DNA of 64,000 nucleotides from Candidatus Woesearchaeota archaeon (lineage in GTDB: Archaea; Nanobdellota; Nanobdellia; Pacearchaeales; GW2011-AR1). Under the pieces are notes generated by a model, which was not told the origin of the DNA, made no database searches, and saw only the letters and a list, made by a program, of their open reading frames with translations. Each line of letters begins with the position of its first letter. Positions within the stretch are counted from its first letter, which is position 1. Where the stretch lies: positions 303,309 through 367,308 of the forward strand of contig CAZEYD010000001.1 of assembly GCA_964516745.1 (NCBI GenBank), read 5' to 3'. Below, in pieces: positions 1 through 64,000 of the stretch. The translations under genes and the position numbers were made by a program.

Positions 1-225
1 TCTATTCTGAGAACAGAAAGCATATTTATTGTTTTGCTCACAGGCCAAATTACAAGAACCAATAACTTCATCAACATTCATCTTCCCACCACCAAGGCTA
101 GTAACCTTATTCATAAAATTTCCCCAACCTGTAGAAAATCCAAAGACTAAAAATACTAATACTGTAACTGCTAAAACAATCGCGACAATCATACCTATCG
201 TCATATCACCCTTTTTGTTCACCAT
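1..225 (-). CDS. Pilin-like small secreted protein, partial (C-terminus lies outside the window)
   Basis: Reverse-strand ATG at 223-225. My translation is MVNKKGDMTIGMIVAIVLAVTVLVF...GSCNLACEQNNKYAFCSQNR, with a basic N-terminus, a KKGD motif and a hydrophobic helix (class III signal peptide look). It shares a C-x-LAC...K-x-x-[FY]C motif with the ORF at 335-673. Confidence 0.5.
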   Translation of the reverse strand, partial: MVNKKGDMTIGMIVAIVLAVTVLVFLVFGFSTGWGNFMNKVTSLGGGKMNVDEVIGSCNLACEQNNKYAFCSQNR

Positions 226-334
226 ATAAATTAACCTAGTATCTTTTATTTATAAATGTTTTTATTATTCTTTCTTTTTACTAAAAATAAATGTCAACAA
301 AAAAACTTATTAACATACAAGGTTCTTTAGATAT

Positions 335-673
335 ATGAAAAAAAAGGGACAAATGCAAATAGAGGTATTAGTTGCTTTAGTCATGGGGGTATTGGTTCTA
401 GCTTTTGGAATATTTGGTTTTATTACTAATTGGGATATGTTCAACAATAAAGTTTGTATATTCGGTAATTGTTATTCTAACGTCGAATCTGTACAAAACG
501 AATGCAAACTTGCATGTATAGATAACGATAAAGAAACATATTGTGAAAAAGAAATTAAATTAAAATTGAACGAAAATAAAATCGAAAAGGGAACCTGTGA
601 AAGTTTTTCTAATCAACCGTTCGACGGATTTGAAATAGAGCCGTGTATTAATATATGCAATTACAAAGAATGA
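335..673 (+). CDS. Pilin-like Cys-rich secreted protein
   Basis: N-terminus MKKKGQMQIEVLVALVMGVLVLAF has KG then Q followed by a hydrophobic helix. Several Cys follow (NECKLACIDNDKETYCEKE). It is a paralog of the divergent partial gene at 1-225. Confidence 0.55.
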   Translation: MKKKGQMQIEVLVALVMGVLVLAFGIFGFITNWDMFNNKVCIFGNCYSNVESVQNECKLACIDNDKETYCEKEIKLKLNENKIEKGTCESFSNQPFDGFEIEPCINICNYKE

Positions 674-683
674 GATATACAAA

Positions 684-860
684 ATGAAAAAAATATTACA
701 AAAAATCAACAAAAAGGGGGATGTCGATATAGATCTACTAATAAAAGCAATACTCGCGATAATAGTCTTAGGGGCATCTATAGCAGGAGTAATATTACTA
801 AAGGGTAAGGGTGGAGACATACTTGGGTCAATAAGAGGATTCATTAAATTTGGTGGTTAG
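684..860 (+). CDS. Small pilin-like protein (58 aa, below the ORF-track cutoff)
   Basis: My translation is MKKILQKINKKGDVDIDLLIKAILAIIVLGASIAGVILLKGKGGDILGSIRGFIKFGG, ending at TAG 858-860. It has the same KKGD plus hydrophobic helix pattern as its neighbours. Confidence 0.4.
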   Translation: MKKILQKINKKGDVDIDLLIKAILAIIVLGASIAGVILLKGKGGDILGSIRGFIKFGG

Positions 861-863
861 ATA

Positions 864-1982
864 TTACTCTTTATTAAAATCTAAAGCGAAAACAATATCA
901 CCGATATCTGCACGTTTTCCACTACCATTATCTTGACAAAAACCAATATTAGAAACTATAAGGTATCCGTCACCATCTTTGTAATCATCAAATTCTAAAT
1001 CAAGGCTAATCCCTCGCCCAATCCATTTACTCCTATATATATCTACATCATCTTGGATATAAAGAGGGACAGAATAAACATTATAATCACCATCTACAAT
1101 AGAATTAATACCTTTTCTCCTATTCCTCTCTGCAATTTCTTCTAGTCCTGAAGCCAAGAATATTGTACTATTAACAACAGCTCCCCACTTCCCAGGAATC
1201 TTTTTTAGCAAAGATAAATATTCATCTTCGGTATCCACATAATCATATTTCTCTTCTACTTTTGATTCCAACCATCTTAATGTAGAACAAAGTGGATCAC
1301 TTACTATTCCTTTCAACCCATCAAGAATTATATTGAATTCTTTATTTTTAATCCCATCAATGACATCATCAATTCCATCGCCACCTAGCGCAACATCAAA
1401 TATCTCATTAAGCTTTTGTACCCTTGTATACATATTCGTCTCTTTTGCAGGAACACCTTCATACGCATAGATTCTGCCATCTTCCAAATTTCTCTCTAAT
1501 AATATTTGATTATTTTCAACAATCGTAACATCATCTGGTAAAAGCAAATACAGGTTTGTAGAACCACGAGTCTCATTATAATAAACATTTGAAAATCCTA
1601 TTTCTTTTTTCTCTTTCTCATCTAAACCTCCAATACCATTATTCCCATAAAGAAAAACTAAATTATTATCCTCCAAAGATGCATTAATAAAAAAGTCCAG
1701 AGACTCTCCTCGTATCTTCTGTTCTAATTCTCCAAAAGCTATTTTCTCAACGAATTCTTCGTAATCATAATCGCTAATATTACACCGCTCACTAACAATT
1801 CTTTCATCATCACCTTGCCTAGATAAAAAATTAGAATTATAATCATAATTAATCCCTATATTATACCATAACTCTCTTACCTCTCCATTCTTCATTTCAA
1901 GAAACTCTGTCGCATCCATTTTTGTCAAAGATGCCGAACTCAATAAAGCCAGTCCCAATAAAAACTTCGCCCATTTCTTCAT
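864..1982 (-). CDS. Secreted hypothetical protein with N-terminal signal peptide
   Basis: 372-aa ORF. MKKWAKFLLGLALLSSASL is signal-peptide-like. The protein is acidic and no recognisable catalytic motif was seen. Confidence 0.6.
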   Translation of the reverse strand: MKKWAKFLLGLALLSSASLTKMDATEFLEMKNGEVRELWYNIGINYDYNSNFLSRQGDDERIVSERCNISDYDYEEFVEKIAFGELEQKIRGESLDFFINASLEDNNLVFLYGNNGIGGLDEKEKKEIGFSNVYYNETRGSTNLYLLLPDDVTIVENNQILLERNLEDGRIYAYEGVPAKETNMYTRVQKLNEIFDVALGGDGIDDVIDGIKNKEFNIILDGLKGIVSDPLCSTLRWLESKVEEKYDYVDTEDEYLSLLKKIPGKWGAVVNSTIFLASGLEEIAERNRRKGINSIVDGDYNVYSVPLYIQDDVDIYRSKWIGRGISLDLEFDDYKDGDGYLIVSNIGFCQDNGSGKRADIGDIVFALDFNKE

Positions 1983-2201
1983 ACATAATAATTACATTTA
2001 TTATATAAAATGAAAACTGAAAAAAGGGGATAATAATTTCAATATCAGAATAAGATAGCAAAATTAATTTCGTAAATTGATTACAATCTTAATTAAATAG
2101 GAAAATTTTATTCTATTATTTTCTCTTTCCTTTTTTATAATGAAATTAAACATCTAATTTCAGACAAACAGATTTATTAATTCCAATCAATTAAATAAAA
2201 T

Positions 2202-3368
2202 ATGTTAAAGATAGAAAAAAGGGGAGATATTTTAGTTGGTAGTGTAGTAAGTATAATTATTTCTGGAGCAATACTAATTGTTCTAATATGGTTTTTAATT
2301 CAATTAACCCAACCCTTCTTTAACGAAGATGACGCCGTCGCATCAGCATACCACAACACATTAGTAAAAACACTAAAATATGCAAAAGACACGGGAACTG
2401 ACCAATTTATAACAACACAGGATATGTCTCCAAATAGGTATTTCCTAATTTACTTTGGAGACAACTCATATAAAACATTAAAAAGCTTTGACGAATATCA
2501 ATTCTTCTTAAAAAAATCTCCAAAAAATACATTATGCATCTGTCCAGTCTCAAAAACTGCAATAAATCGAATAGTTTGCCCAGCAAAATACTGCGAGAAC
2601 CTAAAACGGCCAATTAGTTCTTTTAATCAAAATGAAGGTTTACCATTAGAACAAGGAACAACAATTGATTTTAGTTATGAAAATAAAGAATACACAATAG
2701 ATGTTGCCAATGAAGGAATATTAATAGATAATAGATATTCTAGTAGTAGTCTAAGGAAAGACGCATGTGATAAAGAGGCAGACTCGCGAAAAATTCACTT
2801 ACTTAATAATATTATTGCAAAATCTTGGATAAAATCTTGTTATAAACATGGTAGTGTCAATGGAGAATTAGACGTTATCTCTAACATAAGTGCAGAATAT
2901 CAAACCGATTCATTTAATTTTATATATAACACAGATCCTCCTACATTTTTGAAACTCGTAAGAATAGCAACACTAGGAATAATAAAATCTAACGAAAAAA
3001 CCGAAATAAATTTAGTCGGTAAAAAAAACCTTAGCGATTCAACTCAACTTAGCTTGGAATTTAAGGGTAATAAGGTTGGAAAAATGAACTTATTAAATGG
3101 AAATATAAATATAAACTCTATTTATTTAAATAGAATTCTACTATCATCAATTTCTGATAAAAAAGATTATACATTGAATTCCTTACAAGAACAGTCATCG
3201 TTTTACTCTTTACAATATAGTGTAAATTCCGATGAATTTTTTATATTTGAAGATTCTAAGTGGCTTAGTTCACAAGAAAGTAATATTTTAGAGGATCTTA
3301 ACTTTGAAGATGGACTAAATGAATTAAAAGATGGATACTCTGATACATTAGTTATCGGATTCATATAA
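2202..3368 (+). CDS. Large pilin-like protein (class III signal peptide)
   Basis: MLKIEKRGDILVGSVVSIIISGAILIVLIW shows KRGD followed by a hydrophobic helix. It is the first gene of a tightly overlapping operon running 2202-6462. Confidence 0.6.
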   Translation: MLKIEKRGDILVGSVVSIIISGAILIVLIWFLIQLTQPFFNEDDAVASAYHNTLVKTLKYAKDTGTDQFITTQDMSPNRYFLIYFGDNSYKTLKSFDEYQFFLKKSPKNTLCICPVSKTAINRIVCPAKYCENLKRPISSFNQNEGLPLEQGTTIDFSYENKEYTIDVANEGILIDNRYSSSSLRKDACDKEADSRKIHLLNNIIAKSWIKSCYKHGSVNGELDVISNISAEYQTDSFNFIYNTDPPTFLKLVRIATLGIIKSNEKTEINLVGKKNLSDSTQLSLEFKGNKVGKMNLLNGNININSIYLNRILLSSISDKKDYTLNSLQEQSSFYSLQYSVNSDEFFIFEDSKWLSSQESNILEDLNFEDGLNELKDGYSDTLVIGFI

Positions 3369-3478
3369 TGAAAACTAAAAAAGCAGATACCACCGAAATC
3401 CTCAAATGGATATTAATTCTTGCAATACTTATATCATCAACAATCGCTATAATAATTGGAGTAAATAAGGTTGCATAA
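3368..3478 (+). CDS. Possible 36-aa single-pass membrane micro-ORF
   Basis: My translation is MKTKKADTTEILKWILILAILISSTIAIIIGVNKVA. The ATG overlaps the upstream stop (TAATG). It is short, so only weakly supported. Confidence 0.25.
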   Translation: MKTKKADTTEILKWILILAILISSTIAIIIGVNKVA

Positions 3479-3479
3479 A

Positions 3480-3839
3480 ATGAAAAAAAACAAGAGAGGA
3501 GATACTATACAAACCGCATTAATACATATCCTTATAATTGGATTTATAGCTACAATCTTTTTCATATCCAACGCGCAACGTATAGACAATAGATTCGTAA
3601 GACAACAAATAATAGAAAAACAAATTGCTTTGTTCATAGACTCGGCAATACCAGGAATGGAGTTTACAATAAATAAAATCAAAGAGGGGAGTTATATAAA
3701 TAAACTGGAAATCAAAGATGATTATATTTATGCAACAGTCAATAGCCTTCCCTCTGCAAAAGGTTACCCCATTTTCTCTCCATATAGTATTCAAATAAAT
3801 CAAGATGAATGGGAATATAGAATTTCTATAACAAAATGA
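3480..3839 (+). CDS. Pilin-like protein
   Basis: MKKNKRGDTIQTALIHILIIGFIATIFF. The ORF track starts at a TTG at 3471, but the ATG at 3480 gives the typical short basic leader. Confidence 0.55.
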   Translation: MKKNKRGDTIQTALIHILIIGFIATIFFISNAQRIDNRFVRQQIIEKQIALFIDSAIPGMEFTINKIKEGSYINKLEIKDDYIYATVNSLPSAKGYPIFSPYSIQINQDEWEYRISITK

Positions 3840-4339
3840 AAAATAAAAAGGCGGAAACTGCTGTCTCGGAAGGAATGCAAATGATGTACCGGATTTTTCT
3901 CGTTTTAATGGTAGCATTTATCATACTCGGAATTTCAGGGACAATATATAGAAATTATATAGATGTAAGAACAGTAGAAGCTGGTATCCTGAATAAAAAA
4001 ATCTTTGAATGCTTCGTACAAGATAATGTAATCGACATGATTAATCTTAAAAATAATGAGAATACGATACTAGATTTTTGTGGATATTCAGAAATAGAAA
4101 TAGAACGGTTTTTTGTACAAATACGGATTACTAATAACACTGGAACTGAAACTTACCAACAAGGAGACTCAGGAAGTGTTTGGATATTAGACACAATACA
4201 AGCAAGTCAAAAAGCAAATAATTTCGAATACTACGAACCAGGTTATTCATCTACAACATATAATGTAACAATCAAAAATAGTGCCAATTCTGCAGAAATA
4301 AATATACAAACCTACATAAATGAAGAAACAAAAAGATAA
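3836..4339 (+). CDS. N-terminally anchored pilus-operon protein
   Basis: ATGA overlap with the upstream gene. A hydrophobic helix YRIFLVLMVAFIILGISG follows a basic leader. Confidence 0.55.
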   Translation: MKNKKAETAVSEGMQMMYRIFLVLMVAFIILGISGTIYRNYIDVRTVEAGILNKKIFECFVQDNVIDMINLKNNENTILDFCGYSEIEIERFFVQIRITNNTGTETYQQGDSGSVWILDTIQASQKANNFEYYEPGYSSTTYNVTIKNSANSAEINIQTYINEETKR

Positions 4340-4877
4340 AAAAGCACAAATAGGAACACTTTTTGCGAATTTTGTAATGACAATTATTATCGTTTTTGTA
4401 CTCGCTGGCTTTATTATCTCAAGCTCAGCAATAAAATCAAGATACGACACCGACGTAAATATGCATAAATTAACAAACATAGATACATATAATGACCAAT
4501 TTAAACTTTATCAAAAACGCCTATACGAAAAACATGATGAGAAAATAAAATGTGAAGAGGTTTCTATATATAAATTTAATCTTGCAGGTGGAAAGATATT
4601 TTTTACAATTAATAATAAATTACTATATGTAAAACAATATGATACCGACTGGACACCTTTTAGTTGGAGCAACATTGAAAAAAGTGGAAATTATATATTA
4701 AGCAAGGATACTAATAACGAAGTAAGATTAATTATTGAAAACTCAAACGATTATGTGAAAACTGAGAATTTACTTCGAAGTTTAAATAAAATCAATACAG
4801 AACAAAAACCATACACAGAACAAATAAAAATCTTACAAAATTCAGAATTAATAGAGGATGTTGGTTATGATTGCTAA
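4320..4877 (+). CDS. Pilin-like protein
   Basis: MKKQKDKKAQIGTLFANFVMTIIIVFVLAGF shows KA then Q followed by a hydrophobic helix. It overlaps both neighbouring genes. Confidence 0.55.
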   Translation: MKKQKDKKAQIGTLFANFVMTIIIVFVLAGFIISSSAIKSRYDTDVNMHKLTNIDTYNDQFKLYQKRLYEKHDEKIKCEEVSIYKFNLAGGKIFFTINNKLLYVKQYDTDWTPFSWSNIEKSGNYILSKDTNNEVRLIIENSNDYVKTENLLRSLNKINTEQKPYTEQIKILQNSELIEDVGYDC

Positions 4878-5406
4878 AAAAAACAAACGAGGCGATTTAT
4901 TCGCACTTTATTTCGTACCATTAGTTCTTACCTTAGTTCTAATGAGTATCTTAGCATTTGTTTCGAATCAAAACACAGTAAATGCAGCTATAATCTCTCC
5001 GGATAAAGTTCTAAAAATCGAAGACGAAAAAAATATATTTGAACACAACGAAAGAATTATCTTAAATGAAACCATAAAAAGCACATATACCGATTTAGAT
5101 AGTCTAGATAACTTAAAATTACAGTTCTGTATTTCTATTCACCCATATTCGAGATTTATCATATCAAACAGAATTGACAATAATAGAAAACAAATTGAAT
5201 CTAAGTTTGAAACTCTAAACGAATGGGTCGGTTTATGTGAACGAATATATACCTTCTCTAATAATGCTGATGGAACACAATTAATGGTGAATAGAGAACC
5301 TAATCAAAAACAGATTTTATTAAAACCAGAAGATGAAAGAGAAATCACTTATAACATAAAACTCATATATACTCACAGTAAAAAATACACCATCCCTTTA
5401 AAATAA
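4867..5406 (+). CDS. Pilin-like protein
   Basis: MIAKKNKRGDLFALYFVPLVLTLVLMSIL. GAGG lies 9 nt upstream of the ATG at 4867. The ORF track begins at 4858. Confidence 0.55.
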   Translation: MIAKKNKRGDLFALYFVPLVLTLVLMSILAFVSNQNTVNAAIISPDKVLKIEDEKNIFEHNERIILNETIKSTYTDLDSLDNLKLQFCISIHPYSRFIISNRIDNNRKQIESKFETLNEWVGLCERIYTFSNNADGTQLMVNREPNQKQILLKPEDEREITYNIKLIYTHSKKYTIPLK

Positions 5407-5464
5407 AATTGATAACTTTCTAGATTAACTAAACAATTAAAAACAAAAAGGTATTAAGATTAAT

Positions 5465-5635
5465 ATGGATTACAGTTCGGATGATAAACGAAAAACCAAA
5501 AAAGATCTAAAAAGAAAAAGGCAGTATCGAGTCTATAAACGAGGTGGGCAATTTCGGTCTCAAGAGGTCGATGATACAAAATCGTCAAATACTCTCTCGA
5601 GTAAAAAAAATAAAAAGAAACAGAAAAAATTATGA
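5465..5635 (+). CDS. Possible 56-aa highly basic small protein
   Basis: My translation is MDYSSDDKRKTKKDLKRKRQYRVYKRGGQFRSQEVDDTKSSNTLSSKKNKKKQKKL. Its stop overlaps the peptidase start (ATGA at 5632-5635), which suggests translational coupling. Confidence 0.3.
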   Translation: MDYSSDDKRKTKKDLKRKRQYRVYKRGGQFRSQEVDDTKSSNTLSSKKNKKKQKKL

Positions 5636-6462
5636 TTACTAACTTTCTGTTTTGGTTCTTATTCTCTGGAACAATTATAGCCTCTCTTCAAGACATAAAA
5701 CGAAGAGAGATTGATAGATGGTTGAATTATACATTAATAACTGGTAGTATAATCTTTCTGGCATTCAAAACCATATTAACTTCAAATCCACAAATTATAT
5801 TACAGGGAATATTTGTGTTCGCAGTACTATTTATCTTCAGTAATCTATTATATTATGCCAAATTTTTCGCAGGTGGAGATTCTAGTTTGTTTTTCGCAAT
5901 AAGCGCACTCTTCATCGGGCCAACAATACTGGTAAGCACTCTCAATATATTATCATTTATCGTTTTTCTACTATTTTCTGGAAGTGTCTATGGACTAATA
6001 TACTCTGGAGGACTTTATCTTGGAAATATTAAAACAACCAATCATGAAATGAAAAAGTTATTCAAGAATACCAAACAAAAATATCTCATTTTAATCAGTA
6101 TCCCCTTTATTATTTTAAGTTTCTATAATTCGTTATTTATATCACTGGGAATAATGTTGGCACTATATCCATTACTCTTCATATTTACTAAATCATTAGA
6201 AAAAACGGCTCTAACAAAGATAATTTCGGGAAACAAATTAACACTCGGAGATTGGTTAGATCATGACGTAAAAATAAAAGGAAAAATTATCAAATCTGTC
6301 TTTAGTGGATTAAGACAGGAAGATTTAGATTTGTTAAAAAATAGAAAGAAGGTAACAATTAAACAAGGACTTCCATTTGCACCAGCATTTACAATTGCCA
6401 TGATATTATACTTTTTTCTATCAGATAAATTAATCACAACAATTTTTACATTATTTATCTAA
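5632..6462 (+). CDS. Prepilin/preflagellin peptidase (A24 aspartic peptidase family)
   Basis: Polytopic membrane protein carrying the two family Asp motifs: LQDIKRREID near the N-terminus and FAGGDSSLF. It ends in GLPFAPAFTIAM. It lies at the end of the pilin operon. Confidence 0.75.
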   Translation: MITNFLFWFLFSGTIIASLQDIKRREIDRWLNYTLITGSIIFLAFKTILTSNPQIILQGIFVFAVLFIFSNLLYYAKFFAGGDSSLFFAISALFIGPTILVSTLNILSFIVFLLFSGSVYGLIYSGGLYLGNIKTTNHEMKKLFKNTKQKYLILISIPFIILSFYNSLFISLGIMLALYPLLFIFTKSLEKTALTKIISGNKLTLGDWLDHDVKIKGKIIKSVFSGLRQEDLDLLKNRKKVTIKQGLPFAPAFTIAMILYFFLSDKLITTIFTLFI

Positions 6463-6476
6463 AGATTTTAAAAAAA

Positions 6477-7121
6477 TTATGGGATTCTGTCATTCAAGTG
6501 AGGCAATGAAGGGGATTCTTCCTCGTCACAATCTTCCTCTAAATCTTCTGGTTCAATGATTTCGGTTTCCTCTTGAATATCTTTATTAGCATCTTTAGGA
6601 AGTTCTTCTAAAATTTCAGATTCATTAATTTCCTTTTCTAAAATCTTTAATTCTTCAATATCAGCTTTTTTCTTAACTAATTCTTCGCCATAATTAGGAA
6701 TAACCTCTAAAACAGTATGACCCAGAACTTTCCCTTCATTAATATCAACATCTTCTGGTGAATATAATTTAATCAATTTACCACCAACACTCTTCGCAAG
6801 TTCTCTCATAGCATCATCAACCTCACCCTCATGCTTTTTACTAATAACCAAAGCGTGCCCCTTAGAAACAGGATTTAACTCTAAAAAAGCGATAGCTCCA
6901 TCATTCTCACCCAACCTAAAACAAGGACTTTTCCCTTCAACAATAGAACAAAAAATACAACCACCATTACCTTGATTTTGCTTAACAAACTCTTCTAGCT
7001 CCTCAGCTTCCATAGACTCAATCTTCTCTCTAATACCAACCTTCTGTTCATCAGGCAAGCTATCCAACTGCTTAAAAATAGATTCTTTAATCTGCACAAT
7101 TTGTTCATCACTAAACACCAT
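6477..7121 (-). CDS. HIT-superfamily-like protein with degenerate histidine triad and acidic extensions
   Basis: The core CIFCSIVEGK...AFLELNPVSKGHALVISKKH...GHTVLEVIP matches the HIT fold pattern. The expected H-x-H-x-H reads H-T-V-L-E. Confidence 0.7.
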   Translation of the reverse strand: MVFSDEQIVQIKESIFKQLDSLPDEQKVGIREKIESMEAEELEEFVKQNQGNGGCIFCSIVEGKSPCFRLGENDGAIAFLELNPVSKGHALVISKKHEGEVDDAMRELAKSVGGKLIKLYSPEDVDINEGKVLGHTVLEVIPNYGEELVKKKADIEELKILEKEINESEILEELPKDANKDIQEETEIIEPEDLEEDCDEEESPSLPHLNDRIP

Positions 7122-7162
7122 AAAAAAACTAACAACTTAGATTTAATAAATCTTTAGAACTG

Positions 7163-7268
7163 TTTCCTTACAAAATAAAAAGTATAGCTTGACAGATAGT
7201 TCTCCTTCCCAATATTCCCTTTCCTACAAAACAAAAAGCGTAGCCCGGTAAATGGTTTTTCTTTCCAA
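7163..7268. repeat. Two tandem ~50-nt imperfect direct repeats in the spacer between the HIT-like gene and ef1b
   Basis: The copies are tttccttacaaaataaaaagtatagcttgacagatagttctccttcccaa and ctttcctacaaaacaaaaagcgtagcccggtaaatggtttttctttccaa. Confidence 0.6.
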
Positions 7269-7292
7269 GGTTTCTTTTCTCAAAAAGAAAGC

Positions 7293-7565
7293 TTAACCAA
7301 GTGCTCTTCTATAATCAATCATCTCGGCGGAAGAAATCTCAGCAATTAAAGATAATGCATTACCAACAACATCAATTTCATTCTCTTCTGGATAAGCAAA
7401 AGAAAAAATTAAAGCTTTTAGGCCAAAAGCAATTGGTTGTTCCTCAACACTAGACATCATACCACCAAGTTCAACAATCTTTGCTTCAACAGCAGTCTTA
7501 ATAGCATCAAAATCACTATCAACACCCTCTGGCATAATTTTATATTGTACAGCACTCATTCCCAT
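7293..7565 (-). CDS. ef1b: Translation elongation factor aEF-1 beta
   Basis: MGMSAVQYKIMPEGVDSDFDAIK...EEQPIAFGLKAL...IDYRRALG is the typical ~90-aa aEF-1beta pattern. The longer ORF-track start at 7607 overlaps the upstream Zn-ribbon gene. Confidence 0.8.
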   Translation of the reverse strand: MGMSAVQYKIMPEGVDSDFDAIKTAVEAKIVELGGMMSSVEEQPIAFGLKALIFSFAYPEENEIDVVGNALSLIAEISSAEMIDYRRALG

Positions 7566-7585
7566 TTTATAAAACCTAAATCCAA

Positions 7586-7735
7586 CTAAGGACCAACATA
7601 TCCACACTTAGGACATGTATATTTAATTGAAAGACCTCGACATTTTTTACATCTCAGAATTTCAGAAGAACACTTAGGACAAGGAAACTTAACACCATCA
7701 ACAGCATTCTTATCACAACTAATACATTTTTCCAT
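7586..7735 (-). CDS. Small Zn-ribbon protein (49 aa) of the type usually next to aEF-1beta
   Basis: My translation is MEKCISCDKNAVDGVKFPCPKCSSEILRCKKCRGLSIKYTCPKCGYVGP, with four CxxC pairs. It is not in the ORF track because it is under 60 aa. Confidence 0.6.
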   Translation of the reverse strand: MEKCISCDKNAVDGVKFPCPKCSSEILRCKKCRGLSIKYTCPKCGYVGP

Positions 7736-7821
7736 ATAATAAAATCAAATTTTAAATTTATAAGGCTTTGGGTAGAAAAAATTAACAAATCTCAATTTTC
7801 TTTATCTTACTAACAACACTC

Positions 7822-10800
7822 TTACTTATCTCTCGCCTTTTCTATCTCATTTACAAACAAACTATTGCCTCTCTCCTTACTCTCATTATACCTACCGCTA
7901 ACAATAACACCATCACCATCATTTAATTCCAAAAACACTTTAAAGTCTTCAAATACTTTAGGAAAAACAACACAATCGCAATAACTACTTCTATTTCCAA
8001 TCGTCATAAATGCCATATCTTCTCCCTTTTTCGTTCTAATTTTTCTAAAGCTCTTAATGATTCCAAACAAACTAATTTCCTCACCACCTTTTAAATCACT
8101 ATAAGAATTTAAGATATCAGATTTGGATTCAACATACAAATCAACAGGGTGACATGAAATACAAACTCCCATTAGCTCTTTTTCAAGTTCAATTTTATTC
8201 CTCAAACTCAACTCAGATTCAACAACCAATTCACCAGCGGAAGTACCACCAAACAAGGTTGTCTGCTTCCCAACGCTCGATCCATTTTTTTTCACCTTAT
8301 CATAGGTTGCAAGTAGTTCGCCACGCCCGATACCAAAATTGTCAAAGCACCCAACGCCTATTAAATTTTTCATTACTCTCTTATTAACCTTAGATAAATC
8401 AACACTATTAACAAAATTCTGAAACGAATCATATGGCCTTTTTCCTATAATAGAATCTGTAGCACCATGTCCAACATTTTTGATACCAGATAAACCAAAT
8501 CTAATAAATTTCCTACCAGCGATACTTTCTACGTTAAAATCCTCCAAAGAAGAATTTATCTCGGGACCTAATATGTTAATTTTCATTTTTCTTGCCTCCT
8601 CCAAATAGAAACTCATCTTCTCAGGATCATTAGTATTAGAGGAAATGGTAGCCGTCATAAATTCAACAGGATAATATCTTTTTAGATAAGCAGTTCTATA
8701 GGCGATCAAAGCATAAGCAGCAGCATGACTCTTATTAAAAGAATATGATGCAAATTTCACAATGTCGTCCCACAAATTATCAATATCTTTTTGTTCCATT
8801 TTTGCAACATTTAAACATCCGTCCTTAAACTTCTTTTCTAGACTATTCATTAAATCTAAAATCTTTTTACCTATTGCTTTACGCAAAGTATCGGCTTCAG
8901 ACATCGTAAAGCCAGCTAACTTTTGAGCCAATTGCATAACTTGTTCCTGATAAACCATAATACCATAAGTGGGATCTAAGATTTCCTTCGCCCAAATATG
9001 AGGATAACTTACTTTCTCACGACCATGTTTCCTATCACCATAAACTTGTAAATATTGCATTGGACCCGGGCGATATAAAGCAACAATCGCAATAATATCA
9101 TTAAAATTTGTCGGAACAACAGACTTCAATGTCTTCTGCATACCACTACTTTCTAACTGAAAAACACCAACGCTATCACCATCACCCAACATTTCATACA
9201 CGGCTTTATCATCTAAAGGGATTTCCTCTAACCATTTAGTATCCTTACCAATAAAATCCAAAATCTTCTTCGTAATATTTAAGGTCTCTAATCCTAAAAA
9301 ATCAAACTTAACCAGTCCCCTGTCCTCGATTTCATGACCATCTGTTTGAGTAACGATAAAACCATCTTTCTCACTAACAGGAACGTACTCAGTTATAGCC
9401 TCCTTTCCCCATACAACACCACAGGCATGGATTCCTTTATGACGAACTCCTCCCTCTAGCCTTAAAGCAATATCAAATATTTCAAAATATTCTTCTCTAA
9501 ATTTAATTAATTTATCATTAATTAATTTCCCAGATTCATTTTTTAATTCTAAACTCTTCTGGATTGTTTTTTCGGTAACATAATTAGTTACCTCGTTCGC
9601 AATATTAAATGGAATCTTAAACACTCTCATAACATCTTTCAAAACTGATTTTGCACTCATCGTTCCATAAGTTCCAATCAAAGCAATCTTATCATGCCCA
9701 TATTTCTCTTTCACATAATTTACAACAACGTCTTTATCACCAAAATCTATATCAAAATCAGGCAAACTAATTCTATCAGGATTTAAAAACCGTTCAAACA
9801 AAAGACCAAGATGCAAGGGTTCTAACTGGGTAATTCCTAATAAATATGCAACAATGCTACCAGCTCCACTACCACGACCAGGTCCAACTTGACATTGAGT
9901 CTTAGCATAAGCAACAAAATCTTGAACAATTAAAAAATAAGTAGAAAAATTCATTTTCTCTATAACAGACAACTCATATTTTAGTCTTGATTTCGCTTCA
10001 TCATACAAAACATTTCCACCATAAACCTCTTCCAATTTTTTGGAACACAATTTGTTTAAATATTCATCATGATCCATATTGCCTGGGGCATCATATTTTG
10101 GCCAAATTGTCTCACCAAATTTCCAATCAACATTACATTTCTCTGCAATCTCAACACTATTAGAAACAGCATCTAACCTTTCACTAAAGCGTTCCTTCAT
10201 TTCTTCTTCGCTCATTATATAATACCCATCACCAGGAAATTGAAAATGTTTAGGGTCTTCCAAAGAACCATTTGTCTGAATACATAGCATAGTTTCGTGA
10301 GCCTTCTTATCTTCCTTTAATAAATAATGTGCATCACAAGCCGCAACTAATTTTAGCCCCATTTCATCAGCCCACCTATAATAAACATCTCTTACCTTTT
10401 TTTCCTCAGGAATATTATGATTATGAACTTCTAAATAAAAATCTTCTTTCCCAAAAATATCCAAATACTCTTTTAATTTTTCTTTGGCCAAATCCATATT
10501 GTCCCAAACAATAGCGGTAGCAATATCATTAGCAAGGCAGGCAGACATACAAATTAACCCTTCAGAATATTCCTTCAATATCTTTTTATCTATTCTTGGT
10601 CTATAATAAAATCCATTACAGGAAGCAATAGAATTCAGTTTTATTAAATTTTTCAATCCAATTTCATTTTTAGCAAGCAAAATAAGATGCGCTCGCTTTT
10701 CATCTTTATCTCTAACATTTAAATCCTTGACAATATAAGGCTCAACACCAAATATCAATTTAACGCCAGCTTTTTTTGCTACCTTATACTTATTTATAAT

Positions 10801-10935
10801 AGATTCCATATTCCCATGCTCGGTAATTGCGACAGAATTCATACCTAATTCTTTAACTCTCTCAAACAAATCAGAAACTTTTATTGCACCATCCAGAAAA
10901 CTATACTCAGTATGTAGATGTAAATGAACAAATCC
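7822..10935 (-). other. DnaE (C-family polymerase) module of the fusion ORF
   Basis: It begins GFVHLHLHTEYS (I checked the nucleotides at 10921-10935). The order is PHP, palm, thumb/fingers, an internal QTTLF motif, then an OB fold. No tau-binding tail is evident. Confidence 0.8.
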
Positions 10936-13900
10936 GTCATTGAGTTTTTTTTTATCTATCGATTTTGGTATTATATTTTTATTAACAATAACATTTTCTT
11001 CTTTTTGTTTCTCTTCTACAATTATAGGTTTCTCAATAACCAAAATTTCATCTCTTTTAACGTCTTCTTTAATCAATATATTTCCAGAATCTCTGCTCTC
11101 ATGATTAACAGATTCGTTCTTTTCAAATAAAGATAACTGTTTTTCTACCCCAAATATTTCTTCTATATAATCTTTCATTAAATATAAACAATCTTTTGTA
11201 TATTCTGAAATTTCATATTTATCCGCAAGTTCTAATGCAGAACCTAAATATTTTTTTATTGAACCATAAGAAACTGTTAAAAGAAGTTTGCTACCACACT
11301 TTCTACAAATTCCTGCTAATGGGGGTCTTCTATATTTTTGATTACAAGAAGAACATCTAAATTGCTGACGAAAAAACTTCTTTAAATTTCCTCCAATATC
11401 TTTCAAAAAGTGTTTTTCAATAATCATTTCTGCAACATTATCGCTATCAACAGCCCTAATTTTTTCCACTAATTGCATTTGCTTCTCTACCTTTTCCTTC
11501 ATTGTAGGCAAAGATTTGTAGGAACCATTAGTCACACCAATGTTAAAATCAAAGGTATTATGAGTAAATCCTAAACCACTAAATGTAGTAATTCCCTCTC
11601 TTAATCGTTTTTTAACATTATCACTATCAACTTTACTAGAATGCATTCTTTCCTCTGCTAACTCATATAATTCTAATGGATAGTTCCACGCAACATCATA
11701 CTCTAATATTTGATCGTCAACACCCCCTGCTTGAATTCTTCCATTAATAACTAAGGGTGCATCTTGGCTAGCCCCCCTGTGATTAGAAAGATAACTTTTA
11801 CTAAAATTTAAAAGAACATCCATTAACATCATAACAGCCATTTCATCTCCATCACAATCACGACGAATAGCAGCATGCATATATGGACTAGCCATAATTC
11901 CTTGAATATTACTAAAACCTATTATTCTACCAACAACTCCAGCACAATTATGAGGAGCCATACAAACAACCAATTGTCCAACTAAGTCCTCTTTTGTCTT
12001 TAAATTATATAGTTTCTCTTTATTGTAAATCTTCTCTAACTCTTCATCAATAAAATTGGCAATATTAAAAAAAACGTCATCGCCTTTTTCATCATGACTA
12101 TCAGAACATGCCGATAAAACAATATCGTGAGGTCTCAAATCTAAAATTTGATTTGCATCCTTTAGCTCTTTTCCATAAATGTCTTTATCATATCCTAACT
12201 CTATTAACTTTTCAACACTAACATTAATTTCATTTGGTTTAAAATGACTCAACGGAATTTCTATTCCATCATATCTAATTGTTCCATCTTTATTAACTAA
12301 TAGATTATACTTGGATCTCAATATTCCTTTTCCTATATACTCTACCTCACCATTTCCAGAACTAACATTATTAACTCCTTTGACTATTGAAGGGAAATTG
12401 TCTATATCATATCCTAATTTATCCATTGTTGTAAGAATATGTTCTTTAAGTTTTATTTCTCTAAACTGGCAACCATTTCCCCTATGCTCTAAACATTTTT
12501 CTTTATACGTTTTATTACATATCTCACAAAAAAAATTCCTTTCTATTTTTTTCCCACATTTATCACAAACAGAGTATATTGTAGAATTTCCACATTTACA
12601 TTCGTATAAAGGAAACATTCCTTTAAACATAGATTTACTTGCCTCAAATACATTTCTTTGTCTTCCCCCTTTATCATAAACAGGAAATAGCCCATTTGGA
12701 CTTCCTTCCTGTTTTCGTAATTTTGCTTTTTCAGGACGTCCCATTCTAGAACCAATAAAGTCACCCGCCTTATCTTTAATTGTAAATTCAGATAATTCAT
12801 TAATTAATTTTAAAACATCGTCACCATTACTAATTTTAGATTTTAATAAGCCTACTCTTTCCTTAACTAACCCATCCTCACTTATATCCCCTATTCCTAT
12901 ATTATAAAACAATGCTCTTGCCTTTTCCTTTTCTAAAACAACATTATCTAAAACAACATCATGATCAATACCAACTAACTCTAATGCCCTTTTTGCAACA
13001 GAAAATGTATTCTTAATCTCTTTTCCCCATGGCAACACAAACTTTTTATCGCTATCACCTCGCCACATTCCCTCTTCTAACCAGGAAAACAAGGCTAAAA
13101 GATTTTCTCTATTTATCTCTGTCCAATAAAAAATATATTTTGGATATAATGGAACAGAATATTTTATACTTATATTAACGGCCAAATCTATGTCAATTTT
13201 CCATTTATCATATTCAAGTATATCACCTGTCACCTCTAATTTTTTTTTGAGTTCTAAGTCCCACCATTCTTCTACATAACCTGATTTAACCAAATCAGAA
13301 TTTCTATCTCTAACATCACCTAATGAACATAACATATCGCCAAGATAAATTATTTCATAAACATCTTTACTTAACTCCATAGCTTTCTCATATTCGTGAA
13401 TTTGTTTTACACTACCATCTTTTAACTTAACGATTGGTCCTTCTAATACATCACAAGAGGTAATTATTGTTCCCTTAATCGGTTTTTCCAATTTTAATTG
13501 TGTACCTTGAGATAAAAATCCATCACTAATTCCCATCGTTGCGGGACTTATACTAACCGCACTAAACCCATTTGTTCTACTTTTTCCATAACGAAATCTA
13601 AAACCTCCGCTTCTAGATGGATGTCCATAAACTGGTCTTCCTGCAACTAAATCTTTTATATATGTTGCACCAACATCTCCTAAACCACTCTCTCTCTTGG
13701 AATGAATAACCAAATATTCTACAAGAAAATCCCAACCAGTACTCTTTATACCGTTCTTTTTAACATCATTTAATCGATGTAATCCCTTTGCTGCTTTCTG
13801 AGCAAGACCTTCAGCCAAAACCAAACAAACACCACCTCTAATTCTAGGAGTATGAACTCTCTCTATATCCTTAAAATTACTAACCTCCTGTAACTCTGTT

Positions 13901-14604
13901 GGATCTCCATCTATCTGAATTGGTAAATTTTTCGATAAAAAAATCAGTTCCTCTTCTGTCGGCATATATTGTAAATTAGATACTTTATCATTATAATCAA
14001 CACATTCAATATAATATCTCTTAATTTCATCTTCTGTTGCAATATATTTAGCATAACCAAAATATTCTCGTAAATAGTCAACCAACATCAAAAAAACACA
14101 AGTAGCAGTTGTTCCAGCACTCCTAATCGGACCAGAAAATTTAACTCTAAAGTATTCAGATTTATCCCTGTTTTTATCTAAACTGATACCAGTATAACCT
14201 TCTAGTGGACTAGCAACAACTCCTAAAGTTAAATACGAAAAACCAACTCGCAAACCAGCATCAATTCCAATCATTTTATCTTCAAAACTACAAAATTTAT
14301 TCTTCGCTATTTCTCTAGCAATAATAAAACTAACAGTTGTATTTAATTGACCATATTTCTTTTCTAATTCTAATATTCTTTTAGATATCTCAGCAACTGG
14401 TAGTTGAGGATATACTATTGCAATTAAATTAACACATTTTTCAGCCATAGACATAGCTAAAGGTGTTTCAACTTGTTGCATAAAATCAAACCCATTTTTC
14501 TTAGCAGAATTTGCTATATCATAAATTTCTCTTATATTTTTGTTCATCAAATTAAAATATTCAGATTCATCCCAATATCCCATTTTGTTTATTTTTTCTT
14601 CCAT
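7822..14604 (-). CDS. Fusion protein: archaeal DNA polymerase D large subunit (DP2, aa 1 to ~1160), a K/E-rich linker, then a bacterial-type DNA polymerase III alpha subunit (DnaE, aa ~1222-2260)
   Basis: One uninterrupted 2260-codon frame. The DP2 part has GPIRSAGTTA, RSGGFRFRYGKSRT, Cys clusters CKCG..CDKCG and CSSCN..CRKCG, and the catalytic AIRRDCDGDEMAVMML. The DnaE part has PHP HLHLHTEYSFLDG, AITEHGN, GVEPY, AHLILLAKN, MSAC and CDAHY. It also has GPGRGSGAGS, the palm PDFDIDF and KFDFLGLETL, then GVFQLES, ALYRPGP, YQEQVMQ, FNKSHAAAYA and a C-terminal OB-fold-like segment. Confidence 0.85.
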   Translation of the reverse strand: MEEKINKMGYWDESEYFNLMNKNIREIYDIANSAKKNGFDFMQQVETPLAMSMAEKCVNLIAIVYPQLPVAEISKRILELEKKYGQLNTTVSFIIAREIAKNKFCSFEDKMIGIDAGLRVGFSYLTLGVVASPLEGYTGISLDKNRDKSEYFRVKFSGPIRSAGTTATCVFLMLVDYLREYFGYAKYIATEDEIKRYYIECVDYNDKVSNLQYMPTEEELIFLSKNLPIQIDGDPTELQEVSNFKDIERVHTPRIRGGVCLVLAEGLAQKAAKGLHRLNDVKKNGIKSTGWDFLVEYLVIHSKRESGLGDVGATYIKDLVAGRPVYGHPSRSGGFRFRYGKSRTNGFSAVSISPATMGISDGFLSQGTQLKLEKPIKGTIITSCDVLEGPIVKLKDGSVKQIHEYEKAMELSKDVYEIIYLGDMLCSLGDVRDRNSDLVKSGYVEEWWDLELKKKLEVTGDILEYDKWKIDIDLAVNISIKYSVPLYPKYIFYWTEINRENLLALFSWLEEGMWRGDSDKKFVLPWGKEIKNTFSVAKRALELVGIDHDVVLDNVVLEKEKARALFYNIGIGDISEDGLVKERVGLLKSKISNGDDVLKLINELSEFTIKDKAGDFIGSRMGRPEKAKLRKQEGSPNGLFPVYDKGGRQRNVFEASKSMFKGMFPLYECKCGNSTIYSVCDKCGKKIERNFFCEICNKTYKEKCLEHRGNGCQFREIKLKEHILTTMDKLGYDIDNFPSIVKGVNNVSSGNGEVEYIGKGILRSKYNLLVNKDGTIRYDGIEIPLSHFKPNEINVSVEKLIELGYDKDIYGKELKDANQILDLRPHDIVLSACSDSHDEKGDDVFFNIANFIDEELEKIYNKEKLYNLKTKEDLVGQLVVCMAPHNCAGVVGRIIGFSNIQGIMASPYMHAAIRRDCDGDEMAVMMLMDVLLNFSKSYLSNHRGASQDAPLVINGRIQAGGVDDQILEYDVAWNYPLELYELAEERMHSSKVDSDNVKKRLREGITTFSGLGFTHNTFDFNIGVTNGSYKSLPTMKEKVEKQMQLVEKIRAVDSDNVAEMIIEKHFLKDIGGNLKKFFRQQFRCSSCNQKYRRPPLAGICRKCGSKLLLTVSYGSIKKYLGSALELADKYEISEYTKDCLYLMKDYIEEIFGVEKQLSLFEKNESVNHESRDSGNILIKEDVKRDEILVIEKPIIVEEKQKEENVIVNKNIIPKSIDKKKLNDGFVHLHLHTEYSFLDGAIKVSDLFERVKELGMNSVAITEHGNMESIINKYKVAKKAGVKLIFGVEPYIVKDLNVRDKDEKRAHLILLAKNEIGLKNLIKLNSIASCNGFYYRPRIDKKILKEYSEGLICMSACLANDIATAIVWDNMDLAKEKLKEYLDIFGKEDFYLEVHNHNIPEEKKVRDVYYRWADEMGLKLVAACDAHYLLKEDKKAHETMLCIQTNGSLEDPKHFQFPGDGYYIMSEEEMKERFSERLDAVSNSVEIAEKCNVDWKFGETIWPKYDAPGNMDHDEYLNKLCSKKLEEVYGGNVLYDEAKSRLKYELSVIEKMNFSTYFLIVQDFVAYAKTQCQVGPGRGSGAGSIVAYLLGITQLEPLHLGLLFERFLNPDRISLPDFDIDFGDKDVVVNYVKEKYGHDKIALIGTYGTMSAKSVLKDVMRVFKIPFNIANEVTNYVTEKTIQKSLELKNESGKLINDKLIKFREEYFEIFDIALRLEGGVRHKGIHACGVVWGKEAITEYVPVSEKDGFIVTQTDGHEIEDRGLVKFDFLGLETLNITKKILDFIGKDTKWLEEIPLDDKAVYEMLGDGDSVGVFQLESSGMQKTLKSVVPTNFNDIIAIVALYRPGPMQYLQVYGDRKHGREKVSYPHIWAKEILDPTYGIMVYQEQVMQLAQKLAGFTMSEADTLRKAIGKKILDLMNSLEKKFKDGCLNVAKMEQKDIDNLWDDIVKFASYSFNKSHAAAYALIAYRTAYLKRYYPVEFMTATISSNTNDPEKMSFYLEEARKMKINILGPEINSSLEDFNVESIAGRKFIRFGLSGIKNVGHGATDSIIGKRPYDSFQNFVNSVDLSKVNKRVMKNLIGVGCFDNFGIGRGELLATYDKVKKNGSSVGKQTTLFGGTSAGELVVESELSLRNKIELEKELMGVCISCHPVDLYVESKSDILNSYSDLKGGEEISLFGIIKSFRKIRTKKGEDMAFMTIGNRSSYCDCVVFPKVFEDFKVFLELNDGDGVIVSGRYNESKERGNSLFVNEIEKARDK
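10936..11121 (-). other. Low-complexity K/E/I/V-rich linker between the DP2 and DnaE modules
   Basis: KNESVNHESRDSGNILIKEDVKRDEILVIEKPIIVEEKQKEENVIVNKNIIPKSIDKKKLND. It contains no stop codon and no Met. Confidence 0.7.
11122..14604 (-). other. DP2 (PolD large subunit) module of the fusion ORF
   Basis: Covers aa 1 to ~1161. It ends with ...DYIEEIFGVEKQLSLFE, where QLSLF lies at nt 11125-11139. Confidence 0.8.
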
Positions 14605-14713
14605 TAATATCTCAAAACTCCTCTATATTAAAAATCACTAAAATCTTTAAATATATTCTTATAGACAAATACCTATTGTTTAAACAACTAATTAAAATAG
14701 AACATAAACTCTA

Positions 14714-16285
14714 TTAATCATTCATTTTACAACAAATATTATCATCCTTTATCCATTTCACTTGCTTACTATCATCACTAAAATCTAAAACTTTTATCTC
14801 TCTTGTTCTTAAATTTAACAATGGTACTTTACACGGATCCGAAAGAATCCCTTTCTTATCTAAATAATTTGTATTATTCATCCAACAAGAACCATTGATT
14901 AACAAGATATTTTCTTTCATTTCTATTTCACATCTATGTAAATTTCCAGTAAATATAATATCAGGTATCGGTTCTATTATTGATAAATCTTTTTCCTCTG
15001 GTATAATATCTACACTACCATACATTGGAGATAATTGTTTTATTCTTAGCAACTCTTTAATTATATTGTTCGGAGAGGAAAATCCAGATTTATTTCGAAT
15101 ATTTGGCATTTCATTCGTTAAATTATAAATATTTGTACCATGATATAATAATATATTAATTTTATTTTCTATTTTAACCCAAGATGGATTTTCTAAAAAC
15201 GTTATATTATTTCTAGCATCTAATTCCTTAAACCATTTATTTTCTATTCTACTCTGTGGTTCACCTCTCCATACTGCATCTCTATCTCCAGATGTAACCA
15301 GTATATTAAGATCTTTTCTAAACAATTTAAATAGTTCTTGAACTTTTTCATATTGTTTGGTTATGTTTTTTATTTTAAGATCTTTTTCTTGATTTACATA
15401 ATGTCCAATCCCATCAACTAAATTTCCTCCAATAAATAAATATTTTATGTTTTTAGAAATTTCTGAATAAATATTTTTCTCTTTTCCATTTATCCATTTT
15501 ATAAATTTGAGGAAGTTTTTCTCCATAAAATTAACAGAACCACAATGTAAATCACTAATAAATGCAACCCAGCAATCATTCTCTGTTTTTACTATTCTAT
15601 TATTTTTTACTTCAGGAAAAATTATATCATTACAAAAAAACATTTCGCTAGAACAACTTCCTCTAAAAACTAAAACACTATCCATCAAAATTTGACTAGC
15701 TTGTTCATATAATTTATTTTTGTTCTTATTTATTAGCAAATTTATACTACCTGTCATATCTTCTACCTCTAAAATTATATTTTTGTTTTTTGTTATCCTT
15801 TTACTAAATACAGAACCTATTATTGTAAAACTACTATTTTTACTTATTTTTCTTATACTTGTTATATCACTATACTCTTTTTCTAACAAAAAATCTTTTA
15901 TTATATTATATTTTCTTCTAAAACTATTAATAAAATCGTTAACTGTAAATATTTTAGGTTTATGTTCTTTCTCCTTTATTACTTGAATTGTGTTAAATTC
16001 TTCTTTTTTATTAATATTTTCTGTCTTTTTCTTTTCATTTAGTTCTAAAAAAAATGCATCAACACTATCATTAAGACCTCCATTCATAATTTTTTTGATA
16101 TTTTTGATGTTATCAGAAAATATTTTTCTAGTAATTACCCGTTCTTTTAACTTTAAATTACCAATAATGTCTATTATTTCATTTATCTTATCTGATTCAA
16201 TCTTATTAAAAATATCTAACATTTCTTTGTCTAATAAAAACCCTTTCTTCATACACTCTTTTAATACTAAATTTACCATATTCAA
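14714..16285 (-). CDS. DNA polymerase D small subunit (DP1), with atypical phosphoesterase motifs
   Basis: OB region plus calcineurin-like phosphoesterase region: AFISDLHCGS, LFIGGNLVDGIG, VTSGDRDAVWRGEPQ, LLYHGTN and IFTGNLH. It lies directly upstream of DP2, as in other archaea. Confidence 0.85.
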   Translation of the reverse strand: MNMVNLVLKECMKKGFLLDKEMLDIFNKIESDKINEIIDIIGNLKLKERVITRKIFSDNIKNIKKIMNGGLNDSVDAFFLELNEKKKTENINKKEEFNTIQVIKEKEHKPKIFTVNDFINSFRRKYNIIKDFLLEKEYSDITSIRKISKNSSFTIIGSVFSKRITKNKNIILEVEDMTGSINLLINKNKNKLYEQASQILMDSVLVFRGSCSSEMFFCNDIIFPEVKNNRIVKTENDCWVAFISDLHCGSVNFMEKNFLKFIKWINGKEKNIYSEISKNIKYLFIGGNLVDGIGHYVNQEKDLKIKNITKQYEKVQELFKLFRKDLNILVTSGDRDAVWRGEPQSRIENKWFKELDARNNITFLENPSWVKIENKINILLYHGTNIYNLTNEMPNIRNKSGFSSPNNIIKELLRIKQLSPMYGSVDIIPEEKDLSIIEPIPDIIFTGNLHRCEIEMKENILLINGSCWMNNTNYLDKKGILSDPCKVPLLNLRTREIKVLDFSDDSKQVKWIKDDNICCKMND

Positions 16286-16334
16286 TGCAATAAAAAGTCA
16301 ATATTTCTTTATATAAATTCTCGTAATAGAAACA

Positions 16335-17549
16335 CTAAATACCCAACATTTCAATCAAACTAATCTCTATTTTTTTAAATATATTATTAGGAACACTTAA
16401 TTTAATATCCCTAGTTCTCCCATGCCTTCCTTTACTTATAACCTTAGCATTAATAATTCCCATCATATCTAAATCTGCTAATATATCACTAATTCTTCTT
16501 TGTGTTAGGCCATCTGTTTTTGTCTGTAAGCATAAATCCTGATATACATTATAAACATCACCTGTAAAAAACTTATCAATATTCTTCTCTTTTTGTTGTT
16601 TTGTTAATTGAACTATTGAATATAATACCAATTTATGTTGTTTTGGATATGTTTCAACTATATCTAATATTTTATCCTTTTCTATTTTTTGATTTGCAAA
16701 GTCAATATATTCTTCTTCTACTACAACCTTTGAATCTCTTTCTGATAATTCTCCCGCTATTCTTAATAAATCTAATGCTCTTCTTGCATCTCCATGCTCC
16801 CTAGCAGCATAGGCGGCACATTTTGCAATAACTCCATCACTAATAACATTTTTTTTGAATGCTAATTCGCACCTCTCATTTAATATGTCTCTCAATTGTA
16901 TTGCATTATATGGAGAAAATATAAATTCTTCTTCACCCAAACTACTTCTTACTCTTGGATCTATATTTTCTAAAAAAGTAACATCATTACTAATTCCTAT
17001 CAAGGATATTTGTGCATTAACTAACTCTTGATTAATCCTAGTCATAGTATATAAAAAATTATCACTCATTTTTTTAACAGCTTGATCTATCTCATCAAAA
17101 ATAAAAACTATTAATTGTTTCTTTTTATCGATAATTTCAAGAAACTTTGCCCAAACTTTATCTGTTGGTAATCCTGTTGCTGAAATTTCTCCACCCATTT
17201 TCTTTATCAGTGCTGCTAATATTCTATATTCTGTATCCGCAACCTTTCTTAATTTACAATTAAGATATTCAAATCTTACATCAACTCCTATTTCTTTTGA
17301 TTTTTCTGTTAATTGATTACAAACATATTCAACTGATAATGTTTTACCTGTTCCTGTTTTTCCATAAACAAACAAATTGCTCGGTGTTTCCCCTCTTAAT
17401 ATAGATGCCAATATTCCTGCTATGGATTTTATTTGTTTATCTCTGTGTGGAATATTATCAGGAGTATATCTAACTTGAAGTACTCCTTTGTTCTTAAATA
17501 AACTATTATTTACAGCACTTTCAAATATATCATTTAATTCAACTCCCAT
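16335..17549 (-). CDS. cdc6: Orc1/Cdc6 replication initiator
   Basis: Walker A GKTGTGKT, Walker B IFDEIDQ, sensor region and a C-terminal winged helix (GRHGRTRDIKL). It is adjacent to an AT-rich intergenic region. Confidence 0.9.
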   Translation of the reverse strand: MGVELNDIFESAVNNSLFKNKGVLQVRYTPDNIPHRDKQIKSIAGILASILRGETPSNLFVYGKTGTGKTLSVEYVCNQLTEKSKEIGVDVRFEYLNCKLRKVADTEYRILAALIKKMGGEISATGLPTDKVWAKFLEIIDKKKQLIVFIFDEIDQAVKKMSDNFLYTMTRINQELVNAQISLIGISNDVTFLENIDPRVRSSLGEEEFIFSPYNAIQLRDILNERCELAFKKNVISDGVIAKCAAYAAREHGDARRALDLLRIAGELSERDSKVVVEEEYIDFANQKIEKDKILDIVETYPKQHKLVLYSIVQLTKQQKEKNIDKFFTGDVYNVYQDLCLQTKTDGLTQRRISDILADLDMMGIINAKVISKGRHGRTRDIKLSVPNNIFKKIEISLIEMLGI

Positions 17550-17608
17550 CTTCTATTTTAAAACATATTAAAGTATTTAAATATGATATATCGGAAATTA
17601 TTATTATT

Positions 17609-17895
17609 ACCCCCTATTTCAAATGGAACTTATTTTATAGACTCTTTTTACTTAAAATATTTTAAAGACGAAGATTACTCTAAATTTTTATATCCCTCAC
17701 CCCATCATTTCCTTTCCAAAAGAAACTATCAACAATAATAATAATGGTAAATAATTATTCTAAAATATATATTCATTAATAACTATTACATTATACTATA
17801 TTATATTATATAAATACTTTTAAATAAAATTAATAAAATTAATAAATTAAATGTTTAAATATTTTATAATAAATCTCCAACAGAAATAGTAGGGT
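17609..17895. promoter_or_regulatory. Candidate replication origin (oriC): inverted ORB-like elements flanking an extremely AT-rich unwinding region
   Basis: The reverse complement of 17609-17629 reads GTTCCATTTGAAATAGGGGGT. The forward strand at 17874-17895 reads TCTCCAACAGAAATAGTAGGGT. The shared core is TCCAnnnGAAATAG..GGGT, in inverted orientation. A third mini-ORB-like TTCCAAAAGAAAC lies at 17714-17726. Positions ~17735-17872 are almost pure A/T. Confidence 0.55.
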
Positions 17896-18013
17896 CACAC
17901 CCATAACAAATAAAAATTATTTATTTGAATAAAATAATCAAATTAAAGTATACATACTAGAATATATTATTAAATACACAAACATTTATAAAATATTTTA
18001 ATTTATATCAAAT

Positions 18014-18268
18014 ATGGAAAAAAGATCATTCAAATCATTTTTAGGAAAACAGGTAGTAACTAAAGAAGGAAAAAAATTAGGATTAGTAAAAGATATTACA
18101 TTTGAATCAAGAACGGGTGAATTAATTCATTTAGTAATAAAAGATTTAACAACATATACAGCAAATCTTTCATTAGAAAAAACAAAAGAAAAAGAAGCCT
18201 TAGTTCCATATAATTCTGTAATTGCAGTAGGCGATTTTATTGTAGTTTCTGAAGAAGACTTAATGTAA
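18014..18268 (+). CDS. PRC-barrel domain protein
   Basis: FLGKQVVTKEGKKLGLVKDITFESRTGELIHLVI...VPYNSVIAVGDFIVV is the typical PRC-barrel pattern. Confidence 0.6.
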   Translation: MEKRSFKSFLGKQVVTKEGKKLGLVKDITFESRTGELIHLVIKDLTTYTANLSLEKTKEKEALVPYNSVIAVGDFIVVSEEDLM

Positions 18269-18312
18269 ACAAACATAATAAAACTTAAAAACCCTCAATA
18301 TTAAAAGATAAC

Positions 18313-18720
18313 ATGGTAATGAAATTATTAGGATCAAAATATATTAAAATTTTTGCACAAATAAATCCAGATTTTAGTGGAAAATTGAATATGAATCAAA
18401 ATATTAATATAAAAAAGATAGAAAAATATAAACCAGACCTTTCTAAGCAAGATAGTTTAAGAATTGAATATATATATACAATAGATTATAAAGAATTAGG
18501 AAAAATAGAAATAGAAGGAATATTGTTTATAGGCGGGGATAGTAAAATTCAAAAAGATCTTTTAAAAAGTTGGAATGAAAAAGATCATAATACACCAGAA
18601 CAAATAGCAGTAATGAATTTAATTATACAGAAAGCATCAATAAAGGCTGTAGAAATAGAAGAGGAATTGTCATTACCAATACATTTCAAATTACCATCAT
18701 TACAACCAAAGACAGAATAA
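18313..18720 (+). CDS. Hypothetical protein
   Basis: 135-aa ORF with no recognisable motif. Confidence 0.5.
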   Translation: MVMKLLGSKYIKIFAQINPDFSGKLNMNQNINIKKIEKYKPDLSKQDSLRIEYIYTIDYKELGKIEIEGILFIGGDSKIQKDLLKSWNEKDHNTPEQIAVMNLIIQKASIKAVEIEEELSLPIHFKLPSLQPKTE

Positions 18721-18759
18721 ATTCTAAAAATTTATAAAAGATATTAAATATAATAAATT

Positions 18760-19029
18760 ATGCCAAAAATATCAATCAAAAAAAAAGAAAAGATTTCAGA
18801 ACAAATTTTATTTTATTTATATTCTCAGTTTCCCAAACAATTATTTACAGCTGAAATAGCTAATGAATTAGCAAGAGATGAAGAATTTATAAAAGAAATG
18901 TTGATAGGAATGGAGAAGAAAGGTCTTATATTAAAAATAACAAAAAATCCAAATGGAATAAGTTATATAAGAAGATTAAGATGGAGAATTTCTAATAAAG
19001 CTTACAATATCTATAAACAAATGCAGTAA
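18760..19029 (+). CDS. Small winged-helix DNA-binding protein
   Basis: 89 aa. ILFYLYSQFPKQLFTAEIANELARDEEFIKEMLIGMEKKGLI resembles a wHTH. Confidence 0.55.
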   Translation: MPKISIKKKEKISEQILFYLYSQFPKQLFTAEIANELARDEEFIKEMLIGMEKKGLILKITKNPNGISYIRRLRWRISNKAYNIYKQMQ

Positions 19030-19089
19030 TCAAAATAATATACAATGATTTATAATTATAATTATAAACAACAAACATATTAATTTATT

Positions 19090-19899
19090 ATGGATTTAAT
19101 AAAAGAGGCCTTCACCAAAATAAAAAATGACATCAATATATTAAGAAATGAAATAAACACAATTAATAATGAAGTAAAAAACATATCTACAGAACAAATA
19201 CAAACAGACACAATAATGCAACAAATAGGAGCACTAAGAGAGCAAATAGATAGTCTTCTTAACAAACAATCAATAGTCAAACAGACGAATATACAAGAAA
19301 AAAACCCAACAATTCCAACACAAAATATATCGTCCATATCAATTTCTCCAACAATTCTAACACAAGAACAGATACTAGAAGAGGAAAAAGGTGATTTAGG
19401 GGGCCTAAAATACCAGAATCGTAATCTCTCCATAGGAAATGGTGGGGTCCCAACAAACACACCAACAAACACACCAACAAACCAACACAGGAATATATCA
19501 ATACCAAATAATCAAAAGGATACAAAAACCATAAATAATAAAGAATATCTTAATTTACCAACATCATTTGAAAGAGCTAGTCAAATATTAGAATCATTAG
19601 ATGATATAAAAAAAGACATAAGAAAGACATTCAAACAACTTACCAACCAAGAAATGATGGTTTTTTCAACCTTATATACATATAACGAGCAAAGAATAGA
19701 AGAAATAACATATAAAATGATTGCCAATACGTTAAAATTGAGTGAATCGTCAATAAGGGATTATATAAACCGTTTAATAAAAAAAGGGATCCCAATAGAG
19801 AAACGTCGTCTAAATAACAAGAAAATCATACTAAATGTATCAACAAACCTATTAGAAGTCACTAATTTATCAACAATAACAAGATTAAGAAACCTCTAA
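19090..19899 (+). CDS. Coiled-coil protein with C-terminal HTH domain
   Basis: N-terminal heptad-like region, a PTNTPTN low-complexity stretch, then a C-terminal LTNQEMMVFSTLY...IANTLKLSESSIRDYINRLIKKG. Confidence 0.55.
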   Translation: MDLIKEAFTKIKNDINILRNEINTINNEVKNISTEQIQTDTIMQQIGALREQIDSLLNKQSIVKQTNIQEKNPTIPTQNISSISISPTILTQEQILEEEKGDLGGLKYQNRNLSIGNGGVPTNTPTNTPTNQHRNISIPNNQKDTKTINNKEYLNLPTSFERASQILESLDDIKKDIRKTFKQLTNQEMMVFSTLYTYNEQRIEEITYKMIANTLKLSESSIRDYINRLIKKGIPIEKRRLNNKKIILNVSTNLLEVTNLSTITRLRNL

Positions 19900-20088
19900 T
19901 TCAAAATAACTTATTCGATAAACCGAATAAATAGATAATTATATTAAAGTTAACACTAAATGAATTTAATACAACAAAATATTTACATAAGTAACAAAAT
20001 AGCGTCGACAAAATAGATTTTTAACATTTAAAAAAGACTAATCAAACAAAAAATATTATATAACCCAAACTTTTTGTGTATAATAATA

Positions 20089-20190
20089 TCTCACTTTTTC
20101 ATTTACTAATATATTTTTAGTTATATCTCACTTTTACTACAAAAAATGTATCTTTTTTCATCATTTTTTGCTTAGCTAACTCTCACTTTT
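20089..20190 (+). repeat. Three direct copies of TCTCACTTTT in a 300-bp noncoding spacer
   Basis: Copies at 20089-20098, 20126-20135 and 20181-20190. CGTCGACAAA lies at 20003-20012 just outside. Confidence 0.7.
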
Positions 20191-20197
20191 CATACTT

Positions 20198-20800
20198 TTA
20201 GTGCTTTTTAGCTCTTTTTATCTTAATTTTTATACTTTTTGTTATATAATCTTTCATTTTATCAGGAATAAAGACTCTTTTTTTACCAGAAGGCTCCATA
20301 AGTTCACCAATAATTCCTGGGATCTTTTGTTTTATAGTGTTTATTTGCCCTCTCACAGTGCTTTTGTTCTTACCAAACATGCTTGATAAGTCCTCATAAC
20401 TCAGTTTTAATTCACTATTTAACAAAGCAAAAACAATTGCCCTTTCCATCACAGTTAATCTATATAATCCATCTGTTTGAACACCTGTTTGGACATCTGT
20501 TTGAACAGAGTTAAACGTTGTATCTGTTTGAACGGAATTAGACACCTGTTTGGACACACCCTGTCCAAAGAATGCAGAATTAGCTCTAATTGTTTCAATG
20601 TCCTTTTTTAGGTTAGCTAATTCATTATCAAGAGAACTATTTTTTTTATCATTTTTATCAGACTTATCGTCGAGAACCGTTATCCATTCACCCACTTTAG
20701 CAAAGTCTTTTTTTACGTTATCAAAAGACTCAACAATTTCCTTTCTTAATTCATTGATTTTCCTTTTTTGACCAAACATCTTATGGTTAAGAATAAACAC
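20198..20800 (-). CDS. Coiled-coil protein with VQT[DG] repeats and C-terminal HTH domain (paralog-like to 19090-19899)
   Basis: NSVQTDTTFNSVQTDVQTGVQTDG repeats, followed by LTVMERAIVFALL...LSSMFGKNKSTVRGQINTIKQK. Confidence 0.55.
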   Translation of the reverse strand: MFILNHKMFGQKRKINELRKEIVESFDNVKKDFAKVGEWITVLDDKSDKNDKKNSSLDNELANLKKDIETIRANSAFFGQGVSKQVSNSVQTDTTFNSVQTDVQTGVQTDGLYRLTVMERAIVFALLNSELKLSYEDLSSMFGKNKSTVRGQINTIKQKIPGIIGELMEPSGKKRVFIPDKMKDYITKSIKIKIKRAKKH

Positions 20801-21091
20801 CTGTTTATAAAACTTCCCACCTGTTCAAACAGCAAACAGCCTTTAGACACCAATTAGTAATAATATGTTAATAAATAAACAAGTAAATATTTATATTTTT
20901 CATTCTTCTATAATTATAACGTCGACAAATAAAAAATCTAAAAAAAAAGACAATTTCATTTATAACTTACATAAACACCTGTTTGCACATTGTTTGAACG
21001 GTATCATGTTTAATACACCTGTCCAAACACAACTAAAACAACTACAAACATTAAAGTAAAAATTTAAATAGATAAACAAATATTATACAAT

Positions 21092-21394
21092 ATGCAAATA
21101 AAAAAAAGATTATCATATTCATTTATGATAGCAGCAAGCACGTTAATATTATCTTTTATTTTTCCAATTATCCCATGTAGAAAAGCACCAAATATTCCTA
21201 ACCCAATATATAAATGGTCTATGTGTACGTTGAATTCAGGATCAATATTACAAACAAACTCAACAATCGAATATTTTGGATATACAACAAATCTTAGTAG
21301 TGCAGTATTCACTTTAGTGATATTAATATCCATTATAACATACCTAACCTTAGTTCTAATTGCAAGAAGCAATAAAAAAAAAAGAAATAAGTAG
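21092..21394 (+). CDS. Small two-helix membrane protein, hypothetical
   Basis: Two hydrophobic segments and a basic tail KKKRNK. It is preferred over the overlapping antisense ORF at 21064-21372. Confidence 0.35.
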   Translation: MQIKKRLSYSFMIAASTLILSFIFPIIPCRKAPNIPNPIYKWSMCTLNSGSILQTNSTIEYFGYTTNLSSAVFTLVILISIITYLTLVLIARSNKKKRNK

Positions 21395-21839
21395 GATCAA
21401 AATAGTCGGTAAAACACTATATCTGTTACAACAAATATCAGTGTAATTAAAGAATAAATTATTTTATAATAGAATAGGTGTATGAATATCTGTCTAAGAA
21501 TCAATATCAATAAAGAGAAAGGTACATATTTCCCTGTTTAGAAATAAATAAAAATACAAATTTGTCAATTTCAATTTTTAGTAATACAATAAAAAAGAGT
21601 GAAAAATTAGGTAAATTATTATGAAAGATAAATAAAATAAACATCAAAATAAGTAGAGATAGTCATCGAATTAAAGCGATTTTGATTCAAAAAAATAAAT
21701 AATTACTTTCGTTATTTTGTTACGATCAAAACAAATCTAAAAAATATGAAATAAGAATGGATACCTACAAAATAAATATTACAAACAAATTTTATCTTTT
21801 GAGTGGCTCAAAAACCGAAAAACCCCTAAAATATTCGAA

Positions 21840-21867
21840 AGTTCGTACAATATGCATTGTGTGAAGT
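21840..21867 (+). promoter_or_regulatory. dif-like 11-6-11 site 1
   Basis: AGTTCGTACAA-TATGCA-TTGTGTGAAGT. The arms are imperfect inverted repeats, 8 of 11. Confidence 0.45.
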
Positions 21868-21941
21868 TCTAATGTATATAAACGAACGGAAATGGGCCGT
21901 TCTTACAAAAATATTTATATGCGAACGAATAATAATCTGAT

Positions 21942-22427
21942 ATGATAAAAATATGTGCAAATTGTGGAGAACAAAAAGAACATCACGCAAAAAACCTTTG
22001 TTATAGCTGTTATAAAAAGTTAAATTGGCAACCAAAGATAAAAATATGCAAAAGGTGTAAAAAAAAAAGAGCTATACATGCAAAAGGTCTTTGTGCATCT
22101 TGCTACAATTATGTGTTTCATCTTGATAAGAATAGGGCATACAATCAAAGAAAATCAAACAACATTGATCTAAAAACATACAGAAAAATCACAGAAAAAT
22201 GTGTAATATGCGGGTTTGATAAGGTAGTAGATATCCATCACCTAGATTTCAATAAAAAGAATAACTCCTCTGATAATCTAATTGGACTATGTCCTAACCA
22301 TCACCGTATGGCAAATAATTATAATCATAAGTACGAAATATTCCAAGAATTACAAAAATTAGGATATATATTACCATTGAACATAAAGATAGAATTTCAT
22401 AAAAACAAGGGGTCTGCTATTATCTAA
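21942..22427 (+). CDS. HNH endonuclease with duplicated N-terminal Zn-ribbon
   Basis: CANCGEQKEHHAKNLCYSCY and CKRCKKKRAIHAKGLCASCY form a duplicated Cys4 unit. The C-terminal HNH motif reads CVICGFDKVVDIHHLDFNKKNNSSDNLIGLCPNHHRMANN. Confidence 0.7.
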   Translation: MIKICANCGEQKEHHAKNLCYSCYKKLNWQPKIKICKRCKKKRAIHAKGLCASCYNYVFHLDKNRAYNQRKSNNIDLKTYRKITEKCVICGFDKVVDIHHLDFNKKNNSSDNLIGLCPNHHRMANNYNHKYEIFQELQKLGYILPLNIKIEFHKNKGSAII

Positions 22428-22599
22428 AAACATACATATTTCTTAGTCAGGGGCATCCTAAGCCAATTAAAACAATAAGTATAGGTAATACTCACAATAA
22501 AAGAAAGAGTCCAGTACTGACTTAGAAGAAAGGGCTCATTAAAATGAATGAAACAGAATTTATATCAAAAACAAAAAAACAGATATTTCCCAACAGAAA

Positions 22600-22627
22600 G
22601 GTTCGCACAATAATAATTATAACATAT
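22600..22627 (+). promoter_or_regulatory. dif-like 11-6-11 site 2
   Basis: GGTTCGCACAA-TAATAA-TTATAACATAT. The left arm matches sites 1 and 3 at 10 of 11. Confidence 0.35.
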
Positions 22628-22638
22628 TTTAGAGAGAG

Positions 22639-22751
22639 AAAAGTGAGAGTTAGATATGATAAATAAATACGTAAAATGTATAAAAAGTGAGAGCATTGGC
22701 AATATTTAGTGAAAATTATTCTAAATAATGGTTGATTTGTAAAAAGTGAGA
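22639..22751 (-). repeat. Three copies of AAAAGTGAGA (reverse complement of TCTCACTTTT) in a 500-bp noncoding spacer
   Basis: Copies at 22639-22648, 22683-22692 and 22742-22751. TTTGTCGACG (reverse complement of CGTCGACAAA) lies at 22768-22777 just outside. Confidence 0.7.
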
Positions 22752-22903
22752 AGTATACAATAATAAATTTGTCGACGATAAAAATACAATTAATAGAAAG
22801 ATAAAAAGAAATAAGAACTTCAAAATAATAACAATTAAAGATATTCGTTTTAACGAATAACCATAATACATTATAAAGTAATTATAAATATATAAAAACA
22901 AAA

Positions 22904-22931
22904 GGTTCGTACAATCTAAGAGGTGTGTAAT
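22904..22931 (+). promoter_or_regulatory. dif-like 11-6-11 site 3, overlapping the xer start codon
   Basis: GGTTCGTACAA-TCTAAG-AGGTGTGTAAT. The xer ATG lies at 22930-22932, and a TATA-like tataaatatata lies ~35 nt upstream. Confidence 0.4.
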
Positions 22932-23757
22932 GAATAAAAAAGAGTTTTTAAAAAAGGTAGAAATAGAGTTAAAGATATCAAAGAATTCGGAGTACACAGT
23001 TAGAAATTACATTAGAGCTAATGAAGAATTAATAAATTTTGTAGATAAATTTCCAAAAGAGATAAATCCAGATGATATAAAATTATATCTAGCAGAAAAT
23101 TGTTCAGATAGGGCTACAAGTTCGGTTATATTGTTTTTATCAGCGATAAGATATGCTCATCTTGCAGTTTTTCAGAAAGATCCAACACAGATTATAAAGC
23201 GTCCAAAAAAAGAAAAAAGAATCCCAACCGTATTAACAAAAGAAGAGGTAAAACAATTAATAAATATAATAACAAACCAAAAGTCTAAGCTAATTATTTC
23301 TCTTATTTATGCCTGTGGATTAAGAGTCTCAGAAATAGTTACATTAAAAATAAATGACTTAGATTTCATAGAAAATGTTGGACACATAAGGCAGGCAAAG
23401 GGAAAAAAAGATAGAATGGTAAATATCCCCAAATTTCTAACAGATGATTTAAAATATCAAGTAAAAAAACAAAAAGATCAGAAACAAGAATACTTATTTA
23501 CCGGACCAAAAGGAAAAATGACAACAAGGAACATACAAAAAATAGTACAAAAAGCATCAGATAAATTAGATATAAATAAAAGTATTCATTGTCATACTCT
23601 AAGACACTCATTCGCTACACATTTATTAGAAAATAATGTAGATATAAGAAAAATTCAAGAGTTATTAGGACACGCAGATTTATCTACAACACAGATATAC
23701 ACACACATCTCAAGACAAGAGCTAAAAAAAATCCAATCACCACTAGATACATTATAA
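22930..23757 (+). CDS. xerA: Tyrosine recombinase, XerA/XerCD-like
   Basis: The catalytic pattern is present: GLRVSE (R), GKKDR (K), HTLRHSFAT (HxxR), LGHADL (H) and QIYTH (Y). Confidence 0.85.
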   Translation: MNKKEFLKKVEIELKISKNSEYTVRNYIRANEELINFVDKFPKEINPDDIKLYLAENCSDRATSSVILFLSAIRYAHLAVFQKDPTQIIKRPKKEKRIPTVLTKEEVKQLINIITNQKSKLIISLIYACGLRVSEIVTLKINDLDFIENVGHIRQAKGKKDRMVNIPKFLTDDLKYQVKKQKDQKQEYLFTGPKGKMTTRNIQKIVQKASDKLDINKSIHCHTLRHSFATHLLENNVDIRKIQELLGHADLSTTQIYTHISRQELKKIQSPLDTL

Positions 23758-23783
23758 ACAGCTGTCCAAAAAACAAACAAGTA

Positions 23784-25397
23784 TCAAGTACTTTTTCTTT
23801 TTATTGCACTTTCGATTAAGCCTAAAAATAATGGTGCAGGTTTTTCCAATTTTGACTTAAATTCAGGATGTGCCTGAGTTCCAATAAAATAAGGATGTTG
23901 TTCTAAAGAAATAAACTCTACCAACATTCCGTTCTCACTCATTCCTGCTAAACTCATACCGTTATTTTCTAGAATAGAATGATATTTTGGATTGACTTCA
24001 TAACGATGTCTATGCCTTTCATCTATATTTTCAGAATTATACGCATCATAAATTTTGGTCCCGAGTTTTATTCTAGCATTATAAGATCCAAGTCGGAGAG
24101 TACCTCCAATATCTATTTTTATATTTTGACCAGGTAAATATTTTATTACCTGATGTTCTGAAATTAAATCAAATTCTTCACTAGTTGCATCTCTTACTTC
24201 ACAAACATTTCTTAAAAACTCGATAACCGCTAATTGTAATCCTAAACAAATCCCTAAAAAAGGAATATTATTTTCTCGAGCATATTTAATCACTTTAATT
24301 TTACCTTCAGTTCCTCTGTTCCCAAATCCCCCAGGAACAATTATCGCATCAACTCCTTCTAAAATCCTTTTTACATCCTCATCATTTTCTAAATTTGAAG
24401 TTTCGATCATTTCAATTTCAATTTGTTTTTTAGTTTTTGCTTTACAATGAGTTAATGCCTCAATAATCGAAGCATAAGAATCTTCTAATCCTGTATATTT
24501 TCCACAAATAGCAACTTTAATCGGATTTTCTTTTTCTAATACACCTAAGCTTTTTGTTAAATCAATCCATCTTAAATCAACTTCTTTAGAAAGTTCTAGT
24601 TCCAACTTTGTATTAAGTAAGTGAATCATATTTTGTTTAACATAAATTTCAGGAATTTCATAAATATTTTTTACATCATGCGCCGAAATAACATCTTCTC
24701 TTCTAACATTACAAAAGAGAGCAATTTTATCTTTTATTTGGTCACTTATCTTGTCAGTACATCTAGCCAGAATAATATCGGGTTTAATTCCTCTTTCTAA
24801 AAGTAGCTTAACACTTTGTTGAGTAGGCTTTGTTTTAGGCTCACCAACATGAGGAGGAATAGGCACATATGTTAGATGAACAAACATACAATTCATTTCT
24901 CCAAGTTCACTACCTAGCTGTTTAATAGTTTCGATGAATAATTCAGATTCAATATCTCCAACAGTACCCCCAACCTCAACAATAACAATCTCAGCATTTC
25001 CTGCAGCGATTTTAATCTTTTCTTTAATTAAATCAGTAACGTGTGGAATTAACTGAACAGTTTTTCCTAAATAATCTCCTCTCCGTTCTTTCTTCTGAAT
25101 ATCCGAGAAGACTCTTCCCATAGTAATTGATTGTTCTTTTGTACAAGTACAATTAAAATATCTTTCATAATGTCCAAAATCCATATCAACTTCAGTACCA
25201 TCATCTAGAACAAAAACTTCTCCATGTTCTTTTGGATTCATAGTTCCGGGATCTGTATTTAGGTAACCATCCATCTTTACAGGAACAACATTATATTTAT
25301 GAGACAGAATATGACCAATACTTGCAGCAGCAATTCCTTTACCCAATCCAGAAAGCACGCCTCCCGTAACAAAGATAAACTTTTGTTGCATTATCAA
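23784..25397 (-). CDS. pyrG: CTP synthase
   Basis: N-terminal KFIFVTGGVLSGLGKGI, and a glutaminase domain with GICLGLQ and HRHRYEVN. Confidence 0.95.
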   Translation of the reverse strand: MIMQQKFIFVTGGVLSGLGKGIAAASIGHILSHKYNVVPVKMDGYLNTDPGTMNPKEHGEVFVLDDGTEVDMDFGHYERYFNCTCTKEQSITMGRVFSDIQKKERRGDYLGKTVQLIPHVTDLIKEKIKIAAGNAEIVIVEVGGTVGDIESELFIETIKQLGSELGEMNCMFVHLTYVPIPPHVGEPKTKPTQQSVKLLLERGIKPDIILARCTDKISDQIKDKIALFCNVRREDVISAHDVKNIYEIPEIYVKQNMIHLLNTKLELELSKEVDLRWIDLTKSLGVLEKENPIKVAICGKYTGLEDSYASIIEALTHCKAKTKKQIEIEMIETSNLENDEDVKRILEGVDAIIVPGGFGNRGTEGKIKVIKYARENNIPFLGICLGLQLAVIEFLRNVCEVRDATSEEFDLISEHQVIKYLPGQNIKIDIGGTLRLGSYNARIKLGTKIYDAYNSENIDERHRHRYEVNPKYHSILENNGMSLAGMSENGMLVEFISLEQHPYFIGTQAHPEFKSKLEKPAPLFLGLIESAIKRKST

Positions 25398-25577
25398 GAA
25401 TATAAAAACTCATTTTTATATTTGCTTATAGTCAAATATACATTAATTTAAATATTTTAAATAATACACAACAATGGATTATTGTCCACAAATTTTACTA
25501 ATTTTAATATATATTAAAAAGAGGTAGTTTTCTATATCAACCCTTAAATTTAAAAGGAAATTTTTCTTAGTTAGTTT

Positions 25578-26228
25578 ATGGCAATAAAAACCCCAGATAT
25601 TTTACCAGGAGAACCAGGATGGGAAAAACTCCAGAAAAAAAAACAATCTAAGAAAAAAGAACAGGCATCATCCACAAAATCTAAGAAAAAAGCACCAACA
25701 AAAATTGGTAAAATAGTATTAGGGGAGAAGGCATTCAGATTTGGACTCCCATTTACAACACACAAAAAAGAAACCAAATATTTCATCTGGAGATATAGAA
25801 GAAAAATAGGAGAGGTTATAGTTACAAATATAGGTGAAAACGATGAGAGCATAGAACTTTCCCTTATAAGACTTAAAGGGGTTGGCAATTTTAAAAGTTT
25901 AATTGACGATGTTGATTTTCAAAAGCAATGGGAATCAAGAGAACAAGAATTACTAAAGACACAGGCCAGTTGTCACATCTGTCAGAGAAAGATTTCTAAA
26001 GTAGCTAAACCAAACATTTACCATTATAATTTATTCAAGAAAAGGGCAGACATTTTAGAAAAATCTAAAAAAGTTGCAGACGAAATAAAGTCAGGTAAAC
26101 TTACTGTATCAGAAGGTTGGGACAAGTTTAATGATATATTAGAAGAAGGAAACAGATATTTTATGTCATTGAAGGAAACAGCATTGATTTGCACAAGTTG
26201 CGCAAAATCAAAACAACTAGATTACTAA
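25578..26228 (+). CDS. Hypothetical protein with Lys-rich N-terminus and C-terminal Cys pairs
   Basis: 216-aa ORF with CHICQ...CTSCAK. No family was recognised. Confidence 0.5.
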   Translation: MAIKTPDILPGEPGWEKLQKKKQSKKKEQASSTKSKKKAPTKIGKIVLGEKAFRFGLPFTTHKKETKYFIWRYRRKIGEVIVTNIGENDESIELSLIRLKGVGNFKSLIDDVDFQKQWESREQELLKTQASCHICQRKISKVAKPNIYHYNLFKKRADILEKSKKVADEIKSGKLTVSEGWDKFNDILEEGNRYFMSLKETALICTSCAKSKQLDY

Positions 26229-26247
26229 ATATTTTTAAATAACTAAA

Positions 26248-26955
26248 TTAAGCAATAAAATTTGCTTCTTTAGAACTTTCAACATTATCAATATTAATAT
26301 TTCTGATTAATACACCCTGTCTTTTAGACTTTTCACGGATTTCGGCAGGTTTCATATTAGTCATGTCTTTTGGGTAGACTATTTTATCAATATTTAAGCT
26401 ATGAGAAATTTTAATTTCTGTCCAATCTAACCCAATATCCCAAAATAGAAGATTTAAGAAGTTCTCTTCGTTAGTCTTTACAACACAAAAATCTGCAGTT
26501 GGCCCTTCATTATCTTTTTTGTTAGCTTTTGCAGCTTTAGGAGGTTTGGCCTTTATCTTTACATCAATATCTCCAATTTTAAAACTTAAAGCAAAGAAAG
26601 CTTTTGGATATTTATTCATCATTCCAATGATCTCTTGTGGATTTACTTCAGTTTTTAATATGAGTTTTTTTACACCCTGAAATTGGCTGACCTTTGCAAT
26701 AGGGAATGTTGCCTCACTAGCAATATCCAAAGTTGTCGAGATAATCCCAGTTACAGCTACACTTTTTCCAGCCTTAGGTAGAAAATATCTGACAATAAAA
26801 TTAGCGAATTCGGCACCAGTTTTAACAACCCGTTTTTTAGCCTGTTTTTTACCATAAATCAAATATTTATTCTTAAATTCACCACGAGAGAATTTTACAA
26901 AATCATTATGTATTTCATCGTCAAAGTCACCATCAAATATTTTCTTAATAATCAT
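26248..26955 (-). CDS. Hypothetical protein
   Basis: 235-aa ORF with coding-like composition. No family was recognised. Confidence 0.55.
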   Translation of the reverse strand: MIIKKIFDGDFDDEIHNDFVKFSRGEFKNKYLIYGKKQAKKRVVKTGAEFANFIVRYFLPKAGKSVAVTGIISTTLDIASEATFPIAKVSQFQGVKKLILKTEVNPQEIIGMMNKYPKAFFALSFKIGDIDVKIKAKPPKAAKANKKDNEGPTADFCVVKTNEENFLNLLFWDIGLDWTEIKISHSLNIDKIVYPKDMTNMKPAEIREKSKRQGVLIRNINIDNVESSKEANFIA

Positions 26956-27086
26956 TCATCTTTCAAAGATTTTCCATTTATAAGTTTTTCTTATTAGTAA
27001 TATCAGGAGTCACATAAAACTAGTCATCTTAAACACCATCAATTTAATACAATAATCCTTAAAAGAAAACATAAATTCCATATACT

Positions 27087-28679
27087 ATGTCAGATGAAGT
27101 AATATCTCAAGAAGCAGAGAGAATTATGGGGAAAACTGCTCAGAGAAATAATATATTAGCAGCAAGAATTCTTTCAGAAACAGTAAAAACCACATTAGGA
27201 CCAAAGGGGATGGATAAAATGTTAGTAAACAGGTCGGGTGAAGTTATAATAACAAACGACGGTGTCACAATTTTGGAAGAGATGGAAATAGAACATCCAG
27301 CTGCTAAGATGTTAGTTGAAGTAGCCAAAACCCAGGAACAAGAAGTCGGTGATGGAACAACAACGGCCGTAATGTTAGCGGGAAAACTACTAGAAAACGC
27401 AGAGAATCTCCTAGATAAAAAGATTCATCCAACGGTTATCACTAAAGGGTATAGATTAGCACAACAAAAATCAATAGAGATATTGAAAAGTATATCGCAT
27501 GAGGTTAATGATGAGACAGAACTACGTCAGGTAGCTCAGACGGCGATGACAGGTAAGGGAGCAGAATATATGAAAGAAAAGTTCTCAAAAATAATAGTTG
27601 ACGCGGTTAAGGTTATAGCAGAAGGAACACAATTTAATTCGAATGATATAAGGATAGAAAAACAAAGGGGAGAGTCTATCGAACAAACAGAATTAGTTAG
27701 AGGAATCATCCTTGACAAAGAAAGGGTTTCAATAGAAATGCCGCTGCAAATACAAGATGCGAAGATAGCACTAATAGAAGAGGCGTTAGAAATAAGATCT
27801 CCAGAAATGGAAGCAAAAATATCGGTTGCTTCTCCAGATCAACTTCAGAGCTTTTTGAATCAAGAAGATATAATATTAAAAGACAAGGTAGATAAAATAA
27901 AATCTACAGGTGCGAATGTAATAATTTGCCAAAAAGGAATAGACGAGGTAGTTCAATTCTATTTATCAAAAGCAAATATCTTTGCTATTCGTAGAGTAGC
28001 AAAATCAGATATCCAAGCAATATCTAAAGCCACAGGTGCAAAGATAATTTCAAAGCTGTCAGAAATAACAGAAGAAGATTTAGGTTCTGCACAAAAAGTA
28101 GAAGAGAAACAAGAATCAGATCAGGGATTTACATACATTACAGGATGTGCAAATCCAAGAACATTGACTATTCTAATAAGAGGTGGAAGTGGACATGTTA
28201 TGGACGAGATACAAAGGGCAATTGAGGATGCATTAGGAGACGTTTCAGCAATATTAAAAGATTCAAAAGTTGTTGCGGGTGGCGGGGCTACAGAAATTGA
28301 GGTATCAAGACAGTTAAAACAATACGCTCAAACATTAGCAGGACGTGAACAATTAGCAGTAGAAGAATTTGCGAAAGCATTAGAATTTATACCAACAACG
28401 TTAGCTGAAAATGCAGGATTAGATCCAATAGACGTATTGACAGAACTAAAATCAACTCATGACGCGAATTACTCTAATCAAGGACTAAATTTATTTACAT
28501 CGAAAATAGAAGACACATTGAAATGTGGAATAATCGAACCATTAAAAGTCAAAACACAAGCAATAAGTTCAGCAACAGAAGTAGCAATAATGATATTAAG
28601 AATAGACGATGTTATTGCAGCAAAACAAAAGGGCGGACATTCTTTAACCAACCCATCAGGAATGATAGATTACGAATAA
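27087..28679 (+). CDS. ths: Thermosome subunit (group II chaperonin)
   Basis: [29 protein letters not shown] and VAGGGATE. Confidence 0.95.
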
Positions 28680-28714
28680 TAATGAACTTTTTATAATTAA
28701 AATATAATTAAGAA

Positions 28715-28825
28715 CTACTTGTTTCTATGCATTTTTCTTTTACGCTTCTCAGTCTTAAGTCTTTTACGTTGCCATTTCCAACGCATTTGACCCTTTTTCT
28801 TCCATCTTCTACTTGATCTCTTCAT
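28715..28825 (-). CDS. rpl41e: Ribosomal protein eL41-like micro-ORF (36 aa, or 23 aa from an internal Met at 28786)
   Basis: My translation is MKRSSRRWKKKGQMRWKWQRKRLKTEKRKRKMHRNK. The MRWKWQRKRLK..KRKRKM part resembles eL41. It is not in the ORF track. Confidence 0.5.
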   Translation of the reverse strand: MKRSSRRWKKKGQMRWKWQRKRLKTEKRKRKMHRNK

Positions 28826-28936
28826 AAATATAAAGCCAATTTTAGCTTTATAAAAGTTTGTATAATTAAGAGATATATAAAACAAGTCATCTCCGATAAG
28901 TTTTTAATTTGAAATTAGTTTTCTACCATATAGTCT

Positions 28937-29009
28937 AGTCCCGTAGTCTAGTGGTCAAGGATGTCGGACTCTGAATCCGGCGACCCAGGTTCGAATCCTG
29001 GCGGGGCTA
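28937..29009 (+). tRNA. tRNA-Gln (anticodon CUG)
   Basis: Hand-folded cloverleaf. Acceptor agtcccg/cggggct, anticodon stem tcgga/tccgg with loop ctCTGaa, T arm ccagg-ttcgaat-cctgg, discriminator a. Confidence 0.85.
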
Positions 29010-29145
29010 TAATATTTTTAGAAATAAAGTCACCATTACAATGCCATGATGAGAACCTGAGGTTCGACGAACAGTTTTACTCGAATTTTATATTAATATA
29101 TACTAATAAAATTTCAGAGTGAAATGTGAGCACTGGCGGGGCTAT
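28998..29145 (+). repeat. 13-nt direct repeat of the tRNA-Gln 3' end (ctggcggggctat at 28998-29010 and 29133-29145) bracketing a ~120-nt insert
   Basis: The two copies match exactly. The second copy is followed by an 8-T run. The inner part, 29053-29132, is homologous to 62546-62631. Confidence 0.8.
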
Positions 29146-29188
29146 TTTTTTTCAAAACCTTTATAACTTTCTCTAACCACCTATTTTT

Positions 29189-29710
29189 ATGAAAATTCAA
29201 GCAATATTACTAGGGAAAAAGATTAGTTCAAACTCAAAAGAGGCCTTTGATTTATTATCAAACCAAAGATTTGGAGAAAAGGAAGGAGACAAGGTCTATT
29301 ATATGTTAGAAGAGGCATATTATCTTTTAGAAAAAAGAAAAATAACAATAAAATCATCTTCATATAAAGAACTTAATAAATTAGAGGTGAGCAAAAAATT
29401 CAGTGTGATAGATAGAAATTTTCTAGTTAACTATATGGCATATAAAGATTTGAAGGAAAAAGGATATTTAATAAAAACAGGACTGAAGTTTGGAGGAACA
29501 TTTAGAGTATATAATAAAGAAGCAAGAATCGGACAATCTCATTCAAAATGGATATGTTTTGCAATAGACTCAAAAGAAAAAAATGCATGGCAAGATTTTG
29601 CAGCAAAAAACAGAGTCGCCCATTCAACAAAAAAAACACTATTAATAGCTGTTGTAGATGCAGAGAATGACGTAACATACTATGAGTCTTCTTGGAAGAA
29701 AATTGTTTAA
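29189..29710 (+). CDS. endA: tRNA-splicing endonuclease (short homotetramer-type EndA)
   Basis: GLKFGGTFRVY, SHSKWICFAI and AHSTKKTLLIAVVD match the Y/H/K catalytic context of EndA. The size of 173 aa fits. Confidence 0.8.
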   Translation: MKIQAILLGKKISSNSKEAFDLLSNQRFGEKEGDKVYYMLEEAYYLLEKRKITIKSSSYKELNKLEVSKKFSVIDRNFLVNYMAYKDLKEKGYLIKTGLKFGGTFRVYNKEARIGQSHSKWICFAIDSKEKNAWQDFAAKNRVAHSTKKTLLIAVVDAENDVTYYESSWKKIV

Positions 29711-29832
29711 TATATTATATAAAACTGTCATTTATTCCACAAACCTTTTAAACCCAAATTACACAATAATATTAATTATCAGGTGCAAAACCAATCGGAA
29801 GTAGCATTAACTCCTGAACTAATTATAATAAA

Positions 29833-30813
29833 ATGGTAAAAACAAAAGAAACAATAGTTGAAAAGATAAAAGATAAAGTAGAAGAAGTTATAGAAAAGAC
29901 AAAAGAAATTTTAGAAATAGAACCAGAAAAAAAAGTAAAACCTGTAAAAAAGAGTATAAAAGTAATAGAAGATAAAAAGAAAACTACAGAAAAAGTTGAA
30001 GATGGCGAAGTGGCAAAGGATAGTACAATCCTAACACCAATAGAGGATTACATAAAAACAGCATCATATTTAGGAACTAAAGTAATCACTCCATCGATGA
30101 GAAAATATATTTATAGGAGAAGACTGGATGGTTTGGCGATTTTAAATACGTTATTAGTAGATAAAAAACTATCAGAAGCGATTGATTTTATTAAACAATA
30201 TAAACCGGATGAATGGACTCTAGTATGTAAAAGAGAAGCTGGTTGGCGAGCAGCTAAAATGTTCTCGGAGTTAACAGGAGTAAAGGTATTCACAAAGAAG
30301 TATCCATCAGGCGTACTTACAAATATTCGATTAGATAACTTCATCGAAACAAGAATGTTAATGATTTGCGATCCATGGTTGGACAAGAATGCTCTTAAGG
30401 ACGCAAAGAAAGTTAAAATTCCTGTAGTCGGAATCTGTGATACAAATAATCATACTTCAAACATAGATGTTGTAGCAATAGCAAACAACAAATCAAACAA
30501 ATCCCTGGGATTAGTCTTCTGGTTATTATCAAGGGAATACATGAAAGCACATGATATCGATAAAAGTCTGCCAAGTCTAGAGGATTTTGTTGGCGAAAAA
30601 TTAATATTAGAAGAACCAAGAAAGAAAAAGAAAGTAAAAGAACAAAAAGAACAACAATTGAAAAGTGCCGAAGCAGCTATTGAGGAGAGAATGAAGCAAA
30701 TCGCGGATAAGGAAGATAGTAATGTAAAATCCGAATCAAAACAACAAGATATAGATTCAGGTAAAGAAGTTCCAGTTGTTAAAGTAAGTGAAGGCGCAAG
30801 TCAAGGTGTTTAA
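29833..30813 (+). CDS. rps2: Ribosomal protein uS2 with K/E-rich N- and C-terminal extensions
   Basis: The core runs YLGTKVITPSMRKYIYRRRLDGLAILN...PVVGICDTNN...IANNKSNKSLGLVFWLL. Extensions of ~65 aa and ~70 aa flank it. Confidence 0.85.
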   Translation: MVKTKETIVEKIKDKVEEVIEKTKEILEIEPEKKVKPVKKSIKVIEDKKKTTEKVEDGEVAKDSTILTPIEDYIKTASYLGTKVITPSMRKYIYRRRLDGLAILNTLLVDKKLSEAIDFIKQYKPDEWTLVCKREAGWRAAKMFSELTGVKVFTKKYPSGVLTNIRLDNFIETRMLMICDPWLDKNALKDAKKVKIPVVGICDTNNHTSNIDVVAIANNKSNKSLGLVFWLLSREYMKAHDIDKSLPSLEDFVGEKLILEEPRKKKKVKEQKEQQLKSAEAAIEERMKQIADKEDSNVKSESKQQDIDSGKEVPVVKVSEGASQGV

Positions 30814-30826
30814 TTTTTAATATATT

Positions 30827-32047
30827 TTAAGAAAATCTTTTATGAATCTGTTTCTCTATGTCTATTAATCTTTTGTGTTTAATAAGCCGTTCTTGTCCCA
30901 TAATTCCACATTTAATAAAACTAGCATCAAAACCTACAGCAAGATCAGAGAGCAAAGTATCTTTTGTCTCTCCAGATCTGTGTGAAAAAATCAATTTAAT
31001 ATTGTTTTTTTTACAAATTTCCGCAACTTTTTTTACCTCGATTAAAGATCCAATTTGATTAGGTTTAATAATTATAGCATTAATAGATTTAGACCTAATA
31101 GCCCGATTTAATCTTTCTGTATTCGTGGTGGTTAAATCATCACCGACAACTAAGGTATTTCTTTTTTTTGTAGAGGCTACAATTTCTTTAAAACCACTAA
31201 AGTCCTCTTCATCCAACGGGTCCTCTAAATAGAATAAGTTGTATTTATTTATAATCCTCTTCATATAATCAATTTGATCAAGCCTGTCTCTTGTCAACTT
31301 TTTATTTTTGTAATTATAATAACCCTTTTCAAAGAAAGTCGAAGCAGCGATGTCAATACCAATTCTTAAATCAAACTTTTCAACAATTTCCATCAAAATA
31401 AATAAAACCTCCTCATTTGTTTTGTTTGTTTTCCAAGCAGACTCATCATTTTTTGCTTTTCCTCGAATGAGCGACCTTGCATATTGATAAGCCCTGATAT
31501 TTTTAGAAATAGCTCTCGAAAAAGTCTCCTCATTTGGGATCAATAGAAATTCTTGAAAATCAGGTCTCTTCCTTTTAACAAAGGCAGAATGTAATCCACC
31601 ACCAATACAATTTCCAATAGGCATAGGCATTTTCGGTTTTCTGCCGATGTTCACATCATCAAAAATAAATTCCCAAACATCTTTATTATTGTCCTTAGCG
31701 GCAGCTTTCAGGAAAACTCCATCTAAAATATAAGTGACATTTCCTCCAAGTTTCCCATAATGCGTTTCAAACTTTTTGACCAAACTTTGTAACTGTATTA
31801 AATCATCAACAATTTTTATTAGAAAGTTTTTTCCCTTTAATTTTTCACAAAACTCTTTCAATAAATTAAAACTTTTTGTAATACCATCTTTATTGTAACT
31901 CATAACTTCATGTGCACCAGTAGATTTACCAGTAGGAGCTGAACAAGAAAAAGTACCCTCATAACTTTTTAGAAATATTTCAATTGTTTTACCACCACGT
32001 GAATCCTTTATAATTCTAGGTTTAATCTCTTTGATAAACATAAACAA
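30827..32047 (-). CDS. eno: Enolase
   Basis: DSRGGKTIE, APTGKSTGAHE, LEDPLDEEDF, VGDDLTTTN, IKPNQIGS and SHRSGET. Confidence 0.9.
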   Translation of the reverse strand: MFMFIKEIKPRIIKDSRGGKTIEIFLKSYEGTFSCSAPTGKSTGAHEVMSYNKDGITKSFNLLKEFCEKLKGKNFLIKIVDDLIQLQSLVKKFETHYGKLGGNVTYILDGVFLKAAAKDNNKDVWEFIFDDVNIGRKPKMPMPIGNCIGGGLHSAFVKRKRPDFQEFLLIPNEETFSRAISKNIRAYQYARSLIRGKAKNDESAWKTNKTNEEVLFILMEIVEKFDLRIGIDIAASTFFEKGYYNYKNKKLTRDRLDQIDYMKRIINKYNLFYLEDPLDEEDFSGFKEIVASTKKRNTLVVGDDLTTTNTERLNRAIRSKSINAIIIKPNQIGSLIEVKKVAEICKKNNIKLIFSHRSGETKDTLLSDLAVGFDASFIKCGIMGQERLIKHKRLIDIEKQIHKRFS

Positions 32048-32145
32048 AGAAAACTAAAATACTTAATAAATTTATCTAACGATAATATAAACATAAACAA
32101 AGAAATAATCAAAGAATTTATAAATAGAAACACCTTAAAATAATA

Positions 32146-32919
32146 ATGAGAAAGGGGCTTCATAACAAGAAGGGACAACTAACCTTATTTATAATTCTAG
32201 GAATAATAATCTTTGCCGGAATCTTCGTCTTTATCTTTTGGGTACAACCAACGTTTATCTCTCAAAACTCAGCAAGATTGAGCTTTGAAGGATGTATCGA
32301 AAAAGTAGTAGATGACTCAATAACAGAATTAGCATTAACAGGTGGATACAAGAACCCAAGCTTCTCCTATATATATAAGGGACAAGAAATCCCATATTTT
32401 ATTTATACCAGCGAATATTATAAACCAGGTGTAACTCAGAATCCATTCCCAATAAAAGCATTTAGAGAAGAACTTATATCGTATACAACTCCAGGAATAG
32501 AAGCATGTTATTCAAATTCTATATCAAAATTACAGAAACTAGGATATGAGGTTGTAAAGGGAACACCAAAGGTATCGATACTAGTTTTCCCAGAGTTTGT
32601 TCGTGTAACATTAGATGCACCAACAACAATAGGCACAGAACAATATCAAGAATTCATAATAGATATCCCATCTGAAATTTTCGGAATATTGGAAAAAGTA
32701 AGTACCATACTATATAGAGAATCATTATATGGAACAACAGATATTCTTGAATTAATGAGAACAACATCTAATCATATAATCCAAGTGTTTAAGCAGGGTG
32801 ATGGAACAAAGGTATATGTGATTGAAGATAGAGAATCTGGAACTAAATATCAATTTGCTAGCAGATCTTATGTCAAACCAGTAGGTATCGACATAGAGGC
32901 AATATCGGGATTATTATGA
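32146..32919 (+). CDS. Pilin-like protein, first gene of the second pilus-like operon
   Basis: MRKGLHNKKGQLTLFIILGIIIFAGIFVFIFW shows KG then Q followed by a hydrophobic helix. Confidence 0.55.
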   Translation: MRKGLHNKKGQLTLFIILGIIIFAGIFVFIFWVQPTFISQNSARLSFEGCIEKVVDDSITELALTGGYKNPSFSYIYKGQEIPYFIYTSEYYKPGVTQNPFPIKAFREELISYTTPGIEACYSNSISKLQKLGYEVVKGTPKVSILVFPEFVRVTLDAPTTIGTEQYQEFIIDIPSEIFGILEKVSTILYRESLYGTTDILELMRTTSNHIIQVFKQGDGTKVYVIEDRESGTKYQFASRSYVKPVGIDIEAISGLL

Positions 32920-34724
32920 AAATGGAACACAACACAACACAAATATTTGTACTCCTATTAATATTAGCTACATTTTTACCATTAGTATTAGCAGAACCAA
33001 GCACATCAACATATTGTTGTGAGAAAACAATAACAGATGGAAGCTGTGTTAATACAATAAGAGCGGAATGTAATGATTCTATGCAAAAAAGCCAAGCATC
33101 TTGTGGTAGCACAACATATTGTCAATTAGGAACATGCTACGATACTGACAACGGAGAATGTTCAGGTAACATCGCAAAAGCACGTTGTTTAGAAAAAGGA
33201 GGAGAGTTTATCCCAGGAGATATTCGTGAGGTAGGACAATGTAAATTAGGTTGCTGTATATTAGGAGATAACGCCCAATTGTCAACACATACTAGATGTA
33301 TAGCAACAGGAACTATGTTAGGAATTAATTCAGATTTTAATGCAGGAATAACAATAGAATCAGAATGTATATCATCAGTTCAAACACAGGACAGAGGAGC
33401 ATGTGTGACACCAACAGACATAGGAAGACAATGTATCGTTACAACAAGAGAAGACTGTGGGGGAAGCGAAGGAACAATAACCAGTGGAACATACCAATCC
33501 GAATCAGCAAAAACATTTTATAGCGGATATTTATGTTCATCAGGTGCCCTATTGACCAACTGTGGAAAACAAGCAGAAACACGATGTGATGATGACGATA
33601 TTTATTGGTATGATACTTGTGGAAATAGAGAAAACGTGTATTCTGGAGTTTTTACAAACAAGACAGATATCATAAGTTATAATAATGGAAAATTAGCAAC
33701 ACCAAAAGAAATAAGTCCAACTAGATCTCTAGATGGAGATTGTGATTATTTCTTTGAAAGTATTTGTGCCGATTGGAGTAAAAACACAATCGGTGCACCA
33801 GAATCAGTTCCAGAAAGGGTAGCTAGTTATTGTAAGTCAACAACATGTATAGACAAAGACAAAAATCCAAGAAAAAATCTGGAAGCTTGGTGTGTTACAG
33901 ATGATACAAATTCTAACAAGATATTAAAATTTAACGACAAAAATATATTACAACAACAGGGTGAAGGATTAGATTTAGTAGGTTCAGAATATTTCGTAAA
34001 GTATTGTAATAATGGTATAATCTATAATGAAAGCTGCCAATCTAACAGAAGAGAGATTTGTATTGAAGGATACAAAAATGTAGGTTCAGATACGGAAACA
34101 TCTCTTACAAAACAAGCAACTGCAAGATGTGTAAACAATAGAAATGAAGAATGTATAATAATAGATCAAAAAACAGATTGCGAGAATTCAGACAAAAGAG
34201 ATTGTATATGGTTAGGTGATTCAGAAATAAGCACATTGATATCAACTAATTCAACTCTATTATCAACAGAGGATGGAATTAAAATAAGAGGGAATAGAAG
34301 AAGTAATAAAAAAGAAAACGGTGTTTGTGTTTCGAGGTATTCACAAGGACTAATCACAAATTCATCAGCAGGTGATACAACCTGTAACCTAGCATCTGTT
34401 AGTTGTGAAGTTACATATGAAAGAGATCTAATGGAAAAAGTTTTTTCATCTGTCGAACTATTTTTTGGAGGCAAAGTAGGCGGAAAAAATCCAAGATTAA
34501 GAGATTATAAGTTTGAGATATTAGAAAATAATAAGTGTTTAGGAAAAGATTGGGTTAATGAAGCAAATAAAATATGTGTTAGGCAAGGAGATTGTGGAGC
34601 ATATAAGAATTATGAAAACTATAAAGACTTTGCATATGAATACACTGGTAGTATTGAAGGTGATTTAAATGGGAGTTCTATTCAGGGCGAATTAAATAAA
34701 TGGATAGATGGGAGTATAATATGA
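32916..34724 (+). CDS. Large Cys-rich secreted protein
   Basis: 602 aa with a signal-like N-terminus (FVLLLILATFLPLVLA). Cys residues are very numerous throughout. ATGA overlap with the upstream gene. Confidence 0.6.
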   Translation: MKMEHNTTQIFVLLLILATFLPLVLAEPSTSTYCCEKTITDGSCVNTIRAECNDSMQKSQASCGSTTYCQLGTCYDTDNGECSGNIAKARCLEKGGEFIPGDIREVGQCKLGCCILGDNAQLSTHTRCIATGTMLGINSDFNAGITIESECISSVQTQDRGACVTPTDIGRQCIVTTREDCGGSEGTITSGTYQSESAKTFYSGYLCSSGALLTNCGKQAETRCDDDDIYWYDTCGNRENVYSGVFTNKTDIISYNNGKLATPKEISPTRSLDGDCDYFFESICADWSKNTIGAPESVPERVASYCKSTTCIDKDKNPRKNLEAWCVTDDTNSNKILKFNDKNILQQQGEGLDLVGSEYFVKYCNNGIIYNESCQSNRREICIEGYKNVGSDTETSLTKQATARCVNNRNEECIIIDQKTDCENSDKRDCIWLGDSEISTLISTNSTLLSTEDGIKIRGNRRSNKKENGVCVSRYSQGLITNSSAGDTTCNLASVSCEVTYERDLMEKVFSSVELFFGGKVGGKNPRLRDYKFEILENNKCLGKDWVNEANKICVRQGDCGAYKNYENYKDFAYEYTGSIEGDLNGSSIQGELNKWIDGSII

Positions 34725-36526
34725 AAAATGAAAAAAGCGCAGTATTTCAAATAATGATATTATTAATAGGTTTCCTTTCATTCGTCATGCTGATAAATTT
34801 TGGTATGGCTGAAGAATTAAATTTTGAAGGCAAGGTGGATTTTAGCGACAAAAGTTCGAATAATAACTGGTTTAATCTTTTTGTTGCGGGTGCTGCTGGT
34901 CTTGTATTGGGTGCAGCAACTTGTCTTATCCCTTTAATCGCGCCATTCTGTTTGGTACCTATAATACTAGGCGCTGTAGGAGGAGGCTTATTGGGTACAG
35001 CTTTTAGAGAAACAGTCACCCAAACAATAACTTATAGTTGTGAACCATGGGAGCCCTCAGTAGGAGGGGAAAATTGTCATAGATGTAATGAAGTAGAAGT
35101 TCCATGTAATGAATATAGATGCTCGTCATTGGGTCAGTCATGTGTTTTTGTTGATGATGAAGGAGAAAATGTTTGTGTAGAATCTAATTCTAGGGACATA
35201 TCCCCACCAATAATCTCTCCAAATAAAGAAGTGTTATCGGTAGGATACGAATACATAGATTTAGACGATTATTCATTTGGTGGAGCGGGAGGATATAAAA
35301 TTAGACAAAACAATGCAAATAAAGATGAATATGTTAAGGCAGGTGATCCAATAACATTCGGAATTACAACTGACGAACCGGCTAAGTGTAAAATTTCTTT
35401 AAATAGATCAACTGGTTATGATGGAGCAGTTAAGATGGGTGGAGACTCAAGTACAAGATCAAGCTTCTCTGAGACAATGAACTTACCAAACGCAGATATA
35501 CTAAAAGGAGCCGGACTTACATTAGTTGACGGAAAAGAGATGAACTTATATGTTTGGTGCCAAGACCATCGAGGAAATCAAGATGGACCGTATTTAATCC
35601 GTTTTAATGTAGATCCAACACCAGATATAACATCACCAACAGTAATAGGTACAGTTTCAGGTGGTAACGATAAATGTGTCGGCACTTCAGATTTGCAAGT
35701 AGGATTTAAAGTGAAGGACTCTTCGTTGGTTACTGATTGTAGATGGAGCAGGACAAGCCAAAGTTATAATAAAATGGAGGCGAACAAAACAATGAGTTGT
35801 ATTTCTTCAAATGACCCAACCTACCGAGCAGTATGTACAGCAGATTTAAACGGAGTAGCAAGAGAGCTAACTTCGTATTATGTAGCATGTAAAGATGGTG
35901 CTAATAACTCTAACATCCAACCAGCTTACGAACTAAAACTAAGAGTGGGAAGTGAGCTTAAATTAGATTCTGTAAAACCAATATCAGGAGAAACAATATA
36001 TGGAACAATCCAAGAATTACCAGTAATTTTAGAGGTTCAAACTTTATTAGGATGTAATGATGGAAAAGCAGATTGTAAATTTGCAAAAGGTCCAAGTGCA
36101 AGACTAATAGACTTAAGAGAGTTCGACGATACAAACAATATAGATGGTGTAAGCACACACACACTTTTCTTAAATGGAGGAAGCCATGAATATTTGATCC
36201 AGTGTGTAGATGAAGGAGGAAATACAGTTCAAGAAACAATAAATTTCGATGTAGAAATAGATTCAGATTCTCCAATAATAGCAAGAATGTATGAAGAGGA
36301 AGGAGATTTGAAAATAATAACAGCCTATGATTCAAACTGTAGTTATAGCCTGACCACTTGTACTTTCGATTTTGATACAGAAGGAACAGTAATGCCATAT
36401 AGTAATAGTCAAAACCATATACTCCCATGGGACAAGGAAGCAACATATTACATTAAATGTACAGATGGATTAAGAACAATACCACAAGATTGTTCAACAA
36501 TAGTAAGGCCGACATCTAACTATTAA
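34721..36526 (+). CDS. Large membrane-anchored extracellular protein
   Basis: MKNEKSAVFQIMILLIGFLSFVML, then a Gly/Ala-rich second hydrophobic segment, then ~500 aa of extracellular-looking sequence. ATGA overlap with the upstream gene. Confidence 0.6.
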   Translation: MKNEKSAVFQIMILLIGFLSFVMLINFGMAEELNFEGKVDFSDKSSNNNWFNLFVAGAAGLVLGAATCLIPLIAPFCLVPIILGAVGGGLLGTAFRETVTQTITYSCEPWEPSVGGENCHRCNEVEVPCNEYRCSSLGQSCVFVDDEGENVCVESNSRDISPPIISPNKEVLSVGYEYIDLDDYSFGGAGGYKIRQNNANKDEYVKAGDPITFGITTDEPAKCKISLNRSTGYDGAVKMGGDSSTRSSFSETMNLPNADILKGAGLTLVDGKEMNLYVWCQDHRGNQDGPYLIRFNVDPTPDITSPTVIGTVSGGNDKCVGTSDLQVGFKVKDSSLVTDCRWSRTSQSYNKMEANKTMSCISSNDPTYRAVCTADLNGVARELTSYYVACKDGANNSNIQPAYELKLRVGSELKLDSVKPISGETIYGTIQELPVILEVQTLLGCNDGKADCKFAKGPSARLIDLREFDDTNNIDGVSTHTLFLNGGSHEYLIQCVDEGGNTVQETINFDVEIDSDSPIIARMYEEEGDLKIITAYDSNCSYSLTTCTFDFDTEGTVMPYSNSQNHILPWDKEATYYIKCTDGLRTIPQDCSTIVRPTSNY

Positions 36527-36532
36527 TTAATA

Positions 36533-37021
36533 ATGATACCAAAAAAGGCTCAGCAATCAGTAGGAATGTCGTTTGGTATGATATTTTCTATAATATTAAT
36601 TGTTATTTTTGTTGCATTTGCATTCATGGCAATAAAGTTTTTTCTAAATTTCGGTTCATCATCTCAAGTGGTTCAGTTCTATGAAAGTTTTCAAGGTGAG
36701 ATAGATAATGCATGGAGTTCAGCATCAGTAGAAAAACCGTATGAGATAAATTTGCCAAAAAAGATCACACATATTTGTTTTGCGAATTTTTCAGCACCAC
36801 TCACAGCAGACCAAGAACTAAGCTCTCAAATAAAGAGTTACGACTATGAATCTAACTTATTCTTGATTCCACAAAAAGCTGCTTTTGGCTTCAAATCCAA
36901 AACAATAGAGCATCTCGAGATATCAAAAATTACCAGGAATCAAAATCCATACTGTATCCCAAACCCAGGAGTAATCATAATCAAAAAAGAATTGGGTTCA
37001 AAAAAAGTAATTGTTGAATAA
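36533..37021 (+). CDS. Pilin-like protein
   Basis: MIPKKAQQSVGMSFGMIFSIILIVIFVAFAF shows a KAQ motif followed by a hydrophobic helix. Confidence 0.55.
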   Translation: MIPKKAQQSVGMSFGMIFSIILIVIFVAFAFMAIKFFLNFGSSSQVVQFYESFQGEIDNAWSSASVEKPYEINLPKKITHICFANFSAPLTADQELSSQIKSYDYESNLFLIPQKAAFGFKSKTIEHLEISKITRNQNPYCIPNPGVIIIKKELGSKKVIVE

Positions 37022-37076
37022 TTTTATTATCGTATCTTCCCCATAAATTTATAATATTTCTTATCATAAAAATAAA

Positions 37077-38036
37077 ATGAAAGAGAAGAGGGGTGATTTT
37101 AATTTCGTAACTATTTTCGCTATTATAGCCGGTGTGTCTATTCTTATATTATCTATATATGGAGTTACAAAATCAGGGGATACGCAGAAGTATCAATCAG
37201 ACACTACAATCGCAAAACAAATCGAAGTATTCATAGATCCTCTACAAACAGGTTTTGCAACAAGTTCTTCGGGCGAAATAGACTTTCACCAAAAAATAAA
37301 ATTTAAAAATAGGTGCGAGAGTTTTACAGACTTTGGAGGGAACAGAATCTCAGTAGCGACATTAGATACTTCACGAAAATCATACGGTGATTTTGGTTCA
37401 GAAATAGTTGTAGAAGACAAATATTTGTTCTCTGATGAACAATTAGAGACAGAAAGATTATATACAATATCGAAGACTTTCTCGTATCCGTATGAGGTTT
37501 CAGATTTCATTATTTTAATCCCAGACACTAAACAATATTGTTTAGAAAATGCCCCCGAATTTATTAAGATAAGTCTAGGTGCATTAAAGATACCAACAAT
37601 AAGTGTCGAAAATTGTTCAGAATTAAATATCACTCAGGTCTGCTCAAGCGATAACTCCTGCGACATTTCAATAGAACCAATGTGTCTTTCTACTAGCTGT
37701 AAAACAAAATATGATTATGGCATTGTAAAGAAAGAAGGCGTATCTGTACCATTTATAGGAGAGTTAGTTTATGCCGCAATATTCTCAGAAGAAGATAACT
37801 ATTACTGTAATGTGGACAGATTATTATATAGAACATATTTGTTGTCTAAACTATATACAGAAAAGGCAGACATATTATCAGCCAGATCTTGTTATACACA
37901 AATAAAACCACAGCTAATAGAGTGGACGAATTCACTACTATCGTCAGAAGATCCAGAGCAAATGTTAGATATATATGACCAATCAATGAATCTATATAAT
38001 GATAATAAGGCCGGAGGATGTAAAGTATGGGAATGA
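37077..38036 (+). CDS. Pilin-like protein
   Basis: MKEKRGDFNFVTIFAIIAGVSILILSIYG. Confidence 0.55.
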   Translation: MKEKRGDFNFVTIFAIIAGVSILILSIYGVTKSGDTQKYQSDTTIAKQIEVFIDPLQTGFATSSSGEIDFHQKIKFKNRCESFTDFGGNRISVATLDTSRKSYGDFGSEIVVEDKYLFSDEQLETERLYTISKTFSYPYEVSDFIILIPDTKQYCLENAPEFIKISLGALKIPTISVENCSELNITQVCSSDNSCDISIEPMCLSTSCKTKYDYGIVKKEGVSVPFIGELVYAAIFSEEDNYYCNVDRLLYRTYLLSKLYTEKADILSARSCYTQIKPQLIEWTNSLLSSEDPEQMLDIYDQSMNLYNDNKAGGCKVWE

Positions 38037-38521
38037 AAGCACAATATAAGATAATGCAGATGGTTGTTATGGTTTTGGCCATATTCTTATTTTTTATATT
38101 AGTAGGTATATTTTTAATAAATTCCCAATCTCAAGGGCTAAAAGAATCATCAGATAATTTAAAGAGAGCACAAACAATTTCATCCATAGAATCTTTAGCA
38201 AATTCACCAGAATTCTCTTGCGGTAGTACAGAATCGTGGTGTGTAGATAGTGATAAGCTTCATATAATGTCAGGTGAATTAGGAAAAGAATATTCCGACT
38301 TCTGGCAAATATCCTCTATTGAAGTATTATCCATTTATCCAAATAATCAAACAGATGTTATAGAATGTCCAGGAGAAGGATGCAATTATTATAAAATATA
38401 TGATAATAACCAACCAAATAAAGAAACGTATTCTGCATATATCAGTTTATGCGAAAGAAAAAGTAGGCTAATTGTTGAGTGTCAACTAGCAAAACTTATT
38501 GTAGGAGTAAAAAATGTATAA
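38033..38521 (+). CDS. Pilin-like protein
   Basis: MKAQYKIMQMVVMVLAIFLFFILVGIF. ATGA overlap with the upstream stop. The ORF track starts at 38027. Confidence 0.5.
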   Translation: MKAQYKIMQMVVMVLAIFLFFILVGIFLINSQSQGLKESSDNLKRAQTISSIESLANSPEFSCGSTESWCVDSDKLHIMSGELGKEYSDFWQISSIEVLSIYPNNQTDVIECPGEGCNYYKIYDNNQPNKETYSAYISLCERKSRLIVECQLAKLIVGVKNV

Positions 38522-39014
38522 AAAAGCTCAGCAAGAAATGGTAGGATTCGTTTTAATAGTAATAGTAGTAGTAATCGCATTATTAGTTTTTATGATATTC
38601 AAGATATCACAACCGGCAAAAGTTTATGAAAGTATATCAGTTGATAATATCCTCCAAGGGGTTATGCACACCAGTTCTCAGTGCAAAGTATCTCAAAAAT
38701 CAGGTTATCAAAAAATAGAAGATTTATTCGAAGATTGTTATGATAATAAACGATGTATGAATACAGATAGCATGGTTTGCGACGAGTTAAATGTCACACT
38801 GAAACAAATATTTGACGAAATATTATTCACAGACAACCAAGTTTCTGCATATGAATTAAACACTAAATATAATTATGAAGAGGATTCTCAAGACCAATTT
38901 ACAATAATCAACGGCAATTGTTCTAGTAAGGTATATGGCTCGAATCCCTATATTATATCTTTAGGAAATGATGGAGACATCAGTGTTGACTTAAAGCTGT
39001 GTATGGCAAATTAA
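38514..39014 (+). CDS. Pilin-like protein
   Basis: MYKKAQQEMVGFVLIVIVVVIALLVFMIF. Confidence 0.55.
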   Translation: MYKKAQQEMVGFVLIVIVVVIALLVFMIFKISQPAKVYESISVDNILQGVMHTSSQCKVSQKSGYQKIEDLFEDCYDNKRCMNTDSMVCDELNVTLKQIFDEILFTDNQVSAYELNTKYNYEEDSQDQFTIINGNCSSKVYGSNPYIISLGNDGDISVDLKLCMAN

Positions 39015-39367
39015 ATCTTAATACTAATATCCATCCTATTAATAATCAAAACAGGTTTAAGGCTTTCTCTTTTTCCATTTTTTTCCGAATGAAATTCAAT
39101 GAAGCCAAATCGCTCTAAAAATTTAACATCATCGTGAACAGATTTAAAATCTCGTCCTAACCCCTTTGCCAATTCATATATAGAACCCGGTTTTTTCTTT
39201 TTCAAAGTGAATAAAATCCTCCCCTTTTCTCGCGACAAAAGCTTTCTAATCATATGAATATCAGAAAAATCATATTTACGTGGAGCTCCAGACATTTTGG
39301 CAACAAACCCACGAGTGTCAGGGTTTATACTTGCATATCTTATCTTCGTTTTCTGACGAGTAACCAT
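39011..39367 (-). CDS. Winged-helix transcriptional regulator
   Basis: MVTRQKTKI...RKLLSREKGRILFTLKKKKPGSIYELAKGLGRDFKSVHDDVKFLERFGFIEF. The ORF-track start at 39433 adds an implausible hydrophobic extension. Confidence 0.6.
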   Translation of the reverse strand: MVTRQKTKIRYASINPDTRGFVAKMSGAPRKYDFSDIHMIRKLLSREKGRILFTLKKKKPGSIYELAKGLGRDFKSVHDDVKFLERFGFIEFHSEKNGKRESLKPVLIINRMDISIKI

Positions 39368-39751
39368 TGTATATATGGGATATGGATACACATATATAAA
39401 TGTTACTATTAAGAGAATGTATGGACCAAACATTTAATGGTAAAGGCTTTGTCATCATTCTGAAGAATAACACAAAACTTATAAACGAAACGCGAGACTT
39501 AGGAGAAAATCACCGTCTATAAACCAATTATAACAATAAACCTTATAAACTGTTTTTTTCTTATATGATTGCGTTATTGTTCATCAATAATGCTGACTAG
39601 TCAGTGATCAAACAGGGACCCTCAGTGATGACCTTATAGCGCTCCCTAGTTATAAGTCCGACCAGGCTATTTAGTTAAGCTTAACCTGAATTATCAGGGC
39701 CTTGAATAAGGCGGTTAAAACTAATAGTACTGAAAGGAGGTTTAAAAAAAA

Positions 39752-42085
39752 ATGAAAAAATTATTTCACAAAGCTATAACAGTTTTAGGAACGTTGGCTC
39801 TTGTAGGTTCTACAATGGGCACTGCCGTAGCTGCTAGTTACTCTGATACATTTGGTGGAGATTCCGCCGTAGTGGTTGGTAGTATAGCAGCAGGTTCAGA
39901 TACTATTGCAGCCATTAGTATTGCTAATGACTTAGGTATATCTGCAATTGGGGCAACAGCTACAACAACAACTGGTTCAACAAGTGTTACTGCTGAAGAT
40001 TCTTACAAGTTTGAAAAATCATCTACTAAATTTAATTTAGGAAATAGTTTCACAGATCTAAGATCAACAATCAATGATGAGTACTTACCTAGTTTACTAG
40101 GAGATGGTACATATACTGATGATGATAATGATGAATTTGACTTTACTCAAAAAATAGTTCCGGCCGATAGGAACTTAACACTTTTTGATGATAACGACTA
40201 TATGGATGATACTCCAACAGTTGGTTTTAAGTATTCATCAGGTGATACTGTATTGACGTATACATTAGCATTTAGTACTAAACCAACGTTTGATGATTTA
40301 AAGACAACTAACATACCTATAATGGGTAATGACTATTATGTCTTAAGTAATGGAACAGATGTACAGAATCCAATATTGACATTTCTAGATTCTGCTGTTG
40401 ATACAGTATTAAGCGATGGTGCAACTAACACATTAGATGTTGGTGGAACTGCATATGCAGCTACTATCGAATATATATCTACATCTTCAGTAAAATTAAA
40501 TGTTAATGGTGAAGTTACAAGTTCTTTGAGTATAGGCGAAACCTATAAGTTAAGTGATGGATCTTATATTGGTGTTAAAGATATTTTATATGATGCTAAA
40601 GAAAGCGGTATCAGTAAGGTTGAATTTAGTATTGGTCAAGGTAAATTGATTTTAACAGATGGTAATGAAGTTCAGCTTAATGAAGATACGATTTCTGGTT
40701 TAACTGCACATGTAACAAATGGTACTACTGGTACTACATTAGTATCTATTGGGCTAACATGGAAAGCTGACGATGATTTGTTTATAACTGAAGATTCTAC
40801 TATTACTATGCCTGGATTCGAAGTGGTAAGTCTTTCATATGGAGGATCAACATATCCTGCAGAGGAAGAAACTCATGTTGATGTTTCAAACAATGTGTTT
40901 ACATTAACTGATTTTCCATTAGATGACGGTGCTGCAAGTATCGATTTATATTACATAAATGAAACAAGCGGTAACATCTCAGGTTATGGTAGTGCTGTAG
41001 ATAAACAGCTATTGATTAGTGACGCTGCTGCAAGTACAGGTATTGTTTTTAATGATTCTGAGCATGAATATTTCATCGCATCATGGAACGATACAACAGA
41101 TTCTGCATCTTATTTGATGAGAGCGACATCCTTTATCGTTGAAAGTACAACTGTAAATAAAACTACAATTCAGTACTACAAAGACGATTCTTGGACAGAC
41201 GCTAAAGTTAAAGCTCAACCAGATGATATAGTCACATTAGGTGATATGGAATTAACTGTTCGTAATGTAAATAGGTTAGGTAAGACTGTTAACATAACAG
41301 GAAACGCTGGAACTTCATTTAATACGCTATATTCTACAGAAGGATTAGCTGTTACTTTAGGAGTAAACGCTGACATTACAAATCTGTCTTCTGACAACGT
41401 AAGTAGTATGTCATTAATTTTTGCTGAACAAGATAAAAGCGATAATTTAGGTAATGGTGATACATTCACTGCTACACTAGGTTCTGCTGGAACTTCTCCA
41501 TCAAAGACAGCTTCTATTACTGCAGTTACTACTTCAAGTGGTAGTTTAGCCTATGAAATTGGTAATACTGACGTCTATAGACAATTTGCGTATAGTGCAT
41601 TAGCAACTGAAGCTCTTTATGATAAGAGTGATTCTAGTGCTAAGTCATTAACGTTAATTTATCATGGTTCAGAAGTAGCTAACGATGTATATATTACATC
41701 TTCCGATGTAGTTGTTACAGCTGGCGATACTATTCCTGGTGCTACAGGTCAAAAAACATTTACAGATGCAGAAGCAACAGCTTTTGCTGATAAAGATTTG
41801 ATTGTAATAGGTGGTAGTTGTGTTAACACTGTTGCTGCAGAATTATTAGGTAGTTCTACACCAGTTTGTGGTGATGCCTTTACTACTGCTACAAGTGTTA
41901 AAGCGGGACAATATATGTTCGAATCATTTGCTAGAAACGGTAAAGTTGCTTTACTTGTTGCTGGTTATGATGCAGAAGATACAACAAAAGCCGCTACTCA
42001 CTTAATCAACAAAGTAGTTGATGTTACTGTAGGAGCTAAGAATGTTTATACAACAGCTAATGAAGCCGTTGTTGCAACAGCCTAA
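39752..42085 (+). CDS. S-layer-like major surface protein
   Basis: Signal peptide MKKLFHKAITVLGTLALVGSTMGTAVAA and an AGGAGG RBS. The 777-aa protein is rich in T/S/D/N/G and acidic. The C-terminal LIVIGGSCVNTVAAELLG is like euryarchaeal S-layer proteins. A strong terminator follows. Confidence 0.7.
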   Translation: MKKLFHKAITVLGTLALVGSTMGTAVAASYSDTFGGDSAVVVGSIAAGSDTIAAISIANDLGISAIGATATTTTGSTSVTAEDSYKFEKSSTKFNLGNSFTDLRSTINDEYLPSLLGDGTYTDDDNDEFDFTQKIVPADRNLTLFDDNDYMDDTPTVGFKYSSGDTVLTYTLAFSTKPTFDDLKTTNIPIMGNDYYVLSNGTDVQNPILTFLDSAVDTVLSDGATNTLDVGGTAYAATIEYISTSSVKLNVNGEVTSSLSIGETYKLSDGSYIGVKDILYDAKESGISKVEFSIGQGKLILTDGNEVQLNEDTISGLTAHVTNGTTGTTLVSIGLTWKADDDLFITEDSTITMPGFEVVSLSYGGSTYPAEEETHVDVSNNVFTLTDFPLDDGAASIDLYYINETSGNISGYGSAVDKQLLISDAAASTGIVFNDSEHEYFIASWNDTTDSASYLMRATSFIVESTTVNKTTIQYYKDDSWTDAKVKAQPDDIVTLGDMELTVRNVNRLGKTVNITGNAGTSFNTLYSTEGLAVTLGVNADITNLSSDNVSSMSLIFAEQDKSDNLGNGDTFTATLGSAGTSPSKTASITAVTTSSGSLAYEIGNTDVYRQFAYSALATEALYDKSDSSAKSLTLIYHGSEVANDVYITSSDVVVTAGDTIPGATGQKTFTDAEATAFADKDLIVIGGSCVNTVAAELLGSSTPVCGDAFTTATSVKAGQYMFESFARNGKVALLVAGYDAEDTTKAATHLINKVVDVTVGAKNVYTTANEAVVATA

Positions 42086-42099
42086 GTTTAATCTAAAAA

Positions 42100-42153
42100 T
42101 AAAAAGGATTTTTTCCTTTTTTTTCTTTTTTTTTCTTTCTTCTTCCTTTTTTA
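42100..42153 (+). terminator. Hairpin plus long T/pyrimidine tract downstream of the S-layer-like gene
   Basis: aaaagga-ttttt-tcctttt stem-loop at 42102-42120, followed by T-runs. Confidence 0.5.
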
Positions 42154-42188
42154 GTTAGTTTTATAATATAAGAATTCTTAAATTCAAT

Positions 42189-42926
42189 ATGAAAAAAAGA
42201 GATGAAGTTATACGATTGGTAGATGTAAAAAAATATTATCAATTAGGGGATAGTACAGTAAAAGCCTTAGATGGAATAGATATTTTAGTTAGAAGAGGAG
42301 AATTTATAGCAATAATGGGACCATCTGGTTCTGGTAAATCTACGGCCATGAATATGATTGGTTCTCTTGATACTCCGACACACGGGTCAGTTTTTTTAGA
42401 TGGAGAAGATATAAGCAAACTTTCTGAAAGCAGACTTGCTCAGTTAAGAGGTAAAAAAATAGGATTTATATTTCAACAATTCAATTTAATTCCGAACCTG
42501 ACAGCAATAGAAAATGTTGCATTACCACTTCTATTTCAAGGGGTTGATGAATCAAAGCGTCTAATCAAAGCGAAAAATCTCTTATCGCTGATAGAATTGG
42601 AAGACAGGATAAATCATTACCCAAATCAACTTTCAGGAGGACAACAGCAACGAGTAGCAATAGCAAGGAGTCTATCAAACGAACCAGAAGTTATCTTAGC
42701 TGATGAACCAACAGGAAATCTAGATACAAAAACAGGAAAAATAGTAATGGACTTTTTAGACAACATGCATAAGCAAAACAAAACAATTGTAATGGTGACA
42801 CATGATCCAAATTTAGCAATTCAACATGCAGATAAAGTATATTGGATAATTGATGGAAAGGTCAGCAAGATAACACAGAAACAAGATGGGAAATGGACTC
42901 AAGTTAAAAAGCAGGAAATGATATGA
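42189..42926 (+). CDS. ABC transporter ATP-binding protein (MacB/LolD-like)
   Basis: [35 protein letters not shown] and VTHD. Confidence 0.9.
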
Positions 42927-44134
42927 AAGATTATTTTCTAATAGCTTGGAGAAATCTTCTAAGACGAAAACTTAGAAGCTGGTTAACAATTATAGGAATT
43001 TTCATCGGAATTGCAGCCGTAGTAGCTCTAATAAGTCTAGGGCAAGCATTACAAACAGCTGTCAGTTCACAATTCTCAGATTTAGAACCAGACAGAATAA
43101 CACTCAAGAATGCTGATGCCGGATTTGGCCCTCCAGGAACAACCGCCGCAGAATCATTAACAAATAGAGAAGTAAAATTAATTCAGAAAGTAACTGGAGT
43201 AAAGGAAGCTTATGGAATATATCTAGAACCAGTAATACTAGAATATAACGGTGTAAGTACTTTTTCTTTTGCTATGAGTATTCCAATGGACAAGACACAA
43301 CAGAATTTGAGATACAAAGCATTTGACGATTTAGAAAAAGGAAATTTAATATATTCTAGTAATACAAGGAAAATATTATTAGGCATAGATTTTTATAAAA
43401 AAAATATCTTTAATAGAAAACTTAATGTTGGAACAACAATTAAGATTAATAATGAAGATTTTAAAATTAATGGATTCTTAGGCGAAACTGGAGCATTTAC
43501 GAAAAACTCTGCAACCTATATTCTAGAAAAGGATTTAGAAGATATAACAAATCAATCTGATCAATATGATTTGATACAAATATATGTAGACGATCAAGAT
43601 AATATAGATACAATAGCAAAAGGAATAAGAGATATAGTACGTAAAGACAGGAAAGATACAGAAGGAGAAGAGAGCTTTAGTGTAGAAACGGCAGGGACTA
43701 GTCTACAGAATATGAATGTTATACTTTCAATGGTAAACATCGTAGTCATAGCAATAGCGTCAATGGCTATTCTAATAGGGAGTATTGGCGTCGCTAATAA
43801 TATGTTTACTTCTGTATTAGAAAGACAGAACGAAATAGGAATAATGAAAGCCATTGGAGCAAGAAACATATCTGTAATGTCAATCTTTTTGTTTGAAGCG
43901 GGTTTGTTAGGGTTATTTGGAGGAATCGCTGGTACATTATTTGGAATATTAATAGCATGGGGGATTACAGCCATCGCTACGGTGTTCTTAGGAGAAGGAC
44001 TTTTTGTTTTAAATCTACCACTCTCTTTACTTTTAGGACCCGCATTGTTTTCATTTGTAGTGGGTATAATCGCGGGCTATATTCCTGCAAGACAAGCATC
44101 ACAACTAAATCCAGTTGAAGCGTTAAGAAAATGA
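42923..44134 (+). CDS. ABC transporter permease, FtsX/MacB type
   Basis: N-terminal TM, a large extracytoplasmic domain, and three C-terminal TMs with the EIGIMKAIGA motif. Overlaps both neighbours. Confidence 0.85.
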   Translation: MKDYFLIAWRNLLRRKLRSWLTIIGIFIGIAAVVALISLGQALQTAVSSQFSDLEPDRITLKNADAGFGPPGTTAAESLTNREVKLIQKVTGVKEAYGIYLEPVILEYNGVSTFSFAMSIPMDKTQQNLRYKAFDDLEKGNLIYSSNTRKILLGIDFYKKNIFNRKLNVGTTIKINNEDFKINGFLGETGAFTKNSATYILEKDLEDITNQSDQYDLIQIYVDDQDNIDTIAKGIRDIVRKDRKDTEGEESFSVETAGTSLQNMNVILSMVNIVVIAIASMAILIGSIGVANNMFTSVLERQNEIGIMKAIGARNISVMSIFLFEAGLLGLFGGIAGTLFGILIAWGITAIATVFLGEGLFVLNLPLSLLLGPALFSFVVGIIAGYIPARQASQLNPVEALRK

Positions 44135-45333
44135 ATAAACAATTTTTTAAATTATCATGGACAAATTTAAGAAACCGTAAATTAAGAAGTGGGTTAACAC
44201 TTTTAGGTATAGTAATCTCAGTAATGGTAATATTTGTTTTAATATCATTATCATTAGGTTTGCAAAATGGAATAGAACAACAATTCGAAAAAATGGGACG
44301 AGATAAAATATTTATTTACCCATCTGGAATACCAGGAGTTGCAAGTCCTACCACACTAACCATTGAAAACGCGAATGCACTAGAGAGAGTAAGTGGTGTA
44401 GATACAGTATTCTATGCCTCTATTGACACAGCGAAGGTAGCATGGGGGGATAAAACGAGGTATTTGTTTACAATGGGTATCCCGAATGATAATAATGAAA
44501 TATTAGATATAATAAAAGAGAGTTTTACAATGGAAATAGAGGAGGGAAAATTCTTCAAAACAGATGAATCAAAAAAAATAGTTATAGGATACAAAATTCC
44601 ACAGATATTTACAGGGATAGAGGTAGGCGATAAGATATCATTAAATGGAGAGAAATATAGAGTAATTGGAATTTTAGAAACTCTTGGAAACGACGGCGAC
44701 GACAAAAATATATATATAAGTTATAACGATGCAAAAGATTTATTCGGAAGTGATGGCGAGATAGATTTTTTAGGTGTTCAGGTGAAAGATGTTGCCAGCA
44801 TAGATAAGACAGTTTCTCAGATAGAATCAAAACTAGATAAGAGTAGGGATGTAGACGAAAAAACTAGAGACTATACAATCCAGACACCGGAAGAACTAAT
44901 GGAAAGTTTCAATTCTATTCTGTCAATCTTAACAGTTTTTCTGGTAGGCATTGGCGGGATTAGCATTCTCGTCGGTGCTGTTGGGATAGCAAATACAATG
45001 TATACATCAGTAGTAGAGCGAACAAAAGAAATAGGTATAATGAAAGCTATTGGCGCAAAGAACTCCTCGATAACTACAATCTTCTTAATAGAATCAGGAT
45101 TATTAGGACTTATAGGCGGGATATTGGGAATGGTCATAGGACTTGGTATCTCTGAAGCCGTTGGATATATCGCAGTAAAATTCGCAGGAACAACATATCT
45201 TCAACCAGTTTATCCTTTGGTTGTCGTTCTTTCATTGCTTTTCTTTAGCATATTAATCGGCATATTAAGTGGCATTTTTCCATCAAAAAATGCGGCTCAG
45301 ACAAATATTATCGAGGCGTTAAGATATGAATAG
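44131..45333 (+). CDS. ABC transporter permease, FtsX/MacB type (second paralog)
   Basis: Same architecture as the preceding permease, with the EIGIMKAIGA motif. Confidence 0.85.
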   Translation: MNKQFFKLSWTNLRNRKLRSGLTLLGIVISVMVIFVLISLSLGLQNGIEQQFEKMGRDKIFIYPSGIPGVASPTTLTIENANALERVSGVDTVFYASIDTAKVAWGDKTRYLFTMGIPNDNNEILDIIKESFTMEIEEGKFFKTDESKKIVIGYKIPQIFTGIEVGDKISLNGEKYRVIGILETLGNDGDDKNIYISYNDAKDLFGSDGEIDFLGVQVKDVASIDKTVSQIESKLDKSRDVDEKTRDYTIQTPEELMESFNSILSILTVFLVGIGGISILVGAVGIANTMYTSVVERTKEIGIMKAIGAKNSSITTIFLIESGLLGLIGGILGMVIGLGISEAVGYIAVKFAGTTYLQPVYPLVVVLSLLFFSILIGILSGIFPSKNAAQTNIIEALRYE

Positions 45334-45415
45334 AAACAAAACATTTATAATTAACAATATCGTAAAAAAGATATCACTAGATATAATCTAGATACAATTG
45401 AAAGGGGGAAATAAT

Positions 45416-45931
45416 ATGATAAATAGAAAAAACAAAAAAGGTGTCTCTGCAATTGTTGCAACAAGTCTTATAATTTTAATTACCGTAGCTGCTATATCAA
45501 TTGTATGGACGATAGTTTTACCAATGATTAGAGATAATCTTCAAGGTAGCCAAGCATGTATGGAAGCTGCTAGTTCTATAACTATAAGAACTAATACAGG
45601 ACAAACATGTTGGAACAAAACAAATTCCGGTACTGGCGATTATAATGGGACAGTCTTTGTTCAAATAGAAAGGTCCTCTGCCAATATTGATATAAGCTCA
45701 CTTAATTTAAGAGCTATTGACGCTAATGGTAATGCTCAAAACACAATATTGTCAACATCTAATGATACATTCTTTGGACCTGATGGTTTGGAGCCGGGTG
45801 ATGTATATGTGTATAGCGAAAACACAACAGAGATAATTGTTGCTTTTGAAATAGTTCCTGTTTTAACAGTAGGTACTCAAGAGTATTCATGTAACGACGC
45901 TGTCGCTGCTGCAGAAGTAGGTCTTTGTTAA
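45416..45931 (+). CDS. Archaeal type IV pilin (tandem paralog 1 of 3)
   Basis: MINRKNKKGVSAIVATSLIILITVAAISIVW is the archaeal pilin N-terminal domain pattern (KG then VS.IV). AGGGGGA RBS. The ORF-track TTG start at 45398 is less likely. Confidence 0.75.
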   Translation: MINRKNKKGVSAIVATSLIILITVAAISIVWTIVLPMIRDNLQGSQACMEAASSITIRTNTGQTCWNKTNSGTGDYNGTVFVQIERSSANIDISSLNLRAIDANGNAQNTILSTSNDTFFGPDGLEPGDVYVYSENTTEIIVAFEIVPVLTVGTQEYSCNDAVAAAEVGLC

Positions 45932-45944
45932 TCGCGTAATTTTC

Positions 45945-45985
45945 AAAAAGGGGCTTTGTCCCCTTTTTCTTTCTTTTTATTTTTC
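45945..45985 (+). terminator. Hairpin plus T-runs after pilin paralog 1
   Basis: aaaaagggg-ctttgt-ccccttttt, followed by T-rich sequence. Confidence 0.45.
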
Positions 45986-46037
45986 GAAACATTTATAATT
46001 AATCTCATCTTAGATAAACTATAATTAAGAGGGAAAT

Positions 46038-46553
46038 ATGATAAATAGAAAAAACAAAAAAGGTGTTTCTGCAATTGTTGCAACGAGTCTTATAATTCTA
46101 ATTACTGTAGCTGCTATATCAATTGTATGGACAATAGTCTTACCTATGATAAAAGGGAATCTTCAGAATAGCCAAGTTTGTTCAAATGTTGTAGGCTCTA
46201 TAACTATAAGGACCAACACAGGTCAAACATGTTGGAACAAAACAAATACAGACCCTGATGATACAACTGGAACAGTATTCGTTCAGATAGAAAGGTCCTC
46301 TGCCAATATAATATTGACTTCACTTAACTTAAGAGCTATTGACGCCAGCGGAAATGCTGAAAACATAATAATAAAAACAGATAACGAAACAATTTTTGGA
46401 GTTGATGGTATAGAGCCAGGTGATGTATATGTATATAACCAAAGCACAAAAAAAGAGATTGTATCTTTCGAAATAATTCCCGTTATAACTATAGGAACTC
46501 AAGAATATTCATGTAAAGAAGCTGTATCTTCCGCAGAAGTAAGTATTTGCTAA
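46038..46553 (+). CDS. Archaeal type IV pilin (tandem paralog 2 of 3)
   Basis: Its first ~38 aa are near-identical to paralog 1. It has the conserved C-terminal TIGTQEYSC..AV.SAEV..C. Confidence 0.75.
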   Translation: MINRKNKKGVSAIVATSLIILITVAAISIVWTIVLPMIKGNLQNSQVCSNVVGSITIRTNTGQTCWNKTNTDPDDTTGTVFVQIERSSANIILTSLNLRAIDASGNAENIIIKTDNETIFGVDGIEPGDVYVYNQSTKKEIVSFEIIPVITIGTQEYSCKEAVSSAEVSIC

Positions 46554-46624
46554 TTCTAAAAATAACCTTTTCAAAACATTTATAATTAATATTATCTTAG
46601 ATAAACTATAATTAAGAGGGAAAT

Positions 46625-47134
46625 ATGATAAATAGAAAAAACAAAAAAGGTGTTTCCGCAATTGTTGCGACGAGTCTTATAATTCTAATTACTGTAGCTG
46701 CTATATCAATTGTATGGACAGTAGTTTTGCCAATGATAAGAAATAGTCTTCAAAGTAGTCAAGCATGTATGGAGGCTGCTAGCGCTATAACCATAAGAAC
46801 TAGTACAGGAAAAACATGTTGGAGTGACGGTAATAGAAAAGTATATGTTCAGATAGAGAGGTCATCTGCTAATATCGATATAACTTCGCTTAATTTAAAA
46901 GCTATTGACGCTAATGGTAATGCCCAAAACGAAAACATAGAAACAACCAATGTAACAGCCTTTGGGGTTGGTGGTTTAGGCCCAGGAGACGTTTATACAT
47001 ACAATCAGACTGCAGTTCTTAAAATTGTCACCTTCGAAATAATTCCTGTCATAACCATTGGGACACAAGAATATTCGTGCAATGACGCTGTCGCTTCCGC
47101 AGAAGTTGGCATATGTCCATCTCTCGGTGCTTAA
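46625..47134 (+). CDS. Archaeal type IV pilin (tandem paralog 3 of 3)
   Basis: It shares the conserved N- and C-termini of paralogs 1 and 2, with a variable middle. Confidence 0.75.
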   Translation: MINRKNKKGVSAIVATSLIILITVAAISIVWTVVLPMIRNSLQSSQACMEAASAITIRTSTGKTCWSDGNRKVYVQIERSSANIDITSLNLKAIDANGNAQNENIETTNVTAFGVGGLGPGDVYTYNQTAVLKIVTFEIIPVITIGTQEYSCNDAVASAEVGICPSLGA

Positions 47135-47218
47135 AGCATTAAACCATCTAGGACCTTATTCATTTATTCTATCTTGTTTTTAAGTTAAATATTTAAATGA
47201 ATTTTCCTTCATTAAATC

Positions 47219-47764
47219 ATGAGGTGTATTATTGAAAATAAAAGTTCTCTTAATAAAAGAGGACAGGTATGGATAGAAACAGTTGTTTATACTTTGGTTG
47301 GATTAGCGATTTTGGGTTTACTATTAGCTGCAACAAAACCAAAATTAGATAAAATGAAAGATGAATCTTTAATTAATCAAGCAATAGAAAGTTTTGGAGT
47401 AATTAATGAAAAAATATATGAAGCAGCTCAAACAACTGGTATGAGAGTAAAATATAATTTAGAGATCGGCAAAGGCGTCTTTTCTATAAATGCGACAGAT
47501 GATTCGCTTTATTGGACAATACCATCCAGCTTAAAATATAGCGAAGAAGATATAGAAGTAAGTATCGGAACGACAATGACGGTAAAAACAACCTCTGCTG
47601 ATCCATGGCTAGTAGAAATCAAAATGCCCTATAACTTTGATATTAAATATAACAGCGAAGATGAAAATAAAGAATTTATTAAAAGCGGGACACCATATGT
47701 TTTTACAATAGAAAACGAAGGATCTCAAGATAGAGTATTACAATTAAACTTTAAGGAAATATAA
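47219..47764 (+). CDS. Pilin-like protein
   Basis: LNKRGQVWIETVVYTLVGLAILGLLLA shows G then Q followed by a hydrophobic helix, with an early Glu. Confidence 0.55.
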   Translation: MRCIIENKSSLNKRGQVWIETVVYTLVGLAILGLLLAATKPKLDKMKDESLINQAIESFGVINEKIYEAAQTTGMRVKYNLEIGKGVFSINATDDSLYWTIPSSLKYSEEDIEVSIGTTMTVKTTSADPWLVEIKMPYNFDIKYNSEDENKEFIKSGTPYVFTIENEGSQDRVLQLNFKEI

Positions 47765-47768
47765 GATT

Positions 47769-49298
47769 ATGGAAAAGATAAAAATAAACCTAAATCCAAT
47801 AGTTCCCTCTATTCAAAAGTTCGAAGATAAAGCTCAAATAAATGTAAGATATATGGTAATCTCCCCATATGTATCAATCCATATTTATTGGGATTCACAA
47901 ATATCAGAAGTTATATATGAGGTAGAGGAACCGATTCTAGACCAAAAGGAAACTGAACTATTAAGTAAAATAGAACTGTCGCTAAGAGAAACAGTGAATT
48001 TCAATATAAGCGAAGAAAATCAGACAAAGGAATCTCTAATAAATTATATTGAAGACAATTCTAGATCAACCATATCAGAGCTAGGTATAAAATCAAGCGA
48101 AGAATCATTCAGGAAAATATTTTATTATCTTTACAGAGATTTTATCGGACTCAATGAAATAGAGGCATTTATGAGAGATTATTTTATAGAAGATATTGAG
48201 TGTAATGGAGCGGGAGAACAGATATACATAGTTCATCGTGTATTTAGGAATGTTAAAACAAATGTAAAGTTTAAATCTATAGAGCCTTTGTCTAATTTTG
48301 TAGAGAAATTGGCACAAAAAACAGGTCGATATATTTCATATGCGTCACCAATATTAGATGGAAGTTTACCAGATGGGAGCAGAGTTAACGCAACATACAC
48401 CAAAGATATAACAAGCAAAGGACCAACATTCACAATAAGGAAATTTACAAAAGTTCCTTGGACACCAATTCAGTTATTAGGATTTAATTCAATAAGCCCA
48501 GAAATGTTAGCATATTTCTGGTTGGCCCTTCAGTATAATGCAAATATAATGATAGTAGGAGGAACAGCATCAGGAAAAACAACTTTATTGAATGCAATAG
48601 CATTTTTCATATCTCCTGAAAAAAGAGTTGTTTCAATTGAGGATACTAGAGAATTGAATCTACCGAGAGAAAACTGGTTACCAAGTGTAGTAAGGTCGGG
48701 AATGTCTAACAGTGGTGTAGGTGAGGTAGATATGTTTAGTTTACTAAAGGGCTCATTTAGACAAAATCCAGATTATGTTATTGTTGGTGAAGTAAGAGGG
48801 AAAGAAGCCTCTGTTTTGTTTCAAGGTATGGCATCAGGTCATTCTTCCATCTCGACACTCCATGCAGACTCAGTTCAAGCAATCGTTAATAGATTATCGA
48901 CGCCACCAATTAGTTTGAGTCCAACACTAATAAATACTTTAGATTTTGTAGCCATTCAAACTCATGCAGTTGTTAACGGTCACGAAACTCGTCGACTTAG
49001 AGAAATAGTCGAAATTACACAAGTCAATCCAGATGGAACATTTCAGACAAATACCCCATTTCAGTGGAATCCAGCAGATGATAAGTTCTACTTTCAAAGT
49101 CAAAGCCAATTATTCACGAAGATATCGGAAAAAAACGGAATTTCGATGGAGCAATTAATAAAAGAATATGAAACAAGAAAGAAAGTATTATACGCACTAT
49201 ATAATCAGAAAATATTAGGATATGATGAAGTCCAAAGAGTAATAAATGAATATTCTAAAAATCCAGCCCCAATCTTAACTAGACTAGGAATATCCTAA
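47769..49298 (+). CDS. Type IV pilus/archaellum-family secretion ATPase (FlaI/PilB/VirB11-like)
   Basis: Walker A GGTASGKTTLLNA, LPDGSRVNATY, Walker B-like VIVGEVRGKEA and His-box SGHSSISTLHA. Confidence 0.85.
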   Translation: MEKIKINLNPIVPSIQKFEDKAQINVRYMVISPYVSIHIYWDSQISEVIYEVEEPILDQKETELLSKIELSLRETVNFNISEENQTKESLINYIEDNSRSTISELGIKSSEESFRKIFYYLYRDFIGLNEIEAFMRDYFIEDIECNGAGEQIYIVHRVFRNVKTNVKFKSIEPLSNFVEKLAQKTGRYISYASPILDGSLPDGSRVNATYTKDITSKGPTFTIRKFTKVPWTPIQLLGFNSISPEMLAYFWLALQYNANIMIVGGTASGKTTLLNAIAFFISPEKRVVSIEDTRELNLPRENWLPSVVRSGMSNSGVGEVDMFSLLKGSFRQNPDYVIVGEVRGKEASVLFQGMASGHSSISTLHADSVQAIVNRLSTPPISLSPTLINTLDFVAIQTHAVVNGHETRRLREIVEITQVNPDGTFQTNTPFQWNPADDKFYFQSQSQLFTKISEKNGISMEQLIKEYETRKKVLYALYNQKILGYDEVQRVINEYSKNPAPILTRLGIS

Positions 49299-49738
49299 TC
49301 AAGTAATATTGTTTTTACTTCATCAATAAATGCATCAACCTTAACTGCATATTCAGTTAATTGTTCCATATTAATATTCGTAGTTTTCGTTGCATCTTTT
49401 ATTTTAAGTGTAACATGTTTTCTAAATTCGCTTTCACGAGCTTTTGATAAATCGGGAACACGTTTAAAGAAAATGTACATAGGTATAATATTTTGGATAG
49501 TGGGAAATTTACTAAAATACTTTCTTATGAATTCTATTCTCTGTTTAGGGGAGATAGGCATTTCGGGGATTTTGCCTAATTCATTATATTTTTCAATGAT
49601 AGAATCAAAACTACCTTCTATCAAGCTCTTCCATCTAGCTAACAGGTTCAAAATAACATCACATGTCTTAGTATATTTTAAGCTCACATATAGTAAGTGA
49701 TCGGCACTTGTTTTTTCTTTGGCAATTTCTTCTATCAT
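49295..49738 (-). CDS. Hypothetical protein
   Basis: 147-aa ORF, predicted helical. No family was recognised. Confidence 0.5.
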   Translation of the reverse strand: MIEEIAKEKTSADHLLYVSLKYTKTCDVILNLLARWKSLIEGSFDSIIEKYNELGKIPEMPISPKQRIEFIRKYFSKFPTIQNIIPMYIFFKRVPDLSKARESEFRKHVTLKIKDATKTTNINMEQLTEYAVKVDAFIDEVKTILLD

Positions 49739-49793
49739 AGTTCATTCAGTAAAATTTAAATGGGTAACTCATTTTTGGAAAGCATTTACCTTT

Positions 49794-50624
49794 TTATACT
49801 TTTTTGTTTTTTCTATATTTCTTACGAGCTACAAAAAATGCTATTATAACAATTATAGCGGCTATAATCCAAAAGTTAGAGTTATTTTTCCCCTCTTTAG
49901 GATAGTCGAAGTTTCCTAAATCCAATTTAATATTTTGATTTACCGTTCTTCTAGTGTTAGTAACATCTGAATAATGTACAGTAAGATTTAGAGAATCGTT
50001 TTTAGTTAGAAGTTTAAACTCAGATGTTGTTGCTTCGTTAGAAGACAAATCTCCAATATTCTCTCTATTAGGACCATATACTTTAATGCCATTCTGGTTA
50101 GGAATCTCTATCGTTACGGCTTCAATATCCTCGCTACCAGTATTTAAAATTTCAAATGTAATAGTGTTTGTCGCTGTATCGAAATCGTCAACAAAAATCT
50201 CAAAATTAGCCCTAATATCTCTTATTTCAATATCAAATGTTTTTTCAAGGTTTTGATATTTTAATTTAATTGGGGTTTCTCCATCTAGTGCATCTTCGTC
50301 AACTCTAACTTTAAAGGGGGCCATAAATGTACTGCTATAATCTCTCGTGTATGTTCCAGATTGAATATTATAAATTGGAGAAGATGATGGATCAAGAGTA
50401 AATGGGAATTCTTCTAAGAGTTCTACATTAACATCTTCACATTCAGAGGAATCAATTCCGCTAATTTGGAAAACCAATTTAAGTATATCTCCTGGTACTG
50501 CAGGGTATGGTTCCTGATTCAATAATGCAACACTTAAATCACAACCTGCTACAGCTATCACACCGTTCGACAAAAATAATGTTAATATCAAACTAAAGAA
50601 AATTATCATCTTTTTCATATTCAA
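49794..50624 (-). CDS. Surface protein with signal peptide and C-terminal TM anchor
   Basis: MKKMIIFFSLILTLFLSNGVIA at the N-terminus, and NFWIIAAIIVIIAFFVARKKYRK at the C-terminus. The beta-rich middle resembles archaeal S-layer-domain/CARDB-like proteins. Confidence 0.6.
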   Translation of the reverse strand: MNMKKMIIFFSLILTLFLSNGVIAVAGCDLSVALLNQEPYPAVPGDILKLVFQISGIDSSECEDVNVELLEEFPFTLDPSSSPIYNIQSGTYTRDYSSTFMAPFKVRVDEDALDGETPIKLKYQNLEKTFDIEIRDIRANFEIFVDDFDTATNTITFEILNTGSEDIEAVTIEIPNQNGIKVYGPNRENIGDLSSNEATTSEFKLLTKNDSLNLTVHYSDVTNTRRTVNQNIKLDLGNFDYPKEGKNNSNFWIIAAIIVIIAFFVARKKYRKNKKV

Positions 50625-50717
50625 CCAAAGAAAATTCTTTTTTTAAACATTTCTATAACCAACATATTTCAATCCATATAAATTTAAAAAGAGTACAAAC
50701 TTACATAAAAAAAGAGG

Positions 50718-50966
50718 ATGGGAAAAAAATGTATTTATTGTTCTGCTGAAATAGAGTCTACTTCTGTAGTTGATATGTGTGAACTCTGTATGTATCAAGT
50801 ATGGGGAGAAAAGATGACAAAAGCAATATTGGAGAATATGGAAAGGGAAAGAGAAGCAGGTAATTTAGAACTAGGTAGAGTAGGAGAAACATCAAAACTA
50901 AGTCATGAAATTAAAAAAGAAATGCAAATAGTAGAATTTGACGACGACAAAATAAAAGAGTCATAA
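50718..50966 (+). CDS. Small Cys4 protein, hypothetical
   Basis: CIYCSAE...CELCMYQ. Confidence 0.45.
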
Positions 50967-51138
50967 GAAAGATACTCCTTAAGGATATAAAATCCCACAG
51001 AAGCATCAAAGATCACACCAAGAATTTATTGTAAAAGTAGTAAAAAGATTTTTAAAGGGTTTTTTTCTTCATCTATTAGGACAATTTATGTTCGAGTTGT
51101 AATACAGCGAGAAATGGTTCTCAGTTGTTAAAAATAAT

Positions 51139-51387
51139 ATGGTACGAGGAAAAAGAATAAGACAAAAAGGCAAAATCAGGTTTAGTGAATACTTTAAAAA
51201 ACTAGACAATAATGATAGAGTTGCTGTGGTAATAGAAAAAGCAGTTAGGGCAGCATTCCCTAAAAGACTTCAAGGCAGAAGTGGAAAGGTGATAGGTGAG
51301 AGAGGTAGATTTAAATCAGTTGAAATCAACGACAAAAATAAAGTAAAAACGTATATAATACATCCAGTACACTTAAAAAAATTATAA
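51139..51387 (+). CDS. rpl21e: Ribosomal protein eL21
   Basis: MVRGKRIRQKGK...RLQGRSGKVIG...IHPVHLKKL. Confidence 0.85.
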   Translation: MVRGKRIRQKGKIRFSEYFKKLDNNDRVAVVIEKAVRAAFPKRLQGRSGKVIGERGRFKSVEINDKNKVKTYIIHPVHLKKL

Positions 51388-51689
51388 TGGTAATAAAAGA
51401 AGAAAAACCACTAACAATATCTGAAGTAGCAAGCTTAATCGGAGATACAGAAAGAATAGAATCAATAATGACTTTTATTAAACAGTTTAAAGTCCAACCC
51501 GTAGAAAAAGCATTAGAGTTAAAACAAGAACTAAAAGAGTTGGATTTATTAAAATTAAAAGAAAAATATATAGTTAAAATAGTTGACTTTATGCCCGAAG
51601 AACCAACGGAATTAAATAAAATACTTAGTGATTTGAATCTAGATGCAACAGAAATCACAAAGATATTAGATGTTGTTAAAAGATATTGA
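51387..51689 (+). CDS. rpoF: RNA polymerase subunit Rpo4/RpoF (probable)
   Basis: Size, helical character and the conserved position between rpl21e and the DUF655-type gene. Confidence 0.65.
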   Translation: MVIKEEKPLTISEVASLIGDTERIESIMTFIKQFKVQPVEKALELKQELKELDLLKLKEKYIVKIVDFMPEEPTELNKILSDLNLDATEITKILDVVKRY

Positions 51690-52231
51690 AGATAATGGTA
51701 CAAGAAGAAAATGCAATTATATTAGATTTCCTACCTTATGGATATCCATTAGAGAATAAGATGTTACCAGTAGCACAAGCTATTGGTAAAGACAAATTTA
51801 CTCTTTTACAATTGGTCCCTAGAAGAGGTATAAAGTTTGAAGTAGGCGAAACAGTTTATATTGGAGTAGACAAAAGAGAAAAAGTCCAATATATATTAGG
51901 GAGATGTCCTCGAGAAAAATTAACAGAAACATCAAAAATGCAATTGGCTGAATTTATTGAAAAATCAGTAGAAGAACAAGAAGATCGTATAGTTAAATTT
52001 TTCAACGAGGCACAACCTATAAATACCCGACTTCATCAATTTGAATTAATACCTGGATTTGGTAAAAAGCATACTCAAGCTATTATAGAAGCAAGAGAAA
52101 CAAAGCCCTTTGTATCATGTCAGGATATAAAGGAAAGAGTTCACAATATTCCAGACCCAAAGAAGGGTGTAGAAAAAAGAATATTAGAGGAATTAACAGA
52201 AATACAGAGATACAATTTATTTATATCATAA
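51686..52231 (+). CDS. OB-fold/HhH nucleic-acid-binding protein (DUF655-type)
   Basis: ILDFLPYGYP..., LIPGFGKKHTQAIIEAR, and conserved synteny. Confidence 0.7.
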   Translation: MKIMVQEENAIILDFLPYGYPLENKMLPVAQAIGKDKFTLLQLVPRRGIKFEVGETVYIGVDKREKVQYILGRCPREKLTETSKMQLAEFIEKSVEEQEDRIVKFFNEAQPINTRLHQFELIPGFGKKHTQAIIEARETKPFVSCQDIKERVHNIPDPKKGVEKRILEELTEIQRYNLFIS

Positions 52232-52232
52232 A

Positions 52233-52703
52233 ATGGCAGAAAAAAACTTTCATAAACAACAAGAGCAAGATTTTGAACTAATTAGATTACTTGGAAAGGA
52301 CATTAGGGGAAGTAAAGATGTTTTTACTGGTCTGACATTAGTAAAAGGTATTAATTGGGCAGTTTCAAATGCAATATGTAAAATAACTGGAATAGACAAA
52401 GATAAGAAAGTAGGAGAACTAGATACAGATGACATTAAGAAAATAGAAGATTTTATGTCTAATCCCACATTACCATCATTTCTAAAAAATAGACAGAAAG
52501 ATTTCGATAGCGGGGAAGATTTTCATCTATATAGTTCTGATTTGAATTTAAGGCAGGAATTTGATATTAAGAGATTAAAAAAAATAAGATCGTATAAAGG
52601 ACTAAGGCATGCATTTAATCTGCCAGTACGAGGACAAAGAACTAAATCAAATTTTAGACCAAACAGGCGAAAGAATGCAGCTGCTGGTTCTAAAAAGAAG
52701 TAA
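52233..52703 (+). CDS. rps13: Ribosomal protein uS13
   Basis: IRSYKGLRHAFNLPVRGQRTKSN. Confidence 0.9.
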   Translation: MAEKNFHKQQEQDFELIRLLGKDIRGSKDVFTGLTLVKGINWAVSNAICKITGIDKDKKVGELDTDDIKKIEDFMSNPTLPSFLKNRQKDFDSGEDFHLYSSDLNLRQEFDIKRLKKIRSYKGLRHAFNLPVRGQRTKSNFRPNRRKNAAAGSKKK

Positions 52704-52707
52704 TAAT

Positions 52708-53223
52708 ATGGGCGATATAAAAAGAAAAAGAAAAAAGTTTAGTAGACCAAGACAATTATTCGATAGAGTTAGAATGGACCAAGAAAATGCGATAGTAGAG
52801 AAATACGGTCTAAAAAACAAGAGAGAGATATGGAAAGCAAAAACAAAGATTTCAAGAATAAGAAGAAGAGCGAAGGAATTAATAGGTGTTTCAATGGAAG
52901 AACAAAAAGAATTTTTTGATAAATTAAATAAGTTAGGATTAAAGATATCTGAAATAAGTGATGCATTAGCTTTAACAGAAAATGATTTATTAGAAAGAAG
53001 GTTACAAACGATTGTATTTAAAAAGTCCTTAGCAAACACAGTAAAGCAAGCTAGGCAACTAATTGTGCATAAACATGTTCTAGTAGATGGTTCTATTGTT
53101 AATACGCCTTCGGTATGGGTTAACAAAAGTATGGAATCAAAAATCAATATAAAACCTAGAAGCGAAAAAGTAAAACCTAGTCAGTCAGAGATAGACAGCA
53201 CACCAGAGGAGGAAACCGAATAA
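52708..53223 (+). CDS. rps4: Ribosomal protein uS4
   Basis: MGDIKRKRKKFSRPRQLFD...ARQLIVHKHVLVDG (S4 domain). The ORF-track start at 52609 overlaps rps13. Confidence 0.9.
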   Translation: MGDIKRKRKKFSRPRQLFDRVRMDQENAIVEKYGLKNKREIWKAKTKISRIRRRAKELIGVSMEEQKEFFDKLNKLGLKISEISDALALTENDLLERRLQTIVFKKSLANTVKQARQLIVHKHVLVDGSIVNTPSVWVNKSMESKINIKPRSEKVKPSQSEIDSTPEEETE

Positions 53224-53224
53224 T

Positions 53225-53617
53225 ATGGCAAAAGAAAAAACAGAAGACCATGTTGCAATATTGAATATATATGCAAGTTATAACAACACAATAACAAATT
53301 TAACGGATTTAGCTGGAAATACAATAGGAAGGGTAACAGGTGGGCAGATAACAAAGCATGATAGAATGAGAGCCAATCCAACAATAGCTATGTTCATAGC
53401 TAAAAGAGTTCAAGAGCTGTGTAAAGACTATAAAATCACGAGTTTGTATATTAGAATGAAAGGACAGACTGGTGGTAGAGGTATCGGACCGGGTGGACAT
53501 GCCATAGTAAAAACATTAACCAAAGAAGGATTTAGGATACTGAGTATGAATGAGACTACATGTGTTCCTCGTGGAGGTCCAAAAAAGAAAGGTGGACGAA
53601 GGGGGCGTAGAGTATAA
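53225..53617 (+). CDS. rps11: Ribosomal protein uS11
   Basis: NNTITNLTD..., GPGGHAIVKTL and TCVPRGGPKKKGGRRGRRV. Confidence 0.9.
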   Translation: MAKEKTEDHVAILNIYASYNNTITNLTDLAGNTIGRVTGGQITKHDRMRANPTIAMFIAKRVQELCKDYKITSLYIRMKGQTGGRGIGPGGHAIVKTLTKEGFRILSMNETTCVPRGGPKKKGGRRGRRV

Positions 53618-53648
53618 ATTTATAAATCGAATTTATAATTAATATAAC

Positions 53649-54353
53649 ATGGAATTAATAAATAAAAACAATCACAAAATAAGTTTTATAGCTTCAATGA
53701 ATATAAGTTTAGCGAATGCTATAAGAAGAACTGTCGTTGAAATTCCAGTGTTAGCAATTAGAGAATGTGATTTCTACAAAAATGATAGTGCACTGTATGA
53801 TGAAATGATTGCACAGAGACTAGGATTAGTCCCATTAAAGAATCAAAAACTAAAAAAAGGTGAAATCATCGAGCTTAAAATGAAAGCTAAAGGTGCAGAA
53901 GGTGGAATCTATGTTATGTCGGGAGAGTTAGGAGATATGGTAGTATTCCCAGACATGCCGATAGTTTATTTAGATAAAGGTCAAAGTATTGAAATCGTTG
54001 CAAGAGTAGGAATGGGTGATGGGCAGGAGCACGCAAAATTTATACCTGGGCTTTTCTATTATAAAAATCTATCAAAAATAAAGATAAATAAAGAAGGGGA
54101 ATCATTAATTGAATTATCAAAAATATATCCTGAAATTTTTGAGTTTAAAGATAAGTTAATGGTCAAAGATGCAAGTAAATGTGAGTTAGATACAGAGGAC
54201 CTAAAAAATTATCCTGGAGTAGAAATTACGTTTGATAATAAATTAGTCTTTGATATTGAAACATGGGGACAAATGAGTACAACTGATATCTTTTTAGAAA
54301 GTTGTAAAACTCTAAAATCGAATTTGTCTGAAGTTTCTAAACTACTAAAATAA
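53649..54353 (+). CDS. rpoD: RNA polymerase subunit Rpo3/RpoD
   Basis: ANAIRRTVVEIPVLAI, DEMIAQRLGLVPL, and position after rps11. Confidence 0.8.
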   Translation: MELINKNNHKISFIASMNISLANAIRRTVVEIPVLAIRECDFYKNDSALYDEMIAQRLGLVPLKNQKLKKGEIIELKMKAKGAEGGIYVMSGELGDMVVFPDMPIVYLDKGQSIEIVARVGMGDGQEHAKFIPGLFYYKNLSKIKINKEGESLIELSKIYPEIFEFKDKLMVKDASKCELDTEDLKNYPGVEITFDNKLVFDIETWGQMSTTDIFLESCKTLKSNLSEVSKLLK

Positions 54354-54431
54354 TAATATAGAAAGAGATATTAGGACGATTATAACCTACAAGGGTTCAA
54401 ATCATCCTATCTTTTTATTAAAAAATAGAAA

Positions 54432-54803
54432 ATGGAAAAAACAATAAACAAAACCAAAATAGAACGAAGAATGAAGGGAAAGAAAGATTCTTTATTAGTG
54501 GAAACAATAATCAAGTTAAAAAAAACAAATCCAGAAGTAGCAAAAGAACTAGCAAAACCAAAAAGGAAATGGGCTACAATGAATTTAAAAGATGTTGACA
54601 TGGTTGATGGAGATGTTATCGTTGCTGGGAAGGTTCTAAGTGCTGGCGAATTAACAATAAAAAAAAGGATAGTTGCTTGGTCTTTTAGTCAAAAAGCTAA
54701 AGCAAAAATCGATAGTGTAAAAGGTGAAGCAATTTTAATTATAAAAGAGATGGAAAAAAATCCAGAATTAAATGACTTAATGCTTGTAAAACAAAAATGG
54801 TAG
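54432..54803 (+). CDS. rpl18e: Ribosomal protein eL18
   Basis: AKPKRKWATMNL..., GKVLSAGEL, and synteny. Confidence 0.8.
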   Translation: MEKTINKTKIERRMKGKKDSLLVETIIKLKKTNPEVAKELAKPKRKWATMNLKDVDMVDGDVIVAGKVLSAGELTIKKRIVAWSFSQKAKAKIDSVKGEAILIIKEMEKNPELNDLMLVKQKW

Positions 54804-55210
54804 AAATAATTGTTGATGGTAAAGATATAGTATTAGGAAGATTAGGTAGTTATGTTGCCAAAGAATTATTAAAAGGAAATTCTGTAACGGTAATCAACTC
54901 AGAAGAGGTCGTTATGTCTGGCAATAAGAATCAAATAGTAGAGAAAATCAACAAAAAAAGACGAATGGGACAAGGTGGATCTCTTAAAGGGCCAATATAT
55001 ATAAGGCAAAGTGATAGATTGTTAAAAAGAATGATAAGAGGAATGCTCCCATGGGATAGAACAAAAGGAAGAGAAGCATATAAGCGGTTAAGATGTTACA
55101 TAGGAAGTTCTGATATTAGTGAAGAAGATTTATTGAAGGTAAAAACATTAAATTTCAAGAGGCCCCTAAGGGTTGTAACAATGAAAGAGATTGTGAGGGC
55201 ATTAAAATGA
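54797..55210 (+). CDS. rpl13: Ribosomal protein uL13
   Basis: GRLGSYVAKELLKG..., MIRGMLP, and synteny. Confidence 0.85.
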   Translation: MVEIIVDGKDIVLGRLGSYVAKELLKGNSVTVINSEEVVMSGNKNQIVEKINKKRRMGQGGSLKGPIYIRQSDRLLKRMIRGMLPWDRTKGREAYKRLRCYIGSSDISEEDLLKVKTLNFKRPLRVVTMKEIVRALK

Positions 55211-55608
55211 ATAATCTTGTAGTTTCGGGAAAAAGAAAAACAGCAATAGCAAAAGCAACAATAAAAGAAGGAACAGGAATAGTTACATATAATAAAAAAC
55301 CAATTTCTTTTTTACCACAATTACAACAATTAGAAATAAGTGAACCGTTAATTTTGGCGAAAAACATTTTAAAAGATATTCAATTCGATATTGCATTAAA
55401 TGTAAAGGGCGGAGGTAGTTCTTGTCAAATTGAGGCCTCTAGATTAGCAATCGCAAGAGCAATTGTAAAATTCACAGAGAACGAAGAGGTAAAGCGTTCA
55501 TTTTTATCTTACGATAGGAATTTATTAGTAGCAGATACCAGAAGAAAAGAAACTTGTAAACCAGGCGACTCAAAAGCACGAGCAAAAAGACAAACATCAT
55601 TTAGATAA
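55207..55608 (+). CDS. rps9: Ribosomal protein uS9
   Basis: GKRKTAIAKA..., GGGSSCQIEASRLAIARA, and a basic C-terminus ending in R. Confidence 0.9.
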   Translation: MNNLVVSGKRKTAIAKATIKEGTGIVTYNKKPISFLPQLQQLEISEPLILAKNILKDIQFDIALNVKGGGSSCQIEASRLAIARAIVKFTENEEVKRSFLSYDRNLLVADTRRKETCKPGDSKARAKRQTSFR

Positions 55609-55643
55609 ATATGCATTTAATAAAAATATCTTATATCAATTAA

Positions 55644-56186
55644 TCATATTATTTTTTTAGGTCTAAGCTGTTTTTCTAATTTTCTTTGGACGGCATAAAA
55701 CGTTTCATTATCAATAATTACTTTATGCTTGGACCTATAGATTTTCCCTCCAAACTTTATTTCACCCAAATAACATCTATTTGTTAGAACTTTCTTCATT
55801 CCATTAAGGGAAAGTCCAAATTCTTTAGAAAGTGAATTAAGAGAACAATCGGTTTTTAAAAAAGTCCTATAGAGCGAGACTACTCTAATACTATCTTCAT
55901 TTGGTATAAATTCCTTGTTCTTAATAGAATACCCGAGAGGAGCTCTCGTGACAGGGTGCCCATCTTTTATCTCTGTTTCCATACCTTTCTTTTGTTTAAT
56001 TCCGCGATTAGAATTGAACTTTCTGAAAGTTTCCAAAGTTTTCCAATCTATCTTTTCAAGAACATATTTCTTGACATCTCTTTCATTATCTGGGACAAAA
56101 GCGCCACATATATTACAAAAAGATTTACTAAATCTCCAAACCTCGTTTCTATCGGAATATCCACATTTAGAGCACACCATATACAT
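55644..56186 (-). CDS. Zn-ribbon plus serine-recombinase 'recombinase domain' protein lacking the catalytic resolvase domain
   Basis: N-terminal CSKCG..CNICG. Then APLGYSIKNKEFIPNEDSIRVVSLYRTFL...LNSLSKEFGLSLNGMKKVLTNRCYLGEIKF...HKVIIDNETFYAVQRKL, which matches the recombinase-domain pattern of large serine recombinases. Confidence 0.6.
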   Translation of the reverse strand: MYMVCSKCGYSDRNEVWRFSKSFCNICGAFVPDNERDVKKYVLEKIDWKTLETFRKFNSNRGIKQKKGMETEIKDGHPVTRAPLGYSIKNKEFIPNEDSIRVVSLYRTFLKTDCSLNSLSKEFGLSLNGMKKVLTNRCYLGEIKFGGKIYRSKHKVIIDNETFYAVQRKLEKQLRPKKII

Positions 56187-56283
56187 TAAAAGAATTTCAT
56201 CTTTAAAATTTTAATCATTATAAGAGTAGTATAAAGTTCTTAGAAACCAAAATTTTTTATAACTGAGAAAGTATAATTATTGT

Positions 56284-56877
56284 ATGTTAAAAATATTAGC
56301 AGCAGCAGATCTTCATGGTGATAGATCAATAGCAGAAAGATTATCTAAAAAGGCACTGAAAAACAATATTGAATTGATAATACTCGCTGGAGATATTTTC
56401 GGAGCATTAAAAGAAACAGATGCTTCTATTTTGAATCCCTTCGTAGAAAACAATCAAAAAGTATCTTTTGTTTTGGGCAATTGGGAATCAATAGATGAAA
56501 CAAATTTACTAAAACAACAATCTAATGCAAAAAACCTAGAAAATTATTATATAACTTATAACAATGTAGGAATAGCAGGAATTGGGCATGGTAATTGGAA
56601 ATTAGTATCAGATGAAATTGGGTTTCAAAATGTGAAGAGAAATTTTGAAAGAATGGAACCATCCAAAAAGATATTAGTTTCTCATAATCATGCAGAAGGT
56701 AGTAAGGCTGAGTTCTCAGGGTTTAGGGGAGATAAAATATTAAGAAAAGCAGTTGATATATTGCAACCAGATATTTTAATATCTGCCCATATTCACGAAG
56801 CCGAGGGTATAGAAGAAAAAATCGGCAAAACCAAAATCATTCAAGTAGGACGAAAAGGGACAATAATTGAATTATAA
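56284..56877 (+). CDS. Calcineurin-like metallophosphoesterase
   Basis: AAADLHGD, LAGDIFG, GNWES, SHNHAEG and SAHIHEAEG. Confidence 0.75.
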   Translation: MLKILAAADLHGDRSIAERLSKKALKNNIELIILAGDIFGALKETDASILNPFVENNQKVSFVLGNWESIDETNLLKQQSNAKNLENYYITYNNVGIAGIGHGNWKLVSDEIGFQNVKRNFERMEPSKKILVSHNHAEGSKAEFSGFRGDKILRKAVDILQPDILISAHIHEAEGIEEKIGKTKIIQVGRKGTIIEL

Positions 56878-56917
56878 CTCCAAAACAAATAAATAGTCAG
56901 TCCTTTCTTTATTCATT

Positions 56918-59104
56918 ATGCCTAAGCCAAAAATATCTAAAAATACAACACTAATAATTACAGAAAAGCCTCAGGCTGCCGCCAAAATAGCTGCTGCCCT
57001 CTCTAATGCTAAAGATCAAAAATATACAACGAAAGAGAAGGTTTCTTATTATGAATTTCAAAGAGATGGACGAACATATATCGTAGGTTGTGCAGTTGGT
57101 CATCTATTTGGTATCCAACAAATTGCACAAAGAGGCCCATTCCCAAATTTTGACATAAAATGGCAACCAGCTCATCAAAAGAAGAATTCTGCATTTACAA
57201 AAAAATATTTAACAACATTAAAGAAAATATCTAAAGATGTTGACGAGTTTATTATAGCTACAGATTTTGATAGAGAGGGGGAAGTCATAGGTTGGAATGT
57301 ATTACGATACATATGTAAACAGAAAGATGCAAAACGAATGAAGTTTTCTACACTAACAAAAGACGAATTAGAAAGATCTTTTCAAGAAGTTCATTCACAT
57401 ATCGAATGGGGAGCAGCATATGCAGGAGAAACAAGACATTATCTTGACTGGTTCTATGGAATAAATTTATCTCGTGGGTTAATGAAAGCATTATCAAAGA
57501 CAGGACAATTTAGAATTCTTTCGATAGGAAGAGTTCAAGGACCATCATTAAACCTTTTAGTAGAACGAGAAAAAGAGATTAATAAATTTATTCCAACACC
57601 ATATTGGCAGATATTTACACAAATAAGAGATATAAAAAAACAGAAAGCTGAATTAAAATATACAAAAGATATTACAAACAAATCAGAGCTACTTAAATTT
57701 CAACATCTAAAAGGGAAAAAGGCAATAGCAGAAACAAATTCAAGAGAGGATAGCATTTTAGCTCCGATACCGTTTGATTTGACAACATTGCAAACAGAGT
57801 GCTATAAGCATCTCAGACTCACTCCGTCACAAACATTAAGTGTTGCCCAAGGACTTTATACTAATGGAATTATATCTTACCCAAGGACATCATCACAGGA
57901 ATATCCAAAAGGAATAGAATATGACAAGATATTGAAACGTATTAAAAAATATACAACTCTTGTTAAATATATTACAAATAAAACTCCAACCAAAGGTAAG
58001 AAAAAAGATCCAGCTCATCCCGCAATATATCCGACAGGAGAAACAAAAAAGCTAAAAGATCTTGAGAAGAAGGTTTATGATTTAATTGTAAAAAGATTTA
58101 TATCCTGTTTCTGTAAACCGGCTATAGTAGAAAGAAGACAAGTAGCTGTTATGATAAATAACTTAAAGTTTACTATGAACGGAAGCTCCATTAAAGAAAA
58201 AAATTGGATGAACGTCTACCCTACAGATATAAAAGAAGAATCAATCCCAACCATAAATGGAGATGTCGATGTACTAGAGATTAGAACGGAAGAAAAAATG
58301 ACGAAACCACCAAGAAGATATACACCCGCATCATTAATTAAAGAATTAGAAAAAAGGGAACTAGGGACCAAGGCAACAAGGTCATCAATAATAGAAACAT
58401 TATTTAACAGAGGCTATGTCGCCGGTAAGTCAATAGAGGTAAGCGATTTAGGAATGCAGATGCATAAAACACTCGAAGAGTTTGCTCCTCTAATATTAGA
58501 TGAAAAGATGACAAGTCAAATGGAAAAACAAATGGAAAAAATAGAATTATCAACAAAGAATTATCAAGAACAAGAAGGCAAATTACTTGAAAAAGCTAAA
58601 AAAGATATCATATCGATAGCAAAAAGTTTCACAAAAAATTTAGATAAAATTGGAGAGTCCTTAGCCGATGCAAATCAAAAAGTATGGGATCAAGAACGTG
58701 AAGCAAATACAATGAATGAATGTCCGGTGTGTAAAGAAGGAAAACTAACAGTTCGTTATGGTCGTAAGTTTTCACGATATTTTGTAGCTTGCAATAATTA
58801 TCCAAAATGTAAAACAACGTTCTCATTACCACCCAACGGAGTTATGAAACCAGCGAGAGATAAAGATAAAGAACTAGAATTATGTAAAGAATGTGGATAT
58901 CCATTAGTAGCCTCTTTCAAGAAAGGAAAAGCTCCATGGAGATTTTGTTTTAATCCAACTTGCCCAACAAATAAAGAATTACAAGAAAAAAAAGAGGAGT
59001 TCAAAAAGAAGTTGGCATCAGGGGAGGTCATAATAAAGGACGGAAAGATTATTGATACAACAAAAACTGTTCCAAAGAAAAAACCCCGTAAAAAACAAAC
59101 TTAA
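56918..59104 (+). CDS. topA: Type IA DNA topoisomerase
   Basis: Toprim LIITEKPQAA and ATDFDREGE, active-site ISYPRTSSQEY, and C-terminal Cys4 Zn-ribbons. Confidence 0.9.
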   Translation: MPKPKISKNTTLIITEKPQAAAKIAAALSNAKDQKYTTKEKVSYYEFQRDGRTYIVGCAVGHLFGIQQIAQRGPFPNFDIKWQPAHQKKNSAFTKKYLTTLKKISKDVDEFIIATDFDREGEVIGWNVLRYICKQKDAKRMKFSTLTKDELERSFQEVHSHIEWGAAYAGETRHYLDWFYGINLSRGLMKALSKTGQFRILSIGRVQGPSLNLLVEREKEINKFIPTPYWQIFTQIRDIKKQKAELKYTKDITNKSELLKFQHLKGKKAIAETNSREDSILAPIPFDLTTLQTECYKHLRLTPSQTLSVAQGLYTNGIISYPRTSSQEYPKGIEYDKILKRIKKYTTLVKYITNKTPTKGKKKDPAHPAIYPTGETKKLKDLEKKVYDLIVKRFISCFCKPAIVERRQVAVMINNLKFTMNGSSIKEKNWMNVYPTDIKEESIPTINGDVDVLEIRTEEKMTKPPRRYTPASLIKELEKRELGTKATRSSIIETLFNRGYVAGKSIEVSDLGMQMHKTLEEFAPLILDEKMTSQMEKQMEKIELSTKNYQEQEGKLLEKAKKDIISIAKSFTKNLDKIGESLADANQKVWDQEREANTMNECPVCKEGKLTVRYGRKFSRYFVACNNYPKCKTTFSLPPNGVMKPARDKDKELELCKECGYPLVASFKKGKAPWRFCFNPTCPTNKELQEKKEEFKKKLASGEVIIKDGKIIDTTKTVPKKKPRKKQT

Positions 59105-59832
59105 AATAATCCTTTTTTCCTAATTCCTAAATTAATTATTTCAAATCCCATTTCTTTTTCTCTAATACTTCTATGCTTTCTCAGTATTAGTTTTCGTCTT
59201 CCAAAATTATTTTGTAGCTCTATCAAACATTTGCTCCAATATTTTAACAAATCTCCACCAACCATATTTGTTTTTTTTTCCGTTTTATAATCAAAATTTT
59301 TCTCAAAGTTTGAATAAACTTGATTTGTAACTACAACAGGAATATTTTTTTTCCTAGCAATTCCATTCAAGAACATTAATTGTTTAGCCATCTTTCCATT
59401 AACGCTTTGAATTTTATCTTGTTCTTTAGACTCAATAGCTTCTGCTAATTCAAGTCTATATAACATTCCAATAGAATCCACAATAATTAGAGAAATATCA
59501 CCTACTCTTAATTGTTTAGCTAAGTCTTCAAAGGCTTTTTCTTGTTCGGCAAAAGTTGTAGGATTTAAAATCAAGACATTAGCAATATCTCTCTCAATCT
59601 CATCTTTTTCTCCATTATGTATTTGTTTAAAACGATCTATAGAAAAGCTTCCCTCACTATCTATAAAGATAAGTTTGTTCCCTTTTTTTGCTTGACTGAC
59701 AGATAGGCACATACAAAAATTGCTTTTGCCACTTCCACCCGGACCATAAATAGTAGTAATTATATCTTTCTCGAACCCACCCTGTAAAAAACGATTTAAA
59801 TCGTAACTACCCGCAGAAATTTTATTGGCCAT
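59101..59832 (-). CDS. radB: RadB-type RecA-family ATPase
   Basis: MANKISAGSYDLNRFLQGGFEKDIITTIYGPGGSGKSNF (Walker A) and LIIVDSIG (Walker B). There is no N-terminal HhH domain. Confidence 0.8.
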   Translation of the reverse strand: MANKISAGSYDLNRFLQGGFEKDIITTIYGPGGSGKSNFCMCLSVSQAKKGNKLIFIDSEGSFSIDRFKQIHNGEKDEIERDIANVLILNPTTFAEQEKAFEDLAKQLRVGDISLIIVDSIGMLYRLELAEAIESKEQDKIQSVNGKMAKQLMFLNGIARKKNIPVVVTNQVYSNFEKNFDYKTEKKTNMVGGDLLKYWSKCLIELQNNFGRRKLILRKHRSIREKEMGFEIINLGIRKKGLF

Positions 59833-59870
59833 AATATAATAACATAAAGTCAAAATTAAAAAGATTTAGA

Positions 59871-60659
59871 TTATTCAACATTCATGATTTCCAATTCGGA
59901 ATTCAGGATTTTTAATTCTTCACTATGTAATTTAGCAGTAATATGGATATCTCCAAAATGGATAGGCTGCCAAAGATACAGTTTCTGTTGATTTGCAAGA
60001 TGCAATATTGGCAAAAACGATGCAATCTTTTCTTCCTTATCTTCAGCAAGATGATGGAATTTTATAGAATCGTTTTCAGGCTTAGAAAGATGATCACTAA
60101 TAATATCATAAATCTTTTTTACCCTGACCTTCAAAGGAATATGCTGTTGTGGCAATACCATTAACGCTGATTTCTCGGCCTGTCGAGTTTTAATATGTTT
60201 TTTAATTCTTCGATTTTCAGTATTTATAGCATGGTTCAATGCCTTCATTAATTCATCAATAGTTACCTTTTTATGACGAGCAAGTGGGGTTCTCAGAACA
60301 AGTATTGGTAAGTCATCTTCATCAATATTAAAATCCTCCAAGCCTAAAACTGTTTGAGTTTCTTTCTTACCATATAACGCATCATTCAATTCTTGAATAT
60401 ATTGATTAGCTAATATATCAGATTTTAATCTCAGAAACAGAGAACAAGCTAGAAGAACTTTGGAAGAAATAAAAAAATCAGCTTCCTCTAACATTTGTAT
60501 AACCTCCAGATATCTATCGGCAAGAATACCAATATCAATATCCCATGGATTAAGCTGATCAGTTTTAATCAAATCATATATTATAGATTGCCAACTCAGC
60601 TCATTACTTGTAATTAAATCAAAGAATTGATTCTGATTTATTCTATCACCTCTTTCCAT
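59871..60659 (-). CDS. scpA: Segregation and condensation protein A (kleisin ScpA)
   Basis: FDLITSNELSWQSIIYDLI...NPWDIDIGILADRYLEVI. The ATG at 60659 lies 12 nt after AGGAGGA. The ORF-track TTG start is at 60671. Confidence 0.75.
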   Translation of the reverse strand: MERGDRINQNQFFDLITSNELSWQSIIYDLIKTDQLNPWDIDIGILADRYLEVIQMLEEADFFISSKVLLACSLFLRLKSDILANQYIQELNDALYGKKETQTVLGLEDFNIDEDDLPILVLRTPLARHKKVTIDELMKALNHAINTENRRIKKHIKTRQAEKSALMVLPQQHIPLKVRVKKIYDIISDHLSKPENDSIKFHHLAEDKEEKIASFLPILHLANQQKLYLWQPIHFGDIHITAKLHSEELKILNSELEIMNVE

Positions 60660-60778
60660 AGTATGTTTCAATCCTCCTGATTAATAAATTTACCCACAGG
60701 GTGATGTCACTAAGCGATTACAACAGAACCAAAAACTTTATAAAGGTGGATAATATAATTATATTATCACCTCTTTTT

Positions 60779-60834
60779 CCCCAGGAGAGCGCGGTAAGGC
60801 ATCTTTTTAGCCGCTTTATCGCATCTCCCAGGGT
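60779..60834 (-). ncRNA. Candidate small structured RNA (GC-rich hairpin with internal loop), function unknown
   Basis: This is a local GC island in an AT-rich spacer. On the minus strand ccctgggaga...tctcctgggg pairs over 10 bp, including 2 G-U pairs that would be A-C mismatches on the plus strand. Inner stems gcg/cgc and gcgg/ccgc also pair. An AT hairpin at 60744-60772 plus a T-run follows on the minus strand. Confidence 0.25.
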
Positions 60835-60934
60835 ATATTAAAGTATTAAAATTAATATTTCTAGTAAAACAATGAGAAGTATAATTTCTTAAACATATAT
60901 AGTCATTAAATAAAAATATCAATAATCAGTAGGT

Positions 60935-61159
60935 CTATTCTAACTTAGCTTCAACTTCTTTCTTATCAAATTCTGTAAAATGACATCTTCCACAATAGGC
61001 TCTTCCTTGACCAATAGATAAAAAGATTCCAGGGCCACATCTAGGACAACTTCTAGCTCTTATTAACTTCTCACCATCAATTTTATACTTTGTATATTTC
61101 TTTGAGGTTGGTTTGTTAACATGTTTTTTCTTACCTTTTATTTTTGACTTGATTGCCAT
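60935..61159 (-). CDS. rps27ae: Ribosomal protein eS31 (S27ae)
   Basis: CPRCGPG...CGRCHF Zn-ribbon with a basic N-terminus. Confidence 0.85.
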   Translation of the reverse strand: MAIKSKIKGKKKHVNKPTSKKYTKYKIDGEKLIRARSCPRCGPGIFLSIGQGRAYCGRCHFTEFDKKEVEAKLE

Positions 61160-61548
61160 TATTCTGTTGCCTCCTCAATATTTTCCTTAACCTTTTCTTC
61201 TTTTGCTGCTGCTGCAGCTTCAGTAGCAGCTTTCTCTTCTGCTTCCTTCTTTTTCTTTTCTTCTGCCTCTCTTTCCAATCTATCTTTTTCCATTTTTATT
61301 CTAACTTTTTTAGGAATAGCCATATATTTACTCTTAGCTTCAAGAGAATTATAGACAACTAGATCAACAATAAAAGATTGCTTTCCAAAGTTAGTATGAA
61401 TTTTTCTAATAACAGTTAATTCAGCATTTTTACCTAATTCTGCAATAACCTCGTACTTCGTAGGAGAAGCTCTATTCACAATTTTTAACATAAATTCTTC
61501 CCTCTCCAAAAAGGGATTGCTATTTTGACTAATAATTTTTGATTCCAT
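61159..61548 (-). CDS. rps24e: Ribosomal protein eS24 with K/E/A-rich C-terminal extension
   Basis: NPFLEREEFMLKI...IHTNFGKQSFIV..., followed by an EAEEKKKKEAEEKAATEAAAAAKEEK tail. Confidence 0.85.
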   Translation of the reverse strand: MESKIISQNSNPFLEREEFMLKIVNRASPTKYEVIAELGKNAELTVIRKIHTNFGKQSFIVDLVVYNSLEAKSKYMAIPKKVRIKMEKDRLEREAEEKKKKEAEEKAATEAAAAAKEEKVKENIEEATE

Positions 61549-61549
61549 T

Positions 61550-61747
61550 TTATTTTATTTTAATTGCAAATTCTCCTTCTTTATGAATATCTAATCTATT
61601 TGCAATCTCTGATTTATCAGCATTAAATACTTGTAATTTTCCCTTAAAAGTATTCGTAGACGGTGTCTCATCACATTTTGGACAACGATCTCCAATATAT
61701 ACAGCTTTACAATTCAAACATGCTTTTTCTTTTATTTTTCCTGCCAT
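61550..61747 (-). CDS. spt4: Transcription elongation factor Spt4 / RpoE''
   Basis: CLNCKAVYIGDRCPKCDE Zn-ribbon, 65 aa, downstream of rpoE'. Confidence 0.75.
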   Translation of the reverse strand: MAGKIKEKACLNCKAVYIGDRCPKCDETPSTNTFKGKLQVFNADKSEIANRLDIHKEGEFAIKIK

Positions 61748-61748
61748 T

Positions 61749-62342
61749 TTATTTTTTCTTTACAGTCTTTTTTTCAATCTTCAAGACCTTGACTGTTTGT
61801 TGTTTAGATTTCTCCTTTTCTAATTGAACCCATTCTAATTTTCCTAAGCCAGGTTGTCTCATAGTAAGACCAATTTTTGGCTCATCCCCTCTATATGAAA
61901 TTGCAACAATTCTAGCAATACAATCATCTCCCTTAACCAAAGATCTTTTACTTTCTTTACCAGAAAGAGCTCCAGTATCAGAAAAGGATACAAAATCATC
62001 CATAGTTTGTGAAATATGAATCATTCCTTTAATAATTCCTAAATTAATAAAAGCACCGAAATTTGTAATCTCTTCAATCGTTCCATACACAACCTCTTGT
62101 AATTCAGGTCTAAACACAATAACTTTAAATGTAGATTCGTAATAAGCAGAACCATCACCAGGTATAATAATACCTTCTTGAACCTCTAAAACTTCTAAAA
62201 CAGAAACAATAACTCCCATATCTTTATCTTGAAATCCAATATAAGATTCTTCAAGTTGTTTTTTAACAGCTTCATCAGTATCAGCGCTAAACTTGTCAGG
62301 ACTTACTCTTATATGATCCGTTACTAATAATTCATAGAACAT
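61749..62342 (-). CDS. rpoE: RNA polymerase subunit Rpo7/RpoE'
   Basis: The N-terminal Rpo7 fold begins MFYELLVTDHIRVSP. S1 domain GTIEEITNFGAFINLG...GMIHISQ. Confidence 0.85.
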   Translation of the reverse strand: MFYELLVTDHIRVSPDKFSADTDEAVKKQLEESYIGFQDKDMGVIVSVLEVLEVQEGIIIPGDGSAYYESTFKVIVFRPELQEVVYGTIEEITNFGAFINLGIIKGMIHISQTMDDFVSFSDTGALSGKESKRSLVKGDDCIARIVAISYRGDEPKIGLTMRQPGLGKLEWVQLEKEKSKQQTVKVLKIEKKTVKKK

Positions 62343-62466
62343 AAAATATTGGAGAAAATTCGATTTATAAATCTTTTGGAGTTACAGTAATATCAAAACA
62401 AAACAGAATAATAAGTAAAAGAGATAAACATTAAATTTTTAAATTGTTTTTAATCTAATCTTGTAT

Positions 62467-62540
62467 GGCTCTGTAGCTCAGCTGGTTAGAGCGCCGCTCT
62501 CATGAGGCGGAGGTCGAGGGTTCGTATCCCTCCAGAGCCA
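62467..62540 (+). tRNA. tRNA with CAU anticodon (elongator Met or Ile2)
   Basis: Hand-folded. Acceptor ggctctg/cagagcc, D arm gctc-agctggtta-gagc, anticodon stem ccgct/ggcgg with loop ctCATga, T arm gaggg-ttcgtat-ccctc, discriminator a. Confidence 0.85.
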
Positions 62541-62653
62541 TTAACGAACCCGAGACAGTCGAGGGCGAACAATTCACTCCGAATGAAAATATTTTCTATA
62601 ATCTTTTTCAATGAGGTGTAAATTGTAAGCAGTATCCCTCCAGAGCCATTAAC
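62524..62653 (+). repeat. 22-nt direct repeat of the tRNA(CAU) 3' end (gtatccctccagagccattaac at 62524-62545 and 62632-62653) bracketing an 86-nt insert
   Basis: The two copies match exactly. The insert 62546-62631 is homologous to 29053-29132. Confidence 0.8.
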
Positions 62654-62729
62654 CCTTAACCGTAGCGCGAAGGTTGAAGACTTTAACCCATTTCTTATGT
62701 AATGTCAGAGAAATGTCTAAGCAACCAAA

Positions 62730-63386
62730 TTAATTATTTCCAATATTACGAAATGTTTTATGAGGGTCTTGCGAAATCAAAATCCCGTCAGGTGCCAATA
62801 GTCTTTTCTCTATTCCAGAAACATAAAATCCATAAGAACTCATATTTTGATATAGATCAGCTCCCATTATATCAACGACTACATCAAATTTTCCAACTAA
62901 TTCAGGATTATTTTGAATCGCATCAATAAACGGAAAATTTATTAAATTAACTTTTTCGGGATCTAAATATACGTCACATCTTCTGACTAAAGATTCCAAT
63001 TCTGGTGTTATTTTAGGATCAATACGTAAATTAATGGCATATTGTAACATGTTTTTCATCTTTTTATAATCTGAAAGCTCTATTACTGTCGGCCTTTCAT
63101 CAAATTCAATTTTTTCTAAAATATAAGGAATCCATTCAGCCAAACCAGAACCAACTTCTAAACATTTATCAGTGGCCTTTATTTTTATTTCACTCAATTC
63201 AGAAGAATAAGTATCAACTTCTCTATGTGTTACTGGTATCCCACATGGAAGATTAAACCAAATATCGTAAACATTCTCTCTCGTGATGTTATCAGGAATA
63301 TTAATCGATAACTTATAACCCGTTTTATCGAAAATTAATAAATTTCCTTCATCGGCATCAATATCTGTTATATATTCTTCAATCAT
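62730..63386 (-). CDS. Possible SAM-dependent methyltransferase-like protein
   Basis: CLEVGSGLAEW resembles motif I, and FDVVVDIMG is a later acidic-loop-like motif. The assignment is weak. Confidence 0.45.
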   Translation of the reverse strand: MIEEYITDIDADEGNLLIFDKTGYKLSINIPDNITRENVYDIWFNLPCGIPVTHREVDTYSSELSEIKIKATDKCLEVGSGLAEWIPYILEKIEFDERPTVIELSDYKKMKNMLQYAINLRIDPKITPELESLVRRCDVYLDPEKVNLINFPFIDAIQNNPELVGKFDVVVDIMGADLYQNMSSYGFYVSGIEKRLLAPDGILISQDPHKTFRNIGNN

Positions 63387-63504
63387 ATTAAATTAATATG
63401 TAAAGGGTATTTAAATCTTAATATCCGTAACTACTAGTAAGTTAGTCAAATGATTCCTTTTTTAAATATTTAATGCAAAACCATTTTCTCAACCAACTCC
63501 CCTC

Positions 63505-64000
63505 TCACTTAAACAACCTTTTCCACAATCTCACAAGAAACCCATCACCAAAATCATTTACAACTCTCCTGTCTTCACACATCATACAAGAGCCACCACA
63601 ATCAACATCAATTTCGTCACCATCTAAAATACCATTGAAACAATAATTGCAATAAGGACTAGTAGCAATATTAGACAAATCAATATTAACATAAGGAGCT
63701 TGTTCATTTCCCTGTTTTAAGTTAGCAATAAGGGAGTCATCTAAGTTATTATAGAGACCAATATAGTCTTCACCACACTTAGTAAATGGTTGGATATAAA
63801 CGTCAACTGCAGTCGAACATTCCTGAGTTTCTCTTACATCGTTAGTGCATTTATTTGAATCTTTACATATTCTCGACTGAACACCATCATATAGATACTC
63901 ATTCTCGGACAATGTTAAAAAGTTATAATCAGGAACACAAAGATTCCAATCTTCACAAACAATATTAGGAACACACTCTTTTCGACATTCAACTTTTGAA
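63505..64000 (-). CDS. Cys-rich secreted-type protein, partial (N-terminus lies outside the window)
   Basis: The reading frame stays open upstream of the ORF-track TTG at 63912, all the way to the window edge (...SKVECRKECVPNIVCEDWNLCVPDYNFLTLSENEY...). Many Cys residues. Confidence 0.5.
   Translation of the reverse strand, partial: SKVECRKECVPNIVCEDWNLCVPDYNFLTLSENEYLYDGVQSRICKDSNKCTNDVRETQECSTAVDVYIQPFTKCGEDYIGLYNNLDDSLIANLKQGNEQAPYVNIDLSNIATSPYCNYCFNGILDGDEIDVDCGGSCMMCEDRRVVNDFGDGFLVRLWKRLFK

Follow-up and report, generated by a model that had tools for sequence, protein, structure and literature searches.

We describe here a family of gene-free units, called type A, that stand behind tRNA genes in a genus of DPANN archaea (its assemblies are labelled Pace-, Woese- or Nanoarchaeota), and we propose that they are probably non-autonomous, att-flanked micro-elements mobilised in trans. 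A unit measures roughly 100 bp (~85–120 bp) and lacks an ORF. Behind an intact host tRNA follow, in this order, a short spacer, a small hairpin that combines an inverted copy (X') of the 5' half of the host tRNA's own T-arm with a direct one (X), a conserved hairpin of ~69 nt that we call the body, and a displaced part of the host tRNA reaching from T-loop position 57 to the 3' end. The family is previously undescribed, and literature searches returned no description of such units.

Two units in the window and their architecture

The window, that is, the whole stretch of 64,000 nt that was analysed, holds a unit between tRNA-Gln(CUG) and endA, with the following features:

28936–29010, forward strand: tRNA-Gln(CUG), intact host gene (ARAGORN tRNA-Gln(ctg); Rfam 28937–29009, 63.6 bits)
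28998–29010, forward strand: direct repeat copy 1, the last 12 nt of the tRNA plus 1 flanking nt
29011–29052, forward strand: AT-rich spacer, unusually long (42 nt)
29053–29067, forward strand: target-derived hairpin of X', one loop base and X (sequence and fold)
29066–29133, forward strand: type-A body, a long imperfect hairpin (R2 match, E 5.3e-11)
29133–29145, forward strand: displaced copy 2 of the tRNA 3' end, CTGGCGGGGCTAT (exact repeat)
29154–29167: promoter-like AAAACCTTTATAAC box of endA itself, conserved in relatives
29189–29710, forward strand: endA, tRNA-splicing endonuclease, a syntenic neighbour outside the element (PF01974 E 1.5e-25, PF02778 E 9.7e-6)

An earlier note on this DNA had reported a duplicated tRNA-Gln end with endA just downstream, and both points are confirmed: the 13-nt CTGGCGGGGCTAT recurs exactly, and the ATG of a gene that Pfam identifies as the splicing endonuclease lies 44 nt past the second copy. 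The 'T-arm-like ggttcga piece' that it had seen in the insert is also present, but it does not stand alone, as X (GGTTCGA, a direct copy of the T-arm and T-loop) comes after X' (GAACCTG, an inverted copy of the T-arm sequence CAGGTTC) and forms the hairpin with it. The spacer contains a run of five T which could be an archaeal terminator, and a run of eight T occupies 29145–29152, its first T being the final base of the 13-mer. Elsewhere in the family spacers are mostly 2–24 nt, and that of the homologous tRNA-Gln unit in the related genome G064 is only ~8 nt (comparison with L081). A C/D-box sRNA was considered for the Gln spacer and rejected, its ATGATGA...CTGA not being conserved in the G064 unit.

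The second unit stands behind tRNA-Met(CAU):

62466–62541, forward strand: tRNA-Met(CAU), intact second host gene (ARAGORN tRNA-Met(cat); Rfam 62467–62540)
62524–62545, forward strand: repeat copy 1, from T-loop G57 to the 3' end plus TTAAC
62546–62565, forward strand: target-derived hairpin (sequence, inverted repeat and fold)
62566–62631, forward strand: type-A body hairpin, CGAACAATTCACTCC...GTAAATTGTAAGCA (nhmmer E 3.8e-14; fold)
62632–62653, forward strand: displaced copy 2 of the tRNA 3' end, 22 nt, exact

The repeat is here GTATCCCTCCAGAGCCATTAAC, and the small hairpin consists of X' (GAACCCGAGAC, 62546–62556), an A at 62557 and X (GTCGAGGG, 62558–62565), the last identical to tRNA positions 46–53. 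The family HMM matches both inserts (Gln E 6.8e-9, Met E 3.8e-14), which are thus homologous, as had been claimed before.

In the family as a whole, X matches the host tRNA in 47 of 48 copies and X' in 27 of 48, with controls against other tRNAs at 15% and 13%, respectively. The repeat starts at T-loop position 57/58, 17–18 nt before the tRNA end, in 34 of the 48 copies. It reaches 0–4 nt past that end, the modal exact repeat being 18–20 nt; this is the pattern of an att site. The flanking repeats vary from 13 to 22 nt or more, which differs from the fixed-length target duplication of a transposon. In the partial copy the body takes the place of ~3 nt instead of plainly abutting an att core; this replacement, together with the divergence of the local copies, sits uneasily with att-like mobile DNA, as does the inverted copy X', for whose origin such integration does not account. 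In the first copies the acceptor stems pair at 7 of 7 positions, while the changes found in displaced copies weaken acceptor or T-stem pairing, so that the displaced copies decay. The two copies differ at tRNA-Ile, Thr-GGT and Arg-TCG.

The structure of the body was derived by hand and used in a covariance model (R2); RNAalifold on a plain MAFFT alignment returned no structure. Its base reads GCGAA...GAGTAG and carries tandem G.A/A.G pairs, and above it there are conserved G.U pairs, conserved bulges and a variable apical loop. Covariation was found in 12 of the 23 body pairs, and the G.U pairs are kept on the tRNA-sense strand. Such conserved G.U pairs would be expected in RNA more than in DNA and count against a reading of the unit as mobile DNA.

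Distribution of the family and signs of insertion

The 1.0-Mb genome holds 11 type-A units, and a genome-wide search, as the earlier note had proposed, found a same-strand tRNA immediately upstream of all 11. Its first reading, a family of tiny elements inserting at tRNA 3' ends with target duplication, has therefore proved essentially right, except that the duplication has no fixed length. Exact repeats of at least 11 nt of a tRNA's own last 25 nt, at most 300 nt downstream, were found for 8 of 37 tRNAs in this genome; when the tail of one tRNA was sought behind another, 2 of 1272 pairs matched, so the association is far above chance. Micro-insertions occur at the 3' end of about 15 of the 37 tRNA genes and at the 5' end of about 7. 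The copies in this genome have diverged (56% mean column identity), and on sequence grounds activity of the element here is not evident.

Of the 36 genomes of the genus that were sampled, 32 contain type A, with 1–24 copies each. More than 100 copies stand behind 23 or more kinds of tRNA, and the sequence pattern was seen in DPANN assemblies only. Among the relatives, 76 of 97 copies have a same-strand tRNA within 400 nt upstream, and the rest lie mostly at contig edges, in arrays or inverted beside a tRNA. The body is near-identical between species whose EndA proteins are only ~50% identical, a likeness that could equally mean selection for function and to that extent speaks against mobility as the explanation.

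Comparison of orthologous loci, between species, showed the tRNA-Gln/endA site to be empty in five genomes of the same orientation (G062, G007, G005, G031 and G004), to carry a probable decayed remnant of the unit in the closest relative (G036), and to hold the same unit with the same GAGCA/CTGG junction in G019 and G064. A search of metagenome contigs for an empty allele at tRNA-Met matched no contigs. Units also form tandem arrays in which every unit ends in a tRNA 3' copy, a nested element of ~33 nt sits at the identical spot in two different bodies, and one copy (L050) stands at a protein gene's 3' end and repeats the last ~30 nt of that gene. An assembly artefact is ruled out, the same architecture being found in dozens of independent assemblies.

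At tRNA-Glu the units meet larger mobile DNA. Two assemblies yielded an identical 4,895-bp unit with genes for an integrase (PHROG 1, E 1.4e-14) and for a reverse transcriptase (PF00078, E 1.2e-22). Within it a type-A copy lies between two gcgggagcgt repeats, and the unit borders on tRNA-Glu and a type A in the same assembly; an integrated 4.47-kb relative is flanked by two copies. This link to an integrase and a reverse transcriptase is seen at tRNA-Glu, and it did not emerge at the Gln, Met and most other sites.

Are the units then passive scars, left with attL, attR and a small remainder after large integrase-bearing elements lost their interior by deletion, with no insertion mechanism of their own? 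The flanking repeats are att-like, and integrase genes adjoin some tRNAs here: at tRNA-Thr(CGT) an integrase gene is immediately preceded by a partial T-arm copy, and on contig C4 a recombinase match lies beside a tRNA-Ser call. Moreover, bacteria are known to have both cis-mobilizable elements and tandem accretion (PMC5704250). Nevertheless, we consider this origin quite improbable. That over 100 copies, spread over at least 23 tRNAs and one protein gene, share a ~69-nt body bounded in the same way is not what independent deletions would produce. The left and right halves of the body are almost always paired, 35–45 nt apart, and do not behave as the ends of long elements, and the body covaries as a hairpin. 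Of the att scars suggested in the earlier note, the att-like character of the repeats stood, one copy indeed travelling with an integrase element, whereas debris at the target of one integrase cannot explain so many tRNAs; the note's own objection, that different tRNAs share one insert family, holds for all of them.

Possible RNA-level function and the neighbouring endonuclease gene

Could the unit act as RNA? Transcribed together with the tRNA, it would form a structured 3' trailer, in which the hairpin, X' and the second 3' end would give an alternative cloverleaf, and it might work as a maturation or quality-control switch, a terminator or a source of small RNA, its spread being secondary. 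The strong covariation, with conserved G.U pairs and the tandem G.A motif on the tRNA-sense strand, is what such a function would leave, and so is a body that stays near-identical in deeply diverged species. The orientation, always that of the tRNA, agrees with it too. In the minimum free energy fold of the read-through RNA the 5' acceptor strand pairs with the second copy and X' with the T-arm, with z-scores of -4.9 and -2.6 at two loci. We nonetheless regard an RNA-level role of the type-A unit as rather unlikely. The empty orthologous sites and the probable remnant show that the unit is dispensable; arrays, nested insertions, inverted copies and the copy at a protein gene ill suit a cis-acting tRNA signal; and displaced copies decay. 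Four or five T stand in a row in the left arm of the body (GAATTTTT), and there an archaeal polymerase is expected to stop, and transcription should thus halt before the hairpin is complete. No Rfam family matched the unit: at gathering thresholds across the window only tRNAs were found, and at E ≤ 10 the further matches were at chance level.

The proximity of endA had led to the suggestion of an intron-like arrangement, a split tRNA or an alternative 3' exon, in which EndA would cut and a ligase would connect the second 3' copy with the tRNA's 5' part. Apart from endA lying so close, intron-bearing tRNAs exist in this genome, and the predicted read-through fold does use the second 3' end. The upstream tRNA, however, is complete and canonical and its mature sequence uninterrupted, and since the partial copy lacks ~3 nt of the T-loop, excision of the body would not rebuild a T-arm. 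None of the 10 further copies in the genome is anywhere near endA. The synteny of tRNA-Gln and endA holds with or without the insert and with either orientation of the tRNA, and because of this the proximity is a coincidence of plain synteny. A strict scan for bulge-helix-bulge motifs, which as a positive control recovered no more than part of a set of known introns, gave chance-level matches (3 for Gln against 1.7 in shuffles, 1 for Met against 0.7), none of which joins equivalent positions of the two copies. We conclude that EndA very probably plays no part, and we hold such an intron-like arrangement to be extremely improbable.

Proposed mobilisation and known systems

We propose that type-A units are mobile DNA that would enter by recombining inside the segment between tRNA position 57 and the 3' end. 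This would be a Campbell-type, att-like integration, in which the unit brings its own copy of the segment and so rebuilds the gene, in the manner of tRNA-targeting integrative elements. As type A encodes nothing, it would have to be mobilised in trans. The conserved, strand-specific hairpin would be the most likely recognition structure, possibly as folded single-stranded DNA. The inserted unit would be tolerated because RNase Z and RNase P trim extra sequence (RNase P RNA is present); the displaced copy would decay after insertion, arrays would arise by repeated insertion, and integrase-bearing elements using the same att repeats could capture units.

What might mobilise the units? A tyrosine recombinase is the leading candidate: such enzymes are encoded in 39 of 41 genomes, six of them in this one, and no other recombinase family occurs in nearly all of these genomes. 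Integrase counts did not track type-A copy number, no recombinase was tied to type-A units, neither a free circular form nor an autonomous parent with the same ends was found, and the body pattern was absent from a collection of viral contigs. It is hard to fit a sequence-specific integrase to targets in at least 23 tRNAs, each with matching X and X', and this weighs against the mechanism that we propose. Three other routes were rejected. Single-strand transposition of the IS200/IS605 type would need a Y1 transposase, present in 7 of 41 genomes and in neither the copy-rich ones nor this one; reverse transcriptase, for retro-mobility, is encoded in 15 of 41 genomes and is missing here and in several genomes with 7–12 copies; and the casposase Cas1 (PF01867) occurs in 1 of 41.

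A large share of the tRNA genes of this lineage carry micro-insertions at their ends, each of which keeps the gene and leaves a spare terminal fragment. They offer a concrete system, at the level of sequence, for how archaeal tRNA genes fragment, gain T-loop inserts and attract mobile DNA, and among integrative or mobilizable DNA type A may be the smallest class so far met with in archaea. For the annotation of DPANN genomes it matters that insertions shift tRNA promoters ~60 nt from the gene, and that the units break metagenome assemblies at tRNA loci (many contigs end within them) and give false tRNA fragments and chimeric tRNA calls.

Like MITEs, REP/REPIN, Correia and RPE sequences, type-A units are small, non-coding, multi-copy and non-autonomous, with inverted arms that form a hairpin. 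They differ from MITEs in having no fixed short target duplication, in their strict association with tRNA ends and in their orientation, in their target-derived internal sequences, and in that neither a matching transposase nor an autonomous element with the same ends was found. Casposons are driven by Cas1 and integrate at tRNA 3' ends or at the end of the EF-2 gene with duplications of 14–15 bp. Type A shares with them the 3' ends of tRNA genes and a protein gene as targets and the long duplication of the gene end, whereas the near absence of Cas1, the variable repeat length and a whole unit without terminal inverted repeats set it apart.

Recombination of folded single strands is known from the attC sites and gene cassettes of integrons and from the XerCD-mediated integration of the single-stranded attP of CTX phage. 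With attC and CTX attP, type A has in common an imperfect hairpin of ~70 nt whose base is conserved, as are unpaired or bulged positions in it, and whose terminal loop varies, as well as strand-specific structure, arrays and Xer-like tyrosine recombinases as ubiquitous candidates. A bolder form of our proposal, which at present we think unlikely, is that single-strand recombination of an integron-like or CTX-like type uses tRNA T-arms as its attachment hairpins: the ~69-nt attC-like hairpins would be gene-free cassettes, X' and X would imitate the target duplex in folded form, and cassettes would be carried between tRNA genes by a Xer-related recombinase. Were this so, T-arm recombination would still be supplying tRNA gene fragments, would offer a plausible start on the way to split, permuted and T-loop-intron tRNA genes, and would provide tRNA-anchored platforms for the accretion of larger elements. 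Unlike integrons, type A has no GTTRRRY core sites (R''/R' RYYYAAC...GTTRRRY), no intI/attI platform and no cassette ORFs, and it is anchored behind a tRNA gene, the end of which it duplicates, and not beside an integrase gene.

Disrupted archaeal tRNA genes comprise those with non-canonical introns and split and permuted tRNAs, and in one model the integration of mobile elements creates tRNA fragments (Sugahara et al. 2012, PMC3293823). Here too tRNA fragments lie beside tRNA genes, are tied to mobile DNA and break at the T-loop, but in type A the functional gene is never disrupted, no bulge-helix-bulge was seen, and the insert is tiny and without a recombinase. Finally, gene-less cis-mobilizable elements and tandem accretion at tRNAs have been described in bacteria (Pavlovic 2004 and Bellanger 2011, as reviewed in PMC5704250). 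Type A departs from these in its size (~100 bp and not kilobases), its short repeats of 13–22 nt, its single hairpin module serving at least 23 tRNAs, its copies of the T-arm of its own target, and its occurrence in DPANN archaea and not in bacteria. With the tRNA-targeting integrative and cis-mobilizable elements it shares insertion at the tRNA 3' end, regeneration of the gene and a displaced end that remains as a direct repeat, and with the cis-mobilizable ones also the lack of an internal recombinase, the tandem arrays and the uptake into an integrase-bearing element working through those same repeats (L104 and L107).

Duplicated tRNA 3΄ ends in the window and in the genome

Our results show that the finding in the window is real and is a small visible part of a family of non-coding micro-elements, found across the lineage, which insert at tRNA ends and preserve the gene. 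The family has a defined anatomy, is associated with tRNAs, carries a covarying hairpin, is dispensable, forms arrays and has been found travelling with an integrase element. The genome (1.008 Mb in 15 contigs) is AT-rich, with ~31% GC.

Features of the window
23230-23718, + strand: Xer-like tyrosine recombinase (289-aa frame, PF00589, E 1.1e-44)
28936-29010: tRNA-Gln(CUG), ARAGORN and Rfam agreeing
28998-29010 and 29133-29145: exact repeat of the tRNA-Gln 3΄ end, CTGGCGGGGCTAT
29145-29152: run of eight T at the second Gln copy
29189-29710, + strand: endA, the tRNA-splicing endonuclease gene
62466-62541: tRNA-Met(CAU), ARAGORN and Rfam agreeing
62524-62545 and 62632-62653: exact repeat of the tRNA-Met 3΄ end, GTATCCCTCCAGAGCCATTAAC

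The earlier note had described an exact duplication of the tRNA-Gln 3΄ end, which we recover, and an insert related to the one behind the second tRNA of the window; the Gln and Met inserts, lying between the repeat copies, are indeed homologous in sequence. The gene that it placed just downstream is an ORF starting 44 nt past the second Gln copy, and its product is a tRNA-splicing endonuclease (PF01974, E 1.5e-25). We inspected 220 nt behind each tRNA of the genome. Repeats of a tRNA's own tail (at least 11 nt of the last 25 nt, at most 300 nt downstream) accompany 8 of the 37 tRNAs, and repeats of at least 8 nt accompany 15, versus 2 of 1272 pairs with at least 11 nt when the tail of one tRNA was sought behind another; tRNA 3΄-end duplications in this genome are far above chance.

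A family HMM built from the copies and run on the genome found 11 full units and one partial unit of this kind (type A, gene-free, ~85–120 bp). To the question of whether the insert always abuts a tRNA 3΄ end the answer is yes, since every unit immediately follows the 3΄ end of a same-strand tRNA (hosts Asn, Leu-TAA, Thr-TGT, Gln-CTG, Met, Thr-GGT, Glu-CTC, Ile, Arg-TCG, Ser-AGA and Val-GAC). Both window loci belong to a general genome-wide phenomenon. Further units have the same layout and different sequences.

Other unit types
Type B: behind Glu-TTC and Glu-CTC
Type C: behind Arg-TCT and Ser-TGA
Type D: behind Val-TAC and Thr-CGT
Type E (40 nt): behind Thr-TGT

Types B, C and D represent at least three further families, ordered as tRNA, inverted T-arm piece, insert and tRNA 3΄-end copy (this genome, contigs C1–C3: C2:158-340, C2:19178-19420, C2:32978-33160, C2:83704-83880, C3:97900-98088 and C1:86520-86671); in type D the cargo lies between the inverted and direct T-arm copies, and the partial T-arm copy is uninterrupted. 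At the other end of the gene, ~7 of the 37 tRNAs (Gly-TCC, Val-GAC, Thr-TGT, Ser-AGA, Lys-TTT, Gly-GCC and Tyr; outside the window at C1:194450+, C1:270727-, C1:274074-, C2:143633+, C4:7738-, C4:126796- and C1:46678+) have an exact 12–15-nt copy of their own 5΄ end 43–67 nt upstream, with a small insert that bears a hairpin in between. A TATA-like box precedes the distal copy, which predicts a precursor with a ~60-nt leader and, in it, a second 5΄ acceptor strand. RNase P RNA is encoded in this genome (96 bits); thus 5΄ extensions can be trimmed and insertions tolerated.

Anatomy and hairpin of the type-A unit

In type-A units the order is an intact tRNA, a spacer of mostly 2–24 nt, X΄ (an inverted copy of the 5΄ half of the host T-arm, usually starting with GAAC, the complement of G53–C56), 0–2 nt, X (a direct copy of host positions ~46–53), a body of ~69 nt, and a displaced copy of the tRNA from T-loop position 57 to the 3΄ end plus 0–4 nt. 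Among 48 non-redundant copies from many genomes, the downstream repeat begins 17–18 nt before the tRNA end in 34, its exact length having a mode of 18–20 nt; X agrees with the host tRNA in 47/48 copies (15% for other tRNAs) and X΄ in 27/48 (13%). The partial copy thus looks like the 3΄ third of a tRNA with the body standing in place of ~3 nt of T-loop sequence. The break of the Gln lineage is shifted slightly in the 3΄ direction, to between positions 58 and 62, and its junction, GAGCA/CTGG, recurs in the units of the relatives G019 and G064.

A covariance model of the body, with a structure derived by hand, recovers 95 body copies in 91 loci. In the alignment fitted to this model, which hence leans towards the structure, 95.6% of the cells are paired versus 85.2% in shuffles, and 12 of the 23 pairs show compensatory changes (162 cells), as in A-U/C-G (29 and 25 sequences), C-G/A-U (33 and 31) and C-G/U-A (51 and 12). 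None of 500 shuffles reaches any of these measures, and paired cells fall to 30–54% in slid controls. The fold contains three near-invariant G.U pairs and a tandem G.A/A.G at its base, features that confine it to the tRNA-sense strand, whether in RNA or in single-stranded DNA. Apical loops differ in sequence and length, body conservation between diverged species is extreme, and no Rfam family matches the body.

Distribution, insertion and possible effects on the tRNA

Of 36 genomes sampled from the genus, 32 contain type A according to a sequence-only model (1–24 copies each); in the order's other genera this model gave no more than marginal matches. When 185,579 species genomes were scanned for the exact pattern, 59 loci were returned, all in assemblies labelled Pacearchaeota, Woesearchaeota, Nanoarchaeota or simply archaeon; the body pattern occurs at 42 loci in metagenome contigs and at none in viral contigs. 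Among 97 matches in fetched loci, 76 have a same-strand tRNA at most 400 nt upstream (61 at most 80 nt), the hosts being 23 kinds of tRNA, and 8 are at the edge of a locus or contig. The remaining 13 are arrays with the tRNA off the contig, inverted copies lying within partial tRNA-Phe, tRNA-Met and tRNA-Tyr sequences in antisense, and a single copy at the 3΄ terminus of a protein-coding gene (C-terminus ...GGAGGLLRFVVID*; locus L050, G016:C15:980-4060, around 1440-1620). This last unit has the usual X΄, X, body and repeat, the repeat being an imperfect ~30-nt duplicate of the gene's end, stop codon included. We found no description of type-A units in the literature and, to our knowledge, none has been published.

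At the loci with antisense bodies (L086, JAIORZ010000002.1, ~7140-7400; also L141, L143, L092 and L167), the duplicates of tRNA-Tyr, tRNA-Phe and an initiator-like tRNA-Met are partial or near-complete, with the anticodon region or the acceptor end replaced, and what ARAGORN reports there is either chimeric tRNAs or tRNAs containing giant introns.

Comparison of relatives indicates that type-A units are insertions and shows them to be dispensable. tRNA-Gln(CUG) adjoins endA throughout the genus, in either orientation; in five same-orientation genomes (G062, G007, G005, G031 and G004) only the promoter region lies between them, and the closest relative (G036, EndA 78% identical) has an apparent decayed right arm and lacks the repeat. 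The unit is present in G019 and in G064, where tRNA-Gln is inverted and the unit is beyond it, away from endA, and tandem type-C units take its place in G003. These occupied, empty and inverted sites indicate that the endA neighbourhood is a synteny of the tRNA, not of the insert. Changes in the displaced copies are a sign of insertional DNA: pairing with the 5΄ acceptor strand drops to 6/7 in Thr-GGT and 5/7 in Ser-AGA, versus 7/7 for the first 3΄-end copies, and the displaced Arg-TCG copy has a T-stem mismatch. Further signs are arrays, two to four units long, found behind Ile, Ser-GGA, Asn and Arg, each unit ending in a tRNA 3΄ copy; a ~33-nt element, CCCCGCCCAnTTTCAAATATATTTGGTAGGGTA, nested within two different bodies of G027 at one and the same site of the right arm (L163, G027:C12:62000-63000; L166, G027:C5:44000-44700; flanks AGTGTG and TAGAGTG); and the many contigs that terminate inside units. 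A reverse-orientation relative of the nested element forms its own unit type in a tRNA-Ile array (L164).

Within the genus, tRNA-Gln(CUG) has switched direction repeatedly with respect to endA (loci L056-L085), and the repeats may have mediated these local inversions. Where the two genes are divergent, a 40–45-nt insert that ends in ...GTTAC lies between them, together with a ~14-nt copy of the tRNA 5΄ end (L065, L073, L074, L075, L077, L078, L080, L081, L082 and L084). This insert family is type E, found in the opposite orientation at 3΄ ends (for example tRNA-Thr-TGT of this genome and tRNA-His in L053).

Could the insert instead be an intron-like part of the tRNA, processed by the neighbouring EndA? 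The tRNAs upstream of the inserts are complete, removal of the body by splicing would leave the T-loop unrestored, and 10 of the 11 type-A copies are nowhere near endA. A strict bulge-helix-bulge scan, which found only some known introns, gave matches at chance level, none joining equivalent positions of the two copies. As for the transcript, in the predicted minimum-free-energy fold of a read-through RNA the 5΄ acceptor strand pairs with the second 3΄ copy and X΄ with the tRNA's T-arm, so that the insertion may still act on tRNA maturation at the RNA level; against this, the left arm of the body holds a run of four or five T, at which archaeal transcription should terminate inside the hairpin.

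Integrase-bearing elements and candidate enzymes

Enzyme families in 41 genomes of the genus
Tyrosine recombinase (PF00589): 39/41, six in this genome, of which one at 23230-23718 of the window
Y1 transposase (PF01797): 7/41, none in this genome
Reverse transcriptase (PF00078): 15/41, none in this genome
Cas1 (PF01867): 1/41

None of these four families tracks type-A copy number in the 41 genomes, so a recombinase can only be inferred. We propose that type-A units would be mobilised in trans, by an att-type recombination within the segment from position 57 to the 3΄ end, and that the body hairpin would be recognised in its folded form.

The Xer-like recombinase of the window (23230-23718) lies ~5 kb upstream of tRNA-Gln, and a similar gene is directly upstream in G062. 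Elsewhere in this genome (C1:85100-86762, minus strand), a type-D unit lies behind tRNA-Thr(CGT); next comes the T-arm of this tRNA, repeated exactly over 16 nt and joined to a foreign acceptor strand, GTTGGGACGT, and directly after it a ~392-aa integrase gene. This locus looks like an integrated element with the T-arm as att core.

Type A also travels with an integrase element. A 5,031-nt contig (L104, JAHJSH010000025.1) has an exact 136-nt terminal repeat and a period of 4,895 nt, over which an independent metagenome contig (L196, Ga0180009_10022401) is 100% identical; the terminal repeats indicate that the unit is circular or tandem. Its non-coding region is a long inverted repeat around ACGGCGGGAGCGT, resembling the tRNA-Glu 3΄ end, and contains a type-A unit with tRNA-Glu-type X΄ and X, between two gcgggagcgt repeats. 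In the same assembly, tRNA-Glu(CTC) and its type-A unit run into the element's start (L111). A 4.47-kb relative is integrated with a type-A copy on each side (L107, L205). Accretion and cis-mobilisation predict such arrangements (PMC5704250). The repeats around type-A units thus appear usable by integrases; this link does not account for one body family behind 23 different tRNAs.

The 4,895-bp unit encodes a tyrosine integrase (PHROG 1, E 1.4e-14; weak match to Pyrococcus XerA) and a reverse transcriptase (PF00078, E 1.2e-22), and carries two 80-nt repeats with a single A/G difference, one inside an ORF and the other upstream of the reverse transcriptase. These features make it a very small integrase-bearing diversity-generating retroelement targeting tRNA-Glu, the pair resembling the template and variable repeats in the arrangement known from such retroelements.

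Follow-up and report, generated by a model that had tools for sequence, protein, structure and literature searches.

Directly behind an intact tRNA-Met(CAU) gene of a woesearchaeotal genome lies a second, interrupted copy of the gene's own 3' end, which raises the question of whether this downstream unit is an intron-bearing or split tRNA, the scar of an integrative element, a functional RNA or a mobile sequence. We analysed the locus within a window of 64,000 nucleotides, which is the whole stretch of DNA under study. The genome holding the window (G000) is represented by a 15-contig draft of 1.0 Mb with 31% G + C content and some N runs, and many of its tRNAs carry introns. The locus comprises the following features.

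62467–62540, forward strand: intact tRNA-Met(CAU) (Rfam RF00005, 70.1 bits, E 1.9e-14; ARAGORN, Met, CAU)
62524–62545, forward strand: first copy of a 22-nt direct repeat, 100% identical (Z1+C)
62544 or 62546 to 62556, forward strand: X, an inverted copy of 62513–62525 (inverted repeat, 13 nt, 85% complementary)
62557, forward strand: 1-nt spacer at the axis of the X/Y2 palindrome
62558–62565, forward strand: Y2, gtcgaggg, an 8-nt direct copy matching tRNA positions 46–53 (62513–62520)
62566–62631, forward strand: core of type A1, 66 nt, an imperfect hairpin (78.1 bits with model R1)
62632–62653, forward strand: second copy of the 22-nt repeat (Z2+C), a direct repeat of 62524–62545

The intact tRNA-Met(CAU), on which the Rfam model and ARAGORN agree, is the functional copy and most likely an elongator tRNA. 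A previous sequence-only reading of this DNA had described a complete tRNA, an exact 22-nt copy of its end further downstream and, between the two, a segment gtcgaggg identical to part of the same tRNA, and each of these observations was reproduced. The repeat GTATCCCTCCAGAGCCATTAAC was present exactly twice in a repeat search, at 62524–62545 and 62632–62653, and consists of 17 nt of tRNA (including the discriminator A62540) and 5 nt of trailer. Its first copy spans T-loop positions 57–60, the 3' strand of the T-stem, the 3' strand of the acceptor, the discriminator and the five trailer nucleotides ttaac. The template of Y2 is the eight bases directly 5' of the insertion point, before TTC. Z2 begins at T-loop position 57 and TTC (54–56) is absent between Y2 and Z2, so that TTC is the sole part of the T-arm absent from the interrupted downstream copy. 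This anatomy supports the earlier proposal of a T-arm plus acceptor 3' copy interrupted in the T-loop, and we read 62632–62653 as a non-functional tRNA 3' fragment.

X had been overlooked in the sequence-only reading. Its source comprises the variable loop, the 5' strand of the T-stem and TTCGT (62513–62525), and its two central mismatches create a tandem G.A/A.G (CGAG opposite CGAG). The whole module behind tRNA-Met occupies 62541–62653, directly 3' of the tRNA end at 62540 and on the same strand. The 86 nt that separate the two 22-nt repeats (62546–62631) contain no ORF, no recombinase gene and no cargo.

A sister module is located behind tRNA-Gln(CUG) in the same window, where it adjoins the endA gene.

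28937–29145, forward strand: tRNA-Gln(CUG), ending at 29009, with its module
29051–29060, forward strand: X
29061–29067, forward strand: Y2 (ggttcga)
29068–29132, forward strand: core of type A2
29133–29145, forward strand: Z2, followed by a T run

The homology previously proposed between the 86-nt insert and that of tRNA-Gln was confirmed, as one nhmmer profile and covariance model R1 match both. The common architecture of the two loci also stood, but two instances were too few to describe it, the design being genome-wide and genus-wide. In the family, the part order is intact tRNA with a few trailer bases, X, spacer, Y2, core and Z2, together about 110 bases in the module; the core is an imperfect hairpin of about 78 nt (66 nt at tRNA-Met), and Z2 copies the tRNA from T-loop position 57 onwards, overrunning the gene end by a few bases. 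With a cut-off above the 99th percentile of non-cognate tRNA/flank pairs, a downstream copy of the tRNA's own 3' end was found behind 12 of the 36 tRNAs of G000, where 0.36 would be expected, a number far in excess of chance.

A profile of the type-A core found 10 copies in G000, all adjacent to tRNAs, on the tRNA strand and 25–82 nt downstream. These cores (A1 and A2) lie behind Asn, Thr(GGU), Thr(UGU), Ile, Met, Gln(CUG), Glu(CUC), Arg(UCG), Leu(UAA) and Ser(AGA). Three other core families (B, C and D) are bordered by the same flanks, behind Val(UAC)/Thr(CGU), Arg(UCU)/Ser(UGA) and Glu(UUC). The unit structure is repeated behind many different tRNAs. Runs of 5–6 T separate the tRNA from the module at Glu(CUC), Gln, Arg(UCG) and Leu(UAA). 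An upstream copy of the tRNA's own 5' end precedes nine of the 36 tRNAs, in mirror-image upstream modules with a small covarying hairpin. Outside the window, such upstream modules are located at C1:46679–46740, 194451–194510, 270660–270726 and 274010–274073, C2:19000–19049 and 143634–143700, and C4:7660–7737 and 126730–126795. They begin with a copy of tRNA bases 1 to ~16, followed by (R)AGUA, a 5-bp hairpin showing compensatory changes and UUCAYAAA; the tRNA start then recurs in inverted form before the real tRNA. A TATA-like box precedes the copy, not the gene. We also observed that the 104-nt intron of tRNA-Glu(CUC) (C3:98088–98266) contains a C-box-like GTGATGA and also AATTCACTTTTGAAT, which is close to the A1 core's S1 arm (CAATTCACTCCGAAT); a link between core and intron is possible, as is chance.

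The fold of the core was obtained from the A1 cores alone, and the mixed A1 and A2 alignment yielded no consensus fold. In an alignment of seven A1 cores, the 12 proposed pairs were 96% paired and 11 of them had changed on both sides. Covariance model R1 collected 35 cores from 30 genomes, and in the resulting alignment 98% of 416 cells were paired, with both-sided changes in 12 of 13 pairs. On four of five measures the observed covariation exceeded that of all 500 shuffles, and on the fifth it was reached by a single shuffle; the signal was lost when partner columns were slid. Position 1 of the core, either C or U, covaries with base 78 (CG 24, UA 5, UG 3). The non-Watson–Crick cells of the R1 alignment comprise 21 G.T versus 6 A.C, which indicates that the hairpin is selected on the tRNA-sense strand, either as RNA or as single-stranded DNA.

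The A1 core has a stem that starts from its first base, conserved C.A and U.U mismatches, two conserved tandem G.A/A.G boxes (CGAG opposite CGAG), an AT-rich tip and a 2-nt 3' tail. As a whole, it amounts to a single long, imperfect inverted repeat, in line with the MITE layout of terminal inverted repeats around a short interior. It also shows attC-like traits, namely an imperfect hairpin, conserved non-paired positions (C.A, U.U and G.A) and a strand bias, whereas the RYYYAAC and GTTRRRY boxes of integrons were not found in it.

The further genomic copies whose absence the sequence-only reading would have taken as a refutation are abundant, as the 12 tail copies in G000 and matches of the core type in 41 of the 49 genomes of the genus demonstrate. 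R1 matched about 310 copies in total, with a maximum of 23 per genome, and many of these are in tandem arrays of units ~100–110 nt apart. Among 150 sampled genomes of the order, matches beyond the genus were confined to two sister genera. In several relatives (L017, L058, L067 and L045), N runs lie exactly inside tRNA-linked repeat arrays, either because assemblies break at such repeats or because bases were withheld, and the copy number there is unreadable. Across 30 loci, 16 cores, not counting those at tRNA-His of L039 (75 nt) and tRNA-Met of L030, start 21–39 nt from the tRNA end on the same strand. The tRNAs with a core at this distance are Met, Lys, Arg, Thr, Trp, Phe, Gln and Gly; those with a core farther away are His, Ser and Asn.

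The rules of the module were read from ~20 further modules. Y2 is 7–9 nt long in nearly all of them, the spacer is 0–2 nt, 3–4 target bases are lost, the duplicated tail varies from 13 to 40 nt, and the copied trailer from 0 to 16 nt. The insertion point is usually 53/57, with others at 58/62, 60/64, 61/62 and in the T-stem; in tRNA-Arg of G019, the insertion is in the anticodon loop and Z2 is 40 nt. X, seen in ~20 other modules, has a length of 10–15 nt and up to the whole T-arm, starts at the same fixed axis and crosses the insertion point. Because it contains the complement of TTCG(T) across this point, X was copied from an uninterrupted T-arm. Its mismatches gather opposite the G's of the T-stem, mostly as C to A, and this pattern looks selected, which a mere scar does not explain. 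Z2 is often decayed in other modules, and X is decayed in many copies.

Comparison among relatives revealed gain, loss and shifted insertion points at one and the same tRNA. The tRNA-Met locus has no module in many relatives, including the close G006 and G017. In G049, the A1 core is inserted at 61/62 instead of the 53/57 of G000; in G022, tRNA-Met carries a different core; and in G005, it is followed by a further type of unit, present twice in tandem. Behind one tRNA-His lie two modules at different insertion points, each with its own matching X and Y2. In G060, the closest relative, tRNA-Gln/endA is occupied by a decayed module and is not an empty site, and no empty site of this species was found in metagenome contigs.

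Insertion also occurs outside tRNAs. In G046, an AlaX/AlaRS-domain gene carries the module architecture at its 3' end, at the T-loop-like GGAGTTCGAAGG; a duplication covers the final 27 nt of this gene, with a diverged distal copy. The G000 orthologue has GGTGTTAGAAGA at this place, with neither motif nor module. In the last nine codons of the AlaX-like gene (L049, G046:C2:3702–6768), the intact and the displaced copy differ in 6 of 27 bases, and four of the six differences are synonymous (CGA AGG versus AGA CGG, AAG versus AAA, TAA versus TAG), which hints that one tail copy came from another lineage and not from local duplication. One insertion is disruptive and has no duplicate: in G043, the sole copy of tRNA-Gly(CCC) is broken by a core in inverted orientation, placed between GGGTTC and TCCCGG. 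Neither an X/Y2 stub belonging to this core nor an intact copy that would restore the tRNA is present, and the acceptor has decayed; the locus also contains older tail copies and an older small module. TTCGAA is palindromic, which agrees with insertion in either direction. The surroundings of the tRNA genes vary as well. Both tRNA-Met near rpoE' (Rpo7; window 61749–62342 versus L003) and tRNA-Gln near endA (window 28937–29700 versus L053, L058 and L061) have opposite orientations among genus members, indicating that tRNA genes have been flipped locally, and often.

The tRNA-Met itself is unusual in a manner that is independent of the module. The sequence-only reading had noted U at position 58, and the register of the Rfam tRNA covariance model places U there (T-loop UUCGUAU). 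The anticodon loop is CUCAUGA, with G37. Genus orthologues have the T-loops UUCGUAU, CUCGUAU, UUCGUGU or GUCAGCA, never with A58 (L002–L019), and G37 stands beside CAU in all genus members seen and also in one further family, whereas the other ANN-reading tRNAs of G000 all have A37. Since relatives that lack the module also have G37 and a non-A58 base, the trait does not depend on the module; it may point to unusual modification or recognition.

The closest counterparts are the TLRs of Escherichia coli, comprising 22 units at ten loci, in each of which the last 18–19 bp are identical to the 3' end of the preceding tRNA or rRNA gene (PMC8144298). They include the 178-bp repeats of tyrT (RttR) and rrA/rrB/rrF (Egan & Landy 1978; Rudd 1999; summarised in PMC8144298), and their function is unknown apart from that of RrA/B/F (PMC8144298). 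Both TLRs and archaeal modules are units of ~100–180 nt directly behind a tRNA (or 5S in the TLRs), on the same strand and in tandem. In E. coli K-12, the tyrT/tyrV unit consists of an inverted T-arm copy tcggggaagggtgagaaccttcga, a 2-nt spacer ct, a 9-nt direct copy aaggttcga, a structured 66-nt core that opens with a CGAGC-GAAA-GCGAG hairpin, and a 19-nt tail copy, which is the archaeal part order of X, spacer, Y2, core and Z2. The rrnB unit contains the tyrT-type core, and a clear X is not visible in it. CGAG/CGAG tandem-G.A hairpin motifs are common to both groups. The archaeal core differs in being AT-rich and unrelated in sequence apart from the short CGAG motifs, and RtT RNA (Rfam RF00391) gave no match at E up to 1 in the window at 60000–64000. 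Archaeal modules further differ from TLRs in their shorter X (10–15 nt), in the mirror-image modules before tRNAs and in their higher number of copies per genome size.

We propose that the module is probably a small hairpin insertion element without genes, and that its insertion is coupled to a short duplication by which the target gene stays intact. A hairpin core of ~78 nt would have entered the T-loop of the tRNA-Met gene at GGG|TTC|GTAT, accompanied by a short target duplication from the insertion point to a few bases past the gene end. Such a duplication would leave the intact tRNA upstream and the interrupted, dead copy of Y2, core and Z2 downstream, and in essential single-copy genes copies would persist only if the stretch from the insertion point to past the gene end were present twice. 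X next to the 8-nt Y2 may be the scar of a fold-back or hairpin-end intermediate, the axis always being 8 nt from the insertion point. In this scheme, the right-hand end of the break, 8 nt from the insertion point, would be closed into a hairpin, the capped hairpin would later be opened off-centre, 10–24 nt from the tip, to give X, and the left-hand end would be rebuilt by copying the intact sister chromosome. The element may move as folded single-stranded DNA. The rescue step, comprising X and the duplicate, is a putative reconstruction from anatomy, and movement of the element is likewise inferred.

Several variants of this scheme were considered and rejected. A MITE with separated ends or an autonomous parent would have S1 and S2 half-sites lying apart, and G000 contains no separate S1 or S2 half-sites; no copy with an enzyme gene between the hairpin arms was found either. 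Fold-back priming of a nascent strand does not yield X, as the trailer end is not complementary at the required place, and X is no copy of Y2 plus the core start, as it carries the complement of TTCG(T). Neither the counts of tyrosine recombinase genes nor those of small GIY-YIG genes were related to the core counts in the genus. The small GIY-YIG gene of G000 is YhbQ-like, encodes ~85 amino acids and is present as a single copy (L076, C2:126021–126239). As a candidate enzyme it was rejected, being single-copy in most genus genomes, including core-less ones, and not adjoining tRNAs or cores; G012 lacks it, yet has 12 cores.

Alternatively, the module could be a functional trailer RNA within the tRNA transcript, comparable to RttR and RrA/B/F of E. 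coli, freed by tRNA-end processing enzymes that recognise Z2, with X pairing to the tRNA's own T-arm to time or check folding; a mobile origin could coexist with this role. It would agree with the position on the same strand at a fixed distance behind the tRNA, with the sense-strand hairpin and its G.U pairs, conserved tandem G.A motifs and conserved non-canonical pairs, with minimum-energy folds that pair the acceptor 5' strand with Z2 and the 5' half of the T-arm with X (Met, Thr, Gln and Glu), and with the transcription and processing of E. coli TLRs (PMC8144298). We nevertheless consider it unlikely, given that T runs expected to stop archaeal transcription lie before the module in several cases, that Z2 and X are decayed in many copies, that close relatives have no module or have it elsewhere, and that tandem arrays, a protein-gene copy and a tRNA-breaking copy exist. 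A C/D-box or H/ACA guide RNA was rejected, as Y2 and Z2 are identical and not complementary to the tRNA, proper boxes are missing and the G.U pairs place the fold on the sense strand. Less probable still is that the repeats are attL/attR scars left by a tRNA-targeting tyrosine integrase around a minimal or emptied element. The true integrase element at tRNA-Gln of G012, 13.9 kb in size, has a plain 16-nt repeat and no X, Y2 or hairpin, whereas the ~100-bp modules have tRNA-specific X and Y2 for at least 12 tRNAs, which a preformed attP cannot produce; the insertion point also shifts inside one T-arm, and integrase counts do not track core counts. These points outweigh the identity block, which runs from the T-loop past the tRNA end like classical att sites, the six tyrosine recombinase genes of G000, two of them ~500 nt behind tRNAs, and an X-like stub (ataactccg) between an intron-bearing tRNA on contig C4 and an integrase gene. 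In the G012 element, at tRNA-Gln(CUG) (L091, C1:36000–54000), the integrase adjoins the tRNA and the 16-nt att repeat is ATCCTGGAGGGGCTAT. At C4:81193–81313 of G000, ARAGORN called a Ser(UGA), and the loop CUUAUAG makes this gene look like a tRNA-Ile(UAU) with a 44-nt intron; an integrase gene begins ~60 nt 3' of it.

The sequence-only reading had suggested scans with archaeal intron and split-gene models. On this view, the T-loop of the tRNA-Met gene would carry a non-canonical intron, or the gene would have a 3' exon that is split or alternative, with removal by the archaeal splicing endonuclease. Many tRNAs of the genome have introns, the break of the interrupted copy falls in the T-loop and the endA gene lies next to the tRNA-Gln module. 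This line was not sustained, and we regard the explanation as very improbable: the complete tRNA comes first and no second tRNA was called at the module; without TTC (54–56), the interrupted copy cannot yield a T-loop; no bulge-helix-bulge could be drawn at the junctions, either in the sequence or in the folds, the loop between T-stem and hairpin having 0 nt on one strand and ~6 on the other; and E. coli has the same design but no such splicing. A mis-joined repeat in the assembly, conceivable in a 15-contig draft with some N runs, has a negligible chance of being the cause, as the pattern, with locus-specific sequence each time, recurs in dozens of assemblies made independently and also in E. 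coli K-12, whose genome is finished.

A hairpin insertion element of this kind would have partial counterparts among known mobile DNA. Like the modules, tRNA-targeting integrative elements have a direct repeat of the tRNA 3' part starting from the T-loop and leave the tRNA gene intact; the modules differ in having neither integrase nor cargo between the repeats and in the additional X, Y2 and hairpin. REPIN/REP sequences, MITEs, Rickettsia palindromic elements, integron attC sites and the attP hairpin of CTX phage are similar as non-autonomous or folded hairpins. They share the gene-less imperfect palindrome, compensatory change, conserved mismatches, strand bias and an ability to sit in genes. 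The modules, in contrast, have a nearly strict tie to tRNA loops, an inverted stub of the target and a variable target duplication of 13–40 nt, not a short fixed one. MITE copies are scattered over many kinds of sites, whereas all 10 type-A copies of G000 adjoin tRNAs, and no RAYT, IntI or transposase partner of the module was found. Another mobile DNA with tRNA and other small RNA genes as its specific targets is the Dada group of eukaryotic DNA transposons; unlike the archaeal modules, they encode a transposase, produce short fixed duplications and use multicopy targets instead of gene rebuilding (PMC3706591).

Taken as one signature, the inverted stub, the 8-nt direct stub, the hairpin and the tail copy raise the tentative and rather doubtful possibility that the archaeal modules and the E. 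coli TLRs represent a single unrecognised class of mobile hairpin DNA in bacteria and archaea that inserts into tRNA loops. Members of such a class would probably insert as folded single-stranded DNA, pass through a hairpin-capped intermediate and have the gene end regenerated. TLRs have been known since 1978 with their origin and function still unexplained, and this reading, if true, would explain a structure that has lacked an explanation since then. The genus provides a rich natural data set for these processes, with hundreds of dated, polymorphic copies behind tRNAs of every kind as well as protein-gene and tRNA-breaking copies. The structural rules, namely the 8-nt stub, the inverted stub spanning the insertion point, the loss of 3–4 target bases and a hairpin with limits fixed to the base, favour an insertion process over a purpose-built RNA. 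If this insertion process is real, it would be a new way for selfish DNA to reside in essential single-copy genes without death of the host, and also a source of tRNA-gene rearrangement such as the orientation flips seen in the genus.
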